Part shown: positions 1-64,000 of the stretch, one piece after another
Layout: every line of letters starts with the position of its first letter
How positions within the stretch are numbered: the first letter of the stretch is position 1
Source: an uncultured Gemmatimonadales bacterium
Lineage (GTDB): Bacteria; Gemmatimonadota; Gemmatimonadetes; Gemmatimonadales; GWC2-71-9
DNA length: 64,000 nt
Assembly: GCA_963730185.1 (NCBI GenBank)
Contig: CAVSQW010000012.1
Span: forward strand, 32,001-96,000
Reading direction: 5' to 3'
Program-made: the position numbers and the translations under genes
Notes under the pieces: model-generated
Seen by the model: only the letters and a program-made list of their open reading frames with translations
What the model was told of the DNA's origin: nothing
Databases searched by the model: none

Positions 1-768
1 GCCCCGAGAGATGCAGGCGGTGCGCCAGAGCGTAGCCGCCGGTGACCAGGGCGAGTGTCAGGAGGATCTCCACCTGGTAGTTGTCGACGCTCTTGAGCAT
101 CCGGAAGACGATCCAGCCGACCAGCCCACCGTACACGACGCCCCCAACCGCTTCGAGCGCCACCAGCTCGACGACCCGCCCGGACCCACGTCGCCCGATC
201 CGGTGGCGATCTGGAGGAGGACCAGGAACACCACCACGCCCACGCCGTCGTTGAAGAGCGACTCGCCCGAGATCTTGGTCAGGAGCGACGGGGGCAGCCC
301 GGCCTTCCGCAGGATGGCGCCGACCGCGATCGGGTCGGTCGGGGAGATCAGGGCCCCAAAGAGCAGGCAGTACGCCAGGGAGACCTCGAGGCCGAGCAGA
401 CCGAGCACCACGTGCGCCAGGCCGCCCACGATCGCGGTCGACACCAGCACCCCGACTGTGGCGAGGATCGCGATCACGCCGCGCTGGGCCGTGAGGCTGC
501 TGAGATCGAGGTGGAGCGCGCCGGCGAACAGCAAGGCGCCGAGCATGCCGTTGAGGAGGACCTCGTCGAAGTCGATGCCGGCCAGGAGATGGCGCATCGG
601 CTCTTCGAGGTGAACGCCGAAACGGCTGGCCAGCACCAACCCCAGCGAGAACGCGATCGAGATCACCATCAGCCCGATCGTCGTCGGCAACCGGATGAAC
701 CGGTGATTGAGCCACCCGAACAACGCCGCCAGCGTCGTCAGCCCGGCGACGACGTCGAAGGTGGTCAT
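1..768 (-). CDS. Na+/H+ antiporter, CPA1/NhaP family (3' end runs off the window; frameshift near 178)
   Basis: Motifs LFGALISPTDPIAV and ISGESLFNDGVGVV. ATG at 768 overlaps the upstream TGA (ATGA). The homologous sequence continues in another frame below ~178 (VVELVALEAVGG...DNYQVEILLTLAL). Confidence 0.85.
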
Positions 769-1343
769 CCCATACCCGGGAGCAGGTTGGCCTTGATGAG
801 GGTGGCCAGCCGGTTCTCGAGATGGCCGGTAGTCTCGCACCCGACCGGGTCGAGCGACGCCCCCTCGACGTCCCGTCCCATCGCCGTCGTCGCCAGGCCG
901 AGACGGGTTCCACCGCCGGGCCAGGGGTCGACGAACGCGGCCACGGCGATGGTCAGCCGGTAGCGATCGGCATTCGCGCCGACGATGCTGGATCCGCAGT
1001 TGAAGTAGCGGGACAGTGGCTCGCCGGCCAGGTTGAGACGCCGGACCAACTTCTCGTTTCCGATCAGCCCGTGAGCGGAATCCTCGACCTCGACCTTGAT
1101 GCCCAAGGACTCGAACGCATGCCGGACCGCGCCGAACACGCGAGCCGGCGGGGCCTCGAGCTCGCTCGAGACCGCGATCGTGTCGAGCGCCACCGGCACG
1201 GTGCGGGGCTGCAGCCGGACGACGGCGCGATACTCCTGGGCCACCAGTGGCGCGGTCGACCCCAGCAATAACAGCAGGGGGAGCATCAGCCGAAGCCCAC
1301 GACGAATCGAGACCACCTTCTCCTCCGTGCGATGGGAATCCAT
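765..1343 (-). CDS. Hypothetical secreted protein
   Basis: Signal-peptide-like segment (LMLPLLLLLGSTAPLVAQ), two Cys, and a stop coupled to the antiporter start. True start may be a downstream GTG/ATG. Confidence 0.65.
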   Translation of the reverse strand: MDSHRTEEKVVSIRRGLRLMLPLLLLLGSTAPLVAQEYRAVVRLQPRTVPVALDTIAVSSELEAPPARVFGAVRHAFESLGIKVEVEDSAHGLIGNEKLVRRLNLAGEPLSRYFNCGSSIVGANADRYRLTIAVAAFVDPWPGGGTRLGLATTAMGRDVEGASLDPVGCETTGHLENRLATLIKANLLPGMG

Positions 1344-1421
1344 CCAGAGTCTACCACCGTCCCGCTACCCGTGGGAGCGGACCGCCTGCCCCACCCGTGC
1401 CGGGACCGCTATCCTTCTCCC

Positions 1422-3188
1422 ATGAATGGACTTCGGCTTCCGACCGTCGGAGTGGCGGGCTTGGCGCTGCTGCTCGCCTTGCCCGCCCGGGCGCGGGCCC
1501 AGGCGGCCACCCCCGACACGACCTGGCCCGGGTCGCTTCCTCCCGGCCAGTGGCAGCTCCCGGGCGGCGACTACGCCCAGACCCGCTTTAGCCCGCTCAC
1601 GGCCATCACGACCGCCAATGTGGCCGGCCTGAAGCCGGTCTGGAGCTTCAGCACCGGATCCCTCCGCGCCAACGAGGGTAGCCCGCTGGTGGTCGACTCC
1701 GTGATGTTCGTTCACACCCCGTTTCCCAACGCCGTCTTCGCCCTCGACCTGGCGCGACCCGGCGCGCCGATCCTCTGGAAGTACGAGGTTCCAGCCGCCA
1801 CCCGACGGCTGAACCCACCCGCCGGCTGGCGCGACGTCGGCAGCCTCGGCCTGGCCTACCACCCGAGTGGGAAGCTCTACGTCCCTCTCTTTCAGGGCGA
1901 GCTTGCCGCGCTCGACGCAGCCACCGGCCGGGAGATCTGGCGGGTGAAGAACGCCGACCGGGAAGCCGGCGGCAGCATGCCGGGCGCCCCGCTCGTGGTG
2001 CGCGATCTGGTCGTGGTCGGGACCGGCGGCGCGGAATACGGGGTTCGGGGCTCGCTCACCGCCTACAACGCCCTTACCGGCCAGTTGGTCTGGCGGGTGC
2101 AGCACACCGGGCCGGACAGCGCGGTCGGGATCCGGGGCGACGCCAATCCGGCCTACGCATCCCACCGCGGCCGCGATCTCGGGGTGACGAGCTGGGCCGG
2201 CGACGGCTGGCAACACGGGGGCGCCACCGCCTCGGGGTGGCTGGCGTACGACCCGGAGCTCGACCTGATCTACTACGGGACCGACCACCCCGCCCCGCTC
2301 AATCCGGCGTCCCGACCCGGCGACGACAAGTGGTCATCCACGATCTTCGCCCGCTCGGCCGCCACCGGCGAGGTTCGTTGGGCCTATCAGGTGACGCCGC
2401 ACGACGAGTGGGGGTACGACGCGTCGAACGAGACCATCCTGGCCGACCTGACCGTCGACGGGACACCGGTCAAGGCCCTGGTGCACCTCGACGCCAACGG
2501 ATTCGGGTACACCATCGACCGGACCACCGGTAAGGTGCTGCTCGCCGCCCGGCTCGGTCCCGTCAACTGGGCCACGCACGTCGACCTGACCACCGGCATC
2601 CCGTCGATCTCGCCGGCGTTCGAGACCGGGTCAGGGGCCCGGGTCAACAACGTCTGCCCGGCGACCATCGGCCTCAAGGGGCACCAGCCGGCGGCGTTCT
2701 CGCCCGGAACCTCGCTCTTCTTCGTGCCCCTCAACAATCTCTGCATGAGCTTCCGGGCCACCGCCGCAACCTACCAGGCCGGCAAGCTCTACACCGGCGC
2801 GACCATCCGGATGAGCGCCGGGCCGGGCGGGAGCCTGGGCCGGTTCGTCGCCTGGGATGCCGCGACCGGCACCATTGCGTGGCAAGTCCAGGAGCCCTAT
2901 CCGGTCACAGGGGGCGCCCTCGCCACCGCCGGTGGTCTGGTCTTCTACGGCACGATGGACGGCTGGCTCAAAGCCGTGGATCAACATACCGGCCAGGAGC
3001 TCTGGCGCTACAAGACGGCGTCCGGGATCATGGCCGCGCCGATGACCTTTCTCGGCCCCGACGGCCGCCAATACGTGGCGGTGCTGTCGGGCCTCGGTGG
3101 CTGGCTGGGGGCGGGCGGCAACGGTGCCATCGCCGATCCGGACGCCATCGCCAACCCCGGCGGCGTGTTGACCGTGTTCGCTCTCTGA
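1422..3188 (+). CDS. PQQ-dependent methanol/ethanol dehydrogenase-family (XoxF/MxaF-like) beta-propeller with a degenerate active site
   Basis: Signal peptide; TRFSPL..IT..NV..LK..WSFSTG, EGSPLVV, GAEYGVRG, RPGDDKWSSTIFAR, YQVTPHDEW, VFYGTMDGWLKAVD, repeated Trp-docking motifs. Active-site substitutions are listed under findings. Confidence 0.9.
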   Translation: MNGLRLPTVGVAGLALLLALPARARAQAATPDTTWPGSLPPGQWQLPGGDYAQTRFSPLTAITTANVAGLKPVWSFSTGSLRANEGSPLVVDSVMFVHTPFPNAVFALDLARPGAPILWKYEVPAATRRLNPPAGWRDVGSLGLAYHPSGKLYVPLFQGELAALDAATGREIWRVKNADREAGGSMPGAPLVVRDLVVVGTGGAEYGVRGSLTAYNALTGQLVWRVQHTGPDSAVGIRGDANPAYASHRGRDLGVTSWAGDGWQHGGATASGWLAYDPELDLIYYGTDHPAPLNPASRPGDDKWSSTIFARSAATGEVRWAYQVTPHDEWGYDASNETILADLTVDGTPVKALVHLDANGFGYTIDRTTGKVLLAARLGPVNWATHVDLTTGIPSISPAFETGSGARVNNVCPATIGLKGHQPAAFSPGTSLFFVPLNNLCMSFRATAATYQAGKLYTGATIRMSAGPGGSLGRFVAWDAATGTIAWQVQEPYPVTGGALATAGGLVFYGTMDGWLKAVDQHTGQELWRYKTASGIMAAPMTFLGPDGRQYVAVLSGLGGWLGAGGNGAIADPDAIANPGGVLTVFAL

Positions 3189-3196
3189 GGCCGTCC

Positions 3197-4087
3197 GTGC
3201 GCGCGGTGGTCCAAGGGTTGGCCCTGGTCTGGCTCACCGCCCCGACCGCGGCGGCGCAGCACCCCGAACCGGCCCTCCAGATACGCGAGACGGGGCGGAT
3301 AGTCGACCCGCGGGTCCCCGAGAGCTCCGGCGCCATTCGGGGAGTGGTGAACCCGGACGTCGTGTGGACCATCAACGACTCCGGCAACCCACCCACCTTG
3401 TTCGCCATCGACACCACCGGACGGGTGCGGGCCGCCATCGACCTGACCAATGCGACGAACGTCGACTGGGAGGCTATCTCGATCGGCCCCTGCCCCCGAA
3501 GCACCGAGCCCTGCCTCTACCTGGGCGACGTGGGCGACAACTTCTCCGGTCGCGGATCGGTCACCCTATACCGCCTCCCGGAGCCTCGGCTCGCTCCGTC
3601 GCCCCCGACCCGACTCGCGGTCCGCGACTCACTGGTGGTCCGCTACACCTCCGGGGCGGAGGACGTCGAATCGCTGGTGGTGACGGCCGGCGGCGACGCC
3701 CTGCTGTTCGGCAAGGGCTGGCACTCCCACCCCCACGTCTTCCTCGTTCCCGACAGCGCCTGGACCGGCGGACGTTACCGGGCCGCCCCGGTCGATTCGC
3801 TCCCCATCGAGACTGGATTGCTCCGGGGCGCTCTCGTGACCGACGCCGCCCTCTCTCCCGACCAGCGATGGCTCGCCGTCAGGACGTATCGGGAGATCTA
3901 CCTGTTCCGCCACTCGAGCCCGGGGCTCGGCGAGCTCCGGCACCCGGTCGGGATCTGCGACGTGAGCGGGCGGGAGCCGCAGGGCGAGGGGCTGGCATTC
4001 TGGAATCCGCACACCCTGGTCCTCACCAGCGAGCGTCTCTTCGCCGCGGACGGGACCGTCCTCCTGGTTCGATGCCCAGGGCTCTGA
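3197..4087 (+). CDS. Secreted beta-propeller-type hypothetical protein
   Basis: GTG start with signal peptide; ESSG, WTINDSGN, DWEAI, LYLGDVGDN, DVESL and QGEGLAF motifs, typical of a widespread uncharacterised propeller family. Confidence 0.7.
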   Translation: MRAVVQGLALVWLTAPTAAAQHPEPALQIRETGRIVDPRVPESSGAIRGVVNPDVVWTINDSGNPPTLFAIDTTGRVRAAIDLTNATNVDWEAISIGPCPRSTEPCLYLGDVGDNFSGRGSVTLYRLPEPRLAPSPPTRLAVRDSLVVRYTSGAEDVESLVVTAGGDALLFGKGWHSHPHVFLVPDSAWTGGRYRAAPVDSLPIETGLLRGALVTDAALSPDQRWLAVRTYREIYLFRHSSPGLGELRHPVGICDVSGREPQGEGLAFWNPHTLVLTSERLFAADGTVLLVRCPGL

Positions 4088-4977
4088 AGCGCTCGGCCTG
4101 GTGGCTGGCCCTGCCGCTGGCGGTCGCCACCTTGCTGTTGATCGGCCGACCGGCAAGCCGGCACCCGGTCCACCAGGCGGAGTGGCTCGACGCCGATGGG
4201 ATCCCCCTGCGGACCGTTCGGGCCGGCCGGGGCGACACGACCGTACTCCTGCTCCACGGTTTCGGCGAGTCGCTCTTCACCTGGCGCGCCCTCGTCGACC
4301 CCCTCGCCGTCCGCTTTCGGGTGGTCGCCCCGGACCTTCCGGGCTTCGGGGGCAGCGGGAAGCCCGACACCAGCTACTCGCTGGCCGAGATGACCCGCCA
4401 CGTGTCCGACTTCATGGACCGCTGGACCCGGGGACCGGTCATCGCGGTCGGCCACTCGATGGGCGGCGAGATCGCGGCCTCCCTCGCGATCGCCCGCCCC
4501 GATCGGATCGTGCGTCTGGTCCTGATCGCACCAGCTGGATGGGCGGTCGGATTGGGAGGGATCGCCGACACGATGTACCCGGCCAAGGCCCGAGCCATCA
4601 GCTGGTATCTGTCCAGCCGGGCCTTCATCCTGCCGGAGCACGACCCCGCCTGGCTCGGGGAGCCCGATTCGGCCGCCGACTACACCCTGGTCGGAGATCA
4701 GGCCTACCAGAACGCCACCGCCCGGATTCTGGAAGAGTTCGATTTCCGGTCTATGTGGGGACGATTTTCAGACATCAAACAGCCGACGCTGGTAGTCTGG
4801 GGATCCCTCGATCCGGTCATCCCGTACGCGCTGGCCGACAGCGTAACCGCCGCGATTCCGTGCGCCAGCCTGGAGACGATCTCAGGCGCGCTTCATCGGC
4901 CGCACGTCGAGGTCCCCGACCGGGTTCTCTCGCTCATTGATGGCTTCGTCTCGGCGAAAGCGCCCGATTGCCACTAG
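4072..4977 (+). CDS. Alpha/beta-fold hydrolase with N-terminal membrane anchor or signal
   Basis: LLHGFG oxyanion motif, DLPGFGGS, nucleophile elbow GHSMGG, WGSLDPVI acid and GALH His. Confidence 0.9.
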   Translation: MPRALKRSAWWLALPLAVATLLLIGRPASRHPVHQAEWLDADGIPLRTVRAGRGDTTVLLLHGFGESLFTWRALVDPLAVRFRVVAPDLPGFGGSGKPDTSYSLAEMTRHVSDFMDRWTRGPVIAVGHSMGGEIAASLAIARPDRIVRLVLIAPAGWAVGLGGIADTMYPAKARAISWYLSSRAFILPEHDPAWLGEPDSAADYTLVGDQAYQNATARILEEFDFRSMWGRFSDIKQPTLVVWGSLDPVIPYALADSVTAAIPCASLETISGALHRPHVEVPDRVLSLIDGFVSAKAPDCH

Positions 4978-5040
4978 TATTTGTCTTCTACAACTACTAT
5001 TTTGGCGCCGGTTTCGCTCCATGGGATCTCAACCACGGGA

Positions 5041-6153
5041 GTGCCTTTGGAACTACCGACCCAGCACCGAGTTCCGCTCAGCTGGCTGCTCGAAAACGGC
5101 AATGAGACCGTCCAGTTGCGCTCCTATCTGGACCTGGCCGAGCCCGGCTTCGCCTCGATCGAGATGATCACCGCGGCCGAGCAGGCCGTCGCCGCCGCCA
5201 AGGCCACCCAGACGCTGGTCAAGAAGCAGAAGGACGACGGCGTCTGGGGTGGCAACCTGCTCGGCCTTGGGCCCTCGGCCAAGGACGGGATCAAGGACAT
5301 CGGCACCGTGCCGCAGCATCGGCGGTTGCTGCAGCTCGGCTACCCCAGATCGGGCCGACCGTTCAAGCTGGCGGAACGGCTCCTGTTCCGGATCCTGTCC
5401 CGGGACGACGACCCCTTCCTCGAATTCGAGTTCGCGAAGGTCGCGAAGGCCGGGATCGAGGCGGGGGAGTGGGCTCGGGAGCACATGCGCGAGGCGGCCA
5501 CCGCCGCCTTGGCCGAGGCAGGTTTCGTCGAGGATCCCCGGATCCGGGGCTCCGCCCACAAGATCGCGACCAACGTGTCGCAGTTCCTCCGGAGCTCGCT
5601 GGCCGACAAGCCGTTCGTCCGCTCGGGCGCAAAGACCATTCTCGACCCCGAGGCGCACCCGCCAACCTGGTATTCGGTCGCGATGATCGCGGCGCTGCCC
5701 AACCTCCAGCGGGAGCGGGCCGGGTTCACCGAGCGGTTGGGGCAGTACCTCGGCACTCCCCAGACCAAGCGGGCCTTCACCCTCCAGGTGGGTAAGAGGA
5801 GCGTCAAGCCCGACTTCCTCCTGCTGGGTGACCCGATCTTGGCCGACGCCAGAGGCAATCCGAAGGACCTGCCCCTAGCGCTCTACTTCATCGAGCTCCT
5901 GGCCCGGATCGGCGCGCTCCATACCAACCCGCACGCCACCAAGGTGCTGGCGCGGCTCCTGACCGACTGCGACGACCAGGGGGTCTGGCGCCCGAAGGGG
6001 CTCAAGTCGGCGCCGAAGGCCACCCACAAGATCACGTATCACTGGTATCCCCTGCACTCGGACCTGAAGTCGACCGAGGGACGGCACGTCGACGTAACGT
6101 TCCGACTGGCGCTGATCGCGAAGCTTCTGGGCTGGCAGCTGGAGTACGTATGA
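5041..6153 (+). CDS. Conserved hypothetical protein, possible terpene-cyclase/prenyltransferase-like alpha-barrel (start may be TTG 4981)
   Basis: Long ORF with coding-like composition; QW-like repeats QKDDGVW and DCDDQGVW; N-terminal WLLE motif. Confidence 0.6.
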   Translation: MPLELPTQHRVPLSWLLENGNETVQLRSYLDLAEPGFASIEMITAAEQAVAAAKATQTLVKKQKDDGVWGGNLLGLGPSAKDGIKDIGTVPQHRRLLQLGYPRSGRPFKLAERLLFRILSRDDDPFLEFEFAKVAKAGIEAGEWAREHMREAATAALAEAGFVEDPRIRGSAHKIATNVSQFLRSSLADKPFVRSGAKTILDPEAHPPTWYSVAMIAALPNLQRERAGFTERLGQYLGTPQTKRAFTLQVGKRSVKPDFLLLGDPILADARGNPKDLPLALYFIELLARIGALHTNPHATKVLARLLTDCDDQGVWRPKGLKSAPKATHKITYHWYPLHSDLKSTEGRHVDVTFRLALIAKLLGWQLEYV

Positions 6154-6169
6154 CCGGCGGGCGGGGCCG

Positions 6170-6862
6170 ATGAGCTCGGCGCTCGACCTTACGGGGTTCG
6201 GGTTCACCCCGACAGAGAGCCTAGTCTACGAGGTCCTGGTCCGAAGCGGGCCCGGGACCGGTTACGCGATCGCCCGGGCGGCGGGGCTGGCCCGGGCGAA
6301 TGCGTACAGCGCCCTCGAGGGGCTGGCCCAGAAGGGCGCGGCCCGGGTGGACGAGGGGCGCCCCAAGCGCTACCGTCCCGAGCCGCCTAGCACCCTGATC
6401 GCCCGGATCGTCGACCGTCAGGGGCAGGCCCTGGAGACGCTCTCGTCGGTGCTGGACGCGATCTCGGTCCCGACGAGCCCCACTTTGGTCGAGCTCGCTT
6501 CCGCCCGCGGGTTGCTGCAGCTCGCCTCGCACGAGATCGCCCGCGCGGAGACGCGGGTCCGGCTGGTGGCGCCGGCGGACGCCTTTCCGATCCTGACCCC
6601 CGCGCTTCGCAAGGCCGCGACCAGCGGCGTCGTGGTCGCCCTGGGCGCGCCGATCCCGGTCCATCTGCCGTTCGCTCCGGTAGTGGCCATCGCCGCTCCG
6701 GAGCGCTGGCCGGGAGAGCCGTTCCTCTTCACGGTGGACGGGCGGGGGGCGGCCCTCGCCGCCCGAGCGGGCGACCAGGTGAGCGGCCACTGGGGCACCG
6801 GTCCGATCCTGGTCGCGGCCGCGGATCTCCTGCTCGACACCCTGCTGGGTGGCGATCGATGA
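6170..6862 (+). CDS. TrmB-family transcriptional regulator
   Basis: FGFTPTESLVYEVL..G..TGYAIARAAGLARANAYSALEGL..KG winged HTH followed by a TrmB-like middle domain. Confidence 0.85.
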   Translation: MSSALDLTGFGFTPTESLVYEVLVRSGPGTGYAIARAAGLARANAYSALEGLAQKGAARVDEGRPKRYRPEPPSTLIARIVDRQGQALETLSSVLDAISVPTSPTLVELASARGLLQLASHEIARAETRVRLVAPADAFPILTPALRKAATSGVVVALGAPIPVHLPFAPVVAIAAPERWPGEPFLFTVDGRGAALAARAGDQVSGHWGTGPILVAAADLLLDTLLGGDR

Positions 6863-8463
6863 CCGGCGTCGATGAATTCTTCGAAGAGCTCCGCCGCGAG
6901 TACCTGACCGAGGCCGCCGCCCGCCTGGCCGAGCTGCGGAAGGACCTGGCGGCACTGATGGCCGGTGAGCCCGACGCCGCCGATTCGCTCAAGATCCGCT
7001 TCCACCGGCTAGCCGGCTCGGGGGGCAGCTACGGCTTTCCGGACATCAGCGCCGTCAGCCGGGAAGCGGAGCTCTGGCTCAAGGACAACCCGTCGCCCTC
7101 GCCCGAGGCGCCCGGCCGGTTGGAGGAGTGGGTCAGCCGCCTGGCCCGCGCCTTCGATGCCGCCGCCGTCGAGTTCGGCCTCCCGACCGGGGGAACGGCC
7201 CGACGGGTCCCATTCGGCTGGCAGGCTCTGGTCCTCGGCGACCCGAGTGACCCTCTGGTCGACCGGGTGGCTCGATGCCTGGTCGACGCCCAGTACACCG
7301 TCGGTCATCGCCCGATCGAGACCGACCCGGCGTCGGTTCCGGTGTCCGAGCGACCCGATCTGGCCGTGCTCGTTCCCGAGCAGCCCACGGTGGAGTCGGC
7401 CGCCCTCGGGCGGTGGGCGGTCCCGGGCTCGACCCGGCCGTCGTCGGTCCTCCTGGTCGCCGACCCCGAGGCGATCGACCCGCTGGCCCAACCGTATTCC
7501 GATTTCGACTCCCTGGTGCCCCCGGAGCGGGTTGAGACCGAGCTCCAGAGCTACGTCCGGGCGATCGGCCGCTCGGCCAACACGCCGCCCGTCGTGCTGG
7601 TGCTCGAGCCGGACGAGGCCCACGCGGACTCACTCCAGTCGGCGATCGAAGGTCTGGGCGGGCGGGTGATTCTGGTCAAGTGTGCGAGGGCGCTTCGGGC
7701 CGCGCTCCGGGATGAGACCCCCGACCTGATCCTGACCGAGTGGAGGCTGCCCGACACCTCCGGGGTCGCCCTGCTCCGCTTTATCAGCCAGGTCGCCTCC
7801 CATCGATCGACCCCGGTCGTGGTCTACACGCTCCGCCCCAGTGACGAGGAGCGCCTCGCGGCGATCCGGGCCGGGGCCGACGACGTCCTGTCAAAAGCCG
7901 CGTCTCCCACCCACACGGTGCAGATGATCCAGGCCAGGATCGAGCGAGGTCGCCGGCTCCGTTCTCTGGCCCACCGGGACGACCTCACCGGCCTTTTGAA
8001 CCACGCCTCGATGGTGGAGGAACTGGTGTCGGCGGTCGCGTTCGCCCGTCGGGCAGAGGAGACCTTCGGGCTGATCCTGCTCGATCTCGACCATTTCCGA
8101 CGAATCAATGAGCAGCACGGACACCTTGTGGGCGACCGGTTGCTGGCGCAGGTCGCCCGAACGGTAGCGGGCTCGGTGCGCTCGAGCGACTTCGTCGCCC
8201 GGATGGGTGGGGAGGAGATCGGGGTGCTCGTTCGGCGCTGCTCGGCAGCGAACTGCGGCGCCCTCGCGGAGAAGGTCCGAGCAGCAGTGAACCGGATCGT
8301 CGTGCCGGCCGGCGAGGCGCCAGTTCAAGTTCGAGCCAGCGCCGGCGCGGCCTGCTTCCCGGACCACGCCTCGACCGCCCCTGATCTCCTTCGCGCCGCC
8401 GGGCGGGCGCTGGCCCGAGCGAAGGCCGGAGGCCGAGACCGCCTGGCGATCGGCGATCCCTGA
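6859..8463 (+). CDS. Diguanylate cyclase, Hpt-(REC-like)-REC-GGDEF
   Basis: Hpt motif FHRLAGSGGSYG; DDLTGLLN, DLDHFRRIN, GHLVGD, RxxD I-site (RSSD) and GGEEI; ATGA overlap with the TrmB gene. Confidence 0.9.
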   Translation: MTGVDEFFEELRREYLTEAAARLAELRKDLAALMAGEPDAADSLKIRFHRLAGSGGSYGFPDISAVSREAELWLKDNPSPSPEAPGRLEEWVSRLARAFDAAAVEFGLPTGGTARRVPFGWQALVLGDPSDPLVDRVARCLVDAQYTVGHRPIETDPASVPVSERPDLAVLVPEQPTVESAALGRWAVPGSTRPSSVLLVADPEAIDPLAQPYSDFDSLVPPERVETELQSYVRAIGRSANTPPVVLVLEPDEAHADSLQSAIEGLGGRVILVKCARALRAALRDETPDLILTEWRLPDTSGVALLRFISQVASHRSTPVVVYTLRPSDEERLAAIRAGADDVLSKAASPTHTVQMIQARIERGRRLRSLAHRDDLTGLLNHASMVEELVSAVAFARRAEETFGLILLDLDHFRRINEQHGHLVGDRLLAQVARTVAGSVRSSDFVARMGGEEIGVLVRRCSAANCGALAEKVRAAVNRIVVPAGEAPVQVRASAGAACFPDHASTAPDLLRAAGRALARAKAGGRDRLAIGDP

Positions 8464-8516
8464 CCAGCGTGCGTTGTGGGGGGAGGAGCAGCGAGGAGGG
8501 AGGGAGGGAGGAGGGA

Positions 8517-8583
8517 TCCCCTACTCACGATTCCCTACTCCCTCCCTGCTCACGGCTCCCTACTCCCGACTCCCTACTCTCTA
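8517..8583 (-). repeat. Heptamer tandem array, copy A (consensus ~TAGGGAG/TGGTGAG)
   Basis: Minus strand: TAGAGAG TAGGGAG TCGGGAG TAGGGAG CCGTGAG CAGGGAG ggag TAGGGAA TCGTGAG TAGGGGA. The first unit contains the lon stop codon. Confidence 0.85.
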
Positions 8584-11136
8584 GTGCGGGTAGCTGGCCG
8601 ACAGCGGCGTCACGTCTCTCGGGTTGTCGTCACCGAAGAGGAGCCGTCCCTCCTTGAAGGTCGCGCCGCGGAGGGTAAGGGCCAGGACTTCGCCCAGCTC
8701 GCCCACCGGATAGACCTCGATCTTCTTCCGGACCTCTTCGGGCAGATCGGCCAGATCGGGCTCGTTCTCCCGGGGGAGGATGATCCGGGCAATGCCGGCC
8801 CGGACCGCGCCCAGGACCTTCTCCTTCACGCCGCCGATCGGGAGGATCCGACCCCGGAGCGTAATCTCGCCGGTCATCGCGATGTCGTGCCGGGCGGAGC
8901 GGCCGGACAGCGCCGAGACCAGCGCGGTGGCCATCGTCACGCCGGCCGAGGGGCCGTCCTTCGGAATGGCGCCGGCCGGGACGTGGATGTGCACGTCGCG
9001 GTCGAACATCTCGTCGGGAATCCGGAGCCCAGCGGAGTGTGACCGGGCGTAGGTCCAGGCCGCCCGGGCCGATTCCTTCATGACGTCGCCGAGCTGGCCG
9101 GTGAGGACGAGCTCGCCCTTGCCCCGCATGGTCGACGCCTCGACGAACATGATGTCGCCGCCGGCCGGGGTGTAGTACATCCCGGTGGCCACGCCGACCG
9201 CGTCTTCGCCGGCCATCTTCTCGGGATGGACCTTAGGCCGGCCCAGCAGCTCGTCGACCATCGGCTTCGTCACCACGACGTCGCCCTTCACCTCGCCGGC
9301 GGCGATCCGCCGAGCGACCTTCCGGGCCAGCTTCCCGATCTCGCGCTCCAGCTGCCGGACGCCCGATTCCCGGGTGTACCCCGTGATCACCTCGCCCAGG
9401 GCGTCGGCGGCGATGTTCACGCCCTTCCCCGCGACGCCGTTCTCCTCGAGCTGCCGGGGAATCAGATACTTCTGGGCGATGATCTTCTTTTCGCCCTCCG
9501 TGTAACCCGAGAACTCCACGTTCTCCATCCGGTCCAGGAGCGGCCCGGGAATGTTCTGGATGAAGTTCGCGGTGCAGATGAACAGCACCTCGCTCAGGTC
9601 GAACGGAACCCCGAGATAATGATCGGTGAAGGAGTCGTTCTGGGCCGGGTCGAGGACCTCGAGCAGCGCGGCGGCGGGGTCGCCCTGGAAGGACACCCCG
9701 AGCTTGTCGATCTCGTCGAGCAGGAAGACTGGGTTCTTGGTCCCGACCTGCTTCAACCCCTGGAGAATCCGGCCGGGCATCGCTCCGACGTAGGTTCGCC
9801 GATGGCCCCGGATATCGGCCTCGTCACGGGCACCGCCCAGGGAGATCCGGACGTACTTCCGCCCCATCGAGCGGGCGATCGACTTGGCCACCGACGTCTT
9901 GCCGACGCCCGGCGGGCCGACGAACAGGAGGATCGGACCGCGGGCCTTGTCGTCGGCGTTGCCCGGCGTCTCGATGATCGGGCGGAGCCGGCCGGGCTCG
10001 AATTCACCAGTCTGGGTCAGGTCGGCCTCGGGGGTGGAACCCGACTCGGCCGCCGCCTTGGCTTCCCGGAGGCGGGTCTCGATCTCGAGCCGCTCCTGCT
10101 CCGCTTCAGCCATCTTGAGCTGGCGGACCGCGAGGAACTCGAGCACCCGGTCCTTCACGTCACCGAGGGCGTAGTGGTCGGCCTCGAGGATCTCCGCGGC
10201 GGCCTGCAGATCGAGATGTTCCGGGCTCCGCTCGTTCCAGGGCAGCTCGGAGATGGTCTCCAGGTAGGTCCGGATGACCTGGGTCTCCATCGACTCGCGC
10301 CCGATCCGCTCCAGGCGGCCCAGCTCGCGGTCGACTTCCTTCCGGGCATCATCCGGCAGGTCGAGCGAGGCCAGCTTCTGCTTGAGCTCCTCGAGCTCGT
10401 CGGCCTCGTCTTCCTCACCCAACTCCCGCCGAATCTGCTTGAGCTGTTCGCGGAGAAACATCTCGCGCTGGCGCTCGCCCAGCTCCTCCTGCACCTGCGA
10501 CTTGATCTGCTCCTGGGCGTCGAGCACGGAGATCTGCCGCTGGACGTGGACCAGCACCCGCCGGAGCCGCTCCTCGACCGAGAGGGTCTCGAGCAGGGCC
10601 TGGCGCTGCGGGGGAGTCACGTCGATGTAGCCGGCGACCAGATCGGCGAACTTGCCGGGGTCGTCGGTGCTGCTCAGGACTTGCTGCACGACCTCCTCCG
10701 GCAGCCCGGACTTGTGGCCCAGCTCGGCCGCCCGCTGGCGCACCTCGCGGTAGAGGGCGGCGAAGGCCGCGTCCTCGGCGTTCAAGGGCTGCATCTCCTC
10801 GGCCTCACGAACGATGGCCTCGAGATAACCGTCCTTCTCGCCCACGTGGATGGCGATCCCCCGGCGGTCGCCGTGGAGAAGCATTTGCATTCCAGACAAC
10901 CCGCGCTGGAGTTGTCCGATTTTTGCGATCGTCCCGATGGTGTAGAGGCCTTCGGACGTCACCTGTTCCGTGTTGTCCCGCTGACAGATCGCGAAGATCA
11001 GCCGCTCCGGGGAGTTGAGGGCCGCCTCGATCGCGCGGACGGTTCCTGGCCGGCCGGCCCCGATCGGAGCCGTCACGCCGGGGAACAGGACCACCTCGCG
11101 GAGCGGGAGCACGGGAAGAGTCAGGCGTTCACTCAT
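8581..11136 (-). CDS. lon: ATP-dependent protease La
   Basis: LPVLPLREVVLFP N-domain, Walker A GPPGVGKTS, GHRRTYVGAMPG, LLDEIDK, catalytic PKDGPSAG and GGVKEK. Confidence 0.97.
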   Translation of the reverse strand: MSERLTLPVLPLREVVLFPGVTAPIGAGRPGTVRAIEAALNSPERLIFAICQRDNTEQVTSEGLYTIGTIAKIGQLQRGLSGMQMLLHGDRRGIAIHVGEKDGYLEAIVREAEEMQPLNAEDAAFAALYREVRQRAAELGHKSGLPEEVVQQVLSSTDDPGKFADLVAGYIDVTPPQRQALLETLSVEERLRRVLVHVQRQISVLDAQEQIKSQVQEELGERQREMFLREQLKQIRRELGEEDEADELEELKQKLASLDLPDDARKEVDRELGRLERIGRESMETQVIRTYLETISELPWNERSPEHLDLQAAAEILEADHYALGDVKDRVLEFLAVRQLKMAEAEQERLEIETRLREAKAAAESGSTPEADLTQTGEFEPGRLRPIIETPGNADDKARGPILLFVGPPGVGKTSVAKSIARSMGRKYVRISLGGARDEADIRGHRRTYVGAMPGRILQGLKQVGTKNPVFLLDEIDKLGVSFQGDPAAALLEVLDPAQNDSFTDHYLGVPFDLSEVLFICTANFIQNIPGPLLDRMENVEFSGYTEGEKKIIAQKYLIPRQLEENGVAGKGVNIAADALGEVITGYTRESGVRQLEREIGKLARKVARRIAAGEVKGDVVVTKPMVDELLGRPKVHPEKMAGEDAVGVATGMYYTPAGGDIMFVEASTMRGKGELVLTGQLGDVMKESARAAWTYARSHSAGLRIPDEMFDRDVHIHVPAGAIPKDGPSAGVTMATALVSALSGRSARHDIAMTGEITLRGRILPIGGVKEKVLGAVRAGIARIILPRENEPDLADLPEEVRKKIEVYPVGELGEVLALTLRGATFKEGRLLFGDDNPRDVTPLSASYPH

Positions 11137-11228
11137 TTGGTTCATCATCCAGAGTCGCTTCACTACTCATTCTACGACGGGGACCACGGGGAGCGTCCCG
11201 ATCGTACGATTGCCGGGCCCCACCAGGG

Positions 11229-11243
11229 GCATCGCATGTGCCA
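11229..11243 (-). promoter_or_regulatory. Putative sigma54 -24/-12 promoter for lon
   Basis: Minus strand TGGCAC-ATGCG-ATGC with exact GG-N10-GC spacing, about 90 bp upstream of the lon ATG. Confidence 0.6.
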
Positions 11244-11506
11244 CACCGAGGGATTGGCCGATATCGCATTCAGGCGAAACAACTTAGCGCCAATGGCCGT
11301 ATTCGACCCTGGCTCCTGAATATGTGTCGGGCTGCCCCTTTGCGGGTGGGCGAACCTCCGGTCCATGCCAGAATGGCTGGAAATGGTGGTCCGAATCGCG
11401 CAGTCGGCCTCCCGGGCAGGGCGAAGTAGTTGCCCCGCAGGGAATCCTGACGCATTTTGGTAAGCTATTGTGGGGAAACCCTTTCGGAAACGATTACGCC
11501 TCCGGA

Positions 11507-13435
11507 ATGACCGAGCCCATCGAAGGCAACGACCGTCCCCTGGCCCAGCGTCTCAACGAGGCGTTGGGGGAGGCGTATACGATCGAAGGCGAGATCGGCC
11601 GCGGGGGCATGGGCGTGGTCTACCGGGCCCGCGACGAGCGCCTGCACCGGCGGGTCGCGATCAAGGTCTTGCCGCCCGAACTCGCCTTCCAAAAAGACAT
11701 CCGGGAGCGGTTCACCCGCGAGGCCCAGACGGCGGCGCGGCTCTCCCATCCTCACATCGTGCCGATCCACGACGTGGGCGAGGGGACCGGTCTGGTCTAC
11801 TTCGTGATGGGCTACGTCGAGGGCGAGTCGCTGGCGGCGCGAATCAAGCGGCGAGGGAAGCTGCCACCCGAAGAAGCCCGCCGGATCATGAAGGAGACGG
11901 CGGACGCACTCTCCGCCGCCCATAGCCTCTCGATCATCCATCGCGACATCAAGCCCGACAACATCCTCCTGGAAGGGACGCGGGGCCGGGTGATGGTCAC
12001 GGACTTCGGCATCGCCAAGGCGCTCTCCGGCTCGACCGGGGCGACGTTGACCGGCGTCGGGGTGGCGATCGGCACGCCGCAGTTCATGAGTCCGGAGCAA
12101 GCCGCAGGGGAGCGGGAGATCGACGGCCGGTCCGACATCTACAGCCTCGGTGTCGTGACCTACCAGATGCTGACGGGGGAGCTCCCGTTCAACGCGCCGA
12201 CGGTCGCCGGGATCCTGATGAAGCAGATCACCGAACCGGCCCCGATCCTCCACTTGTCGCGGCCCGAGGTTCCGGAGGATCTCTCGCTCGCGGTGGCTCG
12301 CTGTCTGGAGAAGGATCCCGAGAATCGGTGGCCCACCGCCGACGCGCTGCGCCGGGCTCTCGAGAGCCGGACCGTAACCGGCTACCGGCCGACGTCGGCC
12401 GGCGCCCCGGCGGCGCGGCCGTCGCGGGCCACCGGGAGTCTCCGCTCCCGGCACTCGACGGCCCGGGAGCGGATCAGCCAACGGCGCTCAGCGCTGGCGC
12501 CGCGCTCCCCCAACCTGCCCCGGCCCGGAGGCCGCCGTCCGGCCTCGCTGGCGGGCGGCCAGTGGGTCCGGAACGAGCGGGGCGAATGGGTTCGCAAGTC
12601 CGACGACACCCCGACGCTCCCCGATACGGGCGAGCCCAAGATCGTTCAGAGAGTCCGGGCGCAGTTCGCCCGGTGGGCCGCGGTGACCGGTGGCTGCTTC
12701 CTGCTCAATGTCGCGACCGGCCTCAACGGGCCGTGGTTCCTGTTCGTGGCCGGCGGCATGGGCATTCCCCTGCTCCGGAGCTACGCCCAACTCTGGCAGG
12801 CCGGCTACAGCTGGCGCGACGTGCTGAACCGGCCACCCGCGCCCGGATCGGTGGAGGCCGCCAGCGGCAAGGGCGGCAAAGCTCGACGACTCCACTCAGC
12901 CCCGACGGTGGGTGAGTACGGGCTTTACTATGCCAAGGTCAAGCAGGCCCATGGCGACCGGACGGCGATCCTGGCCATGCTGGAGAAGCTGCCGGCAGCC
13001 GATCGTGAGCTCCTGCCGGACGTCCAGGAGACCACCGAGTCCCTCTACTCCCGGACCCTGGACCTCGCCAAGACGCTGAACGACCTCGACCAGAGCTTCG
13101 GAAGCGAAGACGCACCGGACCGTCTCCGGCGCCGACTCGACGAGCTGAGCGAGACCCCGCCGAGCGGCGAGCGCGACCGCCAGATCCGGCTGCTGGAGCA
13201 GCAGGCCAAGACGGCCGGCGACCTGATGAGCCGGCGCCAGGCGATCAGCGACCGCCTCGAGTCCAGCACGCTGGCGATGCAGAACGTGCGCTACGACCTG
13301 ATCCGCCTCCGCTCCGCCGGCGTCGGCAACGTGCTCGGCGATCTGACCCAGGCGACCCAGGCCGCCCGGGCCCTCTCGCGCGACGTGGACCACGTCATCG
13401 AGGCGGCGGCCGAGATCAAAGAGGCGATGGGGTGA
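11507..13435 (+). CDS. Hanks-type Ser/Thr protein kinase with TM hairpin and C-terminal coiled coil
   Basis: GRGGMGVVY, VAIK, HRDIKPDN, DFGIAK, GTPQFMSPEQ and DIYSLG; two hydrophobic helices; helical C-terminus. Confidence 0.95.
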   Translation: MTEPIEGNDRPLAQRLNEALGEAYTIEGEIGRGGMGVVYRARDERLHRRVAIKVLPPELAFQKDIRERFTREAQTAARLSHPHIVPIHDVGEGTGLVYFVMGYVEGESLAARIKRRGKLPPEEARRIMKETADALSAAHSLSIIHRDIKPDNILLEGTRGRVMVTDFGIAKALSGSTGATLTGVGVAIGTPQFMSPEQAAGEREIDGRSDIYSLGVVTYQMLTGELPFNAPTVAGILMKQITEPAPILHLSRPEVPEDLSLAVARCLEKDPENRWPTADALRRALESRTVTGYRPTSAGAPAARPSRATGSLRSRHSTARERISQRRSALAPRSPNLPRPGGRRPASLAGGQWVRNERGEWVRKSDDTPTLPDTGEPKIVQRVRAQFARWAAVTGGCFLLNVATGLNGPWFLFVAGGMGIPLLRSYAQLWQAGYSWRDVLNRPPAPGSVEAASGKGGKARRLHSAPTVGEYGLYYAKVKQAHGDRTAILAMLEKLPAADRELLPDVQETTESLYSRTLDLAKTLNDLDQSFGSEDAPDRLRRRLDELSETPPSGERDRQIRLLEQQAKTAGDLMSRRQAISDRLESSTLAMQNVRYDLIRLRSAGVGNVLGDLTQATQAARALSRDVDHVIEAAAEIKEAMG

Positions 13436-14289
13436 CCGAAGGGTTCCAGACCCGCGAATACTGGGAACGACGCCTTCGGGATCACTTCAGTCTCGAAGGC
13501 GTCGGCTATTTGCGGCTGGGTCGCCGTTACAACGAGTGGATGTACCGGGTCCGGGGCGAGGTGTTCGACCGGGTGGCTGATGGACTGGGCGAGCAAACGG
13601 GGAGCCCGGCGGACGGAACGAGGGGCCAAGGCGGCGCGCTTCGGGTGCTGGACGTCGGATCGGGGACTGGATTCTACGTCGACCGGTGGCTTCAGCGCGG
13701 CGCCGAGGTGACCGGGGTGGACCTCACCGACGTGGCGGTGGACGGGCTCCGGCGCAGGTTCTCGGGGGTCCGCTTTCTCCAGGCCGACATCGGCGACCCG
13801 CTGGGTCCGCCGCTGGCCTCCGAGGCCGGCACCTTCGACGTGGTATCGGCCTTCGACGTGCTGTTCCACATCGTGGACGATGCCCAATACGCCCGGGCCC
13901 TCGGCAACATCGCTTCCCTGCTCCGTCCCGGCGGGACCTTCCTCTGGTCGGACAACTTCATTCACCAGCCCACGATCCGGGTGGCCCACCAGGTAAGCCG
14001 CTCCCTACCCGAGGTCGAAGCGGCTCTGGCCGGGGCCGGTCTCGAGGTGGTGACGAGGCGACCGATGTTCGTGCTGATGAACTACCCGGCCGACACCGAG
14101 TCGAAGCTGGCGCGGCTGGCCTGGACCGCCATGGTGTCGCCCGCCATGGTGAGCGATCGCCTCGGCGGCCTGCTCGGCGCGCTGCTCTACCGGGTCGAGC
14201 GCCGCCTGGTGGCCGGCCGGGGGGAGAGTCCCAGCACGGAGGTGATGATCTGCCGACGGAGGCACGGCCTAGGGACTAGGGAGTTGTGA
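13432..14289 (+). CDS. Class I SAM-dependent methyltransferase
   Basis: VLDVGSGTG, GVDL, FDVV..FDVLFH and LLRPGG; GTGA overlap with the kinase stop. Confidence 0.9.
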   Translation: MTEGFQTREYWERRLRDHFSLEGVGYLRLGRRYNEWMYRVRGEVFDRVADGLGEQTGSPADGTRGQGGALRVLDVGSGTGFYVDRWLQRGAEVTGVDLTDVAVDGLRRRFSGVRFLQADIGDPLGPPLASEAGTFDVVSAFDVLFHIVDDAQYARALGNIASLLRPGGTFLWSDNFIHQPTIRVAHQVSRSLPEVEAALAGAGLEVVTRRPMFVLMNYPADTESKLARLAWTAMVSPAMVSDRLGGLLGALLYRVERRLVAGRGESPSTEVMICRRRHGLGTREL

Positions 14290-14329
14290 CTGGGGAGTCG
14301 GGAGGGAATAGGGAGTGGTGAGTTGGGGG
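14270..14329 (+). repeat. Heptamer tandem array, copy B
   Basis: TAGGGAC TAGGGAG TTGTGAC TGGGGAG TCGGGAG ggaa TAGGGAG TGGTGAG TTGGGGG. Confidence 0.85.
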
Positions 14330-14375
14330 ACCCACCGCTCCGGCGCACGACGTCACCCCGCGTCATCGCTCCCGG

Positions 14376-17081
14376 TCACTCGTTCCGGATCGATCGCATC
14401 GGGTCGGTCGCCGCGGCCCGACGGGCGGGGAGCCAAGCCGCGGCGAGGGCCACGCCGAAGAGCAGCAGGGCCGCGGGCACCAGCACCCCGGGGTCGCGGG
14501 GATCGACCTGATAGAGGAGTGACCGGAGCAGCCGGGTCAGGATCAGTGCCCCGACCAAGCCGAGCCCCAGCCCGAGCCCCGCCGTGCGGCCGGCTTCGGC
14601 GAGCACCATCCGGCCCAGGCCGGCCGGGTCGGCGCCGAGGGCGAGGCGGATGCCCAACTCTCGAGTCCGGTTCTGGACCGCGTAGGCCATCACCCCGTAG
14701 ACCCCCACCGACGCCAGCAGCAGGCCGAGCCCAGCGAACACCAGAAGCACGAAGGTGGCGAACCTCGGCCGCGCCGAGGCGACCGCTTCCCGCTCGGCCA
14801 TGGTCCGGACGTCATAGATGGGGAGCCCGGGATTGACTCGCTGGACCGCCCGGTGCACCGCCTCCTCGACCCCGAGCGGATCACCCTCGGTGGCCACGAC
14901 GAAGGTGGCGAACCGGAAGCTCGCCTGCAGGGCGGGGGCGTAAACCTGGGGCGTCGGCGACTCCTCGCGGGCGCCGTAGTGGACGTCGCCTACGACGCCG
15001 ACCACGACGGCCGCCGAGTCGCCGCCCGCGAAGTAGGCGGTATAGACCGAGAGGAGCTTCCCGATCGGCGACTCGCCGGGCCAGATCGCCCGGGCCGCCG
15101 CCTCGCTCACGACAACGACCCGGCCCGATCCTGGCCGGTCGCGCTGATCGAACAGTCGACCGACCCGAAGGGGAATCCCCAGGGCGGTGAAGTAGCCCGG
15201 TGAGACGTAGTGGACGCCGATCGGCTGACGCTCCGTCGGCGCCGGCTTGGTCGGATCGGGCTTGACGACGCTCCCCATGCAGGCCGAGGTGAGCGGCAAG
15301 CAGGTCCCCACACCGACGTCACGAACTCCGGGAACGGCGCGGAGCTGATCGAGCACGAGGACCTTGAACCGGACCGGATCGCGGGCAGCCAGGTCCTCGT
15401 CGGTGGCCGAAATCCGAAAGGTCAGCACCCGCCGGCCGTCGAATCCGAGGTCGACGTCCTGGAGGCGCACGAGACTCCGCACCAGGAGGCCGGCCCCGAC
15501 CAGCAGCACGAGGGCCAGCGCGGTCTCGAGGGCCACCAGCCATCGCTGGGGCCCGAAACGGCGGCCCCCTCCGACCTCGGGCTCCCCGCCCCATCCCGCC
15601 CCCCGGCGGAAGGCCTGGGCCACGTTGGACCGGGCGGCCCGCAACGCGGGGGCCAGCCCGATCAGCAGACCCGCGACGACGGTGATCACCAACGTGTAGC
15701 CGAAGACTCGACCGTCGATCGACGCCGACCGCAGGTCGACCAAGGCGCCGACCCCCGCGGCACTCGGTGCCATCCGAAGCAGCACCGGGAGGCCCAGCCG
15801 GGCCAGCAGCAGCCCAAGCGTCCCTCCCAACAGGGAGAGGACCAGACTCTCGGTCGCCAACTGACGGATGATCTGAGGCGCCCCCGCGCCGATCGCCAGC
15901 CGGACGGCCATCTCCCGCTGCCGCCCGGTGGTCCGGGCGAGAAAGAGGTTCACCAGGTTCACGCAGGCGATGAGCAACACGAGCGCCACCGCTCCGAAGA
16001 GCACGACCAGCGCCCGCCGGACACCGGGCTCGATCCGCCCGTCGGCGAGCGGCGCTACCTCCGGATGCCAGGGGGCGGCCTGGTTCTGATAAGGGTGCAG
16101 CCGAGCGATCACGGTCCCGGCCTGATCGAGGTCGGCTCGGGCCGCCGGCAGCTCGACCCCCAACCGGGTCCGGGCGACCACTTGGACCCAGTAGTTGCCG
16201 TCCTCGTCGAGGATCTCGGGATAGGCGAACAGGGTCGCCGAGGTGAGCGGCACCCAGAGGTCGGCACTCAGCGAGAGCCCGGTGAAGCCGCGGGGCAGCA
16301 CCCCCACCACGGTGAGCGGGTGCCCGTGGATGGTAACGTCCCGCCCGACGATCCCCGAGTCGGCGCCGAATCGACGCCGCCAAAGGGCGTAGCTCAGGAT
16401 CACCACGCCGTCGCCGCCGGGGACAGAGTCGACCCGGGGCTCGAAGATCCGCCCCAGGACGGGCCGGACGCCGAGAATCCGGAGGTAGTCGGCCGACACC
16501 TGCTCCGCCACCAAGCGCTCGGCGTCGGGTCCGGTGCCCACGTTGACGTTGGCGACGTCGTAACCCGCGACGCCGTCGAACGCCGTCGTCGAGGCCGCCA
16601 AGGTCCGAAACTTGGGGAACGACCAAGGAAAGGCGCTTCGCTCGCCGCTCGAGGGCGGCGGTTGAAGCGTGATCGACACCAGGCGATCGGCTTCGGGAAA
16701 AGGCAGCGGCTTGAACAGGGCGGCATCGAGCAAGCTCGCGAGCGCCGCGTTGCCGCCGATGCCAAGCGCGAGGGTGAGCGCCGCGACGGCCGTGAATCCG
16801 GGCGTCCGCCGAAGGCTCCGCACCGCCAGGCGCACGTCCCGCCCGGCCTGGTCGAGCCAGCGCGTAATCCAGACTTCGCGAGCGGCTTCCCGAACCGCCG
16901 CCTGCCGCCCGAACCGAAGCCGGGCCTGACGGGCGGCCTCGGCCGGGGGGAGACCGGCCGCCTCCAGATCGCGAGCTCGTGACTCGACGTGAAAGGCCAC
17001 CTCGTCCTCGAGCCCGGCCTCGAAACGATCGCGCCCCACAGCGTGCCTGAGTCGGCGCCAGAGACCTCGGAGCAACTCCAT
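14376..17081 (-). CDS. ADOP-type duplicated MacB/FtsX ABC permease
   Basis: N-terminal 'EDEVAFH...RLRFG' prefix, DVRLAVRSL..PGF, LLIACVNLVNL, REMAVRLAIGA, RELGIRLALGA, PARRAA.TDPM. Confidence 0.93.
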   Translation of the reverse strand: MELLRGLWRRLRHAVGRDRFEAGLEDEVAFHVESRARDLEAAGLPPAEAARQARLRFGRQAAVREAAREVWITRWLDQAGRDVRLAVRSLRRTPGFTAVAALTLALGIGGNAALASLLDAALFKPLPFPEADRLVSITLQPPPSSGERSAFPWSFPKFRTLAASTTAFDGVAGYDVANVNVGTGPDAERLVAEQVSADYLRILGVRPVLGRIFEPRVDSVPGGDGVVILSYALWRRRFGADSGIVGRDVTIHGHPLTVVGVLPRGFTGLSLSADLWVPLTSATLFAYPEILDEDGNYWVQVVARTRLGVELPAARADLDQAGTVIARLHPYQNQAAPWHPEVAPLADGRIEPGVRRALVVLFGAVALVLLIACVNLVNLFLARTTGRQREMAVRLAIGAGAPQIIRQLATESLVLSLLGGTLGLLLARLGLPVLLRMAPSAAGVGALVDLRSASIDGRVFGYTLVITVVAGLLIGLAPALRAARSNVAQAFRRGAGWGGEPEVGGGRRFGPQRWLVALETALALVLLVGAGLLVRSLVRLQDVDLGFDGRRVLTFRISATDEDLAARDPVRFKVLVLDQLRAVPGVRDVGVGTCLPLTSACMGSVVKPDPTKPAPTERQPIGVHYVSPGYFTALGIPLRVGRLFDQRDRPGSGRVVVVSEAAARAIWPGESPIGKLLSVYTAYFAGGDSAAVVVGVVGDVHYGAREESPTPQVYAPALQASFRFATFVVATEGDPLGVEEAVHRAVQRVNPGLPIYDVRTMAEREAVASARPRFATFVLLVFAGLGLLLASVGVYGVMAYAVQNRTRELGIRLALGADPAGLGRMVLAEAGRTAGLGLGLGLVGALILTRLLRSLLYQVDPRDPGVLVPAALLLFGVALAAAWLPARRAAATDPMRSIRNE

Positions 17082-17100
17082 CGAACCCTCCAGTAAACGA

Positions 17101-17122
17101 CCCGCCGGCCCGGGCCGGCGGG
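17101..17122. other. Perfect 22-bp GC palindrome between padR and the permease
   Basis: CCCGCCGGCCCGGGCCGGCGGG is its own reverse complement. Confidence 0.6.
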
Positions 17123-17132
17123 CATCGACTCG

Positions 17133-17468
17133 TTAGCCGCCTTCGGCGCCGAGCACCCGTTGAATCCCGCCCAGGAGGCGATCGAAGCCAGCCAACTCTT
17201 CCTGGAGCTGCTTGCGCCCGCCGCGGGTCAGCGAGTAGTAGCGAGCCCGCCGCTTGGTCGGCGTGATCCGCCACTCGGCGCTGACCCAACCCTTGAGCGC
17301 GAGCCGTTGAAGGGCCGGATAGAGGGAACCCTCTTCGACGTGAAGGACGGCGTCGGACACTCGCTCGATATGCTGAGCGATCCCATAACCGTGCATGGAA
17401 CCCAGGCTCAGGGTCCTGAGGATGAGGAGCTCGAGGGTCCCGGGGAGAATGTCGCTACGCGGCGGCAT
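17133..17468 (-). CDS. PadR-family regulator (acidobacterial type)
   Basis: GTLELLILRTL..HGYGIAQ..VEEGSLYPALQRL..RRARYYSLT. Confidence 0.95.
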   Translation of the reverse strand: MPPRSDILPGTLELLILRTLSLGSMHGYGIAQHIERVSDAVLHVEEGSLYPALQRLALKGWVSAEWRITPTKRRARYYSLTRGGRKQLQEELAGFDRLLGGIQRVLGAEGG

Positions 17469-17481
17469 GGATAGCCCATCC

Positions 17482-17517
17482 AGGGATAGAGTGCCTATAC
17501 CTAGATAATCTATCCCT
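17482..17517. promoter_or_regulatory. Putative PadR operator region
   Basis: AT-enriched stretch; 9-bp inverted repeat AGGGATAGA...TCTATCCCT overlapping CCTAGATAATCTATC (CCTA-N7-TA..). Confidence 0.55.
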
Positions 17518-17529
17518 ACGATCGAGACG

Positions 17530-18123
17530 TCAAGTCCCCTCAGGCCGTCGGGGCTTCCACCACATCGTGAATCCCGAAACCCCCAGGAGAACCAGGGATG
17601 CCGAGCCGAGGAAGTAGAGCAGCTTGATCGGCCGGCCCATCCCTTCGACGGCGTGAAGTTGTCGGGCCAGGCGATGCAGGCGGCGTCGATCGGCGAGCGT
17701 TACGGGCTCCGCCGGGGCGGCGCCGTCGGCGGTGGGACGGGGAGGCGGGGGCACTCGGGTGCGCCACATGACGGTGGCCGAGACACACATGACCAAGAGG
17801 AGGAGCGAGGCCATCACCCCGGTCACGTGGTGGAGGTCGTTGAGAGCGACCCGCCAGCCACTCCGGACCCGAACGGTCAGACGCTTGCGTCGCCACCAGA
17901 GCACCAGGCCACCCAGCACGAGTGCGGTACCGACGATGGTCACCACTTCGGCGAAGAGCTCACCGCGGCGGCCAAGGGCGAACCCGGTATGCAGCCGCCC
18001 GACGATCTTGGGTCGCCGGTGGAATATCATCAGCGAACCGGTGGCGCCCAGGACGGCCAGGAACGCCATCGATGCCAAACCCACCCATCGGTGGGTCACC
18101 AGAACAAGGCGGCGAAAGGTCAT
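17530..18123 (-). CDS. PepSY-associated TM-helix family protein (compact form)
   Basis: HRWVGL..TGSL, RLHTG, GLVLWW, DLHHVTG, QLH and SGFTMWW motifs. Confidence 0.8.
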   Translation of the reverse strand: MTFRRLVLVTHRWVGLASMAFLAVLGATGSLMIFHRRPKIVGRLHTGFALGRRGELFAEVVTIVGTALVLGGLVLWWRRKRLTVRVRSGWRVALNDLHHVTGVMASLLLLVMCVSATVMWRTRVPPPPRPTADGAAPAEPVTLADRRRLHRLARQLHAVEGMGRPIKLLYFLGSASLVLLGVSGFTMWWKPRRPEGT

Positions 18124-18133
18124 CGCGGAAGGC

Positions 18134-18158
18134 GGGGCGGGAGACCGGCTCCCGCCCC
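18134..18158 (-). terminator. GC hairpin after the E1 gene (terminator or processing site)
   Basis: GGGGCGGGAG-accgg-CTCCCGCCCC, 10-bp stem, weak U-tract. Confidence 0.45.
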
Positions 18159-18165
18159 TCGGGCG

Positions 18166-20292
18166 TCAGAAGGCGAGTATCGACTCCATGGCGGCCCGGA
18201 TGCCGGGCACCTGGGGCAGGATCACGTCCTCCAGCTCCGGCGCGTAGGCGACGAAGGTGTCGGTCGAGGCCAGCCGCCGAACCGGGGCATCCAGCCAGGG
18301 GAACATCTCGTCGGCCATCCGGGCGGCGATCTCGGCGCCGTAGCCCCAGGAGAGGGAGTCTTCGTAGACCACCATGACCCGGTTGGTCTTGCGGACCGAG
18401 ACCTCGATGGTTTCCCAATCCACGGGCGACAGGGTCCGGAGATCGATCACCTCGACGCTCCGACCGCTCTGCTCCTCCACCTGCTTGGCGGCCACCAACG
18501 ATCGCTGCACCGTCGCACCGTACGTGACGACGGTGAGGTCACTCCCCTCGCGGACCACCTTGGCCTTGCCGAAGGGGATCATGAAGTTGGGGCCGGGATA
18601 GGGCGCCTTGTTGTAGGTCTGGCGGTAGAGGTGCTTGTGCTCGAGGAAGAGGACCGGGTCCTCGCAGCGGATCGCGGTCCGGAGCAGGCCGTTGGCGTCC
18701 AGCGCGGTGGCGGGACACACCACCCGGAGGCCCGGCACCGAGGTGAAGACCACGGCGCCAGTCTGCGAGTGGTACGGCGCCCCGCCCTTGAGGTAGCCAC
18801 CGTAGGTCACCCGGACGACCGCGGGAGAGCTCCAGGCGTTGTTGGAGCGCCAGCGCATGGTCGCGAGCTCGTTCCGGAGCTGCATGTAGGCGGGCCAGAT
18901 GTAGTCGAAGAACTGGATCTCCACCACCGGCTTGAGGCCGCGGGTCGCGAGGCCGATGGCCCGCCCGACGATGTTGGCCTCGGCCAGCGGCGAGTTGTAG
19001 ACGCGGTTGGAGCCGAACGCCTTCTGGAGGCCCCAGGTCACCTTGAAGACGCCACCCTTGCCCTTGACCTGATCGAGATAGGTCTCGCGACTCACGTCGG
19101 CGACATCCTCGCCGAAGACCACGATCCGGGGATCGCGGTTCATCTCGTCCTTCATGCAGGTATTGAGCAGGTCCACCATGGTGGTGGGATCACCGCTGAA
19201 CTGGGGATCGTCTTCGGTGTCGAACTGCTCGGAAGTCGGGTCGACGTCGGGAGAGAAGACGTAGCGGTACACCGTATCGGCGCCGGGCTGCGGCGAGGCG
19301 AGGGCGGTCTCCGTCGCGACCTCGACCTCGTCCTCGACCTGCTGCTTGATCAGCTCGATCTCCGCGTCGGTCGCGATCCCCTGCTCCACCAGATAGGCAG
19401 GGAAGCTGGTGACCGGATCGCGGCGGGCCTCGTCCTCTCGCTCGGTGGGCGGCTTGTAGTTGCTCTCCTCGTCCGACAGCGAGTGGCTGTAGGGGCGAGT
19501 GACATGGGCGTGGACCAAGGCCGGCCCCTTCCGCTGGCGGGCGTAGTCCGCGGCCTTGAGGAGCACGTCGTACGAGGCCAGTGGGTCGCACCCATCGACC
19601 TCCTGCACGAAGAGATCGGGAAACCCGGCGACGAGCTTCGAGATCGAACCGCCCGCGGTGTTCACCTCGACCGGGACCGAGATTGCGTAGCCGTTGTCCT
19701 CGACCAGATAGACCATCGGGAGCTTGAGATTACAGGCCGAGTTGAGGGACTCCCAGAACTCACCCTCGCTGGTGGTCCCGTCGCCGGTGGTGACCAGGGT
19801 CACCTCGTCGCTCGCGATCAACTGGTCCCGCTCCGGGAAGCTCTCGGCCTGGCTCACGCGGAGCCAGGCTTCGGCCGCGCCGACGGCCTGAAGGAACTGG
19901 GTCCCGGTCGGGCTCGAGACGCTCACGATGTTGAGATCCTTGTGCCCCCAGTGCGACGGCATCTGCCGGCCGCCGGAGTTGGGATCGTCGGCGGCGCCCA
20001 CGGCCGAGAGGAGCATCTCGCTGGCGGTCATGCCCAGGCCCAGACAGAGGGCCCGGTCGCGGTAGTAGAGATAGAACCAGTCGTGGCCCGGCCGGAACAC
20101 CTTCGCCGCCGCGGCGAGCACGCCCTCGTGGCCGGCGCCGGAGATCTGGAAGAAGATCTTGTTCTGTCGCTTGAGCTGGATCTCCTTGTCGTCGAGCCGC
20201 CGGGACAGGAGCATGGTGCGGTAGAGGTCGAGCAGATCGTTCTTGTCGAGCTTGGCGGAGGCGCGGGCGCGGGACGGGCTGCGAGTAGCCAT
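18166..20292 (-). CDS. Fused 2-oxoacid dehydrogenase E1 alpha/beta (branched-chain type)
   Basis: [20 protein letters not shown] motif [35 protein letters not shown] and HSQ. Confidence 0.95.
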
Positions 20293-20382
20293 GAGCGTCT
20301 TCGGGTTGGAGAGGGACTGATGCCCCGGCCGCGACCCACTCCTACCGAACGGTCACCACACCGGGCTTGACGTCCGAATTTA

Positions 20383-20410
20383 GCCGGTCGCTTGGGCGCC
20401 CGCGACCGGC
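20383..20410 (-). terminator. Hairpin downstream of the TetR gene
   Basis: GCCGGTCGC-N10-GCGACCGGC followed by TAAATT on the minus strand. Confidence 0.45.
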
Positions 20411-20432
20411 CGAGGCCTGCAGCGACTTGCAG

Positions 20433-21068
20433 TCACGGCGCCAGCGGGCCGAAGAGCTCAGTCGCCAACATCGCGGCGATCCGCTCCTCGAACCGATCCC
20501 GACTCCACCCCCGCTCGGTGACCAGCAACCGGAACACGTCCGGGCCACTCAAGGCCCAGATCAGGTCCGTGGCCGCCTGGGCGGAGAGACCGGGCGCCAG
20601 CACGCCGGCGGCCTCCCACTCGGCAACGAGACCGGCCGCCGCCCGGTGACGCCGCGACTCGCCCTCGTTCCACATCACCGCGAGATCGGGCTCGACTCCC
20701 GACACCGTCCGCGCGATCTGGATCAGATCCGCCCCGGCGGCATAGAACCGAGCGGTAAAGGCCAATCGCTCCCGGAGTTGGCGGAGAGGATCGCCAGTCG
20801 CGGCCTCGAGGGCAGCCTGCATCCCCGCCAGATCGGCATCGGCCGCCATCTCGTCCAGGAGCGCCAGCAAGATCCCCTTCTTCGAGCCGAGCGACGCGTA
20901 CACCGTCTGGACGGCGACGCCGGCTTCCTCAGCGATGCACTCCATGGTCGCCCCGCCGTAGCCGCGGGACACGAACAGGTGCCTGGCGCCGGCCAGGATC
21001 TTCCGGCGGGTCTCCTCCGCCTGCTCGCGGCGGCGGGGGGAGCGATAGGGGCGCTTGACGTTACCCAT
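20433..21068 (-). CDS. TetR/AcrR-family regulator
   Basis: ETRRKILAGARHLF..GY..ATME.IAEEAGVAVQTVY...SK. Confidence 0.93.
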   Translation of the reverse strand: MGNVKRPYRSPRRREQAEETRRKILAGARHLFVSRGYGGATMECIAEEAGVAVQTVYASLGSKKGILLALLDEMAADADLAGMQAALEAATGDPLRQLRERLAFTARFYAAGADLIQIARTVSGVEPDLAVMWNEGESRRHRAAAGLVAEWEAAGVLAPGLSAQAATDLIWALSGPDVFRLLVTERGWSRDRFEERIAAMLATELFGPLAP

Positions 21069-21111
21069 TTAACTAATGTATACTCTAATCAATTGAATAC
21101 CATCTATTTAA
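21055..21111 (+). promoter_or_regulatory. sigma70-like promoter plus TetR-type operator in an AT-rich divergent region
   Basis: TTGACG (21055-21060)-N18-TATACT (21079-21084); imperfect palindrome TTGAATA-ccatc-TATTTAA (21093-21111). Confidence 0.6.
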
Positions 21112-21150
21112 CCGTATGACGTTCCGGCCCTGACTCCGAGAGCCCGACCC

Positions 21151-21729
21151 ATGGACGCATACTCCATCGCCCTCTTCATCCACATCCTGTCGCTCCTGGC
21201 CGCCACCGTCGCGATGTCCCTGGCCACGCTGGCGGGCGTTCGCCTCCGACGGGCCCGGACCACCACCGACGCGACCGCCTGGCTCGCCCTGACGGGGCAA
21301 GTCGTTCCGGTCTTCCCCATCGCCAGCCTGGGCCTCTTGGCCAGCGGCGTCTACATGACCAAAGCGCGCTGGACCTGGTCGACGCCCTGGATCGACGCCG
21401 CGCTGGTCGGCCTGGCCCTAATCGTCGCCCTCGGCACCGGGATCGAGGGGAGCCGAGGGCGGGCCCTGGCGCGAGAGCTCGAGTCGGCCGGCATGTCGCG
21501 TCGAGCGCGGCGAATGCTGAGCGACCCCCTGGCCTGGAGCGCCAAGCTCACCACCCTCACCCTGCTCGTCGCCGTGGTGTTCGTCATGACGCTCAAGCCG
21601 GCGGCGATCGGTTGCGTCGTCGCGGTCTCGACCGCGGTCATCGCCGGGATCGTCAGCCTGGTTGCGACCCGGCGCTCGCCGGGTCGGGACGAGCGGCCGG
21701 CCGAATCTCCGGAGCCGGTGTCGTCCTGA
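21151..21729 (+). CDS. Integral membrane protein (DUF2269-like)
   Basis: ALFIHIL in the first helix, several TM segments, 'PWI', C-terminal VFVMTLKP. Confidence 0.7.
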   Translation: MDAYSIALFIHILSLLAATVAMSLATLAGVRLRRARTTTDATAWLALTGQVVPVFPIASLGLLASGVYMTKARWTWSTPWIDAALVGLALIVALGTGIEGSRGRALARELESAGMSRRARRMLSDPLAWSAKLTTLTLLVAVVFVMTLKPAAIGCVVAVSTAVIAGIVSLVATRRSPGRDERPAESPEPVSS

Positions 21730-21758
21730 GCGACCACCACGCCGCCACGGAAACCGCC

Positions 21759-22763
21759 ATGAAAAACGTCCTCAAGATCCTCGCGGGTCTCGCGCTCGCG
21801 CTGGCGGTCGTCGCCCTCGGCGGCTATGCCTGGGCGACCCACCGCGATGCGTCACTCCTGACCCGGAGGGTGGCGAGCCACCGGGTCGACTTCCCGATTC
21901 CCTTCCCGCTCACCCCCGACGAGGTCGACTCGCTCCGGCGGGCCCGGCAGGCGGCCGGGATACGCGGCGATCCGCTCGTGGGCCTGGACCTGGACAGCAT
22001 CGCGCGAGCCCGGGCGGCTTCGCGGGGCGCGCACCTGGTCCACTCGCGCTACGGGTGCGTGGAGTGCCACGGTCAGAATTTCGGCGGTGGGGTGATGGTG
22101 GACAACCCGCTGATCGGCCGCCTGCTCGGTCCGAACATCACCGCCGGCCGGGGCGGGCGAACCAGGGACTTCACCCCGTCCGACTGGGACCGGATCGTCC
22201 GCCACGGCGTCAAGCAGGACGGCCTGCCGGGGGTCATGCCGTCGGCGGACTTCGCGAGAATGTCGGACGAGGAGCTGTCGGACATCGTTTCCTACGTCCG
22301 GTCGCTGCCCACCGTCGACCGGACGGTGGCGCCGCCGCGCCTCGGTCCGTTGGGGAGGGTGCTGCTGGCGACGGGCAGGATGACGCTTTCGGTCGACCTG
22401 ATTCCCGATCACTTCGCGGCCCACGCCACGTATCCGCCGCCGTCCGACACCACGACCGCCTTCGGCGCCCACCTGGCCACGGTGTGCCAAGGGTGTCACG
22501 GCGCCAACCTGGCTGGGGGGCCGATTCAGGGCGGCGATCCGAGCTGGCCGGCGGCGATGAACCTGACCCCCGACGCCGACGGGCTGGCGGGCTGGACGTA
22601 TCCGCAGTTCGTCGCCGTGCTCCACACGGGCCTGCGTCCTGACGGGACCCCGCTCCGCCGACCGATGGCCGGGATCATCTCGTACACCAAGCGGATGACG
22701 GACGTGGAGCTCAAAGCCCTCTGGGCCTACCTGTCCAGGCTTCCGGCCGTCCCCTCGAAGTAG
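21759..22763 (+). CDS. Membrane-anchored di-heme cytochrome c
   Basis: N-terminal TM helix; CVECH and CQGCH heme motifs; PNIT/NLTP and distal Met motifs (VMPS, RPM). Confidence 0.92.
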   Translation: MKNVLKILAGLALALAVVALGGYAWATHRDASLLTRRVASHRVDFPIPFPLTPDEVDSLRRARQAAGIRGDPLVGLDLDSIARARAASRGAHLVHSRYGCVECHGQNFGGGVMVDNPLIGRLLGPNITAGRGGRTRDFTPSDWDRIVRHGVKQDGLPGVMPSADFARMSDEELSDIVSYVRSLPTVDRTVAPPRLGPLGRVLLATGRMTLSVDLIPDHFAAHATYPPPSDTTTAFGAHLATVCQGCHGANLAGGPIQGGDPSWPAAMNLTPDADGLAGWTYPQFVAVLHTGLRPDGTPLRRPMAGIISYTKRMTDVELKALWAYLSRLPAVPSK

Positions 22764-22773
22764 GGGGACCCGG

Positions 22774-23391
22774 TCAGGTCCATCGCGCCCGCCTGGCGAC
22801 GAGGGCCACGGCGACCGCCGCCAACCCGAGCTCGGCGTACAGGGCGACCGCGCCGACGATCCGAGCCGGCCCGGCGACGACCAACACGGCCGTCCCCGCT
22901 CCGAGTCCCACCACGAAGCCGAAGCCGAGGCCGGCCAGGAGGCCGAGGGCGGGCCGCCGCCGGCCGGTAAGGGCTGCGGCCAGGGCGCCAAGGAGCATGG
23001 CCACCGGCAACAGCGGGGCGACCCGGGCAAAGTCGGCGAGTCGCATGATCAACGCGATCGGCGGCAGACCGGGCGCCTCGGCCAACCGGGCGCGGACGAC
23101 GGCATGGAGGTACACCGCGCCGACCATTCCCGCCAGGGCGAGCAGGGCGCCGGTGGCGGCCAGCGCCGGCCGCCGGGCAAGATCCTCCGATCGCCGGACC
23201 AGGAGCCAGCCGGCGGCCGCGCCGAGCACCAGCAGGAGCGGCGCCTCGAAGAGCGCGGTGACGAGCAGATTGGCGGCGGCGCTGGTCTCGCCGGGGGCGA
23301 CCGGGGTGCGACTGGCGACCCAGGCGATCGAGATCGGGAGAGCCGCGGCCAGCGCGGCCACGGCCACCACGGTGCCGGAACGGGCCCTCAC
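22774..23391 (-). CDS. Hypothetical multi-pass membrane protein
   Basis: Fills the gap downstream of the amidohydrolase; about six hydrophobic segments. Confidence 0.55.
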   Translation of the reverse strand: MRARSGTVVAVAALAAALPISIAWVASRTPVAPGETSAAANLLVTALFEAPLLLVLGAAAGWLLVRRSEDLARRPALAATGALLALAGMVGAVYLHAVVRARLAEAPGLPPIALIMRLADFARVAPLLPVAMLLGALAAALTGRRRPALGLLAGLGFGFVVGLGAGTAVLVVAGPARIVGAVALYAELGLAAVAVALVARRARWT

Positions 23392-23397
23392 GTCGGG

Positions 23398-25053
23398 CTA
23401 TGGCCGCCGGTAGACGGCCCGTCCACCGACCATGGTGAGCAGGACTTGGGTGCTCGCGATGGTTTCCGGGGGAACGGTCCGGAGGTCTCGATCGAGGAGC
23501 ACCAGGTCGGCGGCCCGCCCGGGGGCGAGGCGCCCGATCGAGTCATCCATGAACATCGCGTAGGCGTTGGAGGCGGTGTAGGCTCGGAGCGCCTCGTCGA
23601 CCGTGATCTTCTGCTCCGGCACCCAACCGCCGGGGTTCTTGCCATCGATGGTCCGGCGGGTGACGGCGGCCTCGATCCCGAGCAGGGGATCGAGCGGCGC
23701 CACGGTCCAGTCGGACCCGAACACGAGCCTGGCCTTGGCGTCGAGGAGGGACCGGAAGGCGTAAGTCGTCTTGATCCGCTCGGGCCCGATTCGTTTCTCG
23801 GCCCAGCGCCCGTCGTCGGCGGCGTGGTAGGGCTGCATCGAGGGGATCACGCCCAAGGCCGCGAAGCGGGGAATGTCGCTCGGGCGGAGGTGCTGGGCGT
23901 GCTCGATCCGGAAGCGGCGATCGCGAGCGCCGTGGGCGCTGAAGACGCTGTCGTAGAGGTCGAGCAGGATGGCGTTGGCGCGGTCACCGATGGCGTGGAC
24001 CACCACCTGGAGCCCGGCCGAGTCGGCGGCGCCGATCCAGGCGCGGAGGGAGTCCTCTGGGGTGACGAAGATGCCGCGGCTCTCGGGGTGGTCGGTGAAG
24101 GGCGCCTCGAAAAGGGCGGTCGTCGAGCCGAGCGATCCGTCGACGAACCCTTTGACCCCGGCTACCCGGATCCAGTCGTCGCCGGGGCCGTCGGCCCGGA
24201 GCGACTCCGCCGCGGCCCGCCAATCGGCAATCGGCGGATAGTTCGAGGTTCGAAGGGTGAGCTCCCCCCGGGCTCGGGCGCGCCGGAGGCTCGCGATCTC
24301 GGCCCAGGAGGTGCTGACGCTGGCCACGCCAGTGACGCCGTGTGCGGCGGCGTGGCGCATGGCCCGGGCGAGGGCGGAGTCGCGGCGGGCGGCCGAGGGC
24401 TCGGGAATGACCGCGTACACGGGGTCCATCGCGCCGTCCTTGAGGACCCCGCTCAGGTCGCCATCGGGACGGCGCACGATCTCGCCGCCCGCGATCGGAC
24501 CGGTGGACCGGTCGAGCCCGGCGGCCCGGAGCGCGGCGCTGTTGGCGAGAGCCATGTGGCCGTCGAGCCGATTGACGAAGACCGGGTTGTTCGGGGTGAC
24601 CGCGTCGATCCAGCGGCGGTCGGGCAGCTCAGCCCCGGGCATCAACTCGTGGTCCCAGTCACCGCCGAGAATCCACTCACCGGGGGCGAGAGTGCGGGCG
24701 AAGGCGGCGATCCGGCGGGTGAACTCGGCCGGCGTCGCGGCATCGCGCAGATCCACGCTGGCCAGCTGGAAGCCGCCGGCAAAGAGGTGGACGTGGTCGT
24801 CGATGAAGCCGGGAACCACGAGGCCGGTCGGGCGGTCGATCCGCTCGGTGCCAGGGCCGATCAGGGCAGCCACGGACGCGCTGTCGCCGACCGCGACCAC
24901 GGTCCCGCCCCGGAGGGCGACGGCCGAGGCGGTCGGGACGGCGGAATCGCCGGTCCAGACGGGGGCGAAGATCACGAGATCGGCCGGGGCGGCGCGGCCG
25001 CAGGCGGCGATTCCCGTGACCAGGGAGAGGCCGAGGCGAAGCGAGCGGATCAT
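23398..25053 (-). CDS. Amidohydrolase 3 (YtcJ-like), lipoprotein-like N-terminus
   Basis: PGFIDDHVH, KGFVDGSLGS, HAIGDRA, RIEHAQH and FGSDW. Confidence 0.93.
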   Translation of the reverse strand: MIRSLRLGLSLVTGIAACGRAAPADLVIFAPVWTGDSAVPTASAVALRGGTVVAVGDSASVAALIGPGTERIDRPTGLVVPGFIDDHVHLFAGGFQLASVDLRDAATPAEFTRRIAAFARTLAPGEWILGGDWDHELMPGAELPDRRWIDAVTPNNPVFVNRLDGHMALANSAALRAAGLDRSTGPIAGGEIVRRPDGDLSGVLKDGAMDPVYAVIPEPSAARRDSALARAMRHAAAHGVTGVASVSTSWAEIASLRRARARGELTLRTSNYPPIADWRAAAESLRADGPGDDWIRVAGVKGFVDGSLGSTTALFEAPFTDHPESRGIFVTPEDSLRAWIGAADSAGLQVVVHAIGDRANAILLDLYDSVFSAHGARDRRFRIEHAQHLRPSDIPRFAALGVIPSMQPYHAADDGRWAEKRIGPERIKTTYAFRSLLDAKARLVFGSDWTVAPLDPLLGIEAAVTRRTIDGKNPGGWVPEQKITVDEALRAYTASNAYAMFMDDSIGRLAPGRAADLVLLDRDLRTVPPETIASTQVLLTMVGGRAVYRRP

Positions 25054-25060
25054 GGGAGCC

Positions 25061-25309
25061 TCACCGGAGCCGGGTCAGGCGGCGGAGCGCCTCGAGCTTT
25101 TCCAGCGCGCTGGACCCGGTCTGGCTGGCGGCCGGCGCGACGGAGAAGAGATCGCGAACGTCGAGCAGGATCTCGAGCATGAGCTGGTCGCGGACGTAGG
25201 CGCAATCGAGGTCGGCCATCCGATTGGGGTCCTCGGTGGTCCTGGCGCGGTCGTACGATTCGCGGTAGATCGACTCGAGGTTGGAAAGAATCTGATCTCT
25301 ATGGCGCAT
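25061..25309 (-). CDS. Small helical hypothetical protein (82 aa)
   Basis: Coding-like composition, amphipathic helices (LMLEILLDVRDL); stop 7 nt before the amidohydrolase start. Confidence 0.7.
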   Translation of the reverse strand: MRHRDQILSNLESIYRESYDRARTTEDPNRMADLDCAYVRDQLMLEILLDVRDLFSVAPAASQTGSSALEKLEALRRLTRLR

Positions 25310-25519
25310 GGGCGTGGGCCGCGGGCGAAAGCCGGAAATGGAAGACGGGTGCGCAACCTCGAGCCGGCGACCGGTCGGGCGCGGGGGAAAGCTAAGCCCG
25401 GGCGCGATTCGCCGCCTCCCCTTGCCCCACGCCCAGTCGACGGCGCACGTTACTCGAAGGTCGGGCCGGTCGATGTCACGACCGGCCCGGCGCTTGGTTC
25501 ACCCCAGCCGAGCTATGCC

Positions 25520-26038
25520 ATGTCACTCTCCGGCAAGTCGATCCTGATATTCGCGGCCAACTGGTACGAGGACCTGGAGCTCTGGTATCCGAAGATCCGC
25601 CTGGAGGAGGAGGGCGCATCGACGGTGGTGGCCGGCCTGGGGGACGCCTCGTACCAGGGTAAGCGCGGCTACCCGCTGACGCCGGACACGTCGGTCGACC
25701 AGGTTCGGGCCGACGACTTCGACGGGCTGGTGATCCCAGGCGGCTACGCCCCGGATATCCTCCGGCGATCGGCGAAGGTGCTCGAGCTGACGCGGCAGAT
25801 CTACCAAGCGGGCAAGCCGGTGGCCTTCATCTGCCACGCCGGCTGGGTCCCGATCTCGGCCGGGATCGTCCGAGGCAAGCGCGGCACCAGCGTCGGCGCA
25901 ATCCGAGACGACCTGGTGAACGCCGGGATGATCTGGGAAGACAGTCCGGTGGTGGTCGACGGGAACTTGATTTCGTCGCGGACCCCGGCCGATCTGCCCC
26001 AGTTCTGCCGGGCCCTGATCACGGCCTTGAACGGCTGA
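25520..26038 (+). CDS. PfpI/DJ-1 family (type 1 glutamine amidotransferase-like) protein
   Basis: YEDLELWYP, DGLVIPGGYAPD, nucleophile ICHA, VVVDGNLISSRTPADL. Confidence 0.95.
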   Translation: MSLSGKSILIFAANWYEDLELWYPKIRLEEEGASTVVAGLGDASYQGKRGYPLTPDTSVDQVRADDFDGLVIPGGYAPDILRRSAKVLELTRQIYQAGKPVAFICHAGWVPISAGIVRGKRGTSVGAIRDDLVNAGMIWEDSPVVVDGNLISSRTPADLPQFCRALITALNG

Positions 26039-26086
26039 CCCCCGGCCCGACCACCCTCGGGCCACCCTTACACGGAGCCAGGATCC

Positions 26087-27316
26087 ATGACCATCGCTCG
26101 GGCCGTGGGACTCGTGTTGCTGCTTCCCGGTCTCGTCACGGCCCAAGCCCGGTCGCGGGGACGAGAGCTGGGTATTCCGTTCGAGGGGCGAACCGGCCCC
26201 GACAACGCCATCACGGACGTAGCCGGCGTGGCGGTCGGGCACCGGACCCTGATCAGCGGCGAGGGCAAGCTGGTCCCGGGTCAGGGTCCGATCCGGACCG
26301 GGGTGACCGCGATCCTGACCCGGCCCCGCGGCGACTGGGACCCGGTGTTCGCGGCGACATTCAACCAGAACGGCAACGGCGACATGACCGGGACCAACTG
26401 GGTCAAGGAGTCGGGCTTCCTGGAGGGACCGATCCTGATCACCGGGACACACAGCGTCGGGACGGTCCGCGACGCGGCGATCCAGTGGGAGATCCAGGCC
26501 GGCCGCGAGTTCATCTTCACCTATCCCCTGGTCGCGGAGACCTTCGACCTGCTGAACGACGCCAACGGCCAGCACGTCAAGCCGGCGGACGCCTTCGCGG
26601 CGCTCGACGCGGCCCGGCCGGGACCGGTTCAGGAGGGTGCGGTCGGCGGCGGCACGGGGATGAGCTGCAACGGCTTCAAGGGCGGAATCGGGACCTCGTC
26701 CCGCGTCCTGGCCCCGGACCAGGGCGGATACACGCTGGGCGTACTGGTCCAGTGCAACTACGGCGGCGACCTCAGGATCCTGGGGGTTCCGGTGGGCCGC
26801 GAGATCACCGACCTCGGGCTCTGCACCGTTCTACCCCAACCGCTGGCCCGACCCTGGTCCCGCCGGATCCCGGCGTGCGCCAGCCCGGGCGGGGGCGCCG
26901 GCGAGGACGCCGGCTCGTCGATCGACGAGGGCCCGACCGGGCGCGGATCGATCATCGTGATCGTGGCGACCGACGCGCCCCTGCTCCCCCATCAGCTGGC
27001 GCGGATCGCGCGGCGGGTCGGGATGGGTCTCGGACGGCTGGGCAGCTGGGCCGGCAATTCGTCGGGCGACCTCTTCCTGGCGTTCTCGACCGCCAATCGA
27101 GGCGTGCCCGGCCCGAACGGCACGGCGCCGCTCACCATGCTGGCCAACGACCGGATGGATCCGCTCTTCCGGGCCACGATCGACGCGACCGAGGAAGCGG
27201 TGGTCAACGCCATGTTGGCGGCCACGACGATGATCGGCGCGGACGGGATCCGGGCCTCCGCGCTGCCGGGCGACCGGGTGATGGCGGCCCTCCGGAAATA
27301 CGGCCGGGTTCACTGA
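26087..27316 (+). CDS. DmpA / peptidase S58 (P1) aminopeptidase
   Basis: NAITDVAGVAVGH, GTGM..GFKGGIGTSSR, autocleavage site G|SIIV, SSGDLFLAFSTAN, TEEAVVNA. Confidence 0.93.
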   Translation: MTIARAVGLVLLLPGLVTAQARSRGRELGIPFEGRTGPDNAITDVAGVAVGHRTLISGEGKLVPGQGPIRTGVTAILTRPRGDWDPVFAATFNQNGNGDMTGTNWVKESGFLEGPILITGTHSVGTVRDAAIQWEIQAGREFIFTYPLVAETFDLLNDANGQHVKPADAFAALDAARPGPVQEGAVGGGTGMSCNGFKGGIGTSSRVLAPDQGGYTLGVLVQCNYGGDLRILGVPVGREITDLGLCTVLPQPLARPWSRRIPACASPGGGAGEDAGSSIDEGPTGRGSIIVIVATDAPLLPHQLARIARRVGMGLGRLGSWAGNSSGDLFLAFSTANRGVPGPNGTAPLTMLANDRMDPLFRATIDATEEAVVNAMLAATTMIGADGIRASALPGDRVMAALRKYGRVH

Positions 27317-27326
27317 GAGAGGCCCC

Positions 27327-27656
27327 ATGTCGCTCACGGAATGCCAGGGCCGGGTCGACGCCTGGATCTCGCGGTTCGAGGAAGGCTATTTCCACCCTCT
27401 CACCAACCTGGCCCGCCTCACCGAGGAGGTGGGCGAGCTGGCCCGGGAGGTGAACCACCGCTTCGGCCAGAAGACCAAGAAGAAGGAGGAGCCCGAAGGC
27501 GACCTCGCCATGGAGATGGCCGACATCCTCTTCGTCCTGATCTGCATGGCCAACCGCGAGGGCATCGACCTGCAGGAGGCGTTTGACCGAATGATGGAGA
27601 AGGTCGACCGGCGCGACACCAGCCGCTGGACCCTCAAGCCGGGCGAGACTGCTTGA
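27327..27656 (+). CDS. MazG-like nucleotide pyrophosphohydrolase (YpjD-like)
   Basis: GYF.PLTNLARLTEEVGELAREVNH, EMADILFVLICMAN, RD..RW. Confidence 0.93.
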   Translation: MSLTECQGRVDAWISRFEEGYFHPLTNLARLTEEVGELAREVNHRFGQKTKKKEEPEGDLAMEMADILFVLICMANREGIDLQEAFDRMMEKVDRRDTSRWTLKPGETA

Positions 27657-27719
27657 CGATCGAGCCGCGACCCGCCGGCCGGATTCGCGTCGCTGCTCGA
27701 GCGGTCCGCGCCCCGACGC

Positions 27720-30389
27720 TCACTCGGCGTTTCGGAGGGCGCGAATCGGATCGGTCCGGGTGGCCCGAAGCGCCGGGCCGAGCCCGGCCAGCGCCGCCGC
27801 GACCATCAGCCCGGCAGCGACCCCGAGCCACACCAGCGGATCGCCGGGCGGGACCCCGTAGAGGAGGCTCCGCATGAGGCGGCTGGCGAGGAGCGCCGCG
27901 GCACCGCCGGCGCCGATGCCGAGGAGCACCGGCGCCAGACCCGGCCGGAGCGCCGCGCGGAGAATCGCGCTCCGCGACGCCCCCAGCGCGATCCGGACGC
28001 CGAACTCGCCGGTCCGACGGACCACGATGAAGCCCAATACGGCAAAGAGGCCGAACCCGGCCAGCACCAGCGCGGCCAGCGCGAAGGTCGAGATGACCAG
28101 GGCCCGGAGCCGGGGCGTCGCTAATTCGGTCGATAGCACGTCGGTCAGGCGGGCGCCCTGGAACGGGATGCCCGGATCAAGCCGGGTCAAGATGGCCTGC
28201 AGCCGATCGAGTGTTGCCGCGGGCGGGCCAGCCGCGTGGACCACCAGACTCAGCGGACGGAGGCCCGGCGGTTGCTGGCGGTAGTCATAGTAGACCGTGG
28301 GCGTCGCCGCGTCGGTCAGCGCCGCGTCCTGGACGTCGGCGACGACCCCGACGATCGAGGCCCACCGCTCCGTGCCAGTCCGCATGCCGGGCATTCGGAT
28401 CACCCGACCGATCGCGGTACCGCCATCGAGCTCTTCACGCCCGAAGGCCTGGTTCACGATCACGGTCAGCGGCGAGGCCGATCCGTCTTCCGGGGCAAAG
28501 CTCCGCCCCGTCAGCACCGGGACCTCCAGCGCCCCGAAGAATCCCGGACCGACCAGCCGGTATTCGGCGACGCGGCCCGGCCCGGCGTCCCCCTGAATCT
28601 CCAGGCTGCCGTTCGCGCCGAAATCGCGGAGGGGCACCGTCTCGGTGAATCCGGCCGCGATCACGCCGGGGAGCCGGACCGCCTCGTCGCGGAGCCGCTC
28701 GTAGAACGCCGCGGTCCGCTCCGGCTGCTCGTATCCGGCGCCGCCCGGCAGCTGAACGGTCACGACCGCACGATCGTCGAGCTGGAATCCGGGGTCGACG
28801 TCGAGCAGTCGGGACAGGCTCTTGCCCAGGAGACCGGCCCCGAACAGGAGCACGAACGTCGTCGCCACCTCGGCGCCCACCAGCCAACGCATCATCCGGT
28901 CGGGCGCGGTCGCCCGGCCGCCGACGCGAAGGCCGACTCCGGCGGCCCCCCGCTCCACCGAGCGACCGACCCAGACGGCCGGTAACAACCCCGCAGCCAA
29001 CCCGACCAGGAGCGTGGTCGCGATCAGGAAGACGAGCAGGCGGAGATCCAGCGGCAGCGAGGTGACCGACGGGAGCTCCCGGCTGATTTCCTTCAGGAGC
29101 GAGCCGCGGGTCGACCACCAAAGGAGGCCCCCGGCTGCGGCGCCGAGCCCGGTAAGGAGGACGCTCTCGACCACGAACCGCCGGACCAGGTCGCCGCGAC
29201 GGGCGCCCAAGGCGACGGTAAGAGCCACCTCCGGCTGCCGGCGGGCCGTCCGGGCCAGGAGCAGCGAGGTCAGGTTGAGCGCGGCGACGAGCAGGAGAAG
29301 GGTGACCGTCGCTTGGACGAGCCAGAGGAGCTCGCGCGAGGACCCGACCAGTCGGGCCTGGAGCGACGTGACGATCGCGCCCTTGGCAGCGAACGGCGTA
29401 GCGCCGGGATCCGCGGCGATCTCGTCCGCGACCAGCTGCCGAGTGACCAGCGAGAGCGCCCCGGACGCGGCCGCGGCGCTCACGCCGGAGCGAAGTCGCC
29501 CGACCACCCCCCAATTGTGCGCCGTCCGATTGTCGTTGTCGTCGAGCGGCTCGGCCGGGATCCAAAGCTCGGTCCGGAGCGGAAAATCAAGCCGAGCGGG
29601 CATCACGCCGACGACCGGGAGAGTCTTCCCGCCGATCCGAAGCACGCGGCCCACGACGTCCGGATCCGCGCCCAGCCGGCTCCGCCAAAATCGCTCCGAG
29701 ACCACCGCGGCCGGCGCGCCACCGAGCCGGGCCTCCTCCGGCGAGAACCACCGCCCCATGAGAGGTCGAACGCCCATCACCGTCTCGAAGCTCCGCGACA
29801 CCGCGGCCAGCTCGACGAACTCCGACCCCTCGTCCCGCCCCCACACCGATCGGTCGGTCCCCAACCCGGCGAGGGCCGTGAAGTCGTGGGCCAGACGTTG
29901 CCAGTCACGGAGGTTCCGGCCGGCGGCCTTCATCGGCCGACCCGACTGGTTCATCTCCGCCACCCAGACGAGGCGGTCAGGATCGGGATACGGCAGCGGG
30001 CGAAGGAGCGCCGTCTCGAACACGCTGAACGCGATCGCGTTCACGCCGATGGCAAGGCCGATCAGCAGAATCGCCGATACCGCGAACCAAGGCTCCCGGC
30101 GAAAGCCTCGAATGGCAAGCTTGGCATCGCCGGCCCAGCGATGGGCTCGATCGCGCCACCGGAGCCGCCGCTCCTGACTGAAATCGATGCTGGCCAACTG
30201 GCGGAGAACACGCCGCTCGTCACCGAAGGCCTGGGCGGCGCGCCGGGCCGCGTCCTCGGGCGAGAACCCAGCGCGGATCAGCTCCTCCGTGGCGAGGGCC
30301 AAGTGGAGCGCCACCTCGTCCTGGGCGTCGGCCTCGGCGGTGGACCGGCCGGTGGCGAGGCGGAAGAGGCGACGGAGCCGACGGGGCAT
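27720..30389 (-). CDS. ADOP-type duplicated MacB/FtsX ABC permease (orphan)
   Basis: DEVALHL..AFGD prefix, LRPLPYPDPDRLV, EFGVRIALGA, RATRTDPIRALRNAE; GGAG RBS 5 nt upstream of ATG 30389. Confidence 0.92.
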   Translation of the reverse strand: MPRRLRRLFRLATGRSTAEADAQDEVALHLALATEELIRAGFSPEDAARRAAQAFGDERRVLRQLASIDFSQERRLRWRDRAHRWAGDAKLAIRGFRREPWFAVSAILLIGLAIGVNAIAFSVFETALLRPLPYPDPDRLVWVAEMNQSGRPMKAAGRNLRDWQRLAHDFTALAGLGTDRSVWGRDEGSEFVELAAVSRSFETVMGVRPLMGRWFSPEEARLGGAPAAVVSERFWRSRLGADPDVVGRVLRIGGKTLPVVGVMPARLDFPLRTELWIPAEPLDDNDNRTAHNWGVVGRLRSGVSAAAASGALSLVTRQLVADEIAADPGATPFAAKGAIVTSLQARLVGSSRELLWLVQATVTLLLLVAALNLTSLLLARTARRQPEVALTVALGARRGDLVRRFVVESVLLTGLGAAAGGLLWWSTRGSLLKEISRELPSVTSLPLDLRLLVFLIATTLLVGLAAGLLPAVWVGRSVERGAAGVGLRVGGRATAPDRMMRWLVGAEVATTFVLLFGAGLLGKSLSRLLDVDPGFQLDDRAVVTVQLPGGAGYEQPERTAAFYERLRDEAVRLPGVIAAGFTETVPLRDFGANGSLEIQGDAGPGRVAEYRLVGPGFFGALEVPVLTGRSFAPEDGSASPLTVIVNQAFGREELDGGTAIGRVIRMPGMRTGTERWASIVGVVADVQDAALTDAATPTVYYDYRQQPPGLRPLSLVVHAAGPPAATLDRLQAILTRLDPGIPFQGARLTDVLSTELATPRLRALVISTFALAALVLAGFGLFAVLGFIVVRRTGEFGVRIALGASRSAILRAALRPGLAPVLLGIGAGGAAALLASRLMRSLLYGVPPGDPLVWLGVAAGLMVAAALAGLGPALRATRTDPIRALRNAE

Positions 30390-30397
30390 GGGCACTC

Positions 30398-30449
30398 CAC
30401 CTAAGAGATTTAGGTGAAGCTAGGCCCGGTCACCTAAGCCGTCAAGGTG
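30398..30449 (-). promoter_or_regulatory. sigma70 promoter bracketed by two palindromic operators
   Basis: Minus strand TTGACG-N17-TAGCTT; perfect CACCTAA-gagat-TTAGGTG (30398-30416) and imperfect CACCTAA-gccgt-CAAGGTG (30431-30449). Confidence 0.75.
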
Positions 30450-30453
30450 AGGC

Positions 30454-31893
30454 TCACCGGATCGGGCCCCGCACCCCGCGTCCGGGGAGAACGCCGTCGA
30501 CCACCGCGCCGTCCTTGACCACCGGCGTCCCGTTCACGAGCACGAACCGGAAGCCGTCCGAGGGTCGGGCGGGCTCCTGATACGTGGATCGGTCGGTGAC
30601 GGTCGCGGGGTCGAAGACCGCGAGATCAGCGTCGGCCCCGACCTGGATCCGGCCCTTGTTGAGGAACGCCGGCGCGATCTTCTCGAGGCGCTGGGCGGGC
30701 ATCAGGCTCATCTTCCGGATCGCGTCCATCAGGGACAGGTCGTGGGTCTCTCGGACATAGTGCCCCAGCACGCGGGCGTAGGTGCCGGCGGTGCGGGGAT
30801 GGCCTTTCCCTCCGTGGACGCCGCCGTCGCTGGCGATCGCAGTAAGCGGACTGGTCACGGCCATCGCCTCCATCTCCGGGGTGTTGAGGTGGAGGATGAC
30901 GGGTCCGTTGACCTTCCGGTACTTCTCGAAGGTCGCCTTGGTCAGGCGCTCGCCGGTGGCGACCCACTGGAGCTTGTGGTAGACGCTATCGGGCTGGTTC
31001 TCGAATTGATCGAGCAGGGCGGAGCCGATCTCGGTCATGCCGGCGCTGTAGGGATAGGCCTCGGTGGTGACGTCCTGGCCGCGGGCCCGGGCGCCAGCCA
31101 CCATCGACAGGGTTTGCGGCGTCGCGCCCAGGCTCATGCTGTTGAGATGGACGATGTGGAGCGGATTGCCGGCGATGGCGGCGGCGCCGATCACCTCCTC
31201 GAACGCCTGCACGCTGCCCGGATCCTGCTCGCCCCATGACCGAACATGCACGAAGACCGGCGCGTCGAACTCGGCGGCGACCCGGAACATCTGGATCACC
31301 TCCCAGCGGCTGGCGCCGGGGGTGTACTGGAGCCCGAACCCGACGCCGAGGGCGCCGCGCCGCAGCCCAGCCCGGATCATCTCCTGGAGGGCGGCGATGT
31401 CTTTCGCGGTCGCGACGGCGTGGGCCCCGGGACCGGTCGGAAGCAGCCCGGTGGCGGGGTCGTGGAAGTACCGCATCCGGGCCCGGATGTGTCCCTGGCT
31501 CGCCCCGTAGTTGACCAGGGCCTTCCCGTCCCGCTCGGCGTAGAACCCGTCGACGTCACCGGTGCCGACCTCGAGCTCGAGGGCGGTGGTGACGCCGTCC
31601 TTGGCGTAGAGGCGGTAGTTCTCGTCATCCTGGCCGTGGGAGTGGAGATCGATGAAGCCGGGTGCCACCACGAGACCACGAGCATCGAGCACGGTCCGTC
31701 CGTTGAGCGGCCGTGACTCGATCGCCGCGATCCGTCCGTTTCGGATGCCGACGTTCCGGACCGCGTCGAGCCCGCTGGCGGGATCGATCACCCGTCCGCC
31801 CGCAACGACGACGTCAAACGGGGCCTGGTCCTGAGCGGCGAGGGGCAGCGGCAGCGCCAGGAGCAAGGACAGCAGAAGCGGGGCGCGGGACAT
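30454..31893 (-). CDS. Secreted amidohydrolase (N-acyl-D-amino-acid deacylase-like)
   Basis: Signal peptide; PGFIDLHSH, EAYPY, ASDGG..GHPR.AG.YARVLG, GADADL.VFDP. Confidence 0.9.
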   Translation of the reverse strand: MSRAPLLLSLLLALPLPLAAQDQAPFDVVVAGGRVIDPASGLDAVRNVGIRNGRIAAIESRPLNGRTVLDARGLVVAPGFIDLHSHGQDDENYRLYAKDGVTTALELEVGTGDVDGFYAERDGKALVNYGASQGHIRARMRYFHDPATGLLPTGPGAHAVATAKDIAALQEMIRAGLRRGALGVGFGLQYTPGASRWEVIQMFRVAAEFDAPVFVHVRSWGEQDPGSVQAFEEVIGAAAIAGNPLHIVHLNSMSLGATPQTLSMVAGARARGQDVTTEAYPYSAGMTEIGSALLDQFENQPDSVYHKLQWVATGERLTKATFEKYRKVNGPVILHLNTPEMEAMAVTSPLTAIASDGGVHGGKGHPRTAGTYARVLGHYVRETHDLSLMDAIRKMSLMPAQRLEKIAPAFLNKGRIQVGADADLAVFDPATVTDRSTYQEPARPSDGFRFVLVNGTPVVKDGAVVDGVLPGRGVRGPIR

Positions 31894-31922
31894 GGAACGA
31901 CCTCAGCGATGGGGGGTGGGGC

Positions 31923-32828
31923 TCACTCCCAGTGACGGGGCGCGCCTTTGAGCTCGTCGAGGAGCTTGAGGTAGGTCTCGTATCGATCGGGCGCGATCTG
32001 GCCGGAGTCGACCGCGCCTTTGACGGCGCACTCCGGCTCGGGCCGGTGGTGGCAGTCGGGGAACTTGCAGTGGTCGATAAAGGGACGCATCTCGGGAAAG
32101 CAATGGGCCAGGTCGCGGGGGGCGATGCCCCAGATTCCGACGTCACTGAACCCGGGCGTGTCGACCAGATAGCCGCCCCCGTCGAGCGGGACCATCACCG
32201 CGGCGGTGGTGGTCTGGCGGCCTCGCCTGATCCGGGCTGAGACCTCGGCGGTGCGAAGCGCCAGGCCCGGCTGGATCCGATTCAGCAGACTCGACTTGCC
32301 CACGCCCGACGGTCCGGTCAGCAGGGTGACGTGACCGGACAGCTCGGCGGCGAGGGCATCGATCCCCTGACCGGTCAGGATGCTGACGGGCCAGAAGGGA
32401 TAGCCGGCGTTCCGGTAGCGGGTGCTCAGGTCGGCATGGCTGGCCAGGTCGATCTTGGTGATCACCACTCCGGTGGGGATGCCGTTGGCCTCGGCGATCA
32501 CCAGGAGCCGATCGGTGAGCTGCGCCACGGGGTCGGGATCGGCGACGGCGACGAGCACCAGGACTCGATCGAGGTTGGCCGCCACCGGGCGGACGCCGCG
32601 CCCGTTCGGGGTCCGCCGGGTGAGCACGTTGCTCCGCTCCTCGATGCTCAGGATCCGGGCGGTGCCCGACGGGTCGGCCCGATCGAGAAGCACCCGATCG
32701 CCGACGACCACCCGGTCACGGTCGGCCCGTTTGGTGGTGCCGCGGAGCACGGCGGTCACCTCGCCGGTGACCGTGGCGCACCGGTAGGTCGAGCCTTCCC
32801 GGGCCAGCACCAATCCGTGACGGGGCAT
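31923..32828 (-). CDS. rsgA: Ribosome small subunit-dependent GTPase A
   Basis: OB fold (VVGDRV), permuted GTPase motifs TKID / GPSGVGKSS / GRQTT / DTPG, Zn knuckle CKFPDCHH..EPEC. Confidence 0.95.
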   Translation of the reverse strand: MPRHGLVLAREGSTYRCATVTGEVTAVLRGTTKRADRDRVVVGDRVLLDRADPSGTARILSIEERSNVLTRRTPNGRGVRPVAANLDRVLVLVAVADPDPVAQLTDRLLVIAEANGIPTGVVITKIDLASHADLSTRYRNAGYPFWPVSILTGQGIDALAAELSGHVTLLTGPSGVGKSSLLNRIQPGLALRTAEVSARIRRGRQTTTAAVMVPLDGGGYLVDTPGFSDVGIWGIAPRDLAHCFPEMRPFIDHCKFPDCHHRPEPECAVKGAVDSGQIAPDRYETYLKLLDELKGAPRHWE

Positions 32829-33145
32829 TACCAGTCCTCCGCGCTGGTGGCGATGGCTTCGTCGAGGGCGGCCTTGACGTCGAAGAGCGACCAGGCGCCG
32901 AGTCGGGCCTCGGCCTCCTCCGTGGTGGCGCCGTATACCAGCGGCCCGGTTTCGACGTGGCCCACGGGGTGATGGCCCGTCGGGTCCCACCGGACGAACA
33001 GCAGCGCGGCGCCGTAGAGACCCCGCCCGTCGGGTGTGTCGTCGACGTAGATGGCGCACGAGTAGGCCTGGCCGTCGGCCCCGGCAAAGGCGACCGCGCG
33101 GTCGTGGACCTGCATGTATCCAGCCAGCGTCACCTCGCGCTTCAC
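32828..33145 (-). CDS. Small hypothetical protein (~105 aa)
   Basis: GTG start overlaps the proline dehydrogenase TGA and TAA overlaps the rsgA ATG; sequence VTLAGYMQVHDRAVAF.G.DG..YS..LLFVRW..GHVET. Confidence 0.75.
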   Translation of the reverse strand: MKREVTLAGYMQVHDRAVAFAGADGQAYSCAIYVDDTPDGRGLYGAALLFVRWDPTGHHPVGHVETGPLVYGATTEEAEARLGAWSLFDVKAALDEAIATSAEDW

Positions 33146-34077
33146 GATCGTCCGAACCCCTCCTTGAGGACGTTGCCGAGAATGAAGGCGATGTTGGCGG
33201 GCCGCTCCGCCAACCGCCGCATCAGATACGGATACCACTGGGTTCCGAACGGCACGTAGACCCGGACCCGCCAGCCCCGACCGAGCAGCCGCTGCTGGAG
33301 ATCGCGACGCACGCCGAAGAGCATCTGGAACTCGAACCGCTCCGACCCGAGGCGCAGCCGCTCGGCCGTGGCGACGGTGGCGTCGAGGATCCGTTCGTCG
33401 TGGGTCGCGATCGCCGGATAGCGCCCCGCCTCCAGCAGCCGTTCCATGAGCCGGACGAACTCGGCGTCGACGTCGGTCTTGTCCGGAAAGGCCAGGTCGG
33501 GCGGCTCGAGATACGCGCCCTTCACCAGCCTGACCCGGGCGCCGAGCCCGATCAGCCGCTCCACATCCCCGGCGGAGCGCCGGAGCATCGATTGGATTAC
33601 GACGCCCACGTGCTCGCCGTACTCGCCCGCCAACCGGTCCTCGAAGAAATCGAGGGTCCGGTCGGTGTAGTCGGACCCTTCCATGTCGATCCGGACGAAG
33701 CCTCGATGATCCCGGGCCCGTTGCACGATGCCGGTCACGTTCCGGCCGCAGAGGTCGGGATCGAGATCCAGCCCCATCTGCGTGAGCTTGAGCGAGGCAT
33801 TGACCTCGCGTCCGGCCTCGGCCAGACGGTCGAGCAGACCCCGATACTGTCCCGCGGCCGCCGCGGCATCGGCCGCCTGGTGGACGCTCTCGCCGAGGAG
33901 GTCGAGCGTGCTCCCGAGGCCCTTGCCAGCCAGGTCGCCGGCCACCCGGATGGCATCGTCGACGGACTCGCCGGCCACGAACCGGGCGGCGAACGAACGG
34001 GCCAGCCGACTGGAGCGAACCAGCTTGAACAGGGCGTCCCGTTCCGAGAGCCAGAGCAGCCCGCGCCGGAGGATCAC
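33142..34077 (-). CDS. Monofunctional proline dehydrogenase
   Basis: RFVAGE, LDLLGE, SLKLTQMGL, RIDMEGS, RLVKGAYLEP, IATHD, EFQMLFG, YVPFG..WYPY.MRRLAERPAN. Confidence 0.95.
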   Translation of the reverse strand: MILRRGLLWLSERDALFKLVRSSRLARSFAARFVAGESVDDAIRVAGDLAGKGLGSTLDLLGESVHQAADAAAAAGQYRGLLDRLAEAGREVNASLKLTQMGLDLDPDLCGRNVTGIVQRARDHRGFVRIDMEGSDYTDRTLDFFEDRLAGEYGEHVGVVIQSMLRRSAGDVERLIGLGARVRLVKGAYLEPPDLAFPDKTDVDAEFVRLMERLLEAGRYPAIATHDERILDATVATAERLRLGSERFEFQMLFGVRRDLQQRLLGRGWRVRVYVPFGTQWYPYLMRRLAERPANIAFILGNVLKEGFGRS

Positions 34078-34152
34078 GGCCCAACTCGCTTACCGGCTTG
34101 CACTTAGACGACCGCCGCCCGGTGGTTGACGGGTGCAAGCTAACGCCGTCCG

Positions 34153-35493
34153 TTAGGCGCGGCCATCCCTCGAAGGCGGCCCCGCCGGGAGCCAGACCCG
34201 GGCCTCGACGCCGGGACCGTCGGGGCGGTTGGCCAGCGAGATCTTTCCGCCGTGGGCTTCGACCACCTGCCGGCTGAAGACGAGGCCGATCCCGGAACCG
34301 CTGGGTTTGGTGGTGAAGAACGGGACGAAGAGGTTGCTGCTCGAGCTGAGGCCGGCGCCTTCGTCGCGGACCAGGACCTCGACTCCGCCAGCGGCTTCCC
34401 GCCAGGTGACCTCGACTCCGCCTCCGGTGGACTGGACCGCGTCGATGGCGTTCTTGACCAGGTTGATGAGCACCTGGTCGAGCTGGTCACCGTCGGCCTC
34501 GATAACCGCGGGCGGGCCGGGGAGGACCTTTACCGGCAGGCGGGGGTCGAGTTGGGTCACCCGCCAGACCCATTCCCCGACCTCGACCGGACCGAAGGTG
34601 GGCGGCGGGAGCTTGGCGAGCCGGGCGTAGGAGGCCATGAACCGATTGAGGGCATCGGCCCGAGCGGCCACGACCGACAGGCCGCTCCGGAGATCGTCCT
34701 CGAGGTCGGGCGGCCGGGGCTCGCGGTCCAGCATGCCGGTCAGGGTCCCGGCGACCGACTTGATCGGGGCGAGCGAGTTGTTGATCTCGTGGCTCAGCAC
34801 CCGGACGAGCCGCTGCCAGACCTGACGTTCCTCGGTGCGGAGCACCCTGGAGATGTCGGTGAGCATGACCAGATCCAGCGGCAGGCCCCCCTGCCGGAAC
34901 CGTCGGCGCCGGACCTCCCAACGACCGCTGCCGCTCGAAGGCAGGGTGATCTCGACGATTCGCGGGGTCTCGCCCTGAAGGCAGGGCTCGAGCCCAAGGT
35001 AGTCGGCGGTCCGGCCCAGGACCCGCTCGATCGGTTGGCCCAGGAGCCGCTCGCCGGCGCGATTGGCGACCCGAAGCATGCGGCCGGCGTCGAACGCGAA
35101 GACGGCGACGTCGATCTCTTCCATCAGCCGCTTGAGCAGGGCGTCGGCCTCCAGCGCCCCGAGTCGCTGCTCCTTGAGCGTCTCACTCAGCACGTTGAGC
35201 TCGTGGCGAACCTCGCCCAGCACGTCGTGGACCGGCTCCTCGCGGGCCCGGATAGTGAAGTGGCCTTCCCGGAGCCCCGCGATGATGTTGGCGATGACCT
35301 GGAGCGGGCGGACCACCCGGACCTGAGCGGCGCGCGCCGCGCCGAGCCAGAGGAGGATCAGGGCGCCGAGCAGGGTACCCCGGAGCAGCCCGGTCGCCGG
35401 CACCATCCAGAGCAGGATCCCGGCCGTCCCGAGCGCCGGCAGTCCGGCGGCGAGGGCCAGAAGGAGGATCCGGCGGTCGTGGGACAGGGCCAT
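34153..35493 (-). CDS. Sensor histidine kinase (TM-HAMP-PAS-HisKA-HATPase)
   Basis: WQRLVRVLSHEINNSLAPI, NLVKNA, DEGAG, FVPFFTTK, GSGIGL. Confidence 0.95.
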   Translation of the reverse strand: MALSHDRRILLLALAAGLPALGTAGILLWMVPATGLLRGTLLGALILLWLGAARAAQVRVVRPLQVIANIIAGLREGHFTIRAREEPVHDVLGEVRHELNVLSETLKEQRLGALEADALLKRLMEEIDVAVFAFDAGRMLRVANRAGERLLGQPIERVLGRTADYLGLEPCLQGETPRIVEITLPSSGSGRWEVRRRRFRQGGLPLDLVMLTDISRVLRTEERQVWQRLVRVLSHEINNSLAPIKSVAGTLTGMLDREPRPPDLEDDLRSGLSVVAARADALNRFMASYARLAKLPPPTFGPVEVGEWVWRVTQLDPRLPVKVLPGPPAVIEADGDQLDQVLINLVKNAIDAVQSTGGGVEVTWREAAGGVEVLVRDEGAGLSSSSNLFVPFFTTKPSGSGIGLVFSRQVVEAHGGKISLANRPDGPGVEARVWLPAGPPSRDGRA

Positions 35494-35531
35494 GGGCTCG
35501 ACGGTTGGACGGGCTGGGGAAGGGGCTGGGA

Positions 35532-36908
35532 CTACTTGTCGAGGGAGATGCCGTGCCGCTGGAGCCGCCGGTAGAGCGCGGAGCGGCTCAGGCCGAGCGT
35601 CTTGGCGGCGAGGCTCACGTTGCCCTCGTGCTGGGCCAGCGCGGTACGGATGGCTTCGCGCTCCAGCTCGTCGAGGCTCCGGGGCGCCTCCTGTGCGCCA
35701 CCGTCCCGGCCCGGGGGAGAGAGCGCGAGGTCCCAGGCCTCGATGACGTCGCCCTGGGAGAGCAGCACCGCGCGCTCGACCGCGTGATCGAGCTCGCGGA
35801 CGTTGCCGGCCCACTCGTAGCGGAGCAGCGCCTGGGCGGCTTCGTCGCTGAAGCCGGCGCGCGGCCGGTTGTAACGGGCCGCGTAGCGGGCCAGGAAGTG
35901 CTGGGCCAGGGGCAGAATGTCCTCGCGCCGGTCGCGGAGCCGGGGGAGGTGAATCTCGATGGTGTTGAGGCGGTAGAGCAGGTCCTCGCGGAACCGGCCC
36001 GAGCGGACCTCCTCCCGGAGGTCGGCGTTGGTCGCGGCGATCACCCGTACGTTCACCCGCCGGGTCTGGGACGACCCGACCCGCTCGAGCTCGCCGATCT
36101 GGAGCACCCGCAGCAACCGGGCCTGTTGGGACAGTCCGATGTTGGCGATCTCGTCGAGGAAGAGCGTGCCGCCATCGGCCATCTCGAACCGTCCCATCCG
36201 GTCGGCCTTGGCATCGGTGAAGGCGCCTTTGACGTGGCCGAAGAGCTCGCTTTCGAACACGCCTTCCGGGAGCCCCCCCGCGTTGACGATCACCAGGGCC
36301 TTCTCCCGGCGGTTGGAGGCGGCGTGGATCCAGCGGGCGACGACCTCCTTGCCGGTCCCGTGCTCCCCGGTGATGAGCACGTTGGCGTCGCTCGGCGCGA
36401 TCCGCTCCATCACTTGAAGGATCGGACGCATCACCGGCGACTCGGCGATCAGGTCGGGGAAGCCGTCCTTCCGCAGGAGGCGATTCTCCTGCTCGAGCCG
36501 CTGGGCCGAGCGGAGGGCGCGGGAGAGGTCGACCTGGGTCCGGAGCATGCTGAGCAGCCGGGCGTTGTCCCAGGGCTTCTCGATGAAGTCGCGGGCGCCC
36601 AGGCGCATGGCCTCGACCGCCTTGTCGACGCTGCCCCAGGCGGTCATCACGATCACCGGCAGGGTGGGGTCCTGGGCCCGCATCCGGGAGAGCAGATCCA
36701 TGCCCTCGCGCCCGGAGGTGGTGTCGCGGGTGTAGTTGAGATCGATCATCGCCGCGTCCACGTCCTGCCGTTCCAGGATGGCCATCACGCCCTCGGGCAC
36801 GTGGGCGGTGACGGTCCGGTACCCTTCGGCCTTGAGCAACAGGCGGAGGGCCTCGACCACGTCGGGCTGGTCGTCGGCGAGCAGGATGAGGGGATGTTCG
36901 GTCGTCAC
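35532..36908 (-). CDS. sigma54-dependent response regulator (REC-AAA+-Fis HTH)
   Basis: ADDQ, IDLNY, GEHGTGKE, ESELFGHVKGAFTDA, LFLDEI, FREDLLYRLN, GNVRELDH, HTH GNVSLAAKTLGLSRSALYRRL. Confidence 0.95.
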   Translation of the reverse strand: MTTEHPLILLADDQPDVVEALRLLLKAEGYRTVTAHVPEGVMAILERQDVDAAMIDLNYTRDTTSGREGMDLLSRMRAQDPTLPVIVMTAWGSVDKAVEAMRLGARDFIEKPWDNARLLSMLRTQVDLSRALRSAQRLEQENRLLRKDGFPDLIAESPVMRPILQVMERIAPSDANVLITGEHGTGKEVVARWIHAASNRREKALVIVNAGGLPEGVFESELFGHVKGAFTDAKADRMGRFEMADGGTLFLDEIANIGLSQQARLLRVLQIGELERVGSSQTRRVNVRVIAATNADLREEVRSGRFREDLLYRLNTIEIHLPRLRDRREDILPLAQHFLARYAARYNRPRAGFSDEAAQALLRYEWAGNVRELDHAVERAVLLSQGDVIEAWDLALSPPGRDGGAQEAPRSLDELEREAIRTALAQHEGNVSLAAKTLGLSRSALYRRLQRHGISLDK

Positions 36909-36927
36909 GTCGAGCTCCGGCCCCGGG

Positions 36928-37605
36928 CTAGCGGGGGGTTTCCTCGCCCACCACCCAGCCGTCCTTGAGCTGGACGATACGGTGGCTGTACCGGGCATTG
37001 TCGTCCGAGTGAGTCACCTGGATGATGGTGGTACCCTCCCGGTTCAGCCGGGTGAAGAGCTCCATGATCTCCCGGGCCTGCTGCGAATGGAGATTGCCGG
37101 TCGGCTCGTCGGCCAGAATGAGCTTGGGCTTGGCCACCACCGCCCGAGCCACCCCCACCAGCTGCTGCTGCCCACCGGAGAGCTGGCTGGGAAAGAGGTC
37201 CTTCTTCCCGACGATCTGAAACCGGTCCAGGATGTCGGCCACCATCGCCTGGCGCTCGCCCCGCGAATAGTCCCGGTAGGTGAGCGGGGTCTCGATGTTC
37301 TCGTACACGGTCAGGGTATCGATCAGGTGATACTGCTGGAACACGAAGCCGATGTGCGCCTTGTTGAGCTGGGCCCGATGCTTGGGCTTCAAGGCATGCA
37401 CCGGCTCGTCCAGGAACCAAAACTCCCCGCTCCAGGACGCGTCGAGCATGCCCAGGATCCCGAGCAGGGTGGACTTCCCGGCTCCCGAGGGGCCCATGAT
37501 GGTGACGAATTCTCCCTGCTGGATCTCGAGCCCGACCTGGCGCAGGACCCAGGTCCGGGTCGAGCCCGCCTGGAAGAACTTCTCGACGTTGTGGAGCCGG
37601 ATCAT
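36928..37605 (-). CDS. ABC transporter ATP-binding protein (MacB/LolD type)
   Basis: GPSGAGKST, LSGGQQQ, ILADEPTGNL, VTH. Confidence 0.95.
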   Translation of the reverse strand: MIRLHNVEKFFQAGSTRTWVLRQVGLEIQQGEFVTIMGPSGAGKSTLLGILGMLDASWSGEFWFLDEPVHALKPKHRAQLNKAHIGFVFQQYHLIDTLTVYENIETPLTYRDYSRGERQAMVADILDRFQIVGKKDLFPSQLSGGQQQLVGVARAVVAKPKLILADEPTGNLHSQQAREIMELFTRLNREGTTIIQVTHSDDNARYSHRIVQLKDGWVVGEETPR

Positions 37606-37609
37606 GGCA

Positions 37610-37669
37610 TCGTGAGTGGTGATTGGTGAGTGGTGAACAGGGAGTGAGTGGTGAGTTGGGAGTCGGGGG
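37610..37669 (+). repeat. Heptamer tandem array, copy C
   Basis: TCGTGAG TGGTGAT TGGTGAG TGGTGAA CAGGGAG tgag TGGTGAG TTGGGAG TCGGGGG; the last unit pairs with the following CCCCCGA. Confidence 0.85.
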
Positions 37670-37682
37670 CCACCCCCGAAAC

Positions 37683-38603
37683 TTAGGGCGCCAGCCAGCG
37701 GATTGCTTGGCGGACGAAGCGCCAGTTCTGGGGGGCGCTCGGCACGTTCATTCCCATGGGTCGGCCTCGGGCCAGCTGGGCGGTGAGCATCGCGGCTTCC
37801 CCGGTGACGACCACCCGGCCCCGGCCGACCTGACCGGCGGCGGCTTGCACCATGCCTTCCGCCGACTCGCGGGTGGTGGTCGAGTCGAACTCCCAGGCTA
37901 CCTTGGGAAGGTAGTTGACCGCACCGGGCCCGAAGACCATCAGCGGCGTGAACCCTTGAGGCACCCGGAATCCCTCGCCCGTGAACGAGCGAACCGAGTC
38001 GATCCGCTCGCCAGGCGCCTGGCCGTCGGTGATCGGGTGCGACCGGAGGGTCCCAGCGGCTCGGGTGAAAGCCGGGACGCCGTGGCCGGGGGCCGAGTCG
38101 AAAACGAAGCCGTTCGTCAGGGTCACGCCGAACGCGGCGGCCAATGGGCCCGCCGCGCCGGGGAACGGCATGTGATCGGCGGCCAGGAGGAGACCGCCGC
38201 CCCCTCGGATAAAGGCGGCAATCGTACCGATCTCCTGATCGGTGAACGCCGACGGCGTCGGGAGGGCCCAGCGCTGGAGATTGGCCTCGGCCAGGGCGTT
38301 GGCGATGACGAGGATCTTCACGCCACGGAGCGATTCGGACGTGACCGGGCCGTCAAGCGACCGGACCCGATAGCCATCGTCGCGCATCAGCTGGGCAAAG
38401 GCCCGGAACCGCCCGTCGGCGGTGTGGAAGTCGTGGTGGCCGGCGTCGATTGCCACGACCGGACCGGTGCCGGCGGCGAATCGGGGCCGCTCGATCGGGG
38501 CCCGGAAGACGGTATCGGACACCTGCTGCGCCGCCAGGGCGCCGGTCCAGGCGACCGCCAGGAGCCCGACCAGTCCCGCCAGACGGGGGGCCTTACCCGG
38601 CAC
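37683..38603 (-). CDS. Secreted DUF4350/class I GATase-like hypothetical protein
   Basis: Signal peptide; IDAGHHDFHT..GRF, LVIANA, SAFTDQEI, GGGLLLAADHMPF, GRVVVTGEAAML.AQ, GMN...N; GGAGG upstream of GTG 38603. Confidence 0.75.
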   Translation of the reverse strand: MPGKAPRLAGLVGLLAVAWTGALAAQQVSDTVFRAPIERPRFAAGTGPVVAIDAGHHDFHTADGRFRAFAQLMRDDGYRVRSLDGPVTSESLRGVKILVIANALAEANLQRWALPTPSAFTDQEIGTIAAFIRGGGGLLLAADHMPFPGAAGPLAAAFGVTLTNGFVFDSAPGHGVPAFTRAAGTLRSHPITDGQAPGERIDSVRSFTGEGFRVPQGFTPLMVFGPGAVNYLPKVAWEFDSTTTRESAEGMVQAAAGQVGRGRVVVTGEAAMLTAQLARGRPMGMNVPSAPQNWRFVRQAIRWLAP

Positions 38604-38681
38604 GCAGCACCTCCACGGGATCGACCCGGACGCCAGGCCGGAGGGCCAAGCGGGCCGCCGGTCCTGAAGTAGGTCGGTCAT
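38593..38681 (-). pseudogene. Collapsed ADOP permease relic (N- and C-terminal codons only)
   Basis: ATG 38681 encodes MTDLLQD; the shifted frame encodes ..RLAL..VRVDPVEVLRAG-stop (TAA 38593-38595). Confidence 0.6.
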
Positions 38682-38682
38682 C

Positions 38683-41082
38683 TCATTCCGCCTTGAGGGC
38701 GACGATGGGATCGACCCGAACTGCCCGCCGAGCGGGCACCAGACTGGCGACCAGGGCGACCGCGACGATCAGGAGGCCGATCACACCGAACGTCAGAGGA
38801 TCAGCGGGGCTCACGCCGAGGAGCAGGCTCTTGACCAACTGGCCGACGCCGACGGCCAGCGCCGCGCCGATCGCCCCGCCGATCACCGCCAGCCGGAGGC
38901 CGTCGAGCATCACCAGGCGCGCGACGTCGCCGGTGGCGGCGCCGAGCGCGACCCGCACGCCGATCTCGCGGGTCCGCTGCGCCACCGAATAGGCCATCAC
39001 CCCATAGATCCCGATGGCGGCCAAGAGCAGCGCGAGCCCGCCGAACACCGCCAGCGACTTGGACCCGAGCTGCTGGCCGATGGTGGACTGGAGCATATTC
39101 TCGCTCAGCGTCCGGGGACCGAGGAAGGGCAGGTCGGCGTAGACCGCCCGGACTTCGGCCCGGATCGGCTCGATCATGGTCCGGGGATCGGCGACCGTCC
39201 GGACGTGGATGGTCGTTCCAGGATTGTAGGCGAGCCAGTAAGGCCGGTAGATGAGCGGGAACGGCGAGTCGGTCAGCTGCTGATAATGTCCGTCCCGAGC
39301 CACCCCGACCACGGTCCAGGACCGGCCTTGCTGCTGGAACTCCCGACCGATCGCCTCTTTCCCGGGCCAGAACCGGCGGACGAACGCTTCGTTGACCACG
39401 GCCACGTCTTGGTCGTCAGCCGCGATGCCCCGGCCCTTGACCAGGTCGATGCCCATCGTCGCGAAGTAATCCGAGGAGACCCGTGAATACACGATCGACA
39501 TGTTCTCGTCTTTGGCCGGCTCGTAGCCGTCGATCCGGATCGACGACGACGAGCAGCAGCTCCAGCTCAGCGGCACGAAGGTGGCGCTGGTCGCGTTCCG
39601 GACGCCGGGCATGGCCCGGATCCGGGTCAGGATCCGGCGCATCATCTCGGGGCCCAGGCTGTCGGGGACGCCGGCCACCTGAAAATCGGTCGTGACCAGG
39701 AGGACGTGATCCGGGTCGGTGAAGCCGGGATCGATCCGCTTGATCTGCTGCATTGCCCGGAGGAAGAGCCCGGCCGACACCAGGGAGACCACCGCCAGCG
39801 CCACCTGTCCCACCACCAGGGCATTCCGTCCACCCGAACGGCCCCGACTGCCGGTGGTGACGTCCTTGAGCACCGACACCAGGTCCGGGCGGGTGGCTCG
39901 GATGGCGGGCCAGAGCCCAAAGATCAGCACCGTGAGTGACGTCAACCCGGCCGCGACCAGGAGGACCCGCCCGTTGACCTGGAAGTCAAAGGAGAGCGGG
40001 AATGGGGTGGGCGGCAGGGCGGCGGCCAGCAAGTTCCGGCCCCAGGCCGCGAAGAACACGCCGGCCGCGCCGCCGACCAAGGCGAGCAGCGCGCTCTCGG
40101 TCAGCAGCTGCCGGACGACCCGACTTCGGTCTGCGCCAACGGCGAGCCGGACGGCGATCTCCTTCTCGCGGGCGGCGCTCCGGGCCAAGAGGAGGTTCGC
40201 GACGTTGGCGCACGCGATGAGGAGAATCAGCCCGGTGATCCCGAGCAGGGACAGGAAGATCGGTCGCATCGTGGCGGCCGGGCCTCGATCGGTGAGCCCG
40301 GAGATGACCGCATGGTTGGCGTTGTCCGGGTAGACCTTGTCCAGCTCGTTGCCGACCCGGTCCATGTCCGCCCGGGCCATGGCCATGGTGACGCCCGGCT
40401 TGAGCCGGGCGACTCCCTGCATGAACTGCGACCCCCGGTGCTCCAGCGGATTGGCGTTGAAGAGGATGGGATAGGTGGTGACCAGGACGTAGACGTCGAA
40501 TTCGAGCCCGACGTAGCTCCCCCCGAATCGGGGCGGCATCACCCCCACCACCGCGAAGTCGTGCCCGTTGAGCGTGATCGTCCGCCCGACGACGGTGGAG
40601 TCCGAGTCGAACCGGCGCTGCCAAAAGCCGTACCCCAGAACGGCCACCGGGGCGGCCTGGTGCTCTTCCTCGGCCCGAAAGGTCCGCCCCAGCATGGCCC
40701 GGACGCCGAGGACATCGAACACGTTGGCACTCGCGACCGAGGCCCAGGCCCGCTCCACCCCCTGCCCCATCCGGACCCCGACCTGCTGGGCCGACTGGAC
40801 CGTCATGCCCTCGAACGAGCGGTTCCGTTCCGACCAATCACGGTAGGAGGGATAGGAGACCGACCAGGTGGAGCCGCCCGGTGCCTGGGTCAGGAAGGTG
40901 ACCAGGCGGGAAGCGTTCTCGACCTCGGGCAGCGGATTGACCAGGAACCGATCGGTCCAGGTGTACACCGTGGTGACCGTGCCGATCCCGAGCCCCAGCG
41001 AGAGTAGGGTCACCCCCAGAAACCCCGGCGTCTTCCCGAGGGAGCGGAGCGCCACCCTGATGTCGTTGCCCAGACCTCTCAT
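38683..41082 (-). CDS. ADOP-type MacB/FtsX ABC permease
   Basis: DIRVALRSL.KTPGF, LLIACANVANLLLAR, REIGVRVALGA, PARRAVRVDPIVALKAE. Confidence 0.95.
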   Translation of the reverse strand: MRGLGNDIRVALRSLGKTPGFLGVTLLSLGLGIGTVTTVYTWTDRFLVNPLPEVENASRLVTFLTQAPGGSTWSVSYPSYRDWSERNRSFEGMTVQSAQQVGVRMGQGVERAWASVASANVFDVLGVRAMLGRTFRAEEEHQAAPVAVLGYGFWQRRFDSDSTVVGRTITLNGHDFAVVGVMPPRFGGSYVGLEFDVYVLVTTYPILFNANPLEHRGSQFMQGVARLKPGVTMAMARADMDRVGNELDKVYPDNANHAVISGLTDRGPAATMRPIFLSLLGITGLILLIACANVANLLLARSAAREKEIAVRLAVGADRSRVVRQLLTESALLALVGGAAGVFFAAWGRNLLAAALPPTPFPLSFDFQVNGRVLLVAAGLTSLTVLIFGLWPAIRATRPDLVSVLKDVTTGSRGRSGGRNALVVGQVALAVVSLVSAGLFLRAMQQIKRIDPGFTDPDHVLLVTTDFQVAGVPDSLGPEMMRRILTRIRAMPGVRNATSATFVPLSWSCCSSSSIRIDGYEPAKDENMSIVYSRVSSDYFATMGIDLVKGRGIAADDQDVAVVNEAFVRRFWPGKEAIGREFQQQGRSWTVVGVARDGHYQQLTDSPFPLIYRPYWLAYNPGTTIHVRTVADPRTMIEPIRAEVRAVYADLPFLGPRTLSENMLQSTIGQQLGSKSLAVFGGLALLLAAIGIYGVMAYSVAQRTREIGVRVALGAATGDVARLVMLDGLRLAVIGGAIGAALAVGVGQLVKSLLLGVSPADPLTFGVIGLLIVAVALVASLVPARRAVRVDPIVALKAE

Positions 41083-41100
41083 CGATCGTCTCCCATCGAG

Positions 41101-43551
41101 TCATTCGCTGCGGAGAGCCTGCACCGGATCGACGCGGGTCGCGCGGCGGGCCGGGACGTAGCAGGCGAGGAACGCGACCGCCGCGAGGATCGCGGGGGCG
41201 ACGACGAAGGCCAGGGGATCCCAAGGGCTCACGCCGTAGAGCCAGGCGTCCAGCAGGCGGCTCCCGATCGCCGCCAGCACCAGGCCGGCCCCGAGCCCGA
41301 CGGCAACGACGCTCATCCCCTCGCGGAGCACCAGGGCCACCACGTCGCGCACGTGGGCACCCAGCGCCAGCCGGATCCCGAGCTCCCGGGTCCGCTGGGT
41401 CACGCCGTGAGCGATCGCGCCGTAGAGCCCGAGACACGCGATGGCCAGGCCGACCAGACCGAGCGCCATCAGGAGTCCGGTCGCGAACCGCGCGGGCCAG
41501 AGTCCCATCACCACCCGATCGCTGAGCGGTCCCGACGCGATCACGCTCAGCCCCGGATCGACCTCATCGAGCGCCGCCCGGACCCGGGGGAGGGCGGCGC
41601 CCGGGTCGCCGGCCGTCCGGGCGATCAGGGTCAGGTAGCTGTCGTAACGTTGGAGCACGGAGTAGTAGATCGCCGCCGTCGGCTCCTCACCGGGGGTATT
41701 GACCTTCACGTCGTGCACCACGCCGACCACCTCGTACCAGTGGTTGGGACCCGTGTCGAAGCTGTTGGCAAAGCGCTTGCCCATGGCATCCTGACCCGGC
41801 CAGAGCTGGCGGGCTGCGGTCTCGTTGATCACCGCGACTCTGGGAGCCCCCGGCCGGTCGGCGGCCGCGAGATCCCGGCCGGCCACCAGGGTCGCCCCGA
41901 TGGTGTGGAAGTAGGCCGGCCCGACGCTCGCGACCTGCACGAAGGGCGGCCGCTCTTCGCCCTGGAACGCCCGTCCCTCGATCCGGACCTCGTCCGAGGA
42001 CAGGTTGAGATCGAGCGGGGCCCGGTTGGTGACCGAGGCCGCGACGATCCCCGGCTCGCTCGCCAACCGGGCCAAGGCCTGTTCGACGAACCGTCGGCCG
42101 TCGTCGCCGCCGAAGCCTTGGTGGGCGAGGTTGAACTGGAGCATGGCGGCATGGTCGGGTTGGAACCCGAGATCGATCCGCTGGGCGCCCCCCAGTCCCC
42201 GGACCAGCAGCCCGGCCGCGACCAGCAGCAGGACCGACACCGTGAGCTGGCCGGCCAGGAGCAGGGCCCTGACGCGGGACCGCCGCCGCCCCCCGCCGAC
42301 CCGTCCTTGGTGGAGATCGAGGGCGACCTCCACCCGACCGGCCCGGGCCGCCGGAATCACACCGAACCCGATGCCGGCCAGCATGGCGACCGCCGCAGTG
42401 AACGCAATCACCCGCCAATCGATCGCCAGATCGAGCGAGAGCGGCAGCGGGATGGGCGGCTGGAAGGCCACCAGCGCACGGGTCGACCAGCCCACCAGCA
42501 ACAGACCCAGGGCGCCGCCGAGCATCGCCAGGAGCACGTTCTCGGTCAGCAGCTGTCGAGCCATCCGCCCCCGGCCCGCGCCGAGGGCCAATCGCACCGC
42601 GAACTCGCGCTGCCGGCCGGCGGCCCGGGTGAGCTGCAGAGTCGCCAGGTTGGCGCAGACGATCAGCAGCACCAGCGCGGGGATCGCGAGCAGGACCAGG
42701 GCGGCTCCGGTGATGACTCCGTCGATCATCGGGTTGATCACCACCGTGGCGGTCGAGACGCCCGTGAACGACAATCCCGCATTGGTCGTCGGATACTCCG
42801 CGGCCAGCTGCCGACCGATGGCGTCGAGATCCTGGCGGCCTTGCTCGACCGTGGCGCCGGGCTTGAGCCGGGCCTTGACGAACCCCGAGTGGTTCGACCG
42901 GTCGGTCAGCAGGGTCGTTCCAGGGTACAGCTGGGTCTGGGCCGCGGCCGGAATCCAGGCACCAGGGACCAGGCCGCGAACCATGCCCCCGAAGCTGGGA
43001 GGCGCCACGCCGATCACGGTGAACGGCCGGCCGTTCAGCCGGATGGCCTTCCCGACCGCCGCCGGGTCGGCGCCCAGCATCCGGGTCCAGAACTGATGAC
43101 TCACGACCACCGTCAACGGCGCCCCCTCCACGTCGTCCCTGGCCGGGTCGAACGTCCGGCCCAGCCAGGGCTTGACCCCCAGAACGTCGAAGTAGTTACC
43201 GGTGACCGTCTCGGCCCAGATGGTCCGGATCTCGTCGCCGGTGCCGTACCCCAGGCTGCCGAGACGGTAGAGCATCGCGTCGGCGAACACCCGACTCCGT
43301 TCCCGGAGGTCGCGGTAGTCGGGATACGACATCGAGCCGAAGGCGAAAGATTTCGAGCGGAGATAGACGTCCATCAGCCGCGCCGGCTCCGCGTAACCGC
43401 GGGGCCGGAGGAAGACGCCGTTGACGACGTTGAAGAGCGTGCTGGTGGCTCCGATGCCAAGCCCGAGCGTGAGCACGGCGACCAGGGTGAAGCCCGGCGC
43501 CTTGAGCAGCTGGCGGGCCGCATACCGGAGGTCGTGGAGCAGGGTGTCCAT
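41101..43551 (-). CDS. ADOP-type MacB/FtsX ABC permease
   Basis: MDTLLHDLRYAARQL.K.PGF, LLIVCANLA, RELGIRLALGA, PARRATRVDPVQALRSE. Confidence 0.95.
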   Translation of the reverse strand: MDTLLHDLRYAARQLLKAPGFTLVAVLTLGLGIGATSTLFNVVNGVFLRPRGYAEPARLMDVYLRSKSFAFGSMSYPDYRDLRERSRVFADAMLYRLGSLGYGTGDEIRTIWAETVTGNYFDVLGVKPWLGRTFDPARDDVEGAPLTVVVSHQFWTRMLGADPAAVGKAIRLNGRPFTVIGVAPPSFGGMVRGLVPGAWIPAAAQTQLYPGTTLLTDRSNHSGFVKARLKPGATVEQGRQDLDAIGRQLAAEYPTTNAGLSFTGVSTATVVINPMIDGVITGAALVLLAIPALVLLIVCANLATLQLTRAAGRQREFAVRLALGAGRGRMARQLLTENVLLAMLGGALGLLLVGWSTRALVAFQPPIPLPLSLDLAIDWRVIAFTAAVAMLAGIGFGVIPAARAGRVEVALDLHQGRVGGGRRRSRVRALLLAGQLTVSVLLLVAAGLLVRGLGGAQRIDLGFQPDHAAMLQFNLAHQGFGGDDGRRFVEQALARLASEPGIVAASVTNRAPLDLNLSSDEVRIEGRAFQGEERPPFVQVASVGPAYFHTIGATLVAGRDLAAADRPGAPRVAVINETAARQLWPGQDAMGKRFANSFDTGPNHWYEVVGVVHDVKVNTPGEEPTAAIYYSVLQRYDSYLTLIARTAGDPGAALPRVRAALDEVDPGLSVIASGPLSDRVVMGLWPARFATGLLMALGLVGLAIACLGLYGAIAHGVTQRTRELGIRLALGAHVRDVVALVLREGMSVVAVGLGAGLVLAAIGSRLLDAWLYGVSPWDPLAFVVAPAILAAVAFLACYVPARRATRVDPVQALRSE

Positions 43552-43571
43552 GGCTCTGGCCTCCCGGAATG

Positions 43572-43590
43572 AGGCCCGGGGTTCCCGGGC

Positions 43591-43592
<2 letters not shown>
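43572..43592. other. Intercistronic hairpin after the ABC ATPase stop
   Basis: AGGCCCGGG-gtt-CCCGGGCCT, perfect 9-bp stem, no U-tract. Confidence 0.5.
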
Positions 43593-44292
<700 letters not shown>

Positions 44293-44343
44293 GGCGTCTC
44301 CGGGGCAGTTGGGTAAGGGGCACGGTCGTTGGTCAGTCGTTGC

Positions 44344-45591
44344 TTACTTGATCTTCACCCGGTCCACGTTGTCCCACCGGGACATGTCGGACAGGATGAT
44401 CTTGTCACCGACGTTCAAGCCGTCGAGGATCTCCACCCGGCTCACCGAGGTCCGGCCGAACTTCACCTGAACCCGGTCGGCGTAATGGCCGTCGGGGGTC
44501 AGGCGAAAGATGGTACCCGGACTGTTCTGCTGCGCCAACGGGGGCCGCGAGACGTTGAGCACGTTGTCGAGCCGTTCCAGCTCGACCACCCCGTCGACGC
44601 TCAGGTCGGGTCGGGCGCCGTCCGGCGGCGTGCCGTCCAGCCCGACGTCCACGGCCACGGTCCCGTTGATGGGCGCGGGATCGATCCGGGTCACGTGTCC
44701 AGCCGCCAAACCGTTGCGCGTGTCGATCGTGGCCTTCTGGCCGATGGCCAGGTCCTTGGCCTGGGTCTCGGGGATCCGGAGCACGGCCTTGAGGCGGATC
44801 GGGGTCGGGACCACCTTGGCCAGCACCGCCCCCGGGAGTGCGTACTGCCCGACCTGGAGCGGCACTTCGGTCAGCACCCCGGTGGCGCCGGCCTTGACCG
44901 TCATCGACTGCACCAGGCCGTGCTGGAACGCGGCGATCGACTTGAGCCGGGCCACCTGCTCCTGCTGCACCCTGATCTGGTCCTCGATGGTCGAGGACAA
45001 GAGCTCGAGCCGCTCCCTCTCGATCCGGAGCCGCTCGATCAACGAGGTCGAGCGGTCCTGAGCCTGCTGCTGATCCAGGGGAATGATCAGCCCTTTCTTG
45101 AGCAGCTCCGCGCCGGCCTCGGCCCGCCGCTTGGCGTCGGCCGCCTCCTGCTCGGTCTGGGCAACCGTGGACTGCTGGTTGAGCTTGTTGTTCTCGAGAT
45201 TCGTTCGGAGCGTGACCAGGGCCGCCTCGGCGTCGGTGAGCAGCCGATCGGCGTTGAGCTGCTGGATCTGAACGTCGGGATTGGCCAGCTCCATTAGGAT
45301 GGTCTCGGGCTGCACCGTCACGCCCGGCAGAAAGTGGATCCTCTCGATCCGCCCCGCCGTCACCGCCGAGATCCAGCGAATCTCCTCGGGAATCAGGGTG
45401 CCCGGTCCCCGCACCTCGCGCACCATCTCGCCCTTGACCACTGAATCCGTGTAGATCGTGCTCCCGTCCACCGAAGGGGCCGCCGGTTGGAGTCGCGCCA
45501 GGGCCACGGTGACGGAGGCAAGCGCGATGACGCCCACCCCGATCAGGATCATCTTCTTCTTGCTTCGCGGCTTGTCGCGAACGATATCCAC
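44344..45591 (-). CDS. Efflux periplasmic adaptor subunit (HlyD/MacA family)
   Basis: GTG start (MDIVRDKP..KKK then a TM helix), VRGPGTL, coiled coil, RPDLSVDG, VEILDGL..GDKII. Confidence 0.92.
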   Translation of the reverse strand: MDIVRDKPRSKKKMILIGVGVIALASVTVALARLQPAAPSVDGSTIYTDSVVKGEMVREVRGPGTLIPEEIRWISAVTAGRIERIHFLPGVTVQPETILMELANPDVQIQQLNADRLLTDAEAALVTLRTNLENNKLNQQSTVAQTEQEAADAKRRAEAGAELLKKGLIIPLDQQQAQDRSTSLIERLRIERERLELLSSTIEDQIRVQQEQVARLKSIAAFQHGLVQSMTVKAGATGVLTEVPLQVGQYALPGAVLAKVVPTPIRLKAVLRIPETQAKDLAIGQKATIDTRNGLAAGHVTRIDPAPINGTVAVDVGLDGTPPDGARPDLSVDGVVELERLDNVLNVSRPPLAQQNSPGTIFRLTPDGHYADRVQVKFGRTSVSRVEILDGLNVGDKIILSDMSRWDNVDRVKIK

Positions 45592-45645
45592 CCAGACGCT
45601 CCCGCTTCGAGTCCATTGAGAGCCACCTAACCGAGATGGATCAAG

Positions 45646-45769
45646 GGAACTTTCGTGCCGTCGGACCACCCGCCACAAAGCTTTGCCTGGCAACGGATTG
45701 CGATCTTCGGGCGCGCTTCAGGCCCGAGCGTGGTGTCCGAATGTGGGACGGGAAGTCCCACTCCCGAAC
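45646..45769 (-). promoter_or_regulatory. Putative sigma54 promoter plus tandem enhancer sites for the MacAB-type operon
   Basis: CGGCACG-AAAG-TTCC on the minus strand (45646-45660; -12 element imperfect); GTCC-N7-GGAC (45735-45749) and GTCC-N7-GAAC (45755-45769). Confidence 0.5.
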
Positions 45770-45901
45770 GAGGCGTCAGTGTCCGGGTCGGATCGGCTGG
45801 TTCACCCTTCCTTACGATCCGAGGCCGTCGCCGGAGCCCGAGGCAGACAGCCGGCCCACCAGGCCTTGCTGGGACGGCCTCCTTTGGTACCATTCCAGCC
45901 C

Positions 45902-46945
45902 ATGACGCCGGAACCTCGAGGCCAGCCGTCCGGCACCAGCGAATCGCGCTGGCAGGCCCTGACCCGCGGCGTGCCGCTCTACGTCGCGACCTTCTCGTGT
46001 GATGGCTACCTTACCTTCCTGAACCGGGGCCAGGGAATCGACGACCCCGCGCCGTTCCTCGGCCGCCACATCTCGGAGCTCCTCCCGCTCGGCGACGGGC
46101 TCGACATCCGAGACGCCATCACCGAGGTGGTTGGCGACGGCTCGCCGGTGCGGCTCGAGATCCCGGCGATGCTCCAGGACAGCCGGATGCGCTGGCTGGA
46201 GCTCCACCTGGCGCCGCTCCGCGAGGACGATCGCATCGTCGGAGTGCTCGCGGTCGGGCTGGACGTCACCGACAGCCGGCAGTCGGCCATCGAGCTCCGG
46301 ATGAGCGTCAACGCGCTCCACCGGGTCATCGAGTCCCGGGAACAGCTCGAGGCCGACCTCCACGACAGCGTGCTCCAGTCGCTCTTCGGCGTGGGGCTCC
46401 GGCTCGAAGCGGCTCGCGCCGCGGCCCGCTCGAGTGGCGGCCCGGGGGGCGGGCACCTCGATCTGGCGGTGGCTCAGCTCAACGCCACGATGAAGGAGAT
46501 CCGGCAGTTCATCGCCGAGGGGCACTCGAGCGCCCCACCGGGGACTCGGTGGGACGAGGCGCTGGCCGGCATTCTCCGGGGGCTCGAGGTCGAGAACGGC
46601 CCCCGGATCCAGCTACGGGTCGATCCCAAGGCGGTGGCCAGGGTGTCGCCGCCGGACCAGAGCGACGTGGTATCGATCGCCCGCGAGGCCGTGAACAACG
46701 CGGTGCGCCACGCCCGGGCCGGGCAGATCGTGGTCCGGCTCCTGGACGACGGGCCCGACATCCGGCTCGAGGTGGAGGACGATGGGATCGGCTTCCGACC
46801 CGACCAGGACGTGCGGGGACTGGGCATGCTGACCATGACCCGGCGGGCCAGCCGGATTGGCGCGATGCTGACGGTCCAGAGCTCGCCCGCCATGGGGACG
46901 CTGATCCGCCTCGACCTTCCCGTGGAGGCAGTTGATGGCGGCTGA
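45902..46945 (+). CDS. Cytoplasmic PAS sensor histidine kinase (HisKA_3 class)
   Basis: PAS/PAC region; DLHDSVLQSL, REAVNNAVRHA, DDGIGF, GLGM..M..RA. Confidence 0.92.
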   Translation: MTPEPRGQPSGTSESRWQALTRGVPLYVATFSCDGYLTFLNRGQGIDDPAPFLGRHISELLPLGDGLDIRDAITEVVGDGSPVRLEIPAMLQDSRMRWLELHLAPLREDDRIVGVLAVGLDVTDSRQSAIELRMSVNALHRVIESREQLEADLHDSVLQSLFGVGLRLEAARAAARSSGGPGGGHLDLAVAQLNATMKEIRQFIAEGHSSAPPGTRWDEALAGILRGLEVENGPRIQLRVDPKAVARVSPPDQSDVVSIAREAVNNAVRHARAGQIVVRLLDDGPDIRLEVEDDGIGFRPDQDVRGLGMLTMTRRASRIGAMLTVQSSPAMGTLIRLDLPVEAVDGG

Positions 46946-47603
46946 GAGCCCGATTCGAGTCCTGCTGGTCGACGACAGCGCGGTGGTTCGCATCGGGCTC
47001 AAGGAGGTCCTCTCGGCCGATCCGGCGATCGAGGTGATCGGCGAGGGCACCACCAGCGACGAAGGACTGGTGAAGGCGGTCGAGCTCCAGCCCGATGTCG
47101 TCCTGCTCGACGTTCGGCTGCCGGAGATCGGCGGGATCGAGACCTGCCGCCAGCTGCTCGAGACGATGCCCGGCGTCCGGGTGCTCTTCCTCTCGGCCTT
47201 CGCCGATGAGGAGCTGGTCCGGGCGGGGATCCTAGTGGGCGCCCACGGTTATCTGCTCAAGGAGATCGACGCCGCCCTGCTGGTCGATTCGATCAAGCGG
47301 GTGGCGGGCGGCGACTCGATCCTGGACCCGACCCTGCGACAGGGCATGCTGGACTGGGTCCTCCGGAACGTCCCGGCCGGCGTGGCCGACCAGGCCGCCG
47401 GCGCGGCGCTCTCGCCTCAGGAGGAACGGATCGTGGCGCTGGTGGCCGACGGGAAGACCAACAAGGAGATCGCGGCGATCCTCGAGCTCTCCCCCAAGAC
47501 GGTGAAGAACTACCTCCACAACGTCTTCGAGAAGCTCGGTATCCGCCGCCGCTCCCAGGCGGCGGTGCTGCACGCCCGACGAAAGTTCGGCCGGGGCCTC
47601 TAA
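46935..47603 (+). CDS. NarL/DevR-like response regulator
   Basis: LVDDS, LLDVRLP, GYLLK, LuxR HTH LSPQE..GKTNKEIA..LSPKTVKNY. Confidence 0.95.
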   Translation: MAAESPIRVLLVDDSAVVRIGLKEVLSADPAIEVIGEGTTSDEGLVKAVELQPDVVLLDVRLPEIGGIETCRQLLETMPGVRVLFLSAFADEELVRAGILVGAHGYLLKEIDAALLVDSIKRVAGGDSILDPTLRQGMLDWVLRNVPAGVADQAAGAALSPQEERIVALVADGKTNKEIAAILELSPKTVKNYLHNVFEKLGIRRRSQAAVLHARRKFGRGL

Positions 47604-49738
47604 CCCGGGTAGTACCGGGCCCCGGCCGCGACCTGGCGGCGGAGGGCCTCGCAGGGCTCGAACCGGGGGCCGAGTCGACCCGCGAGCTCGTCGAGCACCC
47701 GAACCACCTCCGCCGCGCCCACCCCGTCGATCATCCGCAGCGGTCCGCCCCGGAACGGGGGGAAGCCGATCCCGAAAATCGCGCCGATGTCGCCGTCGCG
47801 TGGCTGGCGCACCACGCCCTCGTCGAGGGCCCGGGCCGCCTCGTTGAGGAGCGGATAGGCCAGGCGGCGCTGAATCTCGCCCGCGTCCACCTGCGCCAGC
47901 GGCTTGACTCCCAGGAGCGGGTAGACCGCCGGATCGGGCTCGGTCCTCTTACCGTTCTCGTAGCGGTAGAAGCCCTTCCCCGCCTTCCGTCCGATCCGCC
48001 CGTCCTCGAGCATCCGAGTCAGGGTCGGCGCCGGCGCCAGCCGATCGCCGAAAGCCTCGTGCATTACGCCCGCCCCTTTGCCGGCAACGTCGAGCCCGAC
48101 CTCGTCCAGCAGCGCGATCGGACCGACCGGAAAGCCGAAATCGAGCATGGCCCGGTCGATCGCCTCGATCGGGGCGCCCTCCAACACCACTCGCGCGGCT
48201 TCCGCCAAGTACGGAGACAGGATCCGATTGACCCAGAACCCAGGCCGATCGGCGACCACGATCACGGTCTTGCCCATCCGACGGCCGAGGCGAACGGCGG
48301 TGACGACGGCGTCGGGGCCGGTCCGCTCGCCCGGGATGACTTCGAGCAGCGGCATCCGATCGACCGGCGAAAAGAAGTGCATCCCGAGCACCCGTTCCGG
48401 ATGGGCGGCCCCTTCGGCGATTCGAGAGATCGGGATGGTCGAGGTGTTGGTCGCGAAGATCGCGTCAGGAGCGAGAACGGCCTCGAGCTCGGCCAGCACC
48501 TGGCGTTTCACGGACAGGTCCTCGAAGACGGCCTCGATCACCAGGTCGGCCCGACGGAAGCTGGCCAGATCCACACCGCCGCTGACCAGGGCCGCGAGGC
48601 GGGCCTGCTCGAACCGAGTGATCCGCTTCCGCTTGAGCCGTCCGTCCACCAGGTCGAGGGCCCCCTTGACCCCTCGACCCACCCGGACCAGGTCGGCGTC
48701 CTTGAGCCGCACCTCCACCCCCGCGGTCGTCACCGCGGTGCCGGCGATGGCCGAGCCCATGAACCCGGCCCCGACGACGCCGAGCCGGCGGACCTCCCGG
48801 GCCGTGCCGGCGCCGGGGGAGACCCCGTCGTCCTTCTTCAGCGCGGTCGTGGCGAAGAAGATCCGGACCAACTCGCGCGAGACCGGCGTGACCGCCAGCT
48901 CGCCGAAGGCGCGAGCTTCGGCCGCGAGGCCGGCCTTCATCCCCCGCGCCAGCCCCGTCCTCACCACGTCGAGCGCCCGAAGCGGCGCCGGGTAGTGGCC
49001 GCGGGTCCGTTTCATCACCTGCTTCCGGGCGGTCCGGTACACGATGGCCCGGCCCAGAGCGGTCCGGTCCAGGAACGCCCCTTGCCACCCGCCCTTCGGC
49101 GTCCGGCGGGGCGGCCCTTCGCGAGCCAGCCGGTCGGCCGCCTTGACCGCGATCTCCTCGAGGATCGGAGGCGGGACCAGTTCGTCGACCATCCCCAGGC
49201 GATGAGCCTTCTGGGCCCGCTCGCTCTTACCGGCGAGGATGATGTCGAGCGCCGCCCGAAGCCCGATCGTCCGGGGCAGGCGGTTCGAGCCGCCCGCGCC
49301 GGGCAGGATGCCCAGCTGAATCTCGGGGAGACCGAGCTGGGTCTTGGGATGGTCGGTGGCCACCCGATAGTGGCACGCCAGCGAGAGCTCGAGCCCCAGG
49401 CCGAGGCAGGTGCCATGGATGGCGGAGACGATCGGCTTCGGGAAGCGGGCCACCCGGTCCAGGAAGGCGTGCCCGGCGGCGCTCATCGCCTCGCCGTCGG
49501 CCGCGGTGGCGATCCTGGTGAACTCGTTGATGTCCGCGCCGGCGATGAAGCTGTCCGGCTTGCCCGAGATCAGCACCACCCCCCGGACCGCCGAATCGTC
49601 CCGGAGCGTCGTCAGGACCGCCTCGAACTCCGCCACGGCCGGCGGACCAAAGGTGTTGACCGCCTCACCCGGCACGTCGAGCACGACCACCGCGATCCCG
49701 GGGCCGGCGGAGCGAACCGTCATGCGCCGCTCGGCCAT
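47600..49738 (-). CDS. fadJ: Fatty acid oxidation complex alpha subunit
   Basis: Crotonase motifs FIAGADI, LGLGLEL, LPEIQLG; HADH motifs GAGFMG, IEAVFEDL, TNTST, GMHFFSPV; AIFGIGFPPFRGGP. Confidence 0.93.
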   Translation of the reverse strand: MAERRMTVRSAGPGIAVVVLDVPGEAVNTFGPPAVAEFEAVLTTLRDDSAVRGVVLISGKPDSFIAGADINEFTRIATAADGEAMSAAGHAFLDRVARFPKPIVSAIHGTCLGLGLELSLACHYRVATDHPKTQLGLPEIQLGILPGAGGSNRLPRTIGLRAALDIILAGKSERAQKAHRLGMVDELVPPPILEEIAVKAADRLAREGPPRRTPKGGWQGAFLDRTALGRAIVYRTARKQVMKRTRGHYPAPLRALDVVRTGLARGMKAGLAAEARAFGELAVTPVSRELVRIFFATTALKKDDGVSPGAGTAREVRRLGVVGAGFMGSAIAGTAVTTAGVEVRLKDADLVRVGRGVKGALDLVDGRLKRKRITRFEQARLAALVSGGVDLASFRRADLVIEAVFEDLSVKRQVLAELEAVLAPDAIFATNTSTIPISRIAEGAAHPERVLGMHFFSPVDRMPLLEVIPGERTGPDAVVTAVRLGRRMGKTVIVVADRPGFWVNRILSPYLAEAARVVLEGAPIEAIDRAMLDFGFPVGPIALLDEVGLDVAGKGAGVMHEAFGDRLAPAPTLTRMLEDGRIGRKAGKGFYRYENGKRTEPDPAVYPLLGVKPLAQVDAGEIQRRLAYPLLNEAARALDEGVVRQPRDGDIGAIFGIGFPPFRGGPLRMIDGVGAAEVVRVLDELAGRLGPRFEPCEALRRQVAAGARYYPG

Positions 49739-51030
49739 CAGCTCCGCTCCAGCACGAGCGCGAACCCCATCCCGCCCTGGGCACAGATCGAGATCAGGCC
49801 GAACTCTACGTCCCGCCGGGTCATCTCGTTGGCGAGGGTGGTGACCAGGCGGGCGCCGGTCGCGCCGAAAGGATGCCCGATCGCAATCGAGCCGCCGGTC
49901 ACGTTGGTTACCTCCCAGTTCACCTCGCCGGTCGGCGCCGACCGCCCGAGCCGATCCGCCCACGCCTTCGAGCCCCAGGCCTCGACGTTCGAGAGCACCT
50001 GGGCGGCGAACGCCTCGTGGATTTCGACCAAGCCGAGGTCCTTCCAGGTAATCCGGGCCCGGTCGAGCGCCTCGGGCACCGCGAAGACCGGCCCCATCAG
50101 CAGCTGCCAGCCGGGATCCACGGCAGTCACCGCGTAGCTCCGGACCGCCGCCAGCACCGGCAGCCCCAACGCCTCGGCCTTGCCCCGCGCCATCACGATG
50201 ACCGCGGCCGCGCCGTCGGTGAGCGGCGACGAGTTCCCGGCGGTGACGGTCCCGTACTTCCGGTCGAAGGCCGGCCGGAGCTCGGCCAGCTTCTCCAGAC
50301 TGGTGTCGGTCCGGATCCCGTTGTCGGTGATGACGATCTCGTCCATCCCTCGGCCGCCGAACCAGGGCGCGATCTCGGCCGTGAGCCGCCCGTCGGCGGT
50401 CCCGGCCGCGGCCCGCTGGTGGCTCATCAGGGCCAAGCGATCCTGTGCCTCCCGCGAGATGTGGTTCTCCTTGGCCATCTTCTCGGCCGACTGCCCCATG
50501 GTTTCGCCGGTCGAGGGCTCCGCGATGGCGGGAGTGACCGGGATCAGGTCACGCGGTCGGATCCGGGCGAAGGTCGCGAGCCGCTGCGCCAGCGTCTTGG
50601 CTCGGCTCGCCGCCACCAGGATCTCGCTCATCCGCCGGGAATGGAGGATGGGGACGTCGGAGAGCACTTCCACCCCGCCAGCAATAACGGTGTCGGCGTG
50701 CCCGAGCACGATCTGATCCGCGGCCGAGGTCACCGCCTGCGCGGCCGAGGCACAGGCTCGATTGAGGGTGTAAGCCGGGACCGTCTTGGGGAATTGCGGG
50801 AGGAGGCTCACCTCGCGGGCGACGTTGGGCGCCAGCACGGACGGCACCACCTGGCCGAAGATCACCTGGTCGACCTCGCGGCCGTCGAGGCCCGAGCGGG
50901 CCATGAGTTCGCGGGTGGCGAATCGGGCGAGGGCGACGCCCGAAGCCTCCCGGAGCACGGTACCGGCCCGGGCGAAGGGCGTACGAAGGCCAGCGACGAT
51001 CACGGGCTGGCGTTCGCGCGAACTGGCCAT
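49738..51030 (-). CDS. fadI: 3-ketoacyl-CoA thiolase
   Basis: NRACAS, TAGNSSPLTDGA, HEAFAAQ, GHPFGATG, CAQGG; TGATG coupling to fadJ. Confidence 0.93.
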   Translation of the reverse strand: MASSRERQPVIVAGLRTPFARAGTVLREASGVALARFATRELMARSGLDGREVDQVIFGQVVPSVLAPNVAREVSLLPQFPKTVPAYTLNRACASAAQAVTSAADQIVLGHADTVIAGGVEVLSDVPILHSRRMSEILVAASRAKTLAQRLATFARIRPRDLIPVTPAIAEPSTGETMGQSAEKMAKENHISREAQDRLALMSHQRAAAGTADGRLTAEIAPWFGGRGMDEIVITDNGIRTDTSLEKLAELRPAFDRKYGTVTAGNSSPLTDGAAAVIVMARGKAEALGLPVLAAVRSYAVTAVDPGWQLLMGPVFAVPEALDRARITWKDLGLVEIHEAFAAQVLSNVEAWGSKAWADRLGRSAPTGEVNWEVTNVTGGSIAIGHPFGATGARLVTTLANEMTRRDVEFGLISICAQGGMGFALVLERS

Positions 51031-51033
51031 CGG

Positions 51034-51594
51034 TTACTTTCTTCGTTGAGCGAGTACGCTGCCGAGCGCGGCCCATTGGGCATTGTCGGCGGGTTCGAAC
51101 GCTTCTCGGCCGTGGATCACGGCGAGCGGGGCGACCAGCGTGGCCAGCTCGCCGGTGCGGAGCAGGTGCTCGTCACGCGCGGGACCCCACCCCAGCTGCC
51201 GCTGAATCTCGAGATAGGTCTCGAGAAGGAGCAGGCCGCCGGGACGGACTTGGTCGACGACCTGGCGGATCCGGGCCCGATCGAGATAGTTGAACACCAG
51301 CACGACGTCGAAGGTCCCGAAATCAGGCCAGGTGCGCTCGAGATCCGCCTCGACCCACTCGATCGGGAGCGAGCGGCGGGACGCCTCGGAGCGGGCGGCG
51401 TCAAGCTTGGCCCGATCGCGGTCTACCGCTACGACGCTCGCGCCGCGCTCGGCCGCCGCCAAGGCATGGCGGCCGCTCCCGCAGGCCAAGTCCAGCACCC
51501 GCGTGCCCGGAGTGATTCGGGCCGCGTGCCAGATGAACCAGTAGCTCGGGCGCTGCTCGAAGCCCGCCTCGGAGCCCGGAGAATCAGTCGACAG
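51034..51594 (-). CDS. Class I SAM methyltransferase (TehB-like); start uncertain (CTG 51594 vs GTG 51498)
   Basis: VLDLACGSGRH, VAVD, ADLE, FNYL, RPGG. The frame is open upstream (RPSYWF) but has no ATG/GTG/TTG. Confidence 0.8.
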   Translation of the reverse strand: MSTDSPGSEAGFEQRPSYWFIWHAARITPGTRVLDLACGSGRHALAAAERGASVVAVDRDRAKLDAARSEASRRSLPIEWVEADLERTWPDFGTFDVVLVFNYLDRARIRQVVDQVRPGGLLLLETYLEIQRQLGWGPARDEHLLRTGELATLVAPLAVIHGREAFEPADNAQWAALGSVLAQRRK

Positions 51595-51596
51595 AG

Positions 51597-53273
51597 ATGA
51601 ATCCTTCCGTAAGGGCGACGATCTGGGACCTCGCCAACCGCCCGCTCGACGTCCTCGTCATCGGTGGCGGCGTGACCGGCGCCGGCATCGCCCGGGAGGC
51701 GGCCCTCCGCGGCCGATCCGTGGCCCTGGTCGATCGCCACGACTTTGCCTGGGGCACGAGCTCCCGTTCGAGCCGTCTCATCCACGGCGGGCTACGCTAT
51801 CTCGAGCACCGGGAGTGGCATCTGGTACGGGAATCCCTGACCGAGCGGAGCATTCTGCTCCGTCTGGCGCCCCATCTGGTGCGTCCCCTGGAATTCCTCT
51901 TCCCCATCTTCGCCAGCGACCGGGTGTCCCGCCTCGAGCTCCAAGCCGGCCTGATCGTGTACGATATCCTCGCGCTGGGCGGTAATGTGCGCCGCCACCG
52001 GACTCTGGGCAAGCGAGCCGTCCTCGACCAGGAGCCACTGCTCCGCGATCGCGGCCTCAAGGGCGGGGCGCTCTACTGGGATGCCCAATGCGACGACGCC
52101 CGGCTCACCCTGGCGACCATCCGGTCGGCGGTGGATCACGGGGCCCTGGTCGCCAACTATGCCTGTGTGACCGCCCTCGAGCGGGTCGACGGTCGGATCA
52201 CCAGCGCCGTGATCGAGGATCAGCTCACCGGCGCCCAGGCCACGATCACGGCCCGGGCCATCGTCAACGCGACCGGCCCCTGGTGCGACCTCCTCCGGGG
52301 CATGGAAGACCCCGGCGCCACCCCGCTGCTCCGCCCTACCCGGGGGGCCCACGTCATGGTCCCTCGGGCCCGGCTCGGCCACCATCACGCCATCACCTTC
52401 TTGAGCCCGGTCGACGGGCGGGTGATGTTCGTCCTCCCCTGGGGCGACCGGTCCTACATCGGCACGACCGACACGGACGACTCGGTGGACCCCGAAGGCG
52501 TGGCCCCGACCGACGAGGATGTCCTCTACCTCCTCCGCTCAGCCAACGCGCTCTTTCCCGGCGCCCGCCTCGGCCCCGAAGACGTAACCATGAGCTGGGC
52601 CGGCCTTCGGCCCCTCATTGCGGCGGCCGACGCCCGCGGTCCGGACGCCACCTCACGCGAGCACCGAGTCGAGGTGGGTTCGGGCGGGATGATCAGCGTG
52701 GCCGGCGGCAAGCTCACCACCTACCGGCGGATGGCGGTGGAGGTGGTGAACCGGGTCGACCAGGCGCTCGACCCGGACCGGAAGCTCCGCCCCGCCAAGC
52801 CCGGCACCGAGCCGAGTGCGCAGGAGACCCTTCCGGGCGGAGGTCGGTTCGATCGGGGGCGGGTCTTTGCCCAGGGCGTGGGCCGGGGTCTCTCCGAGGC
52901 GACCGTCGCCCACCTGGTGGGGCAATATGGAGACGAGACCCCGACCTTCTACGCCCTCGCGGCCGAGCTCGCGGAGCTCTCCGAGCCGGTCCACCCCCAC
53001 CACGGCGCCATCGGCGCGGAGGTCGTCTTCGCGGTGCGGAGGGAATTCGCTCGGCGGCTGGACGACGTGATGGTGCGCCGCTTGGCGCTGGTCTACGAAA
53101 CGCCGGACGCCGGGGTGGCGGCCATCCCCACGGTCGCGTCAATCATGGCCCGGGAGCTCGGTTGGGACGAGACCCGGCACCGGGAGGAGATTCAGCGGTT
53201 CGAGCATTTCCTGGCGTCGGTGCCCCACGCTCGGCCAGCCGCGAGTCCGGATCCAGGCTCCCCCGACCGATAA
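51597..53273 (+). CDS. glpD: FAD-dependent glycerol-3-phosphate dehydrogenase
   Basis: IGGGVTGAG, GTSSRSSRLIHGGLRYLE, DDARL, NATGPW, IGTTD, AGLRPL, GGKLTTYR. Confidence 0.93.
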   Translation: MNPSVRATIWDLANRPLDVLVIGGGVTGAGIAREAALRGRSVALVDRHDFAWGTSSRSSRLIHGGLRYLEHREWHLVRESLTERSILLRLAPHLVRPLEFLFPIFASDRVSRLELQAGLIVYDILALGGNVRRHRTLGKRAVLDQEPLLRDRGLKGGALYWDAQCDDARLTLATIRSAVDHGALVANYACVTALERVDGRITSAVIEDQLTGAQATITARAIVNATGPWCDLLRGMEDPGATPLLRPTRGAHVMVPRARLGHHHAITFLSPVDGRVMFVLPWGDRSYIGTTDTDDSVDPEGVAPTDEDVLYLLRSANALFPGARLGPEDVTMSWAGLRPLIAAADARGPDATSREHRVEVGSGGMISVAGGKLTTYRRMAVEVVNRVDQALDPDRKLRPAKPGTEPSAQETLPGGGRFDRGRVFAQGVGRGLSEATVAHLVGQYGDETPTFYALAAELAELSEPVHPHHGAIGAEVVFAVRREFARRLDDVMVRRLALVYETPDAGVAAIPTVASIMARELGWDETRHREEIQRFEHFLASVPHARPAASPDPGSPDR

Positions 53274-53357
53274 TCCGGACCGGGTCGAGCCGTTGTCGCG
53301 GCGGTCGGGCCCGCGGGAACGGTTATCTTGCAAGGACTTGGCAAGGGAACACAGGGC

Positions 53358-56300
53358 ATGACGGACGCATTCCAGGATCCCAACGTCTTCGAGACCGCCA
53401 ACGCCGGGTTCGCGCAAGCGCTGTACGAAGACTTTCTCAAAGACCCGAGCACCGTCGCTCCGGAGTGGCGGCGCCTCTTCGAGGCGGGGCGGGTCGGCGA
53501 AGCGCCGCCGCCCGCCCCGCCCACCTCGGGCAACGGCGCGGCCGCCCCCACCGGCAACGGGACGGGCAAGGCCGCCGCCGAGGCGGCGCCGCCCAACGCG
53601 ACCCTGATCAAGGGTCCGGCCGCGCGTCTCGCGGCCAACATGAACGAGAGCCTCTCGGTCCCCACCGCCACCACGTTCCGGGAAATCCCGGTCCGGGTGC
53701 TGGAAGCCGAACGCGCCTCGCTCAACACGGCCTTGAAGGCCGCTGGCCGCGCCGAGAAACTCTCGTTCACCCACCTGATCGGCTATGCCCTGGTCCGGGC
53801 GCTGATCCGCCACCCCGCCCTGACCCACACCTTCCAGCTCATCGACCGGGCGCCCTTCCGGGTCACACCCACGGGCGTGCACCTCGGCCTCGCGGTCGAC
53901 ATGGAGCGGAAGGACGGCTCGCGCGGGCTGGTGGTCCCGGTGCTCAAGCATGCCGAGGGCATCGAGCTTCGCCGAGTTCCACAGGGCGTATGAGTCGTTG
54001 GTCGAGCGGGCCCGGACCAACAAGCTCGATGCCGGACGACTTCGTCGGTGCCACCGTCACCCTGACCAACCCCGGCGGGCTCGGCACCGTGGCCTCGGTG
54101 CCCCGCCTGATGGCGGGTCAGGCCAGCATCATCGCGGTGGGGTCGATCGGCTACCCACCCGAATACGCCGGGTTCGGCAAGGAACGGATCGCCCAGCTCG
54201 GGGTGGGCAAGGTCATGATGCTCACCAGCACCTACGACCACCGGGTGATCCAGGGCGCCGAGTCCGGGGAGCTCCTCCGGACCCTGGAGGACCTCCTCAC
54301 CGACGAGGAGGAGTTCCAGGGCATCGCAGCCGACCTGGGAATCGGGCAGCCCGGCGGCGCCCTCCGGGCTCCCCGCCCCAGCGTGGCGATTCCGATGCCG
54401 GGCTCGCCCCCGCTCACCACGACGCTGGCGACGGCCCCGGCCTCCACCGAGGACCTGGCCCAGGTGGCCGCCGCGATGGCGCTGGTCAAGGCGTTCCGGA
54501 CCCACGGGCACCTCGCCGCGCACCTCGACCCGCTGGGCAGCCCGCCGATCGGCGACCCCGCGCTCGATCCCGACCTCCTCGGCCTCACGCCGGAAGTCAT
54601 GGCCCGAATTCCCGCGAGCGTCCTCCGGATCGCGGTGCCCGGCCCGACCCTGGCCGATGCGCTCCCCGCCCTTCAGGCCACCTACTGCGGCACCATGGCT
54701 TACGAGGTCGAGCACATCGCCAGCCACGAGGAACGGGTCTGGCTCCGGGCCCAGATCGAGTCGGGCGCCCACCGGACTCCGCTCTCGACCGAAGAGCGGG
54801 TGGCGCTCTACCAACGGCTGGTCCAGGTGGAGTCGTTCGAGCGGTTTCTCCACAAAGCCTATCTGGGGCAGAAGCGGTTCTCCATCGAGGGGCTCGACCT
54901 GCTGGTTCCGATGCTCGACCTGACCGTCGCGCTCGCCGGTGACCAGGGGGCCCGGGAGATGGTCCTGGGCATGGCCCACCGAGGCCGCCTCAGCGTGCTG
55001 GCCCACAACCTCGGCCGCCCCTACGTCACGATCTTCTCCGAGTTCGAGGGCAAGAAGCCCGGCAAGGAAGGCGAGGACGAGGGCACCGGCGACGTGAAGT
55101 ACCATCAGGGCGCCGAGGGCGCGGTGCAGACGCCATCCGGCCGCTCGGTGGCGATCACCCTGGCGAACAACCCGAGCCACCTGGAGTTCGTCGGCCCCGT
55201 GGTCGACGGCCGGGCTCGGGCCCGGCAGACCCTCCGCACCACCGGCAACGGCTATCACGATCCCTCGGCCGCCCTGCCCGTGGTGGTCCACGGCGACGCC
55301 GCGTTCGCCGGCCAGGGCGTGGTCCAGGAGACCCTCAACCTGGGCTCCCTGCTCGGCTACCGGACCGGTGGCACCATCCACGTCATCGCCAACAACCAGG
55401 TGGGCTTCACCACCGATTGCGACGACGCCCGGTCCACCCGCTACGCCAGCGACCTGGCCAAGGGCTTCGACATTCCGATCGTCCACGTCAACGCCGACGA
55501 CGCCGAGGCCTGCCTGGCCGCGGTCCGGCTGGCGATGATGTATCGAGAGAAGTTCGCCAACGACGTGCTGATCGACCTGGTCGGCTACCGCCGTCACGGT
55601 CACAACGAGGGCGACGAGCCGGCCTACACCCAGCCGCTCATGTACGAGCGGATCAAGAGCCACCCGACCGTTCGCCAGCTGTACGCCGAGACGCTCGCCG
55701 CCGACGGGGTGCTCGCCCCGGACGCGGGCGCCGCCCAGTACGACGCCGCCTACCAGCATCTGGTCGAGCTCCAGCAGGGCTTCAAAGCATCGCTGGCCCA
55801 CGCCCCGCCGGCCGACCCGGCGCCGGCCCGGATCATTCGTACCGATCATCCGCCCACGGCGGTGCCGGCCGAAACCCTCGAGGCGCTGAACGAACAGCTG
55901 CTGACCTTCCCCGACGGGTTCACCGTCCACCCGAAGCTCAAACGCCAACTGGAGCGGCGGCGAGCGGCGCTCGGCCCCGAGGGCGGCATCGACTGGGGGC
56001 ACGCCGAAGCCCTGGCGATGAGCTCGCTCCTGGTGGAGGGGATTCCGATCCGGTTGACCGGTCAGGATACCGAGCGCGGCACCTTCAGCCACCGGCACGT
56101 GGTGCTGCACGACGCCGTCACCGGCGAGCACGTCTGTCCGATGCAGCGGCTCCCGGGGGCGCAGGCCTCGTTCGAGGTGCACAACAGCCCGCTCTCGGAG
56201 CTGGCGACGCTGGGCTTCGAATACGGATACAGCACCGCCGCTACCGAAACACTGGTGATCTGGGAGGCGCAGTTCGGCGACTTCATCAACAGCGCCCAGG

Positions 56301-57019
56301 TGATCGTCGATCAGTTCATCGCGGCCGGCTGGGCCAAGTGGGGCGTCACCTCGCGGCTCACCCTGCTCCTCCCGCACGGGTACGAGGGCCAGGGGCCCGA
56401 GCACTCGAGCGCCAGGTTGGAGCGGTTCCTCCAAATCGCCGCCGAGGGCAACATCAGGATCGCGAACTGCACCACGGCGGCTCAGTACTTCCACCTGCTC
56501 CGTCGCCAGGCCCGCCGGAGCCGGCAGCGGCCGCTCGTGGTGTTCACGCCCAAGAGCCTGCTCCGGCTCCCGATGGCCAACGGCCGGCTCAGCGACCTGA
56601 CCAGCGGGGAATTCCATCCTGTCCTCGACGACGCCCACGCCCGGGGGCGGGCCGACGAGATCCGCCGAATCGTGCTCTGCTCGGGCAAGGTCTACTACGA
56701 CCTCCTCTCGGGCGCCGAGCAGATGGAGACCGGACGGCCGGCCCTGATCCGGATCGAGCGGCTCTACTCGTTCCCGGAAGAGGAGTTGCTGGACGTGCTC
56801 CGGGAGTATCCCGCCGCCCGTGAGGTGGTCTGGTGCCAGGAGGAGCCGCGGAACATGGGGGCCTGGTCCTTCATGGAGGCCCGCCTGGCTCAGCTGCTCC
56901 CCGGCGACGCAACCCTTCGCTACGTCGGCCGACCGGGCCGGGCCAGCCCCGCCGAGGGATACCACGACGCACATAACGCCGAGCAGGCCCGTCTGGTGAC
57001 CGAAGCGCTCGCTCGCTGA
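53358..57019 (+). CDS. sucA: Multifunctional 2-oxoglutarate dehydrogenase (E2-like acyltransferase + E1; OdhA/Kgd type), with two +1 frameshifts near 53967 and 54028
   Basis: N-terminal NAGF..LYE.F..DP..V..EW; LGLAVD, TLTNPGG.GT.ASVPRL, TYDHRVIQGAESG; KRFSIEG, GMAHRGRL, GDVKYH, HGDAAFAGQG, WEAQFGDF, LPHGYEGQGPEHSSAR. Confidence 0.92.
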
Positions 57020-57073
57020 GCCGGGCTCGATCAAGTCCGTGCGGGGGCGCCTGAAGCCCGGCTAGGTTTCGGC

Positions 57074-58468
<1,395 letters not shown>

Positions 58469-58470
58469 CG

Positions 58471-59503
58471 ATGGATGCCTCGAACTCCGGGTGATCTGGT
58501 TCGTCCTGCTCGGCGCGATCTGATACGGCTACGCCGTGCTCGACGGCTTCGACCTGGGCGTCGGGATCCTGCACACCTGGCGCTCCGGGGCGACGAGGAG
58601 CGCCGGCTCGCCATCAACGCGATCGGGCCGGTCTGGGACGGGAACGAGGTCTGGCTGGTGGACGGGAGGGGCGCGCTGTTCGCGGCGTTCCCCGAGGTCT
58701 ACGCCAGCGTCTTCTCCGGGTTCTACACCGCGTTCATGCTGCTGCTCCTCACCCTGATCTTCCGGGCCGTCGCCATCGAGTTCCGGAGCAAGCGACCCTC
58801 GCCCGCCTGGCGGCGCGGGTGGGACTACGCGTTCGCGGGCGGCAGCGCGGGCGCGGCCCTGCTGGTCGGGCTCGCGTTCGGCAACGTGGCCGCCGGCGTG
58901 CCGCTCGACGCCGACCACAACTCTCCGGATCGGGCTGCTCGGCCTGCTCCGGCCCTACCCGATGCTGGTCGGCGATCACGACGATCGCGCTGTTCGCCCT
59001 GCACGGCTGTCTCTACCTCGATCCTCAAGACTGGAGGGCGCCCCGCAGGCCCGGGTCCGCCGCTGGGTCCAGCCCCTGATGATCGGCTTCATCCTCTGCT
59101 TACGCCTTCACCACGGTGGCCACGCTGCTCTATCAGCCCCACCTGGCCGAGCGATTCCGCGGCCAGCCCGCCTGGTTCGTGGTGCCCGCGCTCACGATCC
59201 TGGCCGTGGCGAACATCCCTCGGGAGCTCCACCTTGGGCGCGAGTTCCGGGCCTTCCTCTCCTCCGGCGCGGCCATCGGCCTGCTGATGTCGCTGGTGGC
59301 GATCGGGCTGTTCCCCGTCATCGTCTTCTCCGACCCACATCCCGAGCGGAGCCTGACGATCTACAACTCCGCCAGCTCCGACGCGACCCTCCGCACCATG
59401 CTGGTGGTCGCCGCCGTCGGGATTGCCGCTGGTGATCGCCTACACGGCGATGATCTACTGGATCTTCCGCGGCAAGGTCCGGCTGGACCCACACAGCTAC
59501 TAG
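58471..59503 (+). pseudogene. cydB: Cytochrome bd oxidase subunit II with multiple frameshifts
   Basis: LDGFDLGVG, IGPVWDGNEVWL, LFAAFPEVY, RAVAIEFR, SLTIYNSASS..TL and YWIFRGKV lie in different frames. Confidence 0.8.
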
Positions 59504-59543
59504 CGGCGTCCGGCTCGCGAGCCCGGCACCCCACCAAGCCCAA

Positions 59544-59571
59544 GCGGGCCGACCCGAGAGGGCCGGCCCGC
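59544..59571. terminator. GC hairpin between convergent cydB and lipoprotein genes
   Basis: GCGGGCCG...CGGCCCGC stem; weak U-tracts. Confidence 0.45.
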
Positions 59572-59596
59572 CAGGTTCGGTCGCCGTACCGGTGGC

Positions 59597-61630
59597 TTAC
59601 TGCGTCTTGACCTCGACGTCGAGATACGAGCTCCCGCCTCGATCGAGGCCCCGCACCGCAAGCACGTGGCTCCCGGCCGACACCCCGCTCACGGTGAAGA
59701 CGAAGCTGTCCAGCGTCGGACATCCGTCATGGGTCCTGAGCCCACCGCTGACGTCGACGCCGTCGAGGTACACCTGGACGTCGTTGTCGATCGCCACCGC
59801 GATCCGGAGCGTCGCCGTGGTGGGGAGGGTCAGCGTTCGACGCAAGAGGATGCCGCGGTTGATTGGCCAATCAGTCACGACCCCGGCGTTCAGAGCGCAT
59901 CCGCTCGGGCTGCCAAACGCCGCGGTCCCAAGCGAGTAGGCCGAGTCGTCGTAGCCGGGCTGCTCCCAGCCGGGAGGCGGCGTCGTCTCGCGCTGGAACT
60001 TCCACCCACCGCTGCCGTACGCCACGAGCGTATTGGTGCCGGTGGCGTGGAAGGTCTGCGTTCCCGTCTGGAGGCTCACCGGCATCAGCGGGTTGGGCAC
60101 CGGATCGTTGGCCGGGTTGAAGTAGGGCTCGATCGCCATGAACGGATCGAAGATCGAGCGGGGGCCGTCGGCGTTGGCCCCGGCGATGCCCCGGCCACTG
60201 GCGATCAGCTGGTTCGATCCGGTCCCGATGGTCCAGGCGGTGCTGGCCAGACCGTCGACGGCGGTGACCACCGTCCCCGGGGTGGCCGAGCCGTTCCCGG
60301 AGAAGCTTACCCGGGCGCCCGGGCAGGGCTCGTCGCCGAGATCGGTCACCAGCACCGTCGGATTGACGGGGAGGGTCGATCCCGCGGGCACCGTCTGCCC
60401 GTCGCCGGCGGTGATCTGCATCTTGCAGGGCAGCGCGAACTGGAAGTCGCTGAACCCCGCCACCAAGCCGCCGCCACCCCGGTGTAGGGCCATCAACGGC
60501 GTGGGGCCGACCAAGCTGGCCAATTGCTCTCCCGCCGAGCCCCAATCGCCCCGCACGAGCGAACGCACCGCTCCCCGGAGCTGGCCCAAGGCGCCGACGA
60601 CCGGGGGAGTGCAGTCGGCCTGCCCGTGGGGCACGGCCTCGACCACATTGTCGCTCCGGAGCCGGTGCAGGGTCACCCGCTCCTCCTGGGTATGCGGCAA
60701 GGCCGACACGTCGGGCGGATAGTCGCAGATGAACACCGTGGCGGGCGGATCGAGCGGCTGGGCCAGCAGCGGGGTGGTCGAGACGTGGAGGCACCCGCCG
60801 TAGGTCGGCAGGTCGATGACGCGGGGGTTCAGGTCGGGGCAGGTCTGCACCGTGACCGTGACCGGCTGCGTCTGAGTGTTCTGAGGCGGGAAGCCCACCC
60901 CGCTCGGAGCGTCCAGCGGATTGGTGACGACCGACACCGTGCCGCCGGTGCCGAGGTTCACCACGGCGGTGGCACAGGGGTCGGTCCCTCCCGGATTGGC
61001 GCAGAGCGCCCGGTTCTCGATCCGGAACTTGATCTGGGCCGTCTGGCCGTCCTTCCGGGCGATGAACTCGCCGGTGTTGACGTTCTTGAGGTCCTTCCCG
61101 CCGGTGACCGAGTGAACGTCCGCGAAGCCCAGCACGGTCGTGCCCACCAGGACCCGGACTCGGTAGAACGCGTCGCTCGAGGTGGGAGCCCGCCACTTGA
61201 CGTGATAGTGGCCACCGCGGTCACCGTCGTCGTCGGCATCGTCGTCCTCGTCGCCGTTCCGGGGCGCATGGAGGCGGACGCCGTCGTTGCCGCTGGTCAC
61301 GAAGGGGAAGCTCACGGCATAGCCACCGGACCGGCAGGGCGTTCCGAACTGGACGTCCGATTCCTGGGCGGTCGAAGGCAGATCCAACGCGCAGACCGTC
61401 ACGGTCGGCTGGAGGCCGGCGTTGAACCCGTCGGGCGACCAGTTCGGACTGTGGCGCGGGTTGGGTACCAAGGGCGGAAGGAAGAAGAAGTCCGGGTTGC
61501 CGACCTGCCCGTGGGCACCGTCCGAAATCACGAACGACGGGGCGTTGCCAGGGGTGGCAGGGTTCTGGACATCGCCTTGGCAGCCAGCTGCCAAAACGAC
61601 CAGAACGGAGACGGCCAGGCGTCGATCCAT
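59597..61630 (-). CDS. Large surface lipoprotein with an Ig-like domain and a C-terminal galactose-binding-like domain
   Basis: Lipobox LAAG|C; Ig-like segment GDGQT...P.V.VTD..G..V.F...DGLAS..W; C-terminal W..PGYDDS....AAFG..LRR....IDND..VYLDG. Confidence 0.8.
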   Translation of the reverse strand: MDRRLAVSVLVVLAAGCQGDVQNPATPGNAPSFVISDGAHGQVGNPDFFFLPPLVPNPRHSPNWSPDGFNAGLQPTVTVCALDLPSTAQESDVQFGTPCRSGGYAVSFPFVTSGNDGVRLHAPRNGDEDDDADDDGDRGGHYHVKWRAPTSSDAFYRVRVLVGTTVLGFADVHSVTGGKDLKNVNTGEFIARKDGQTAQIKFRIENRALCANPGGTDPCATAVVNLGTGGTVSVVTNPLDAPSGVGFPPQNTQTQPVTVTVQTCPDLNPRVIDLPTYGGCLHVSTTPLLAQPLDPPATVFICDYPPDVSALPHTQEERVTLHRLRSDNVVEAVPHGQADCTPPVVGALGQLRGAVRSLVRGDWGSAGEQLASLVGPTPLMALHRGGGGLVAGFSDFQFALPCKMQITAGDGQTVPAGSTLPVNPTVLVTDLGDEPCPGARVSFSGNGSATPGTVVTAVDGLASTAWTIGTGSNQLIASGRGIAGANADGPRSIFDPFMAIEPYFNPANDPVPNPLMPVSLQTGTQTFHATGTNTLVAYGSGGWKFQRETTPPPGWEQPGYDDSAYSLGTAAFGSPSGCALNAGVVTDWPINRGILLRRTLTLPTTATLRIAVAIDNDVQVYLDGVDVSGGLRTHDGCPTLDSFVFTVSGVSAGSHVLAVRGLDRGGSSYLDVEVKTQ

Positions 61631-61844
61631 GGAATAGACCTTCCAACTATGCAGATCATGAAAGCGGCGGAGAGGGACTCCCTCAGCCGATGGAGAGGTG
61701 CTGTAGCAAGTCTAGTGCTTGAACATTAGCCAGGCTAGGGCCGTTCGGCCCCAATTGTTCTGTTGCGTCCGCGCAACAGAAAATGGCTCCGAGACGCCGC
61801 ACCAACCTGGGAGGCCAACGGGCACTCCGTCCTGGAGTGCGGTC

Positions 61845-64000
61845 TTACCGGCGGGCCATCACCTGCTGGAAGTCCGGGTCGTTCCGAAGATCCCGCCACC
61901 ACCAGTGGAGGTTCCCCCCCACCTGAAAGGAGTGGTCCGGGTTGACCGCGACGTATCGCCTGAGAAGCTGGATCGCCTCGGGGTAGTCACCCATCTGGGT
62001 CCGCATCACCGCCTCGTAGCCGGGAAGCTCCTGGTGCGGATCGACATCCAGCCCGGCCCGCGCGCCCTTGAGCACCCGGTCGGCGCTGTCTGCCAAGGCC
62101 TTGTGTCCCGGGCCGGCGGGAGTCGCTTTGGCCGCCCGCCCGATTACCCCGCCCACGATCAGCTGGGTCAGATGCGACTCGAACCGCCGATCGGTGGAGT
62201 CCGCGAGCGAGTCCGTCAGGCTGGCGAGCCGCCAGGCTGAGGCGATATCGGGCTGGGTGCCGGGAGTCAGCAGGTTCCAGAGCTGGCACTCGCCGAACCG
62301 AACATCCTTGGGGAACCGTCGATGACCTTCGCTGCACCACTTCACGGCGTCGGCGAACTGGTCGGTATCGTACGACGCCCAGAAGAGCCGCTCCAGAATG
62401 AGATCGGCCATGCTCAGATAGGCGTCCGCCTCGTACGCATTCCGGGCCGCGCGGAGCGCCGCGTAGATGTCGACCGACTCGTCCGCATAGTACACGAAGC
62501 TCAACTGGGCATAGGCCGAGGCGAGCGACGGGTCCAGCCGGACGGCGGCCTCGAGGTCCTTCCGGGCGGCCGCCAGCTGAGCCGCCCGCACCACGGGGTC
62601 GGGCGTCTGGGCCAGGCGCCACCCGGCGAATCGCAGCTCGCCCCGGAGCGCCAGGGCCGGCGCGCTCTGGGGATCGATGCCGAGGGCCTGCTCGGCCAGC
62701 GCCTCGCCGGCGTGAATCAGGTCGGTTTGCCGCCCCCGATCGCCGCCCTGCCGGGCCCGCTGGTAGGCGATCTCGCCGCGGAGGACGATCGGCGCCACCC
62801 ACTTCGGGTCTTCCCGCTGCGAGGCCGCCAGCAGGGTATCGGCCTCGGTGAGCGCTTGGACCCAGACCGAGTCTCCGACAGTCGCCTGGTCGGCTCGCTT
62901 CCGGATCCGCTCGGCGCGGTTGTAGAGCGTCCAGGCCGTCTGGTTCTCGGTTCCGGCCTGGGCCTCCCGGACTTCGATCTCGCCGCCCAAAAACTCCCGG
63001 AGCGTTCGTGACACCTCGCGGGCCACCGAGTCCTCGGCCGAGAAGAGCCGGTCGCGGGGAATGACGACGCTGGTTCGTTTGTTCAAGTCGGCGCCGGTGC
63101 CGTCGAGCAGCCGGGTGCTGATCCGGACTTTGTCCTTCCCTTCCATCTCGACCGATCCGTCGATCAAGGTGCCCGCGCTCAGGGCCCGGGCGATGCTGTC
63201 GACCGGCACCGTTCGGTCGTGGTAGAGCTCCACCCCGTTTCGAGAGACTACATTCAGCGCCCGAACCCGGGAGAGCGCCCGAATCAGGCCTTCGGTGAGT
63301 CCGTCGGCGACCGGGGCGAGCTCCGGGTTGTCGCCGGGGTTCCGGAAGTAGAGGACCGCCACCCGGTCGGGCGGAGCGGTGAGACCCAACGCCGAAGCAC
63401 GGGCCGCGGAGGCGTTGGGGCGGAGGAGCCCGGTACCCGATCCACCCAACGGCCACGAGGATCACCGCGGCGAGCCCCAGGACCCAGGGCCGACGCCAGA
63501 GCGGGGTCCCGGCCGCGGTAGCCGGCGAAGGTCGGCTGGGTCGGCACCCGGCGACTGGCCGTGGCCCGGATGGAGGTGCGCCGGCTCGCGGTCGCGCCGA
63601 TCGGAAGCCCCAGGAACTCGGAGAACTGCGCCGCCGTCTGCGGGCGGTCCGCCGGCACCTTGGCCATCGTCGCAAAGATCGCGTCCTCGACCTCCTCGGG
63701 CACCGTGTTCCGGACGATCCGGATGCTCGGAACCGCTTCCATGGCATGGCGCGCCATCAGGGCCTGGGCGCTCTTGGCCGTGAAGGGCGGCTCGCCCGCG
63801 AGCATCTCGTAGAGGACGCAGCCCAGGCTGTAGAGATCGGCCGTCGGCCCGACCGTCTCGCCCACCGCCTGCTCGGGCGCCATGTAGACCGGCGTCCCGA
63901 CGGCCATCCCGGTCTGGGTGAGCTTCTGGCCGCCGCCTTCGGTCACGGCTCGAGCGATCCCGAAATCGGCGACCAGGGCGTGACCGCCGGACAGGAGCAC
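61845..64000 (-). CDS. Hanks-type Ser/Thr kinase-TM-TolB-like/TPR protein (5' end off window; frameshifts near 63510 and 63435)
   Basis: DFGIARAV, GTPVYMAPEQ and DLYSLGC in one frame; TM helix PWVLGLAAVILVAVGW in a second; VAVLYF.N...ADGLTE.LI..LS and TPR-like helices in a third. Confidence 0.85.

Follow-up and report, generated by a model that had tools for sequence, protein, structure and literature searches.

The gene at 1422..3188 on the forward strand of the window, a 64,000-nucleotide stretch of a Gemmatimonadales genome, encodes a protein of XoxF ancestry whose dehydrogenase active site has been dismantled, and the clade to which it belongs is very probably a maintained non-dehydrogenase. 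It is a pseudoenzyme in the sense that the catalytic residues are lost with the fold and the reading frame kept under purifying selection. The original prediction had seen in it an intact propeller repurposed from a PQQ-dependent dehydrogenase, and the present analysis supports this in part, as far as a conserved pseudo-dehydrogenase is concerned: the core losses are shared by relatives, dN/dS lies well under 1, the fold has been retained and the partner genes of XoxF were not found.

The pseudo-XoxF protein was placed in its family by sequence and by structure. Its best solved matches by HMMER are 4MAE (E 4e-161), followed by 6DAM and 6OC5; 4TQO could also be aligned. The AF2 model computed from an alignment (pLDDT 89.9) has a dehydrogenase-type propeller over residues 33–588, and superposes on 4MAE with a Z of 57 and an rmsd of 1.4 A over 549 residues, in keeping with the conserved fold that had been predicted. 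HMMER, structure superposition and the tree thus agree on an eight-bladed PQQ-dehydrogenase propeller of XoxF ancestry. The protein also passes the TIGR03075 model (PQQ-dependent dehydrogenase, methanol/ethanol family) with 555 bits against a cut-off of 480.05, which accounts for the active-enzyme labels in the clade. N-termini resembling its signal region were seen in 16 relatives. A promoter and terminator scan of positions 1200–1500 found none, a search of the Atlas with pseudo-XoxF returned generic PQQ-dehydrogenase clusters only, and a search of phages gave only weak GDH-like matches.

Substitutions were placed via HMMER alignments to 4MAE, 6DAM, 6OC5 and 4TQO, and every one that had been listed beforehand was recovered at the expected codon of a full-length, intact ORF. 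MxaF numbering is used throughout; except for D303, the position numbers are conventional ones or those of the original prediction, and the list of PQQ contacts is in part background knowledge as well. The features of the gene are as follows.

1422..3188, + strand: gene of pseudo-XoxF (588 aa), a propeller of the eight-bladed PQQ-dehydrogenase type, no stop within the ORF
1422..1499, + strand: likely Sec signal peptide, residues 1-26, with A-x-A before QA, judged by eye
1827..1847, + strand: disulfide loop, C103-C104 to W-R (TGG CGC, 1827-1832), V/N to G/S, R109 to L (1845)
1980, + strand: T159 to P, by alignment
2025, + strand: S174 to G, by alignment
2034..2036, + strand: E177-equivalent (E205), kept, by alignment
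2232..2234, + strand: PQQ-stacking W243 to S, by alignment
2283..2300, + strand: new Asp and metal-ligand segment, G260 to D (D288) at 2283, N261 to H at 2286, W265 to L at 2298
2412..2420, + strand: catalytic D303 to G (GGG, 2412-2414), +2 lanthanide Asp (D305) kept, by alignment
2493..2495, + strand: R331 to A, by alignment
2679, + strand: N394 to G, by alignment
2907, + strand: W476 to T, by alignment
3102..3113, + strand: site of a deletion of about 15 residues right after the W540-equivalent, by spacing comparison

The XoxF1 ligands and neighbours named E192, W258, N276, W280, D318, D320 and R345 in the numbering of 6OC5 (bioRxiv 2020.02.25.964783, in the portion of the text consulted) correspond to E205, S271, H289, L293, G331, D333 and A358 of the window protein. 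The metal ligands Glu and +2 Asp are therefore present and the Asn and Asp missing, so that the ligand set of XoxF is incomplete; the catalytic Asp (D303/D318), the vicinal disulfide and the PQQ-stacking Trp are all gone. E55, E177, D305, W540 and C386/C415 are kept. To put figures on the predicted concentration of losses in the pocket, we took the 128 positions whose invariance reaches 95% or more across 86 homologues with an intact active site (14 in the pocket, 114 elsewhere). The window protein deviates at 10/14 pocket vs 9/114 other positions (Fisher p=3e-7) and the clade at 6/14 vs 5/114 (p=2e-4), a contrast that agrees with the prediction and is partly circular, since the pocket list was drawn partly from it.

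The changed codons are real. Contigs from the soil run X3 (depth 2.2-4) come from a close soil relative; over their length, 20 codons differ from the window gene synonymously and 10 non-synonymously. They encode the same W-R pair, the sole difference in its codons being a silent one at 1832, and are identical to the window gene at the G331 and A358 codons. Sequencing error, which had been named as a possible undoing of the prediction, is thereby ruled out for these substitutions.

For the clade, we compared 120 rows, consisting of the query and the 119 other best-scoring clusters, 57–75% identical, of 3,890 matches. Among these best 120 of 3,890, the catalytic position holds Gly in 117, Ala in 2 and Arg in 1, and never Asp; the PQQ-stacking Trp, W265, T159 and W476 are each found in 0/120, and the Asn metal ligand is replaced by Q (71), H (30), R (13), E (4) or P (1), with a single N. 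Immediately preceding the Asn-ligand position, the new Asp260 is fixed (119/120 of the same best-scoring set), and position 177 holds Glu in 107/120, Asp in 9/120 and N or G in 4/120. Other contacts are mostly retained: in the best 120 of 3,890, C103, C104 and R109 are kept in 116/120 each, R331 in 109/120 and E55 in 118/120. The expectation that orthologues would share the substitutions thus holds for the catalytic Asp, the stacking Trp, W265, T159 and W476, and fails for the disulfide, R109 and R331. As the disulfide, R109, R331, E55 and E177 are mostly kept in its relatives, the window gene is an extreme member of the clade; W-R and L109 are private to its sub-lineage and the Ala at 331 is largely its own, with G140 and S141 clade-wide. 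The disulfide is lost in 4/119 members, both cysteines always together (WR 2, WG 1, SG 1), and E55, C103, C104, R109 and R331 are jointly kept in 104/119.

The proposed lanthanide site, with E177, the +2 Asp and also the new His as ligands, is not supported by this comparison in the form suggested, as the +2 Asp occurs in only 39/120 and His261 in 30/120 of the best 120 of 3,890. Of the residues put forward for such a site, what stands clade-wide is the new Asp260 and an acid at 177 (116/120). Indeed, among the five site positions just two are acids in 75/119 members.

Several pocket changes are fixed, i.e., D260 in 99%, G303 in 97%, S243 in 91%, A176 in 92% and G140 in 93%, and D260 is the sole newly fixed polar side chain of any size in the pocket region; the earliest-branching clade member is without it. 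The positions of N261, W265, N394 and W476 vary freely, and scaffold positions are kept at 109/114. A further clade-wide feature, absent from the original prediction, is the deletion after W540: the spacing that follows this residue is 17-20 in 113/113 parsable clade members (7 unparsed), vs 31-33 in 78/78 active homologues that could be parsed (5 others lack the end motif and 3 the anchor). The deleted segment is one that we take to border the substrate funnel.

Three observations concern single rows of the comparison. P0123 and P0126 are very divergent (44-45% identical) and form long branches within the pseudo-XoxF clade; P0126 likewise has W-R at the disulfide position and is without R109. 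In P0120, a DUF4015 putative glycosyl hydrolase is fused in frame to a pseudo-XoxF without its own signal peptide, as a single case.

The gene is maintained in its hosts. Pseudo-XoxF was found in 21/22 genomes of the host genus, 20 with D303 replaced by G and one cut by a contig end, at a single fixed locus in these 21. The 22nd genome is also without the neighbouring 390-aa gene and lon, so that its missing copy is probably an assembly gap. Two related genera have the gene as well, relatives with names are Gemmatimonadales MAGs, and in a 301-genome sample of the order, for which the best 30 matches were inspected, the 8 top matches are of the pseudo-XoxF form and the next 22 have intact site motifs with xoxJ/xoxG adjoining. 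No pseudo-XoxF match listed has an internal stop. As anticipated, dN/dS among orthologues is below 1: by NG86 it is 0.056-0.139 over the 10 closest non-identical pseudo-XoxF pairs, resembling that of intact XoxF (0.036-0.213, 14 closest pairs) and of neighbour genes. Pairs that include the window gene itself reach 0.27-0.35, with dS close to saturation, and the same holds for its neighbours.

The locus order is pterin enzymes, pfk, OmpA-like, pseudo-xoxF, propeller, alpha/beta hydrolase, 390-aa protein, TrmB, GGDEF, lon. Downstream in the window lie the following.

3188..4087, + strand: secreted propeller with no Pfam match, SdiA-regulated/phytase-like by Atlas features; the usual, not constant, downstream neighbour
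4084..8463, + strand: conserved block of alpha/beta hydrolase, 390-aa protein, TrmB-type regulator and GGDEF-motif response regulator

The downstream propeller, the hydrolase and TrmB occur at the same locus in genomes without pseudo-XoxF. The block at 4084..8463 is thus older at the locus than pseudo-XoxF, and since these neighbours predate it, the neighbourhood indicates no specific function. A complex prediction for pseudo-XoxF with the downstream propeller scored 0.00, which counts neither way. Separately, the Atlas cluster set of the propeller (3188-4087, +) is mostly from Gemmatimonadota and closest to SdiA-regulated/phytase-like proteins; the 390-aa protein (4981-6153, +) has no Pfam match, is single-copy in 57/61 order genomes and, at the loci examined, usually precedes a TrmB-type regulator; and at window 2-840 (-) there is a Na+/H+-antiporter-like gene (by eye) whose reading frame appears to shift near position 180, so that it is a pseudogene or else the assembly has an indel there.

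On the evidence of trees and gene order, pseudo-XoxF has descended vertically from XoxF, the lanthanide methanol dehydrogenase of the Gemmatimonadales. Quick trees were used, the final one without the long-branch rows P0123, P0126, P0135 and P0153. The clade is monophyletic in all of them (support 100). Without the long-branch rows, it joins the intact XoxFs of the genomes G026, G027, G028 and G036 (SH-aLRT 99.7), whereas with them it is sister to all intact Gemmatimonadota XoxF; this variation in placement counts against the origin given here. An XoxF3-like grouping is rejected (p-AU 0.008) and an XoxF5-like grouping is not (p-AU 0.205). In the tree of the neighbouring 390-aa gene, the carriers form one clade among the same methylotrophic hosts, and the stem of that clade is about 0.06 changes per site, vs 0.43 for pseudo-XoxF, a rough comparison as the tree methods differ.

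Gene order points the same way. In G033, whose locus is spread over two contigs both ending inside xoxF, an intact island runs pterin dehydratase, DUF6513, pabB, xoxF, xoxJ, xoxG, pentapeptide, YncE-like, and continues into pfk, OmpA-like, DUF4015, the 390-aa gene, TrmB, GGDEF and lon. Carriers have the dehydratase and pfk without this island in between, and their altered xoxF follows closely after pfk. From this arrangement we infer that methylotrophy was lost and that xoxF survived locally. Thus, an ancestor would have lost the methylotrophy island between the pterin-dehydratase gene and pfk, and xoxF may have outlived the loss a few genes away and then undergone a fast burst of remodelling.

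The window had been described as free of pqq and xox partners, and pqqC (detected with TIGR02111), pqqE, xoxJ and xoxG were not found in its whole genome either (82% complete). In the 23 carriers (73-98% complete), the queries for pqqC, xoxJ, xoxG and DUF6513, an H4MPT-cluster gene, gave no match. These four genes co-occur in the same 6/61 genomes, and pseudo-XoxF was not found among the matches or inspected loci of these six methylotrophic relatives. This exclusivity reflects one evolutionary event, so the genomes are not independent cases and amount to no statistical association.

Some carriers have other PQQ-type genes. A further XoxF-type gene, its site motifs intact, occurs in about half of the host genus; G000 has such a paralogue plus ADH/GDH-like genes. 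This paralogue (G000:C15:748620-750844, L002) is XoxF3-like and adjoins a small c-type cytochrome, in a genome without a pqqC, pqqE or xoxJ match. In G006 (98% complete), six-bladed GSDH-family genes are present, and pseudo-XoxF is the only match to P0001 and PF01011, which leaves no second match to an eight-bladed PQQ dehydrogenase. Nor does any further match reach the XoxF level in G021 and G025.

What, then, does the protein do? Dehydrogenase activity is very unlikely, since neither the catalytic Asp nor the Asn ligand remains; in XoxF1, according to the part of bioRxiv 2020.02.25.964783 consulted, losing just the +2 Asp is enough to abolish both La binding and activity. The explanation that we favour, tentatively and as somewhat short of probable, is a secreted, PQQ-independent, non-redox binding protein. 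Bulky pocket residues have given way to small ones and the loop after W540 is deleted, so that the cavity would open, and in the widened pocket the acid pair E177/D260 is predicted to bind an ordinary divalent metal, or else some cationic ligand. This reading is favoured by the fixed smaller pocket residues and by D260 beside the retained acid at 177; moreover, the window copy is without the vicinal cysteines, R109 and R331 and yet is constrained, which makes the PQQ contacts look dispensable. Counting against it, the joint retention of E55, C103, C104, R109 and R331 in 104/119 members is just as compatible with residual PQQ binding, E177 is not strictly conserved, D260 is lacking in the earliest-branching member, and two acids make a weak metal site. 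A fuller account is possible, if doubtful: after the loss of methylotrophy, the protein would have been neofunctionalised with a cofactor-free, purpose-built E177/D260 site, becoming a periplasmic receptor for a metal or metabolite, or a non-redox enzyme, on the XoxF scaffold.

The retained contacts could instead mean that the protein is a metal-free carrier or buffer of PQQ for PQQ-scavenging hosts, with a PqqT-like role on a dehydrogenase fold. We consider this unlikely, although several observations fit: besides the joint retention just mentioned, carriers without a pqqC match keep other PQQ enzymes (G000, G006), and in PqqT a Lys replaces the metal (PMC11331073, in the part consulted), the Asn ligand here being His or Arg in 43/120 of the best 120 of 3,890. 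However, the stacking Trp is gone in 120/120 of these best-scoring rows, T159 and W476 are likewise missing throughout, the 91-98% retention seen for the remaining contacts falls inside the ordinary range of scaffold positions, and the window copy still shows purifying selection after losing the cysteines, R109 and R331. In that copy, PQQ binding would have to be weakened or rewired, with W103 as a lid and R104 replacing R109. Ranking below the carrier, and unlikely as well, is a role of the outer surface, in which the pocket decays and selection acts on a scaffold or membrane-sensor signalling partner that retains a non-catalytic regulatory role of XoxF. Catalytically dead XoxF1 D320A is still regulatory in M. 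extorquens, according to the available portion of bioRxiv 2020.02.25.964783, and the kept scaffold next to the freely varying N261, W265, N394 and W476 positions would be expected from it; the fixation of D260, G303, S243, A176 and G140 would not, and no sensor kinase lies among the conserved neighbours examined.

The predicted wider pocket and the new fixed Asp might also serve an altered chemistry, either a bulky-substrate PQQ enzyme with a shifted base or a cofactor-free E177/D260 hydrolase, and the P0120 fusion to a putative glycosyl hydrolase, together with DUF4015 upstream at several loci, could be taken in the same sense. Such an enzyme seems decidedly improbable: no cytochrome partner lies at the locus, E177 varies, there is no clade-wide candidate base aside from D260, and the fusion is single. 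DUF4015 was at the locus earlier and was found in just 6/21 genus genomes, and a functional link to it was rejected as positional only. A role as the inactive subunit of a working XoxF, or as its chaperone, the heterodimer partnership of the original prediction, would suit G000 and the roughly half of the genus with a second gene whose site motifs are intact; it is very unlikely given that G006 has no other match to an eight-bladed PQQ dehydrogenase and G021 and G025 no other XoxF-level match, and that the methylotrophic relatives lack the pseudo-gene among their matches and inspected loci. Hardly credible, finally, is a functionless relic heading for loss, or a sequence error. The clade has evolved faster than intact XoxF and pocket losses are still accumulating, as in the disulfide, but at clade level this explanation is refuted by intact frames in the listed matches, dN/dS of about 0.1, near-universal retention in the genus and the independent X3 contigs.

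The clade was also compared with known systems. The TIGR04528 family (acido-empty-quinoprotein group A), presumably of hosts that do not make PQQ, also comprises quinoprotein-like propellers; pseudo-XoxF scores 281 bits against its cut-off of 650 and belongs to a different family. BamB and YxaL share the blade architecture and are non-enzymatic (Z 29-33), but they are much shorter and about 19% identical, whereas pseudo-XoxF is a recent, full-length XoxF derivative. The XoxF of Methylacidiphilum fumariolicum (4MAE/6FKW) and XoxF1 of M. extorquens (6OC5) are the best sequence and fold matches; compared with them, the clade retains the Glu of the four ligands, plus the +2 Asp in a third of members, and has neither the catalytic Asp nor the stacking Trp. 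The Gemmatimonadota XoxF locus of Butterfield et al. 2016 (PMC5103831) holds the ancestor-type gene, 50-58% identical and the nearest clade in all trees; as described in the part consulted, that XoxF carries the full set of catalytic and cofactor residues, with xoxJ, xoxG, H4MPT and pqq genes beside it, whereas pseudo-XoxF is without those residues, the segment of about 15 residues and all those partners. The intact XoxF of G033 lies in the same chromosomal region as pseudo-XoxF, and this sister locus matches that of Butterfield et al. 2016 as far as the latter was seen. PqqT, in the sections of PMC11331073 consulted, is a precedent for a non-catalytic, metal-free periplasmic PQQ binder; it has a solute-binding-protein fold, in contrast to the propeller of pseudo-XoxF, for which any PQQ binding is putative.

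A second, independent dead XoxF-like clade was seen on an XoxF3-like branch. It consists of the P0135 cluster (P0273-P0279) and P0153 and has no catalytic Asp or stacking Trp; P0135 is also without the cysteine pair. Three NCBI members, which belong to Acetobacteraceae MAGs, bear the label 'lanthanide-dependent methanol dehydrogenase'. This clade suggests that the passage from XoxF to non-enzyme is a recurring route. In addition, among 152 scored sequences (150 profile matches at 50% clustering, P0122-P0271, and two earlier matches), the Asp at the catalytic position is missing in 30, with a gap in one; some of these could stem from misalignment, but degenerate homologues of PQQ dehydrogenases seem to recur.

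The pseudoenzyme clade is real and apparently undescribed. No description of a dead XoxF clade was found in a literature search that covered few subscription papers, nor does such a clade appear in the consulted parts of bioRxiv 2026.07.10.737718, PMC10875860, PMC5103831, PMC6784897, PMC11845868 and PMC13088180. Judged by active-site residues, the clade is not XoxF, though it descends from XoxF and is so annotated. It offers a tractable case of an enzyme turned pseudoenzyme with the active ancestor type at hand, a natural test for the poorly understood non-catalytic roles of XoxF, and a natural propeller with a rebuilt pocket, of relevance to lanthanide and PQQ protein chemistry. Furthermore, XoxF counts serve as soil markers of lanthanide-dependent methylotrophy, with Gemmatimonadota as major holders. 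As the clade passes the family HMM and 13/120 clusters (of the best 120 of 3,890 matches) carry the source label 'lanthanide-dependent methanol dehydrogenase', surveys based on the HMM only would overcall methanol oxidation.
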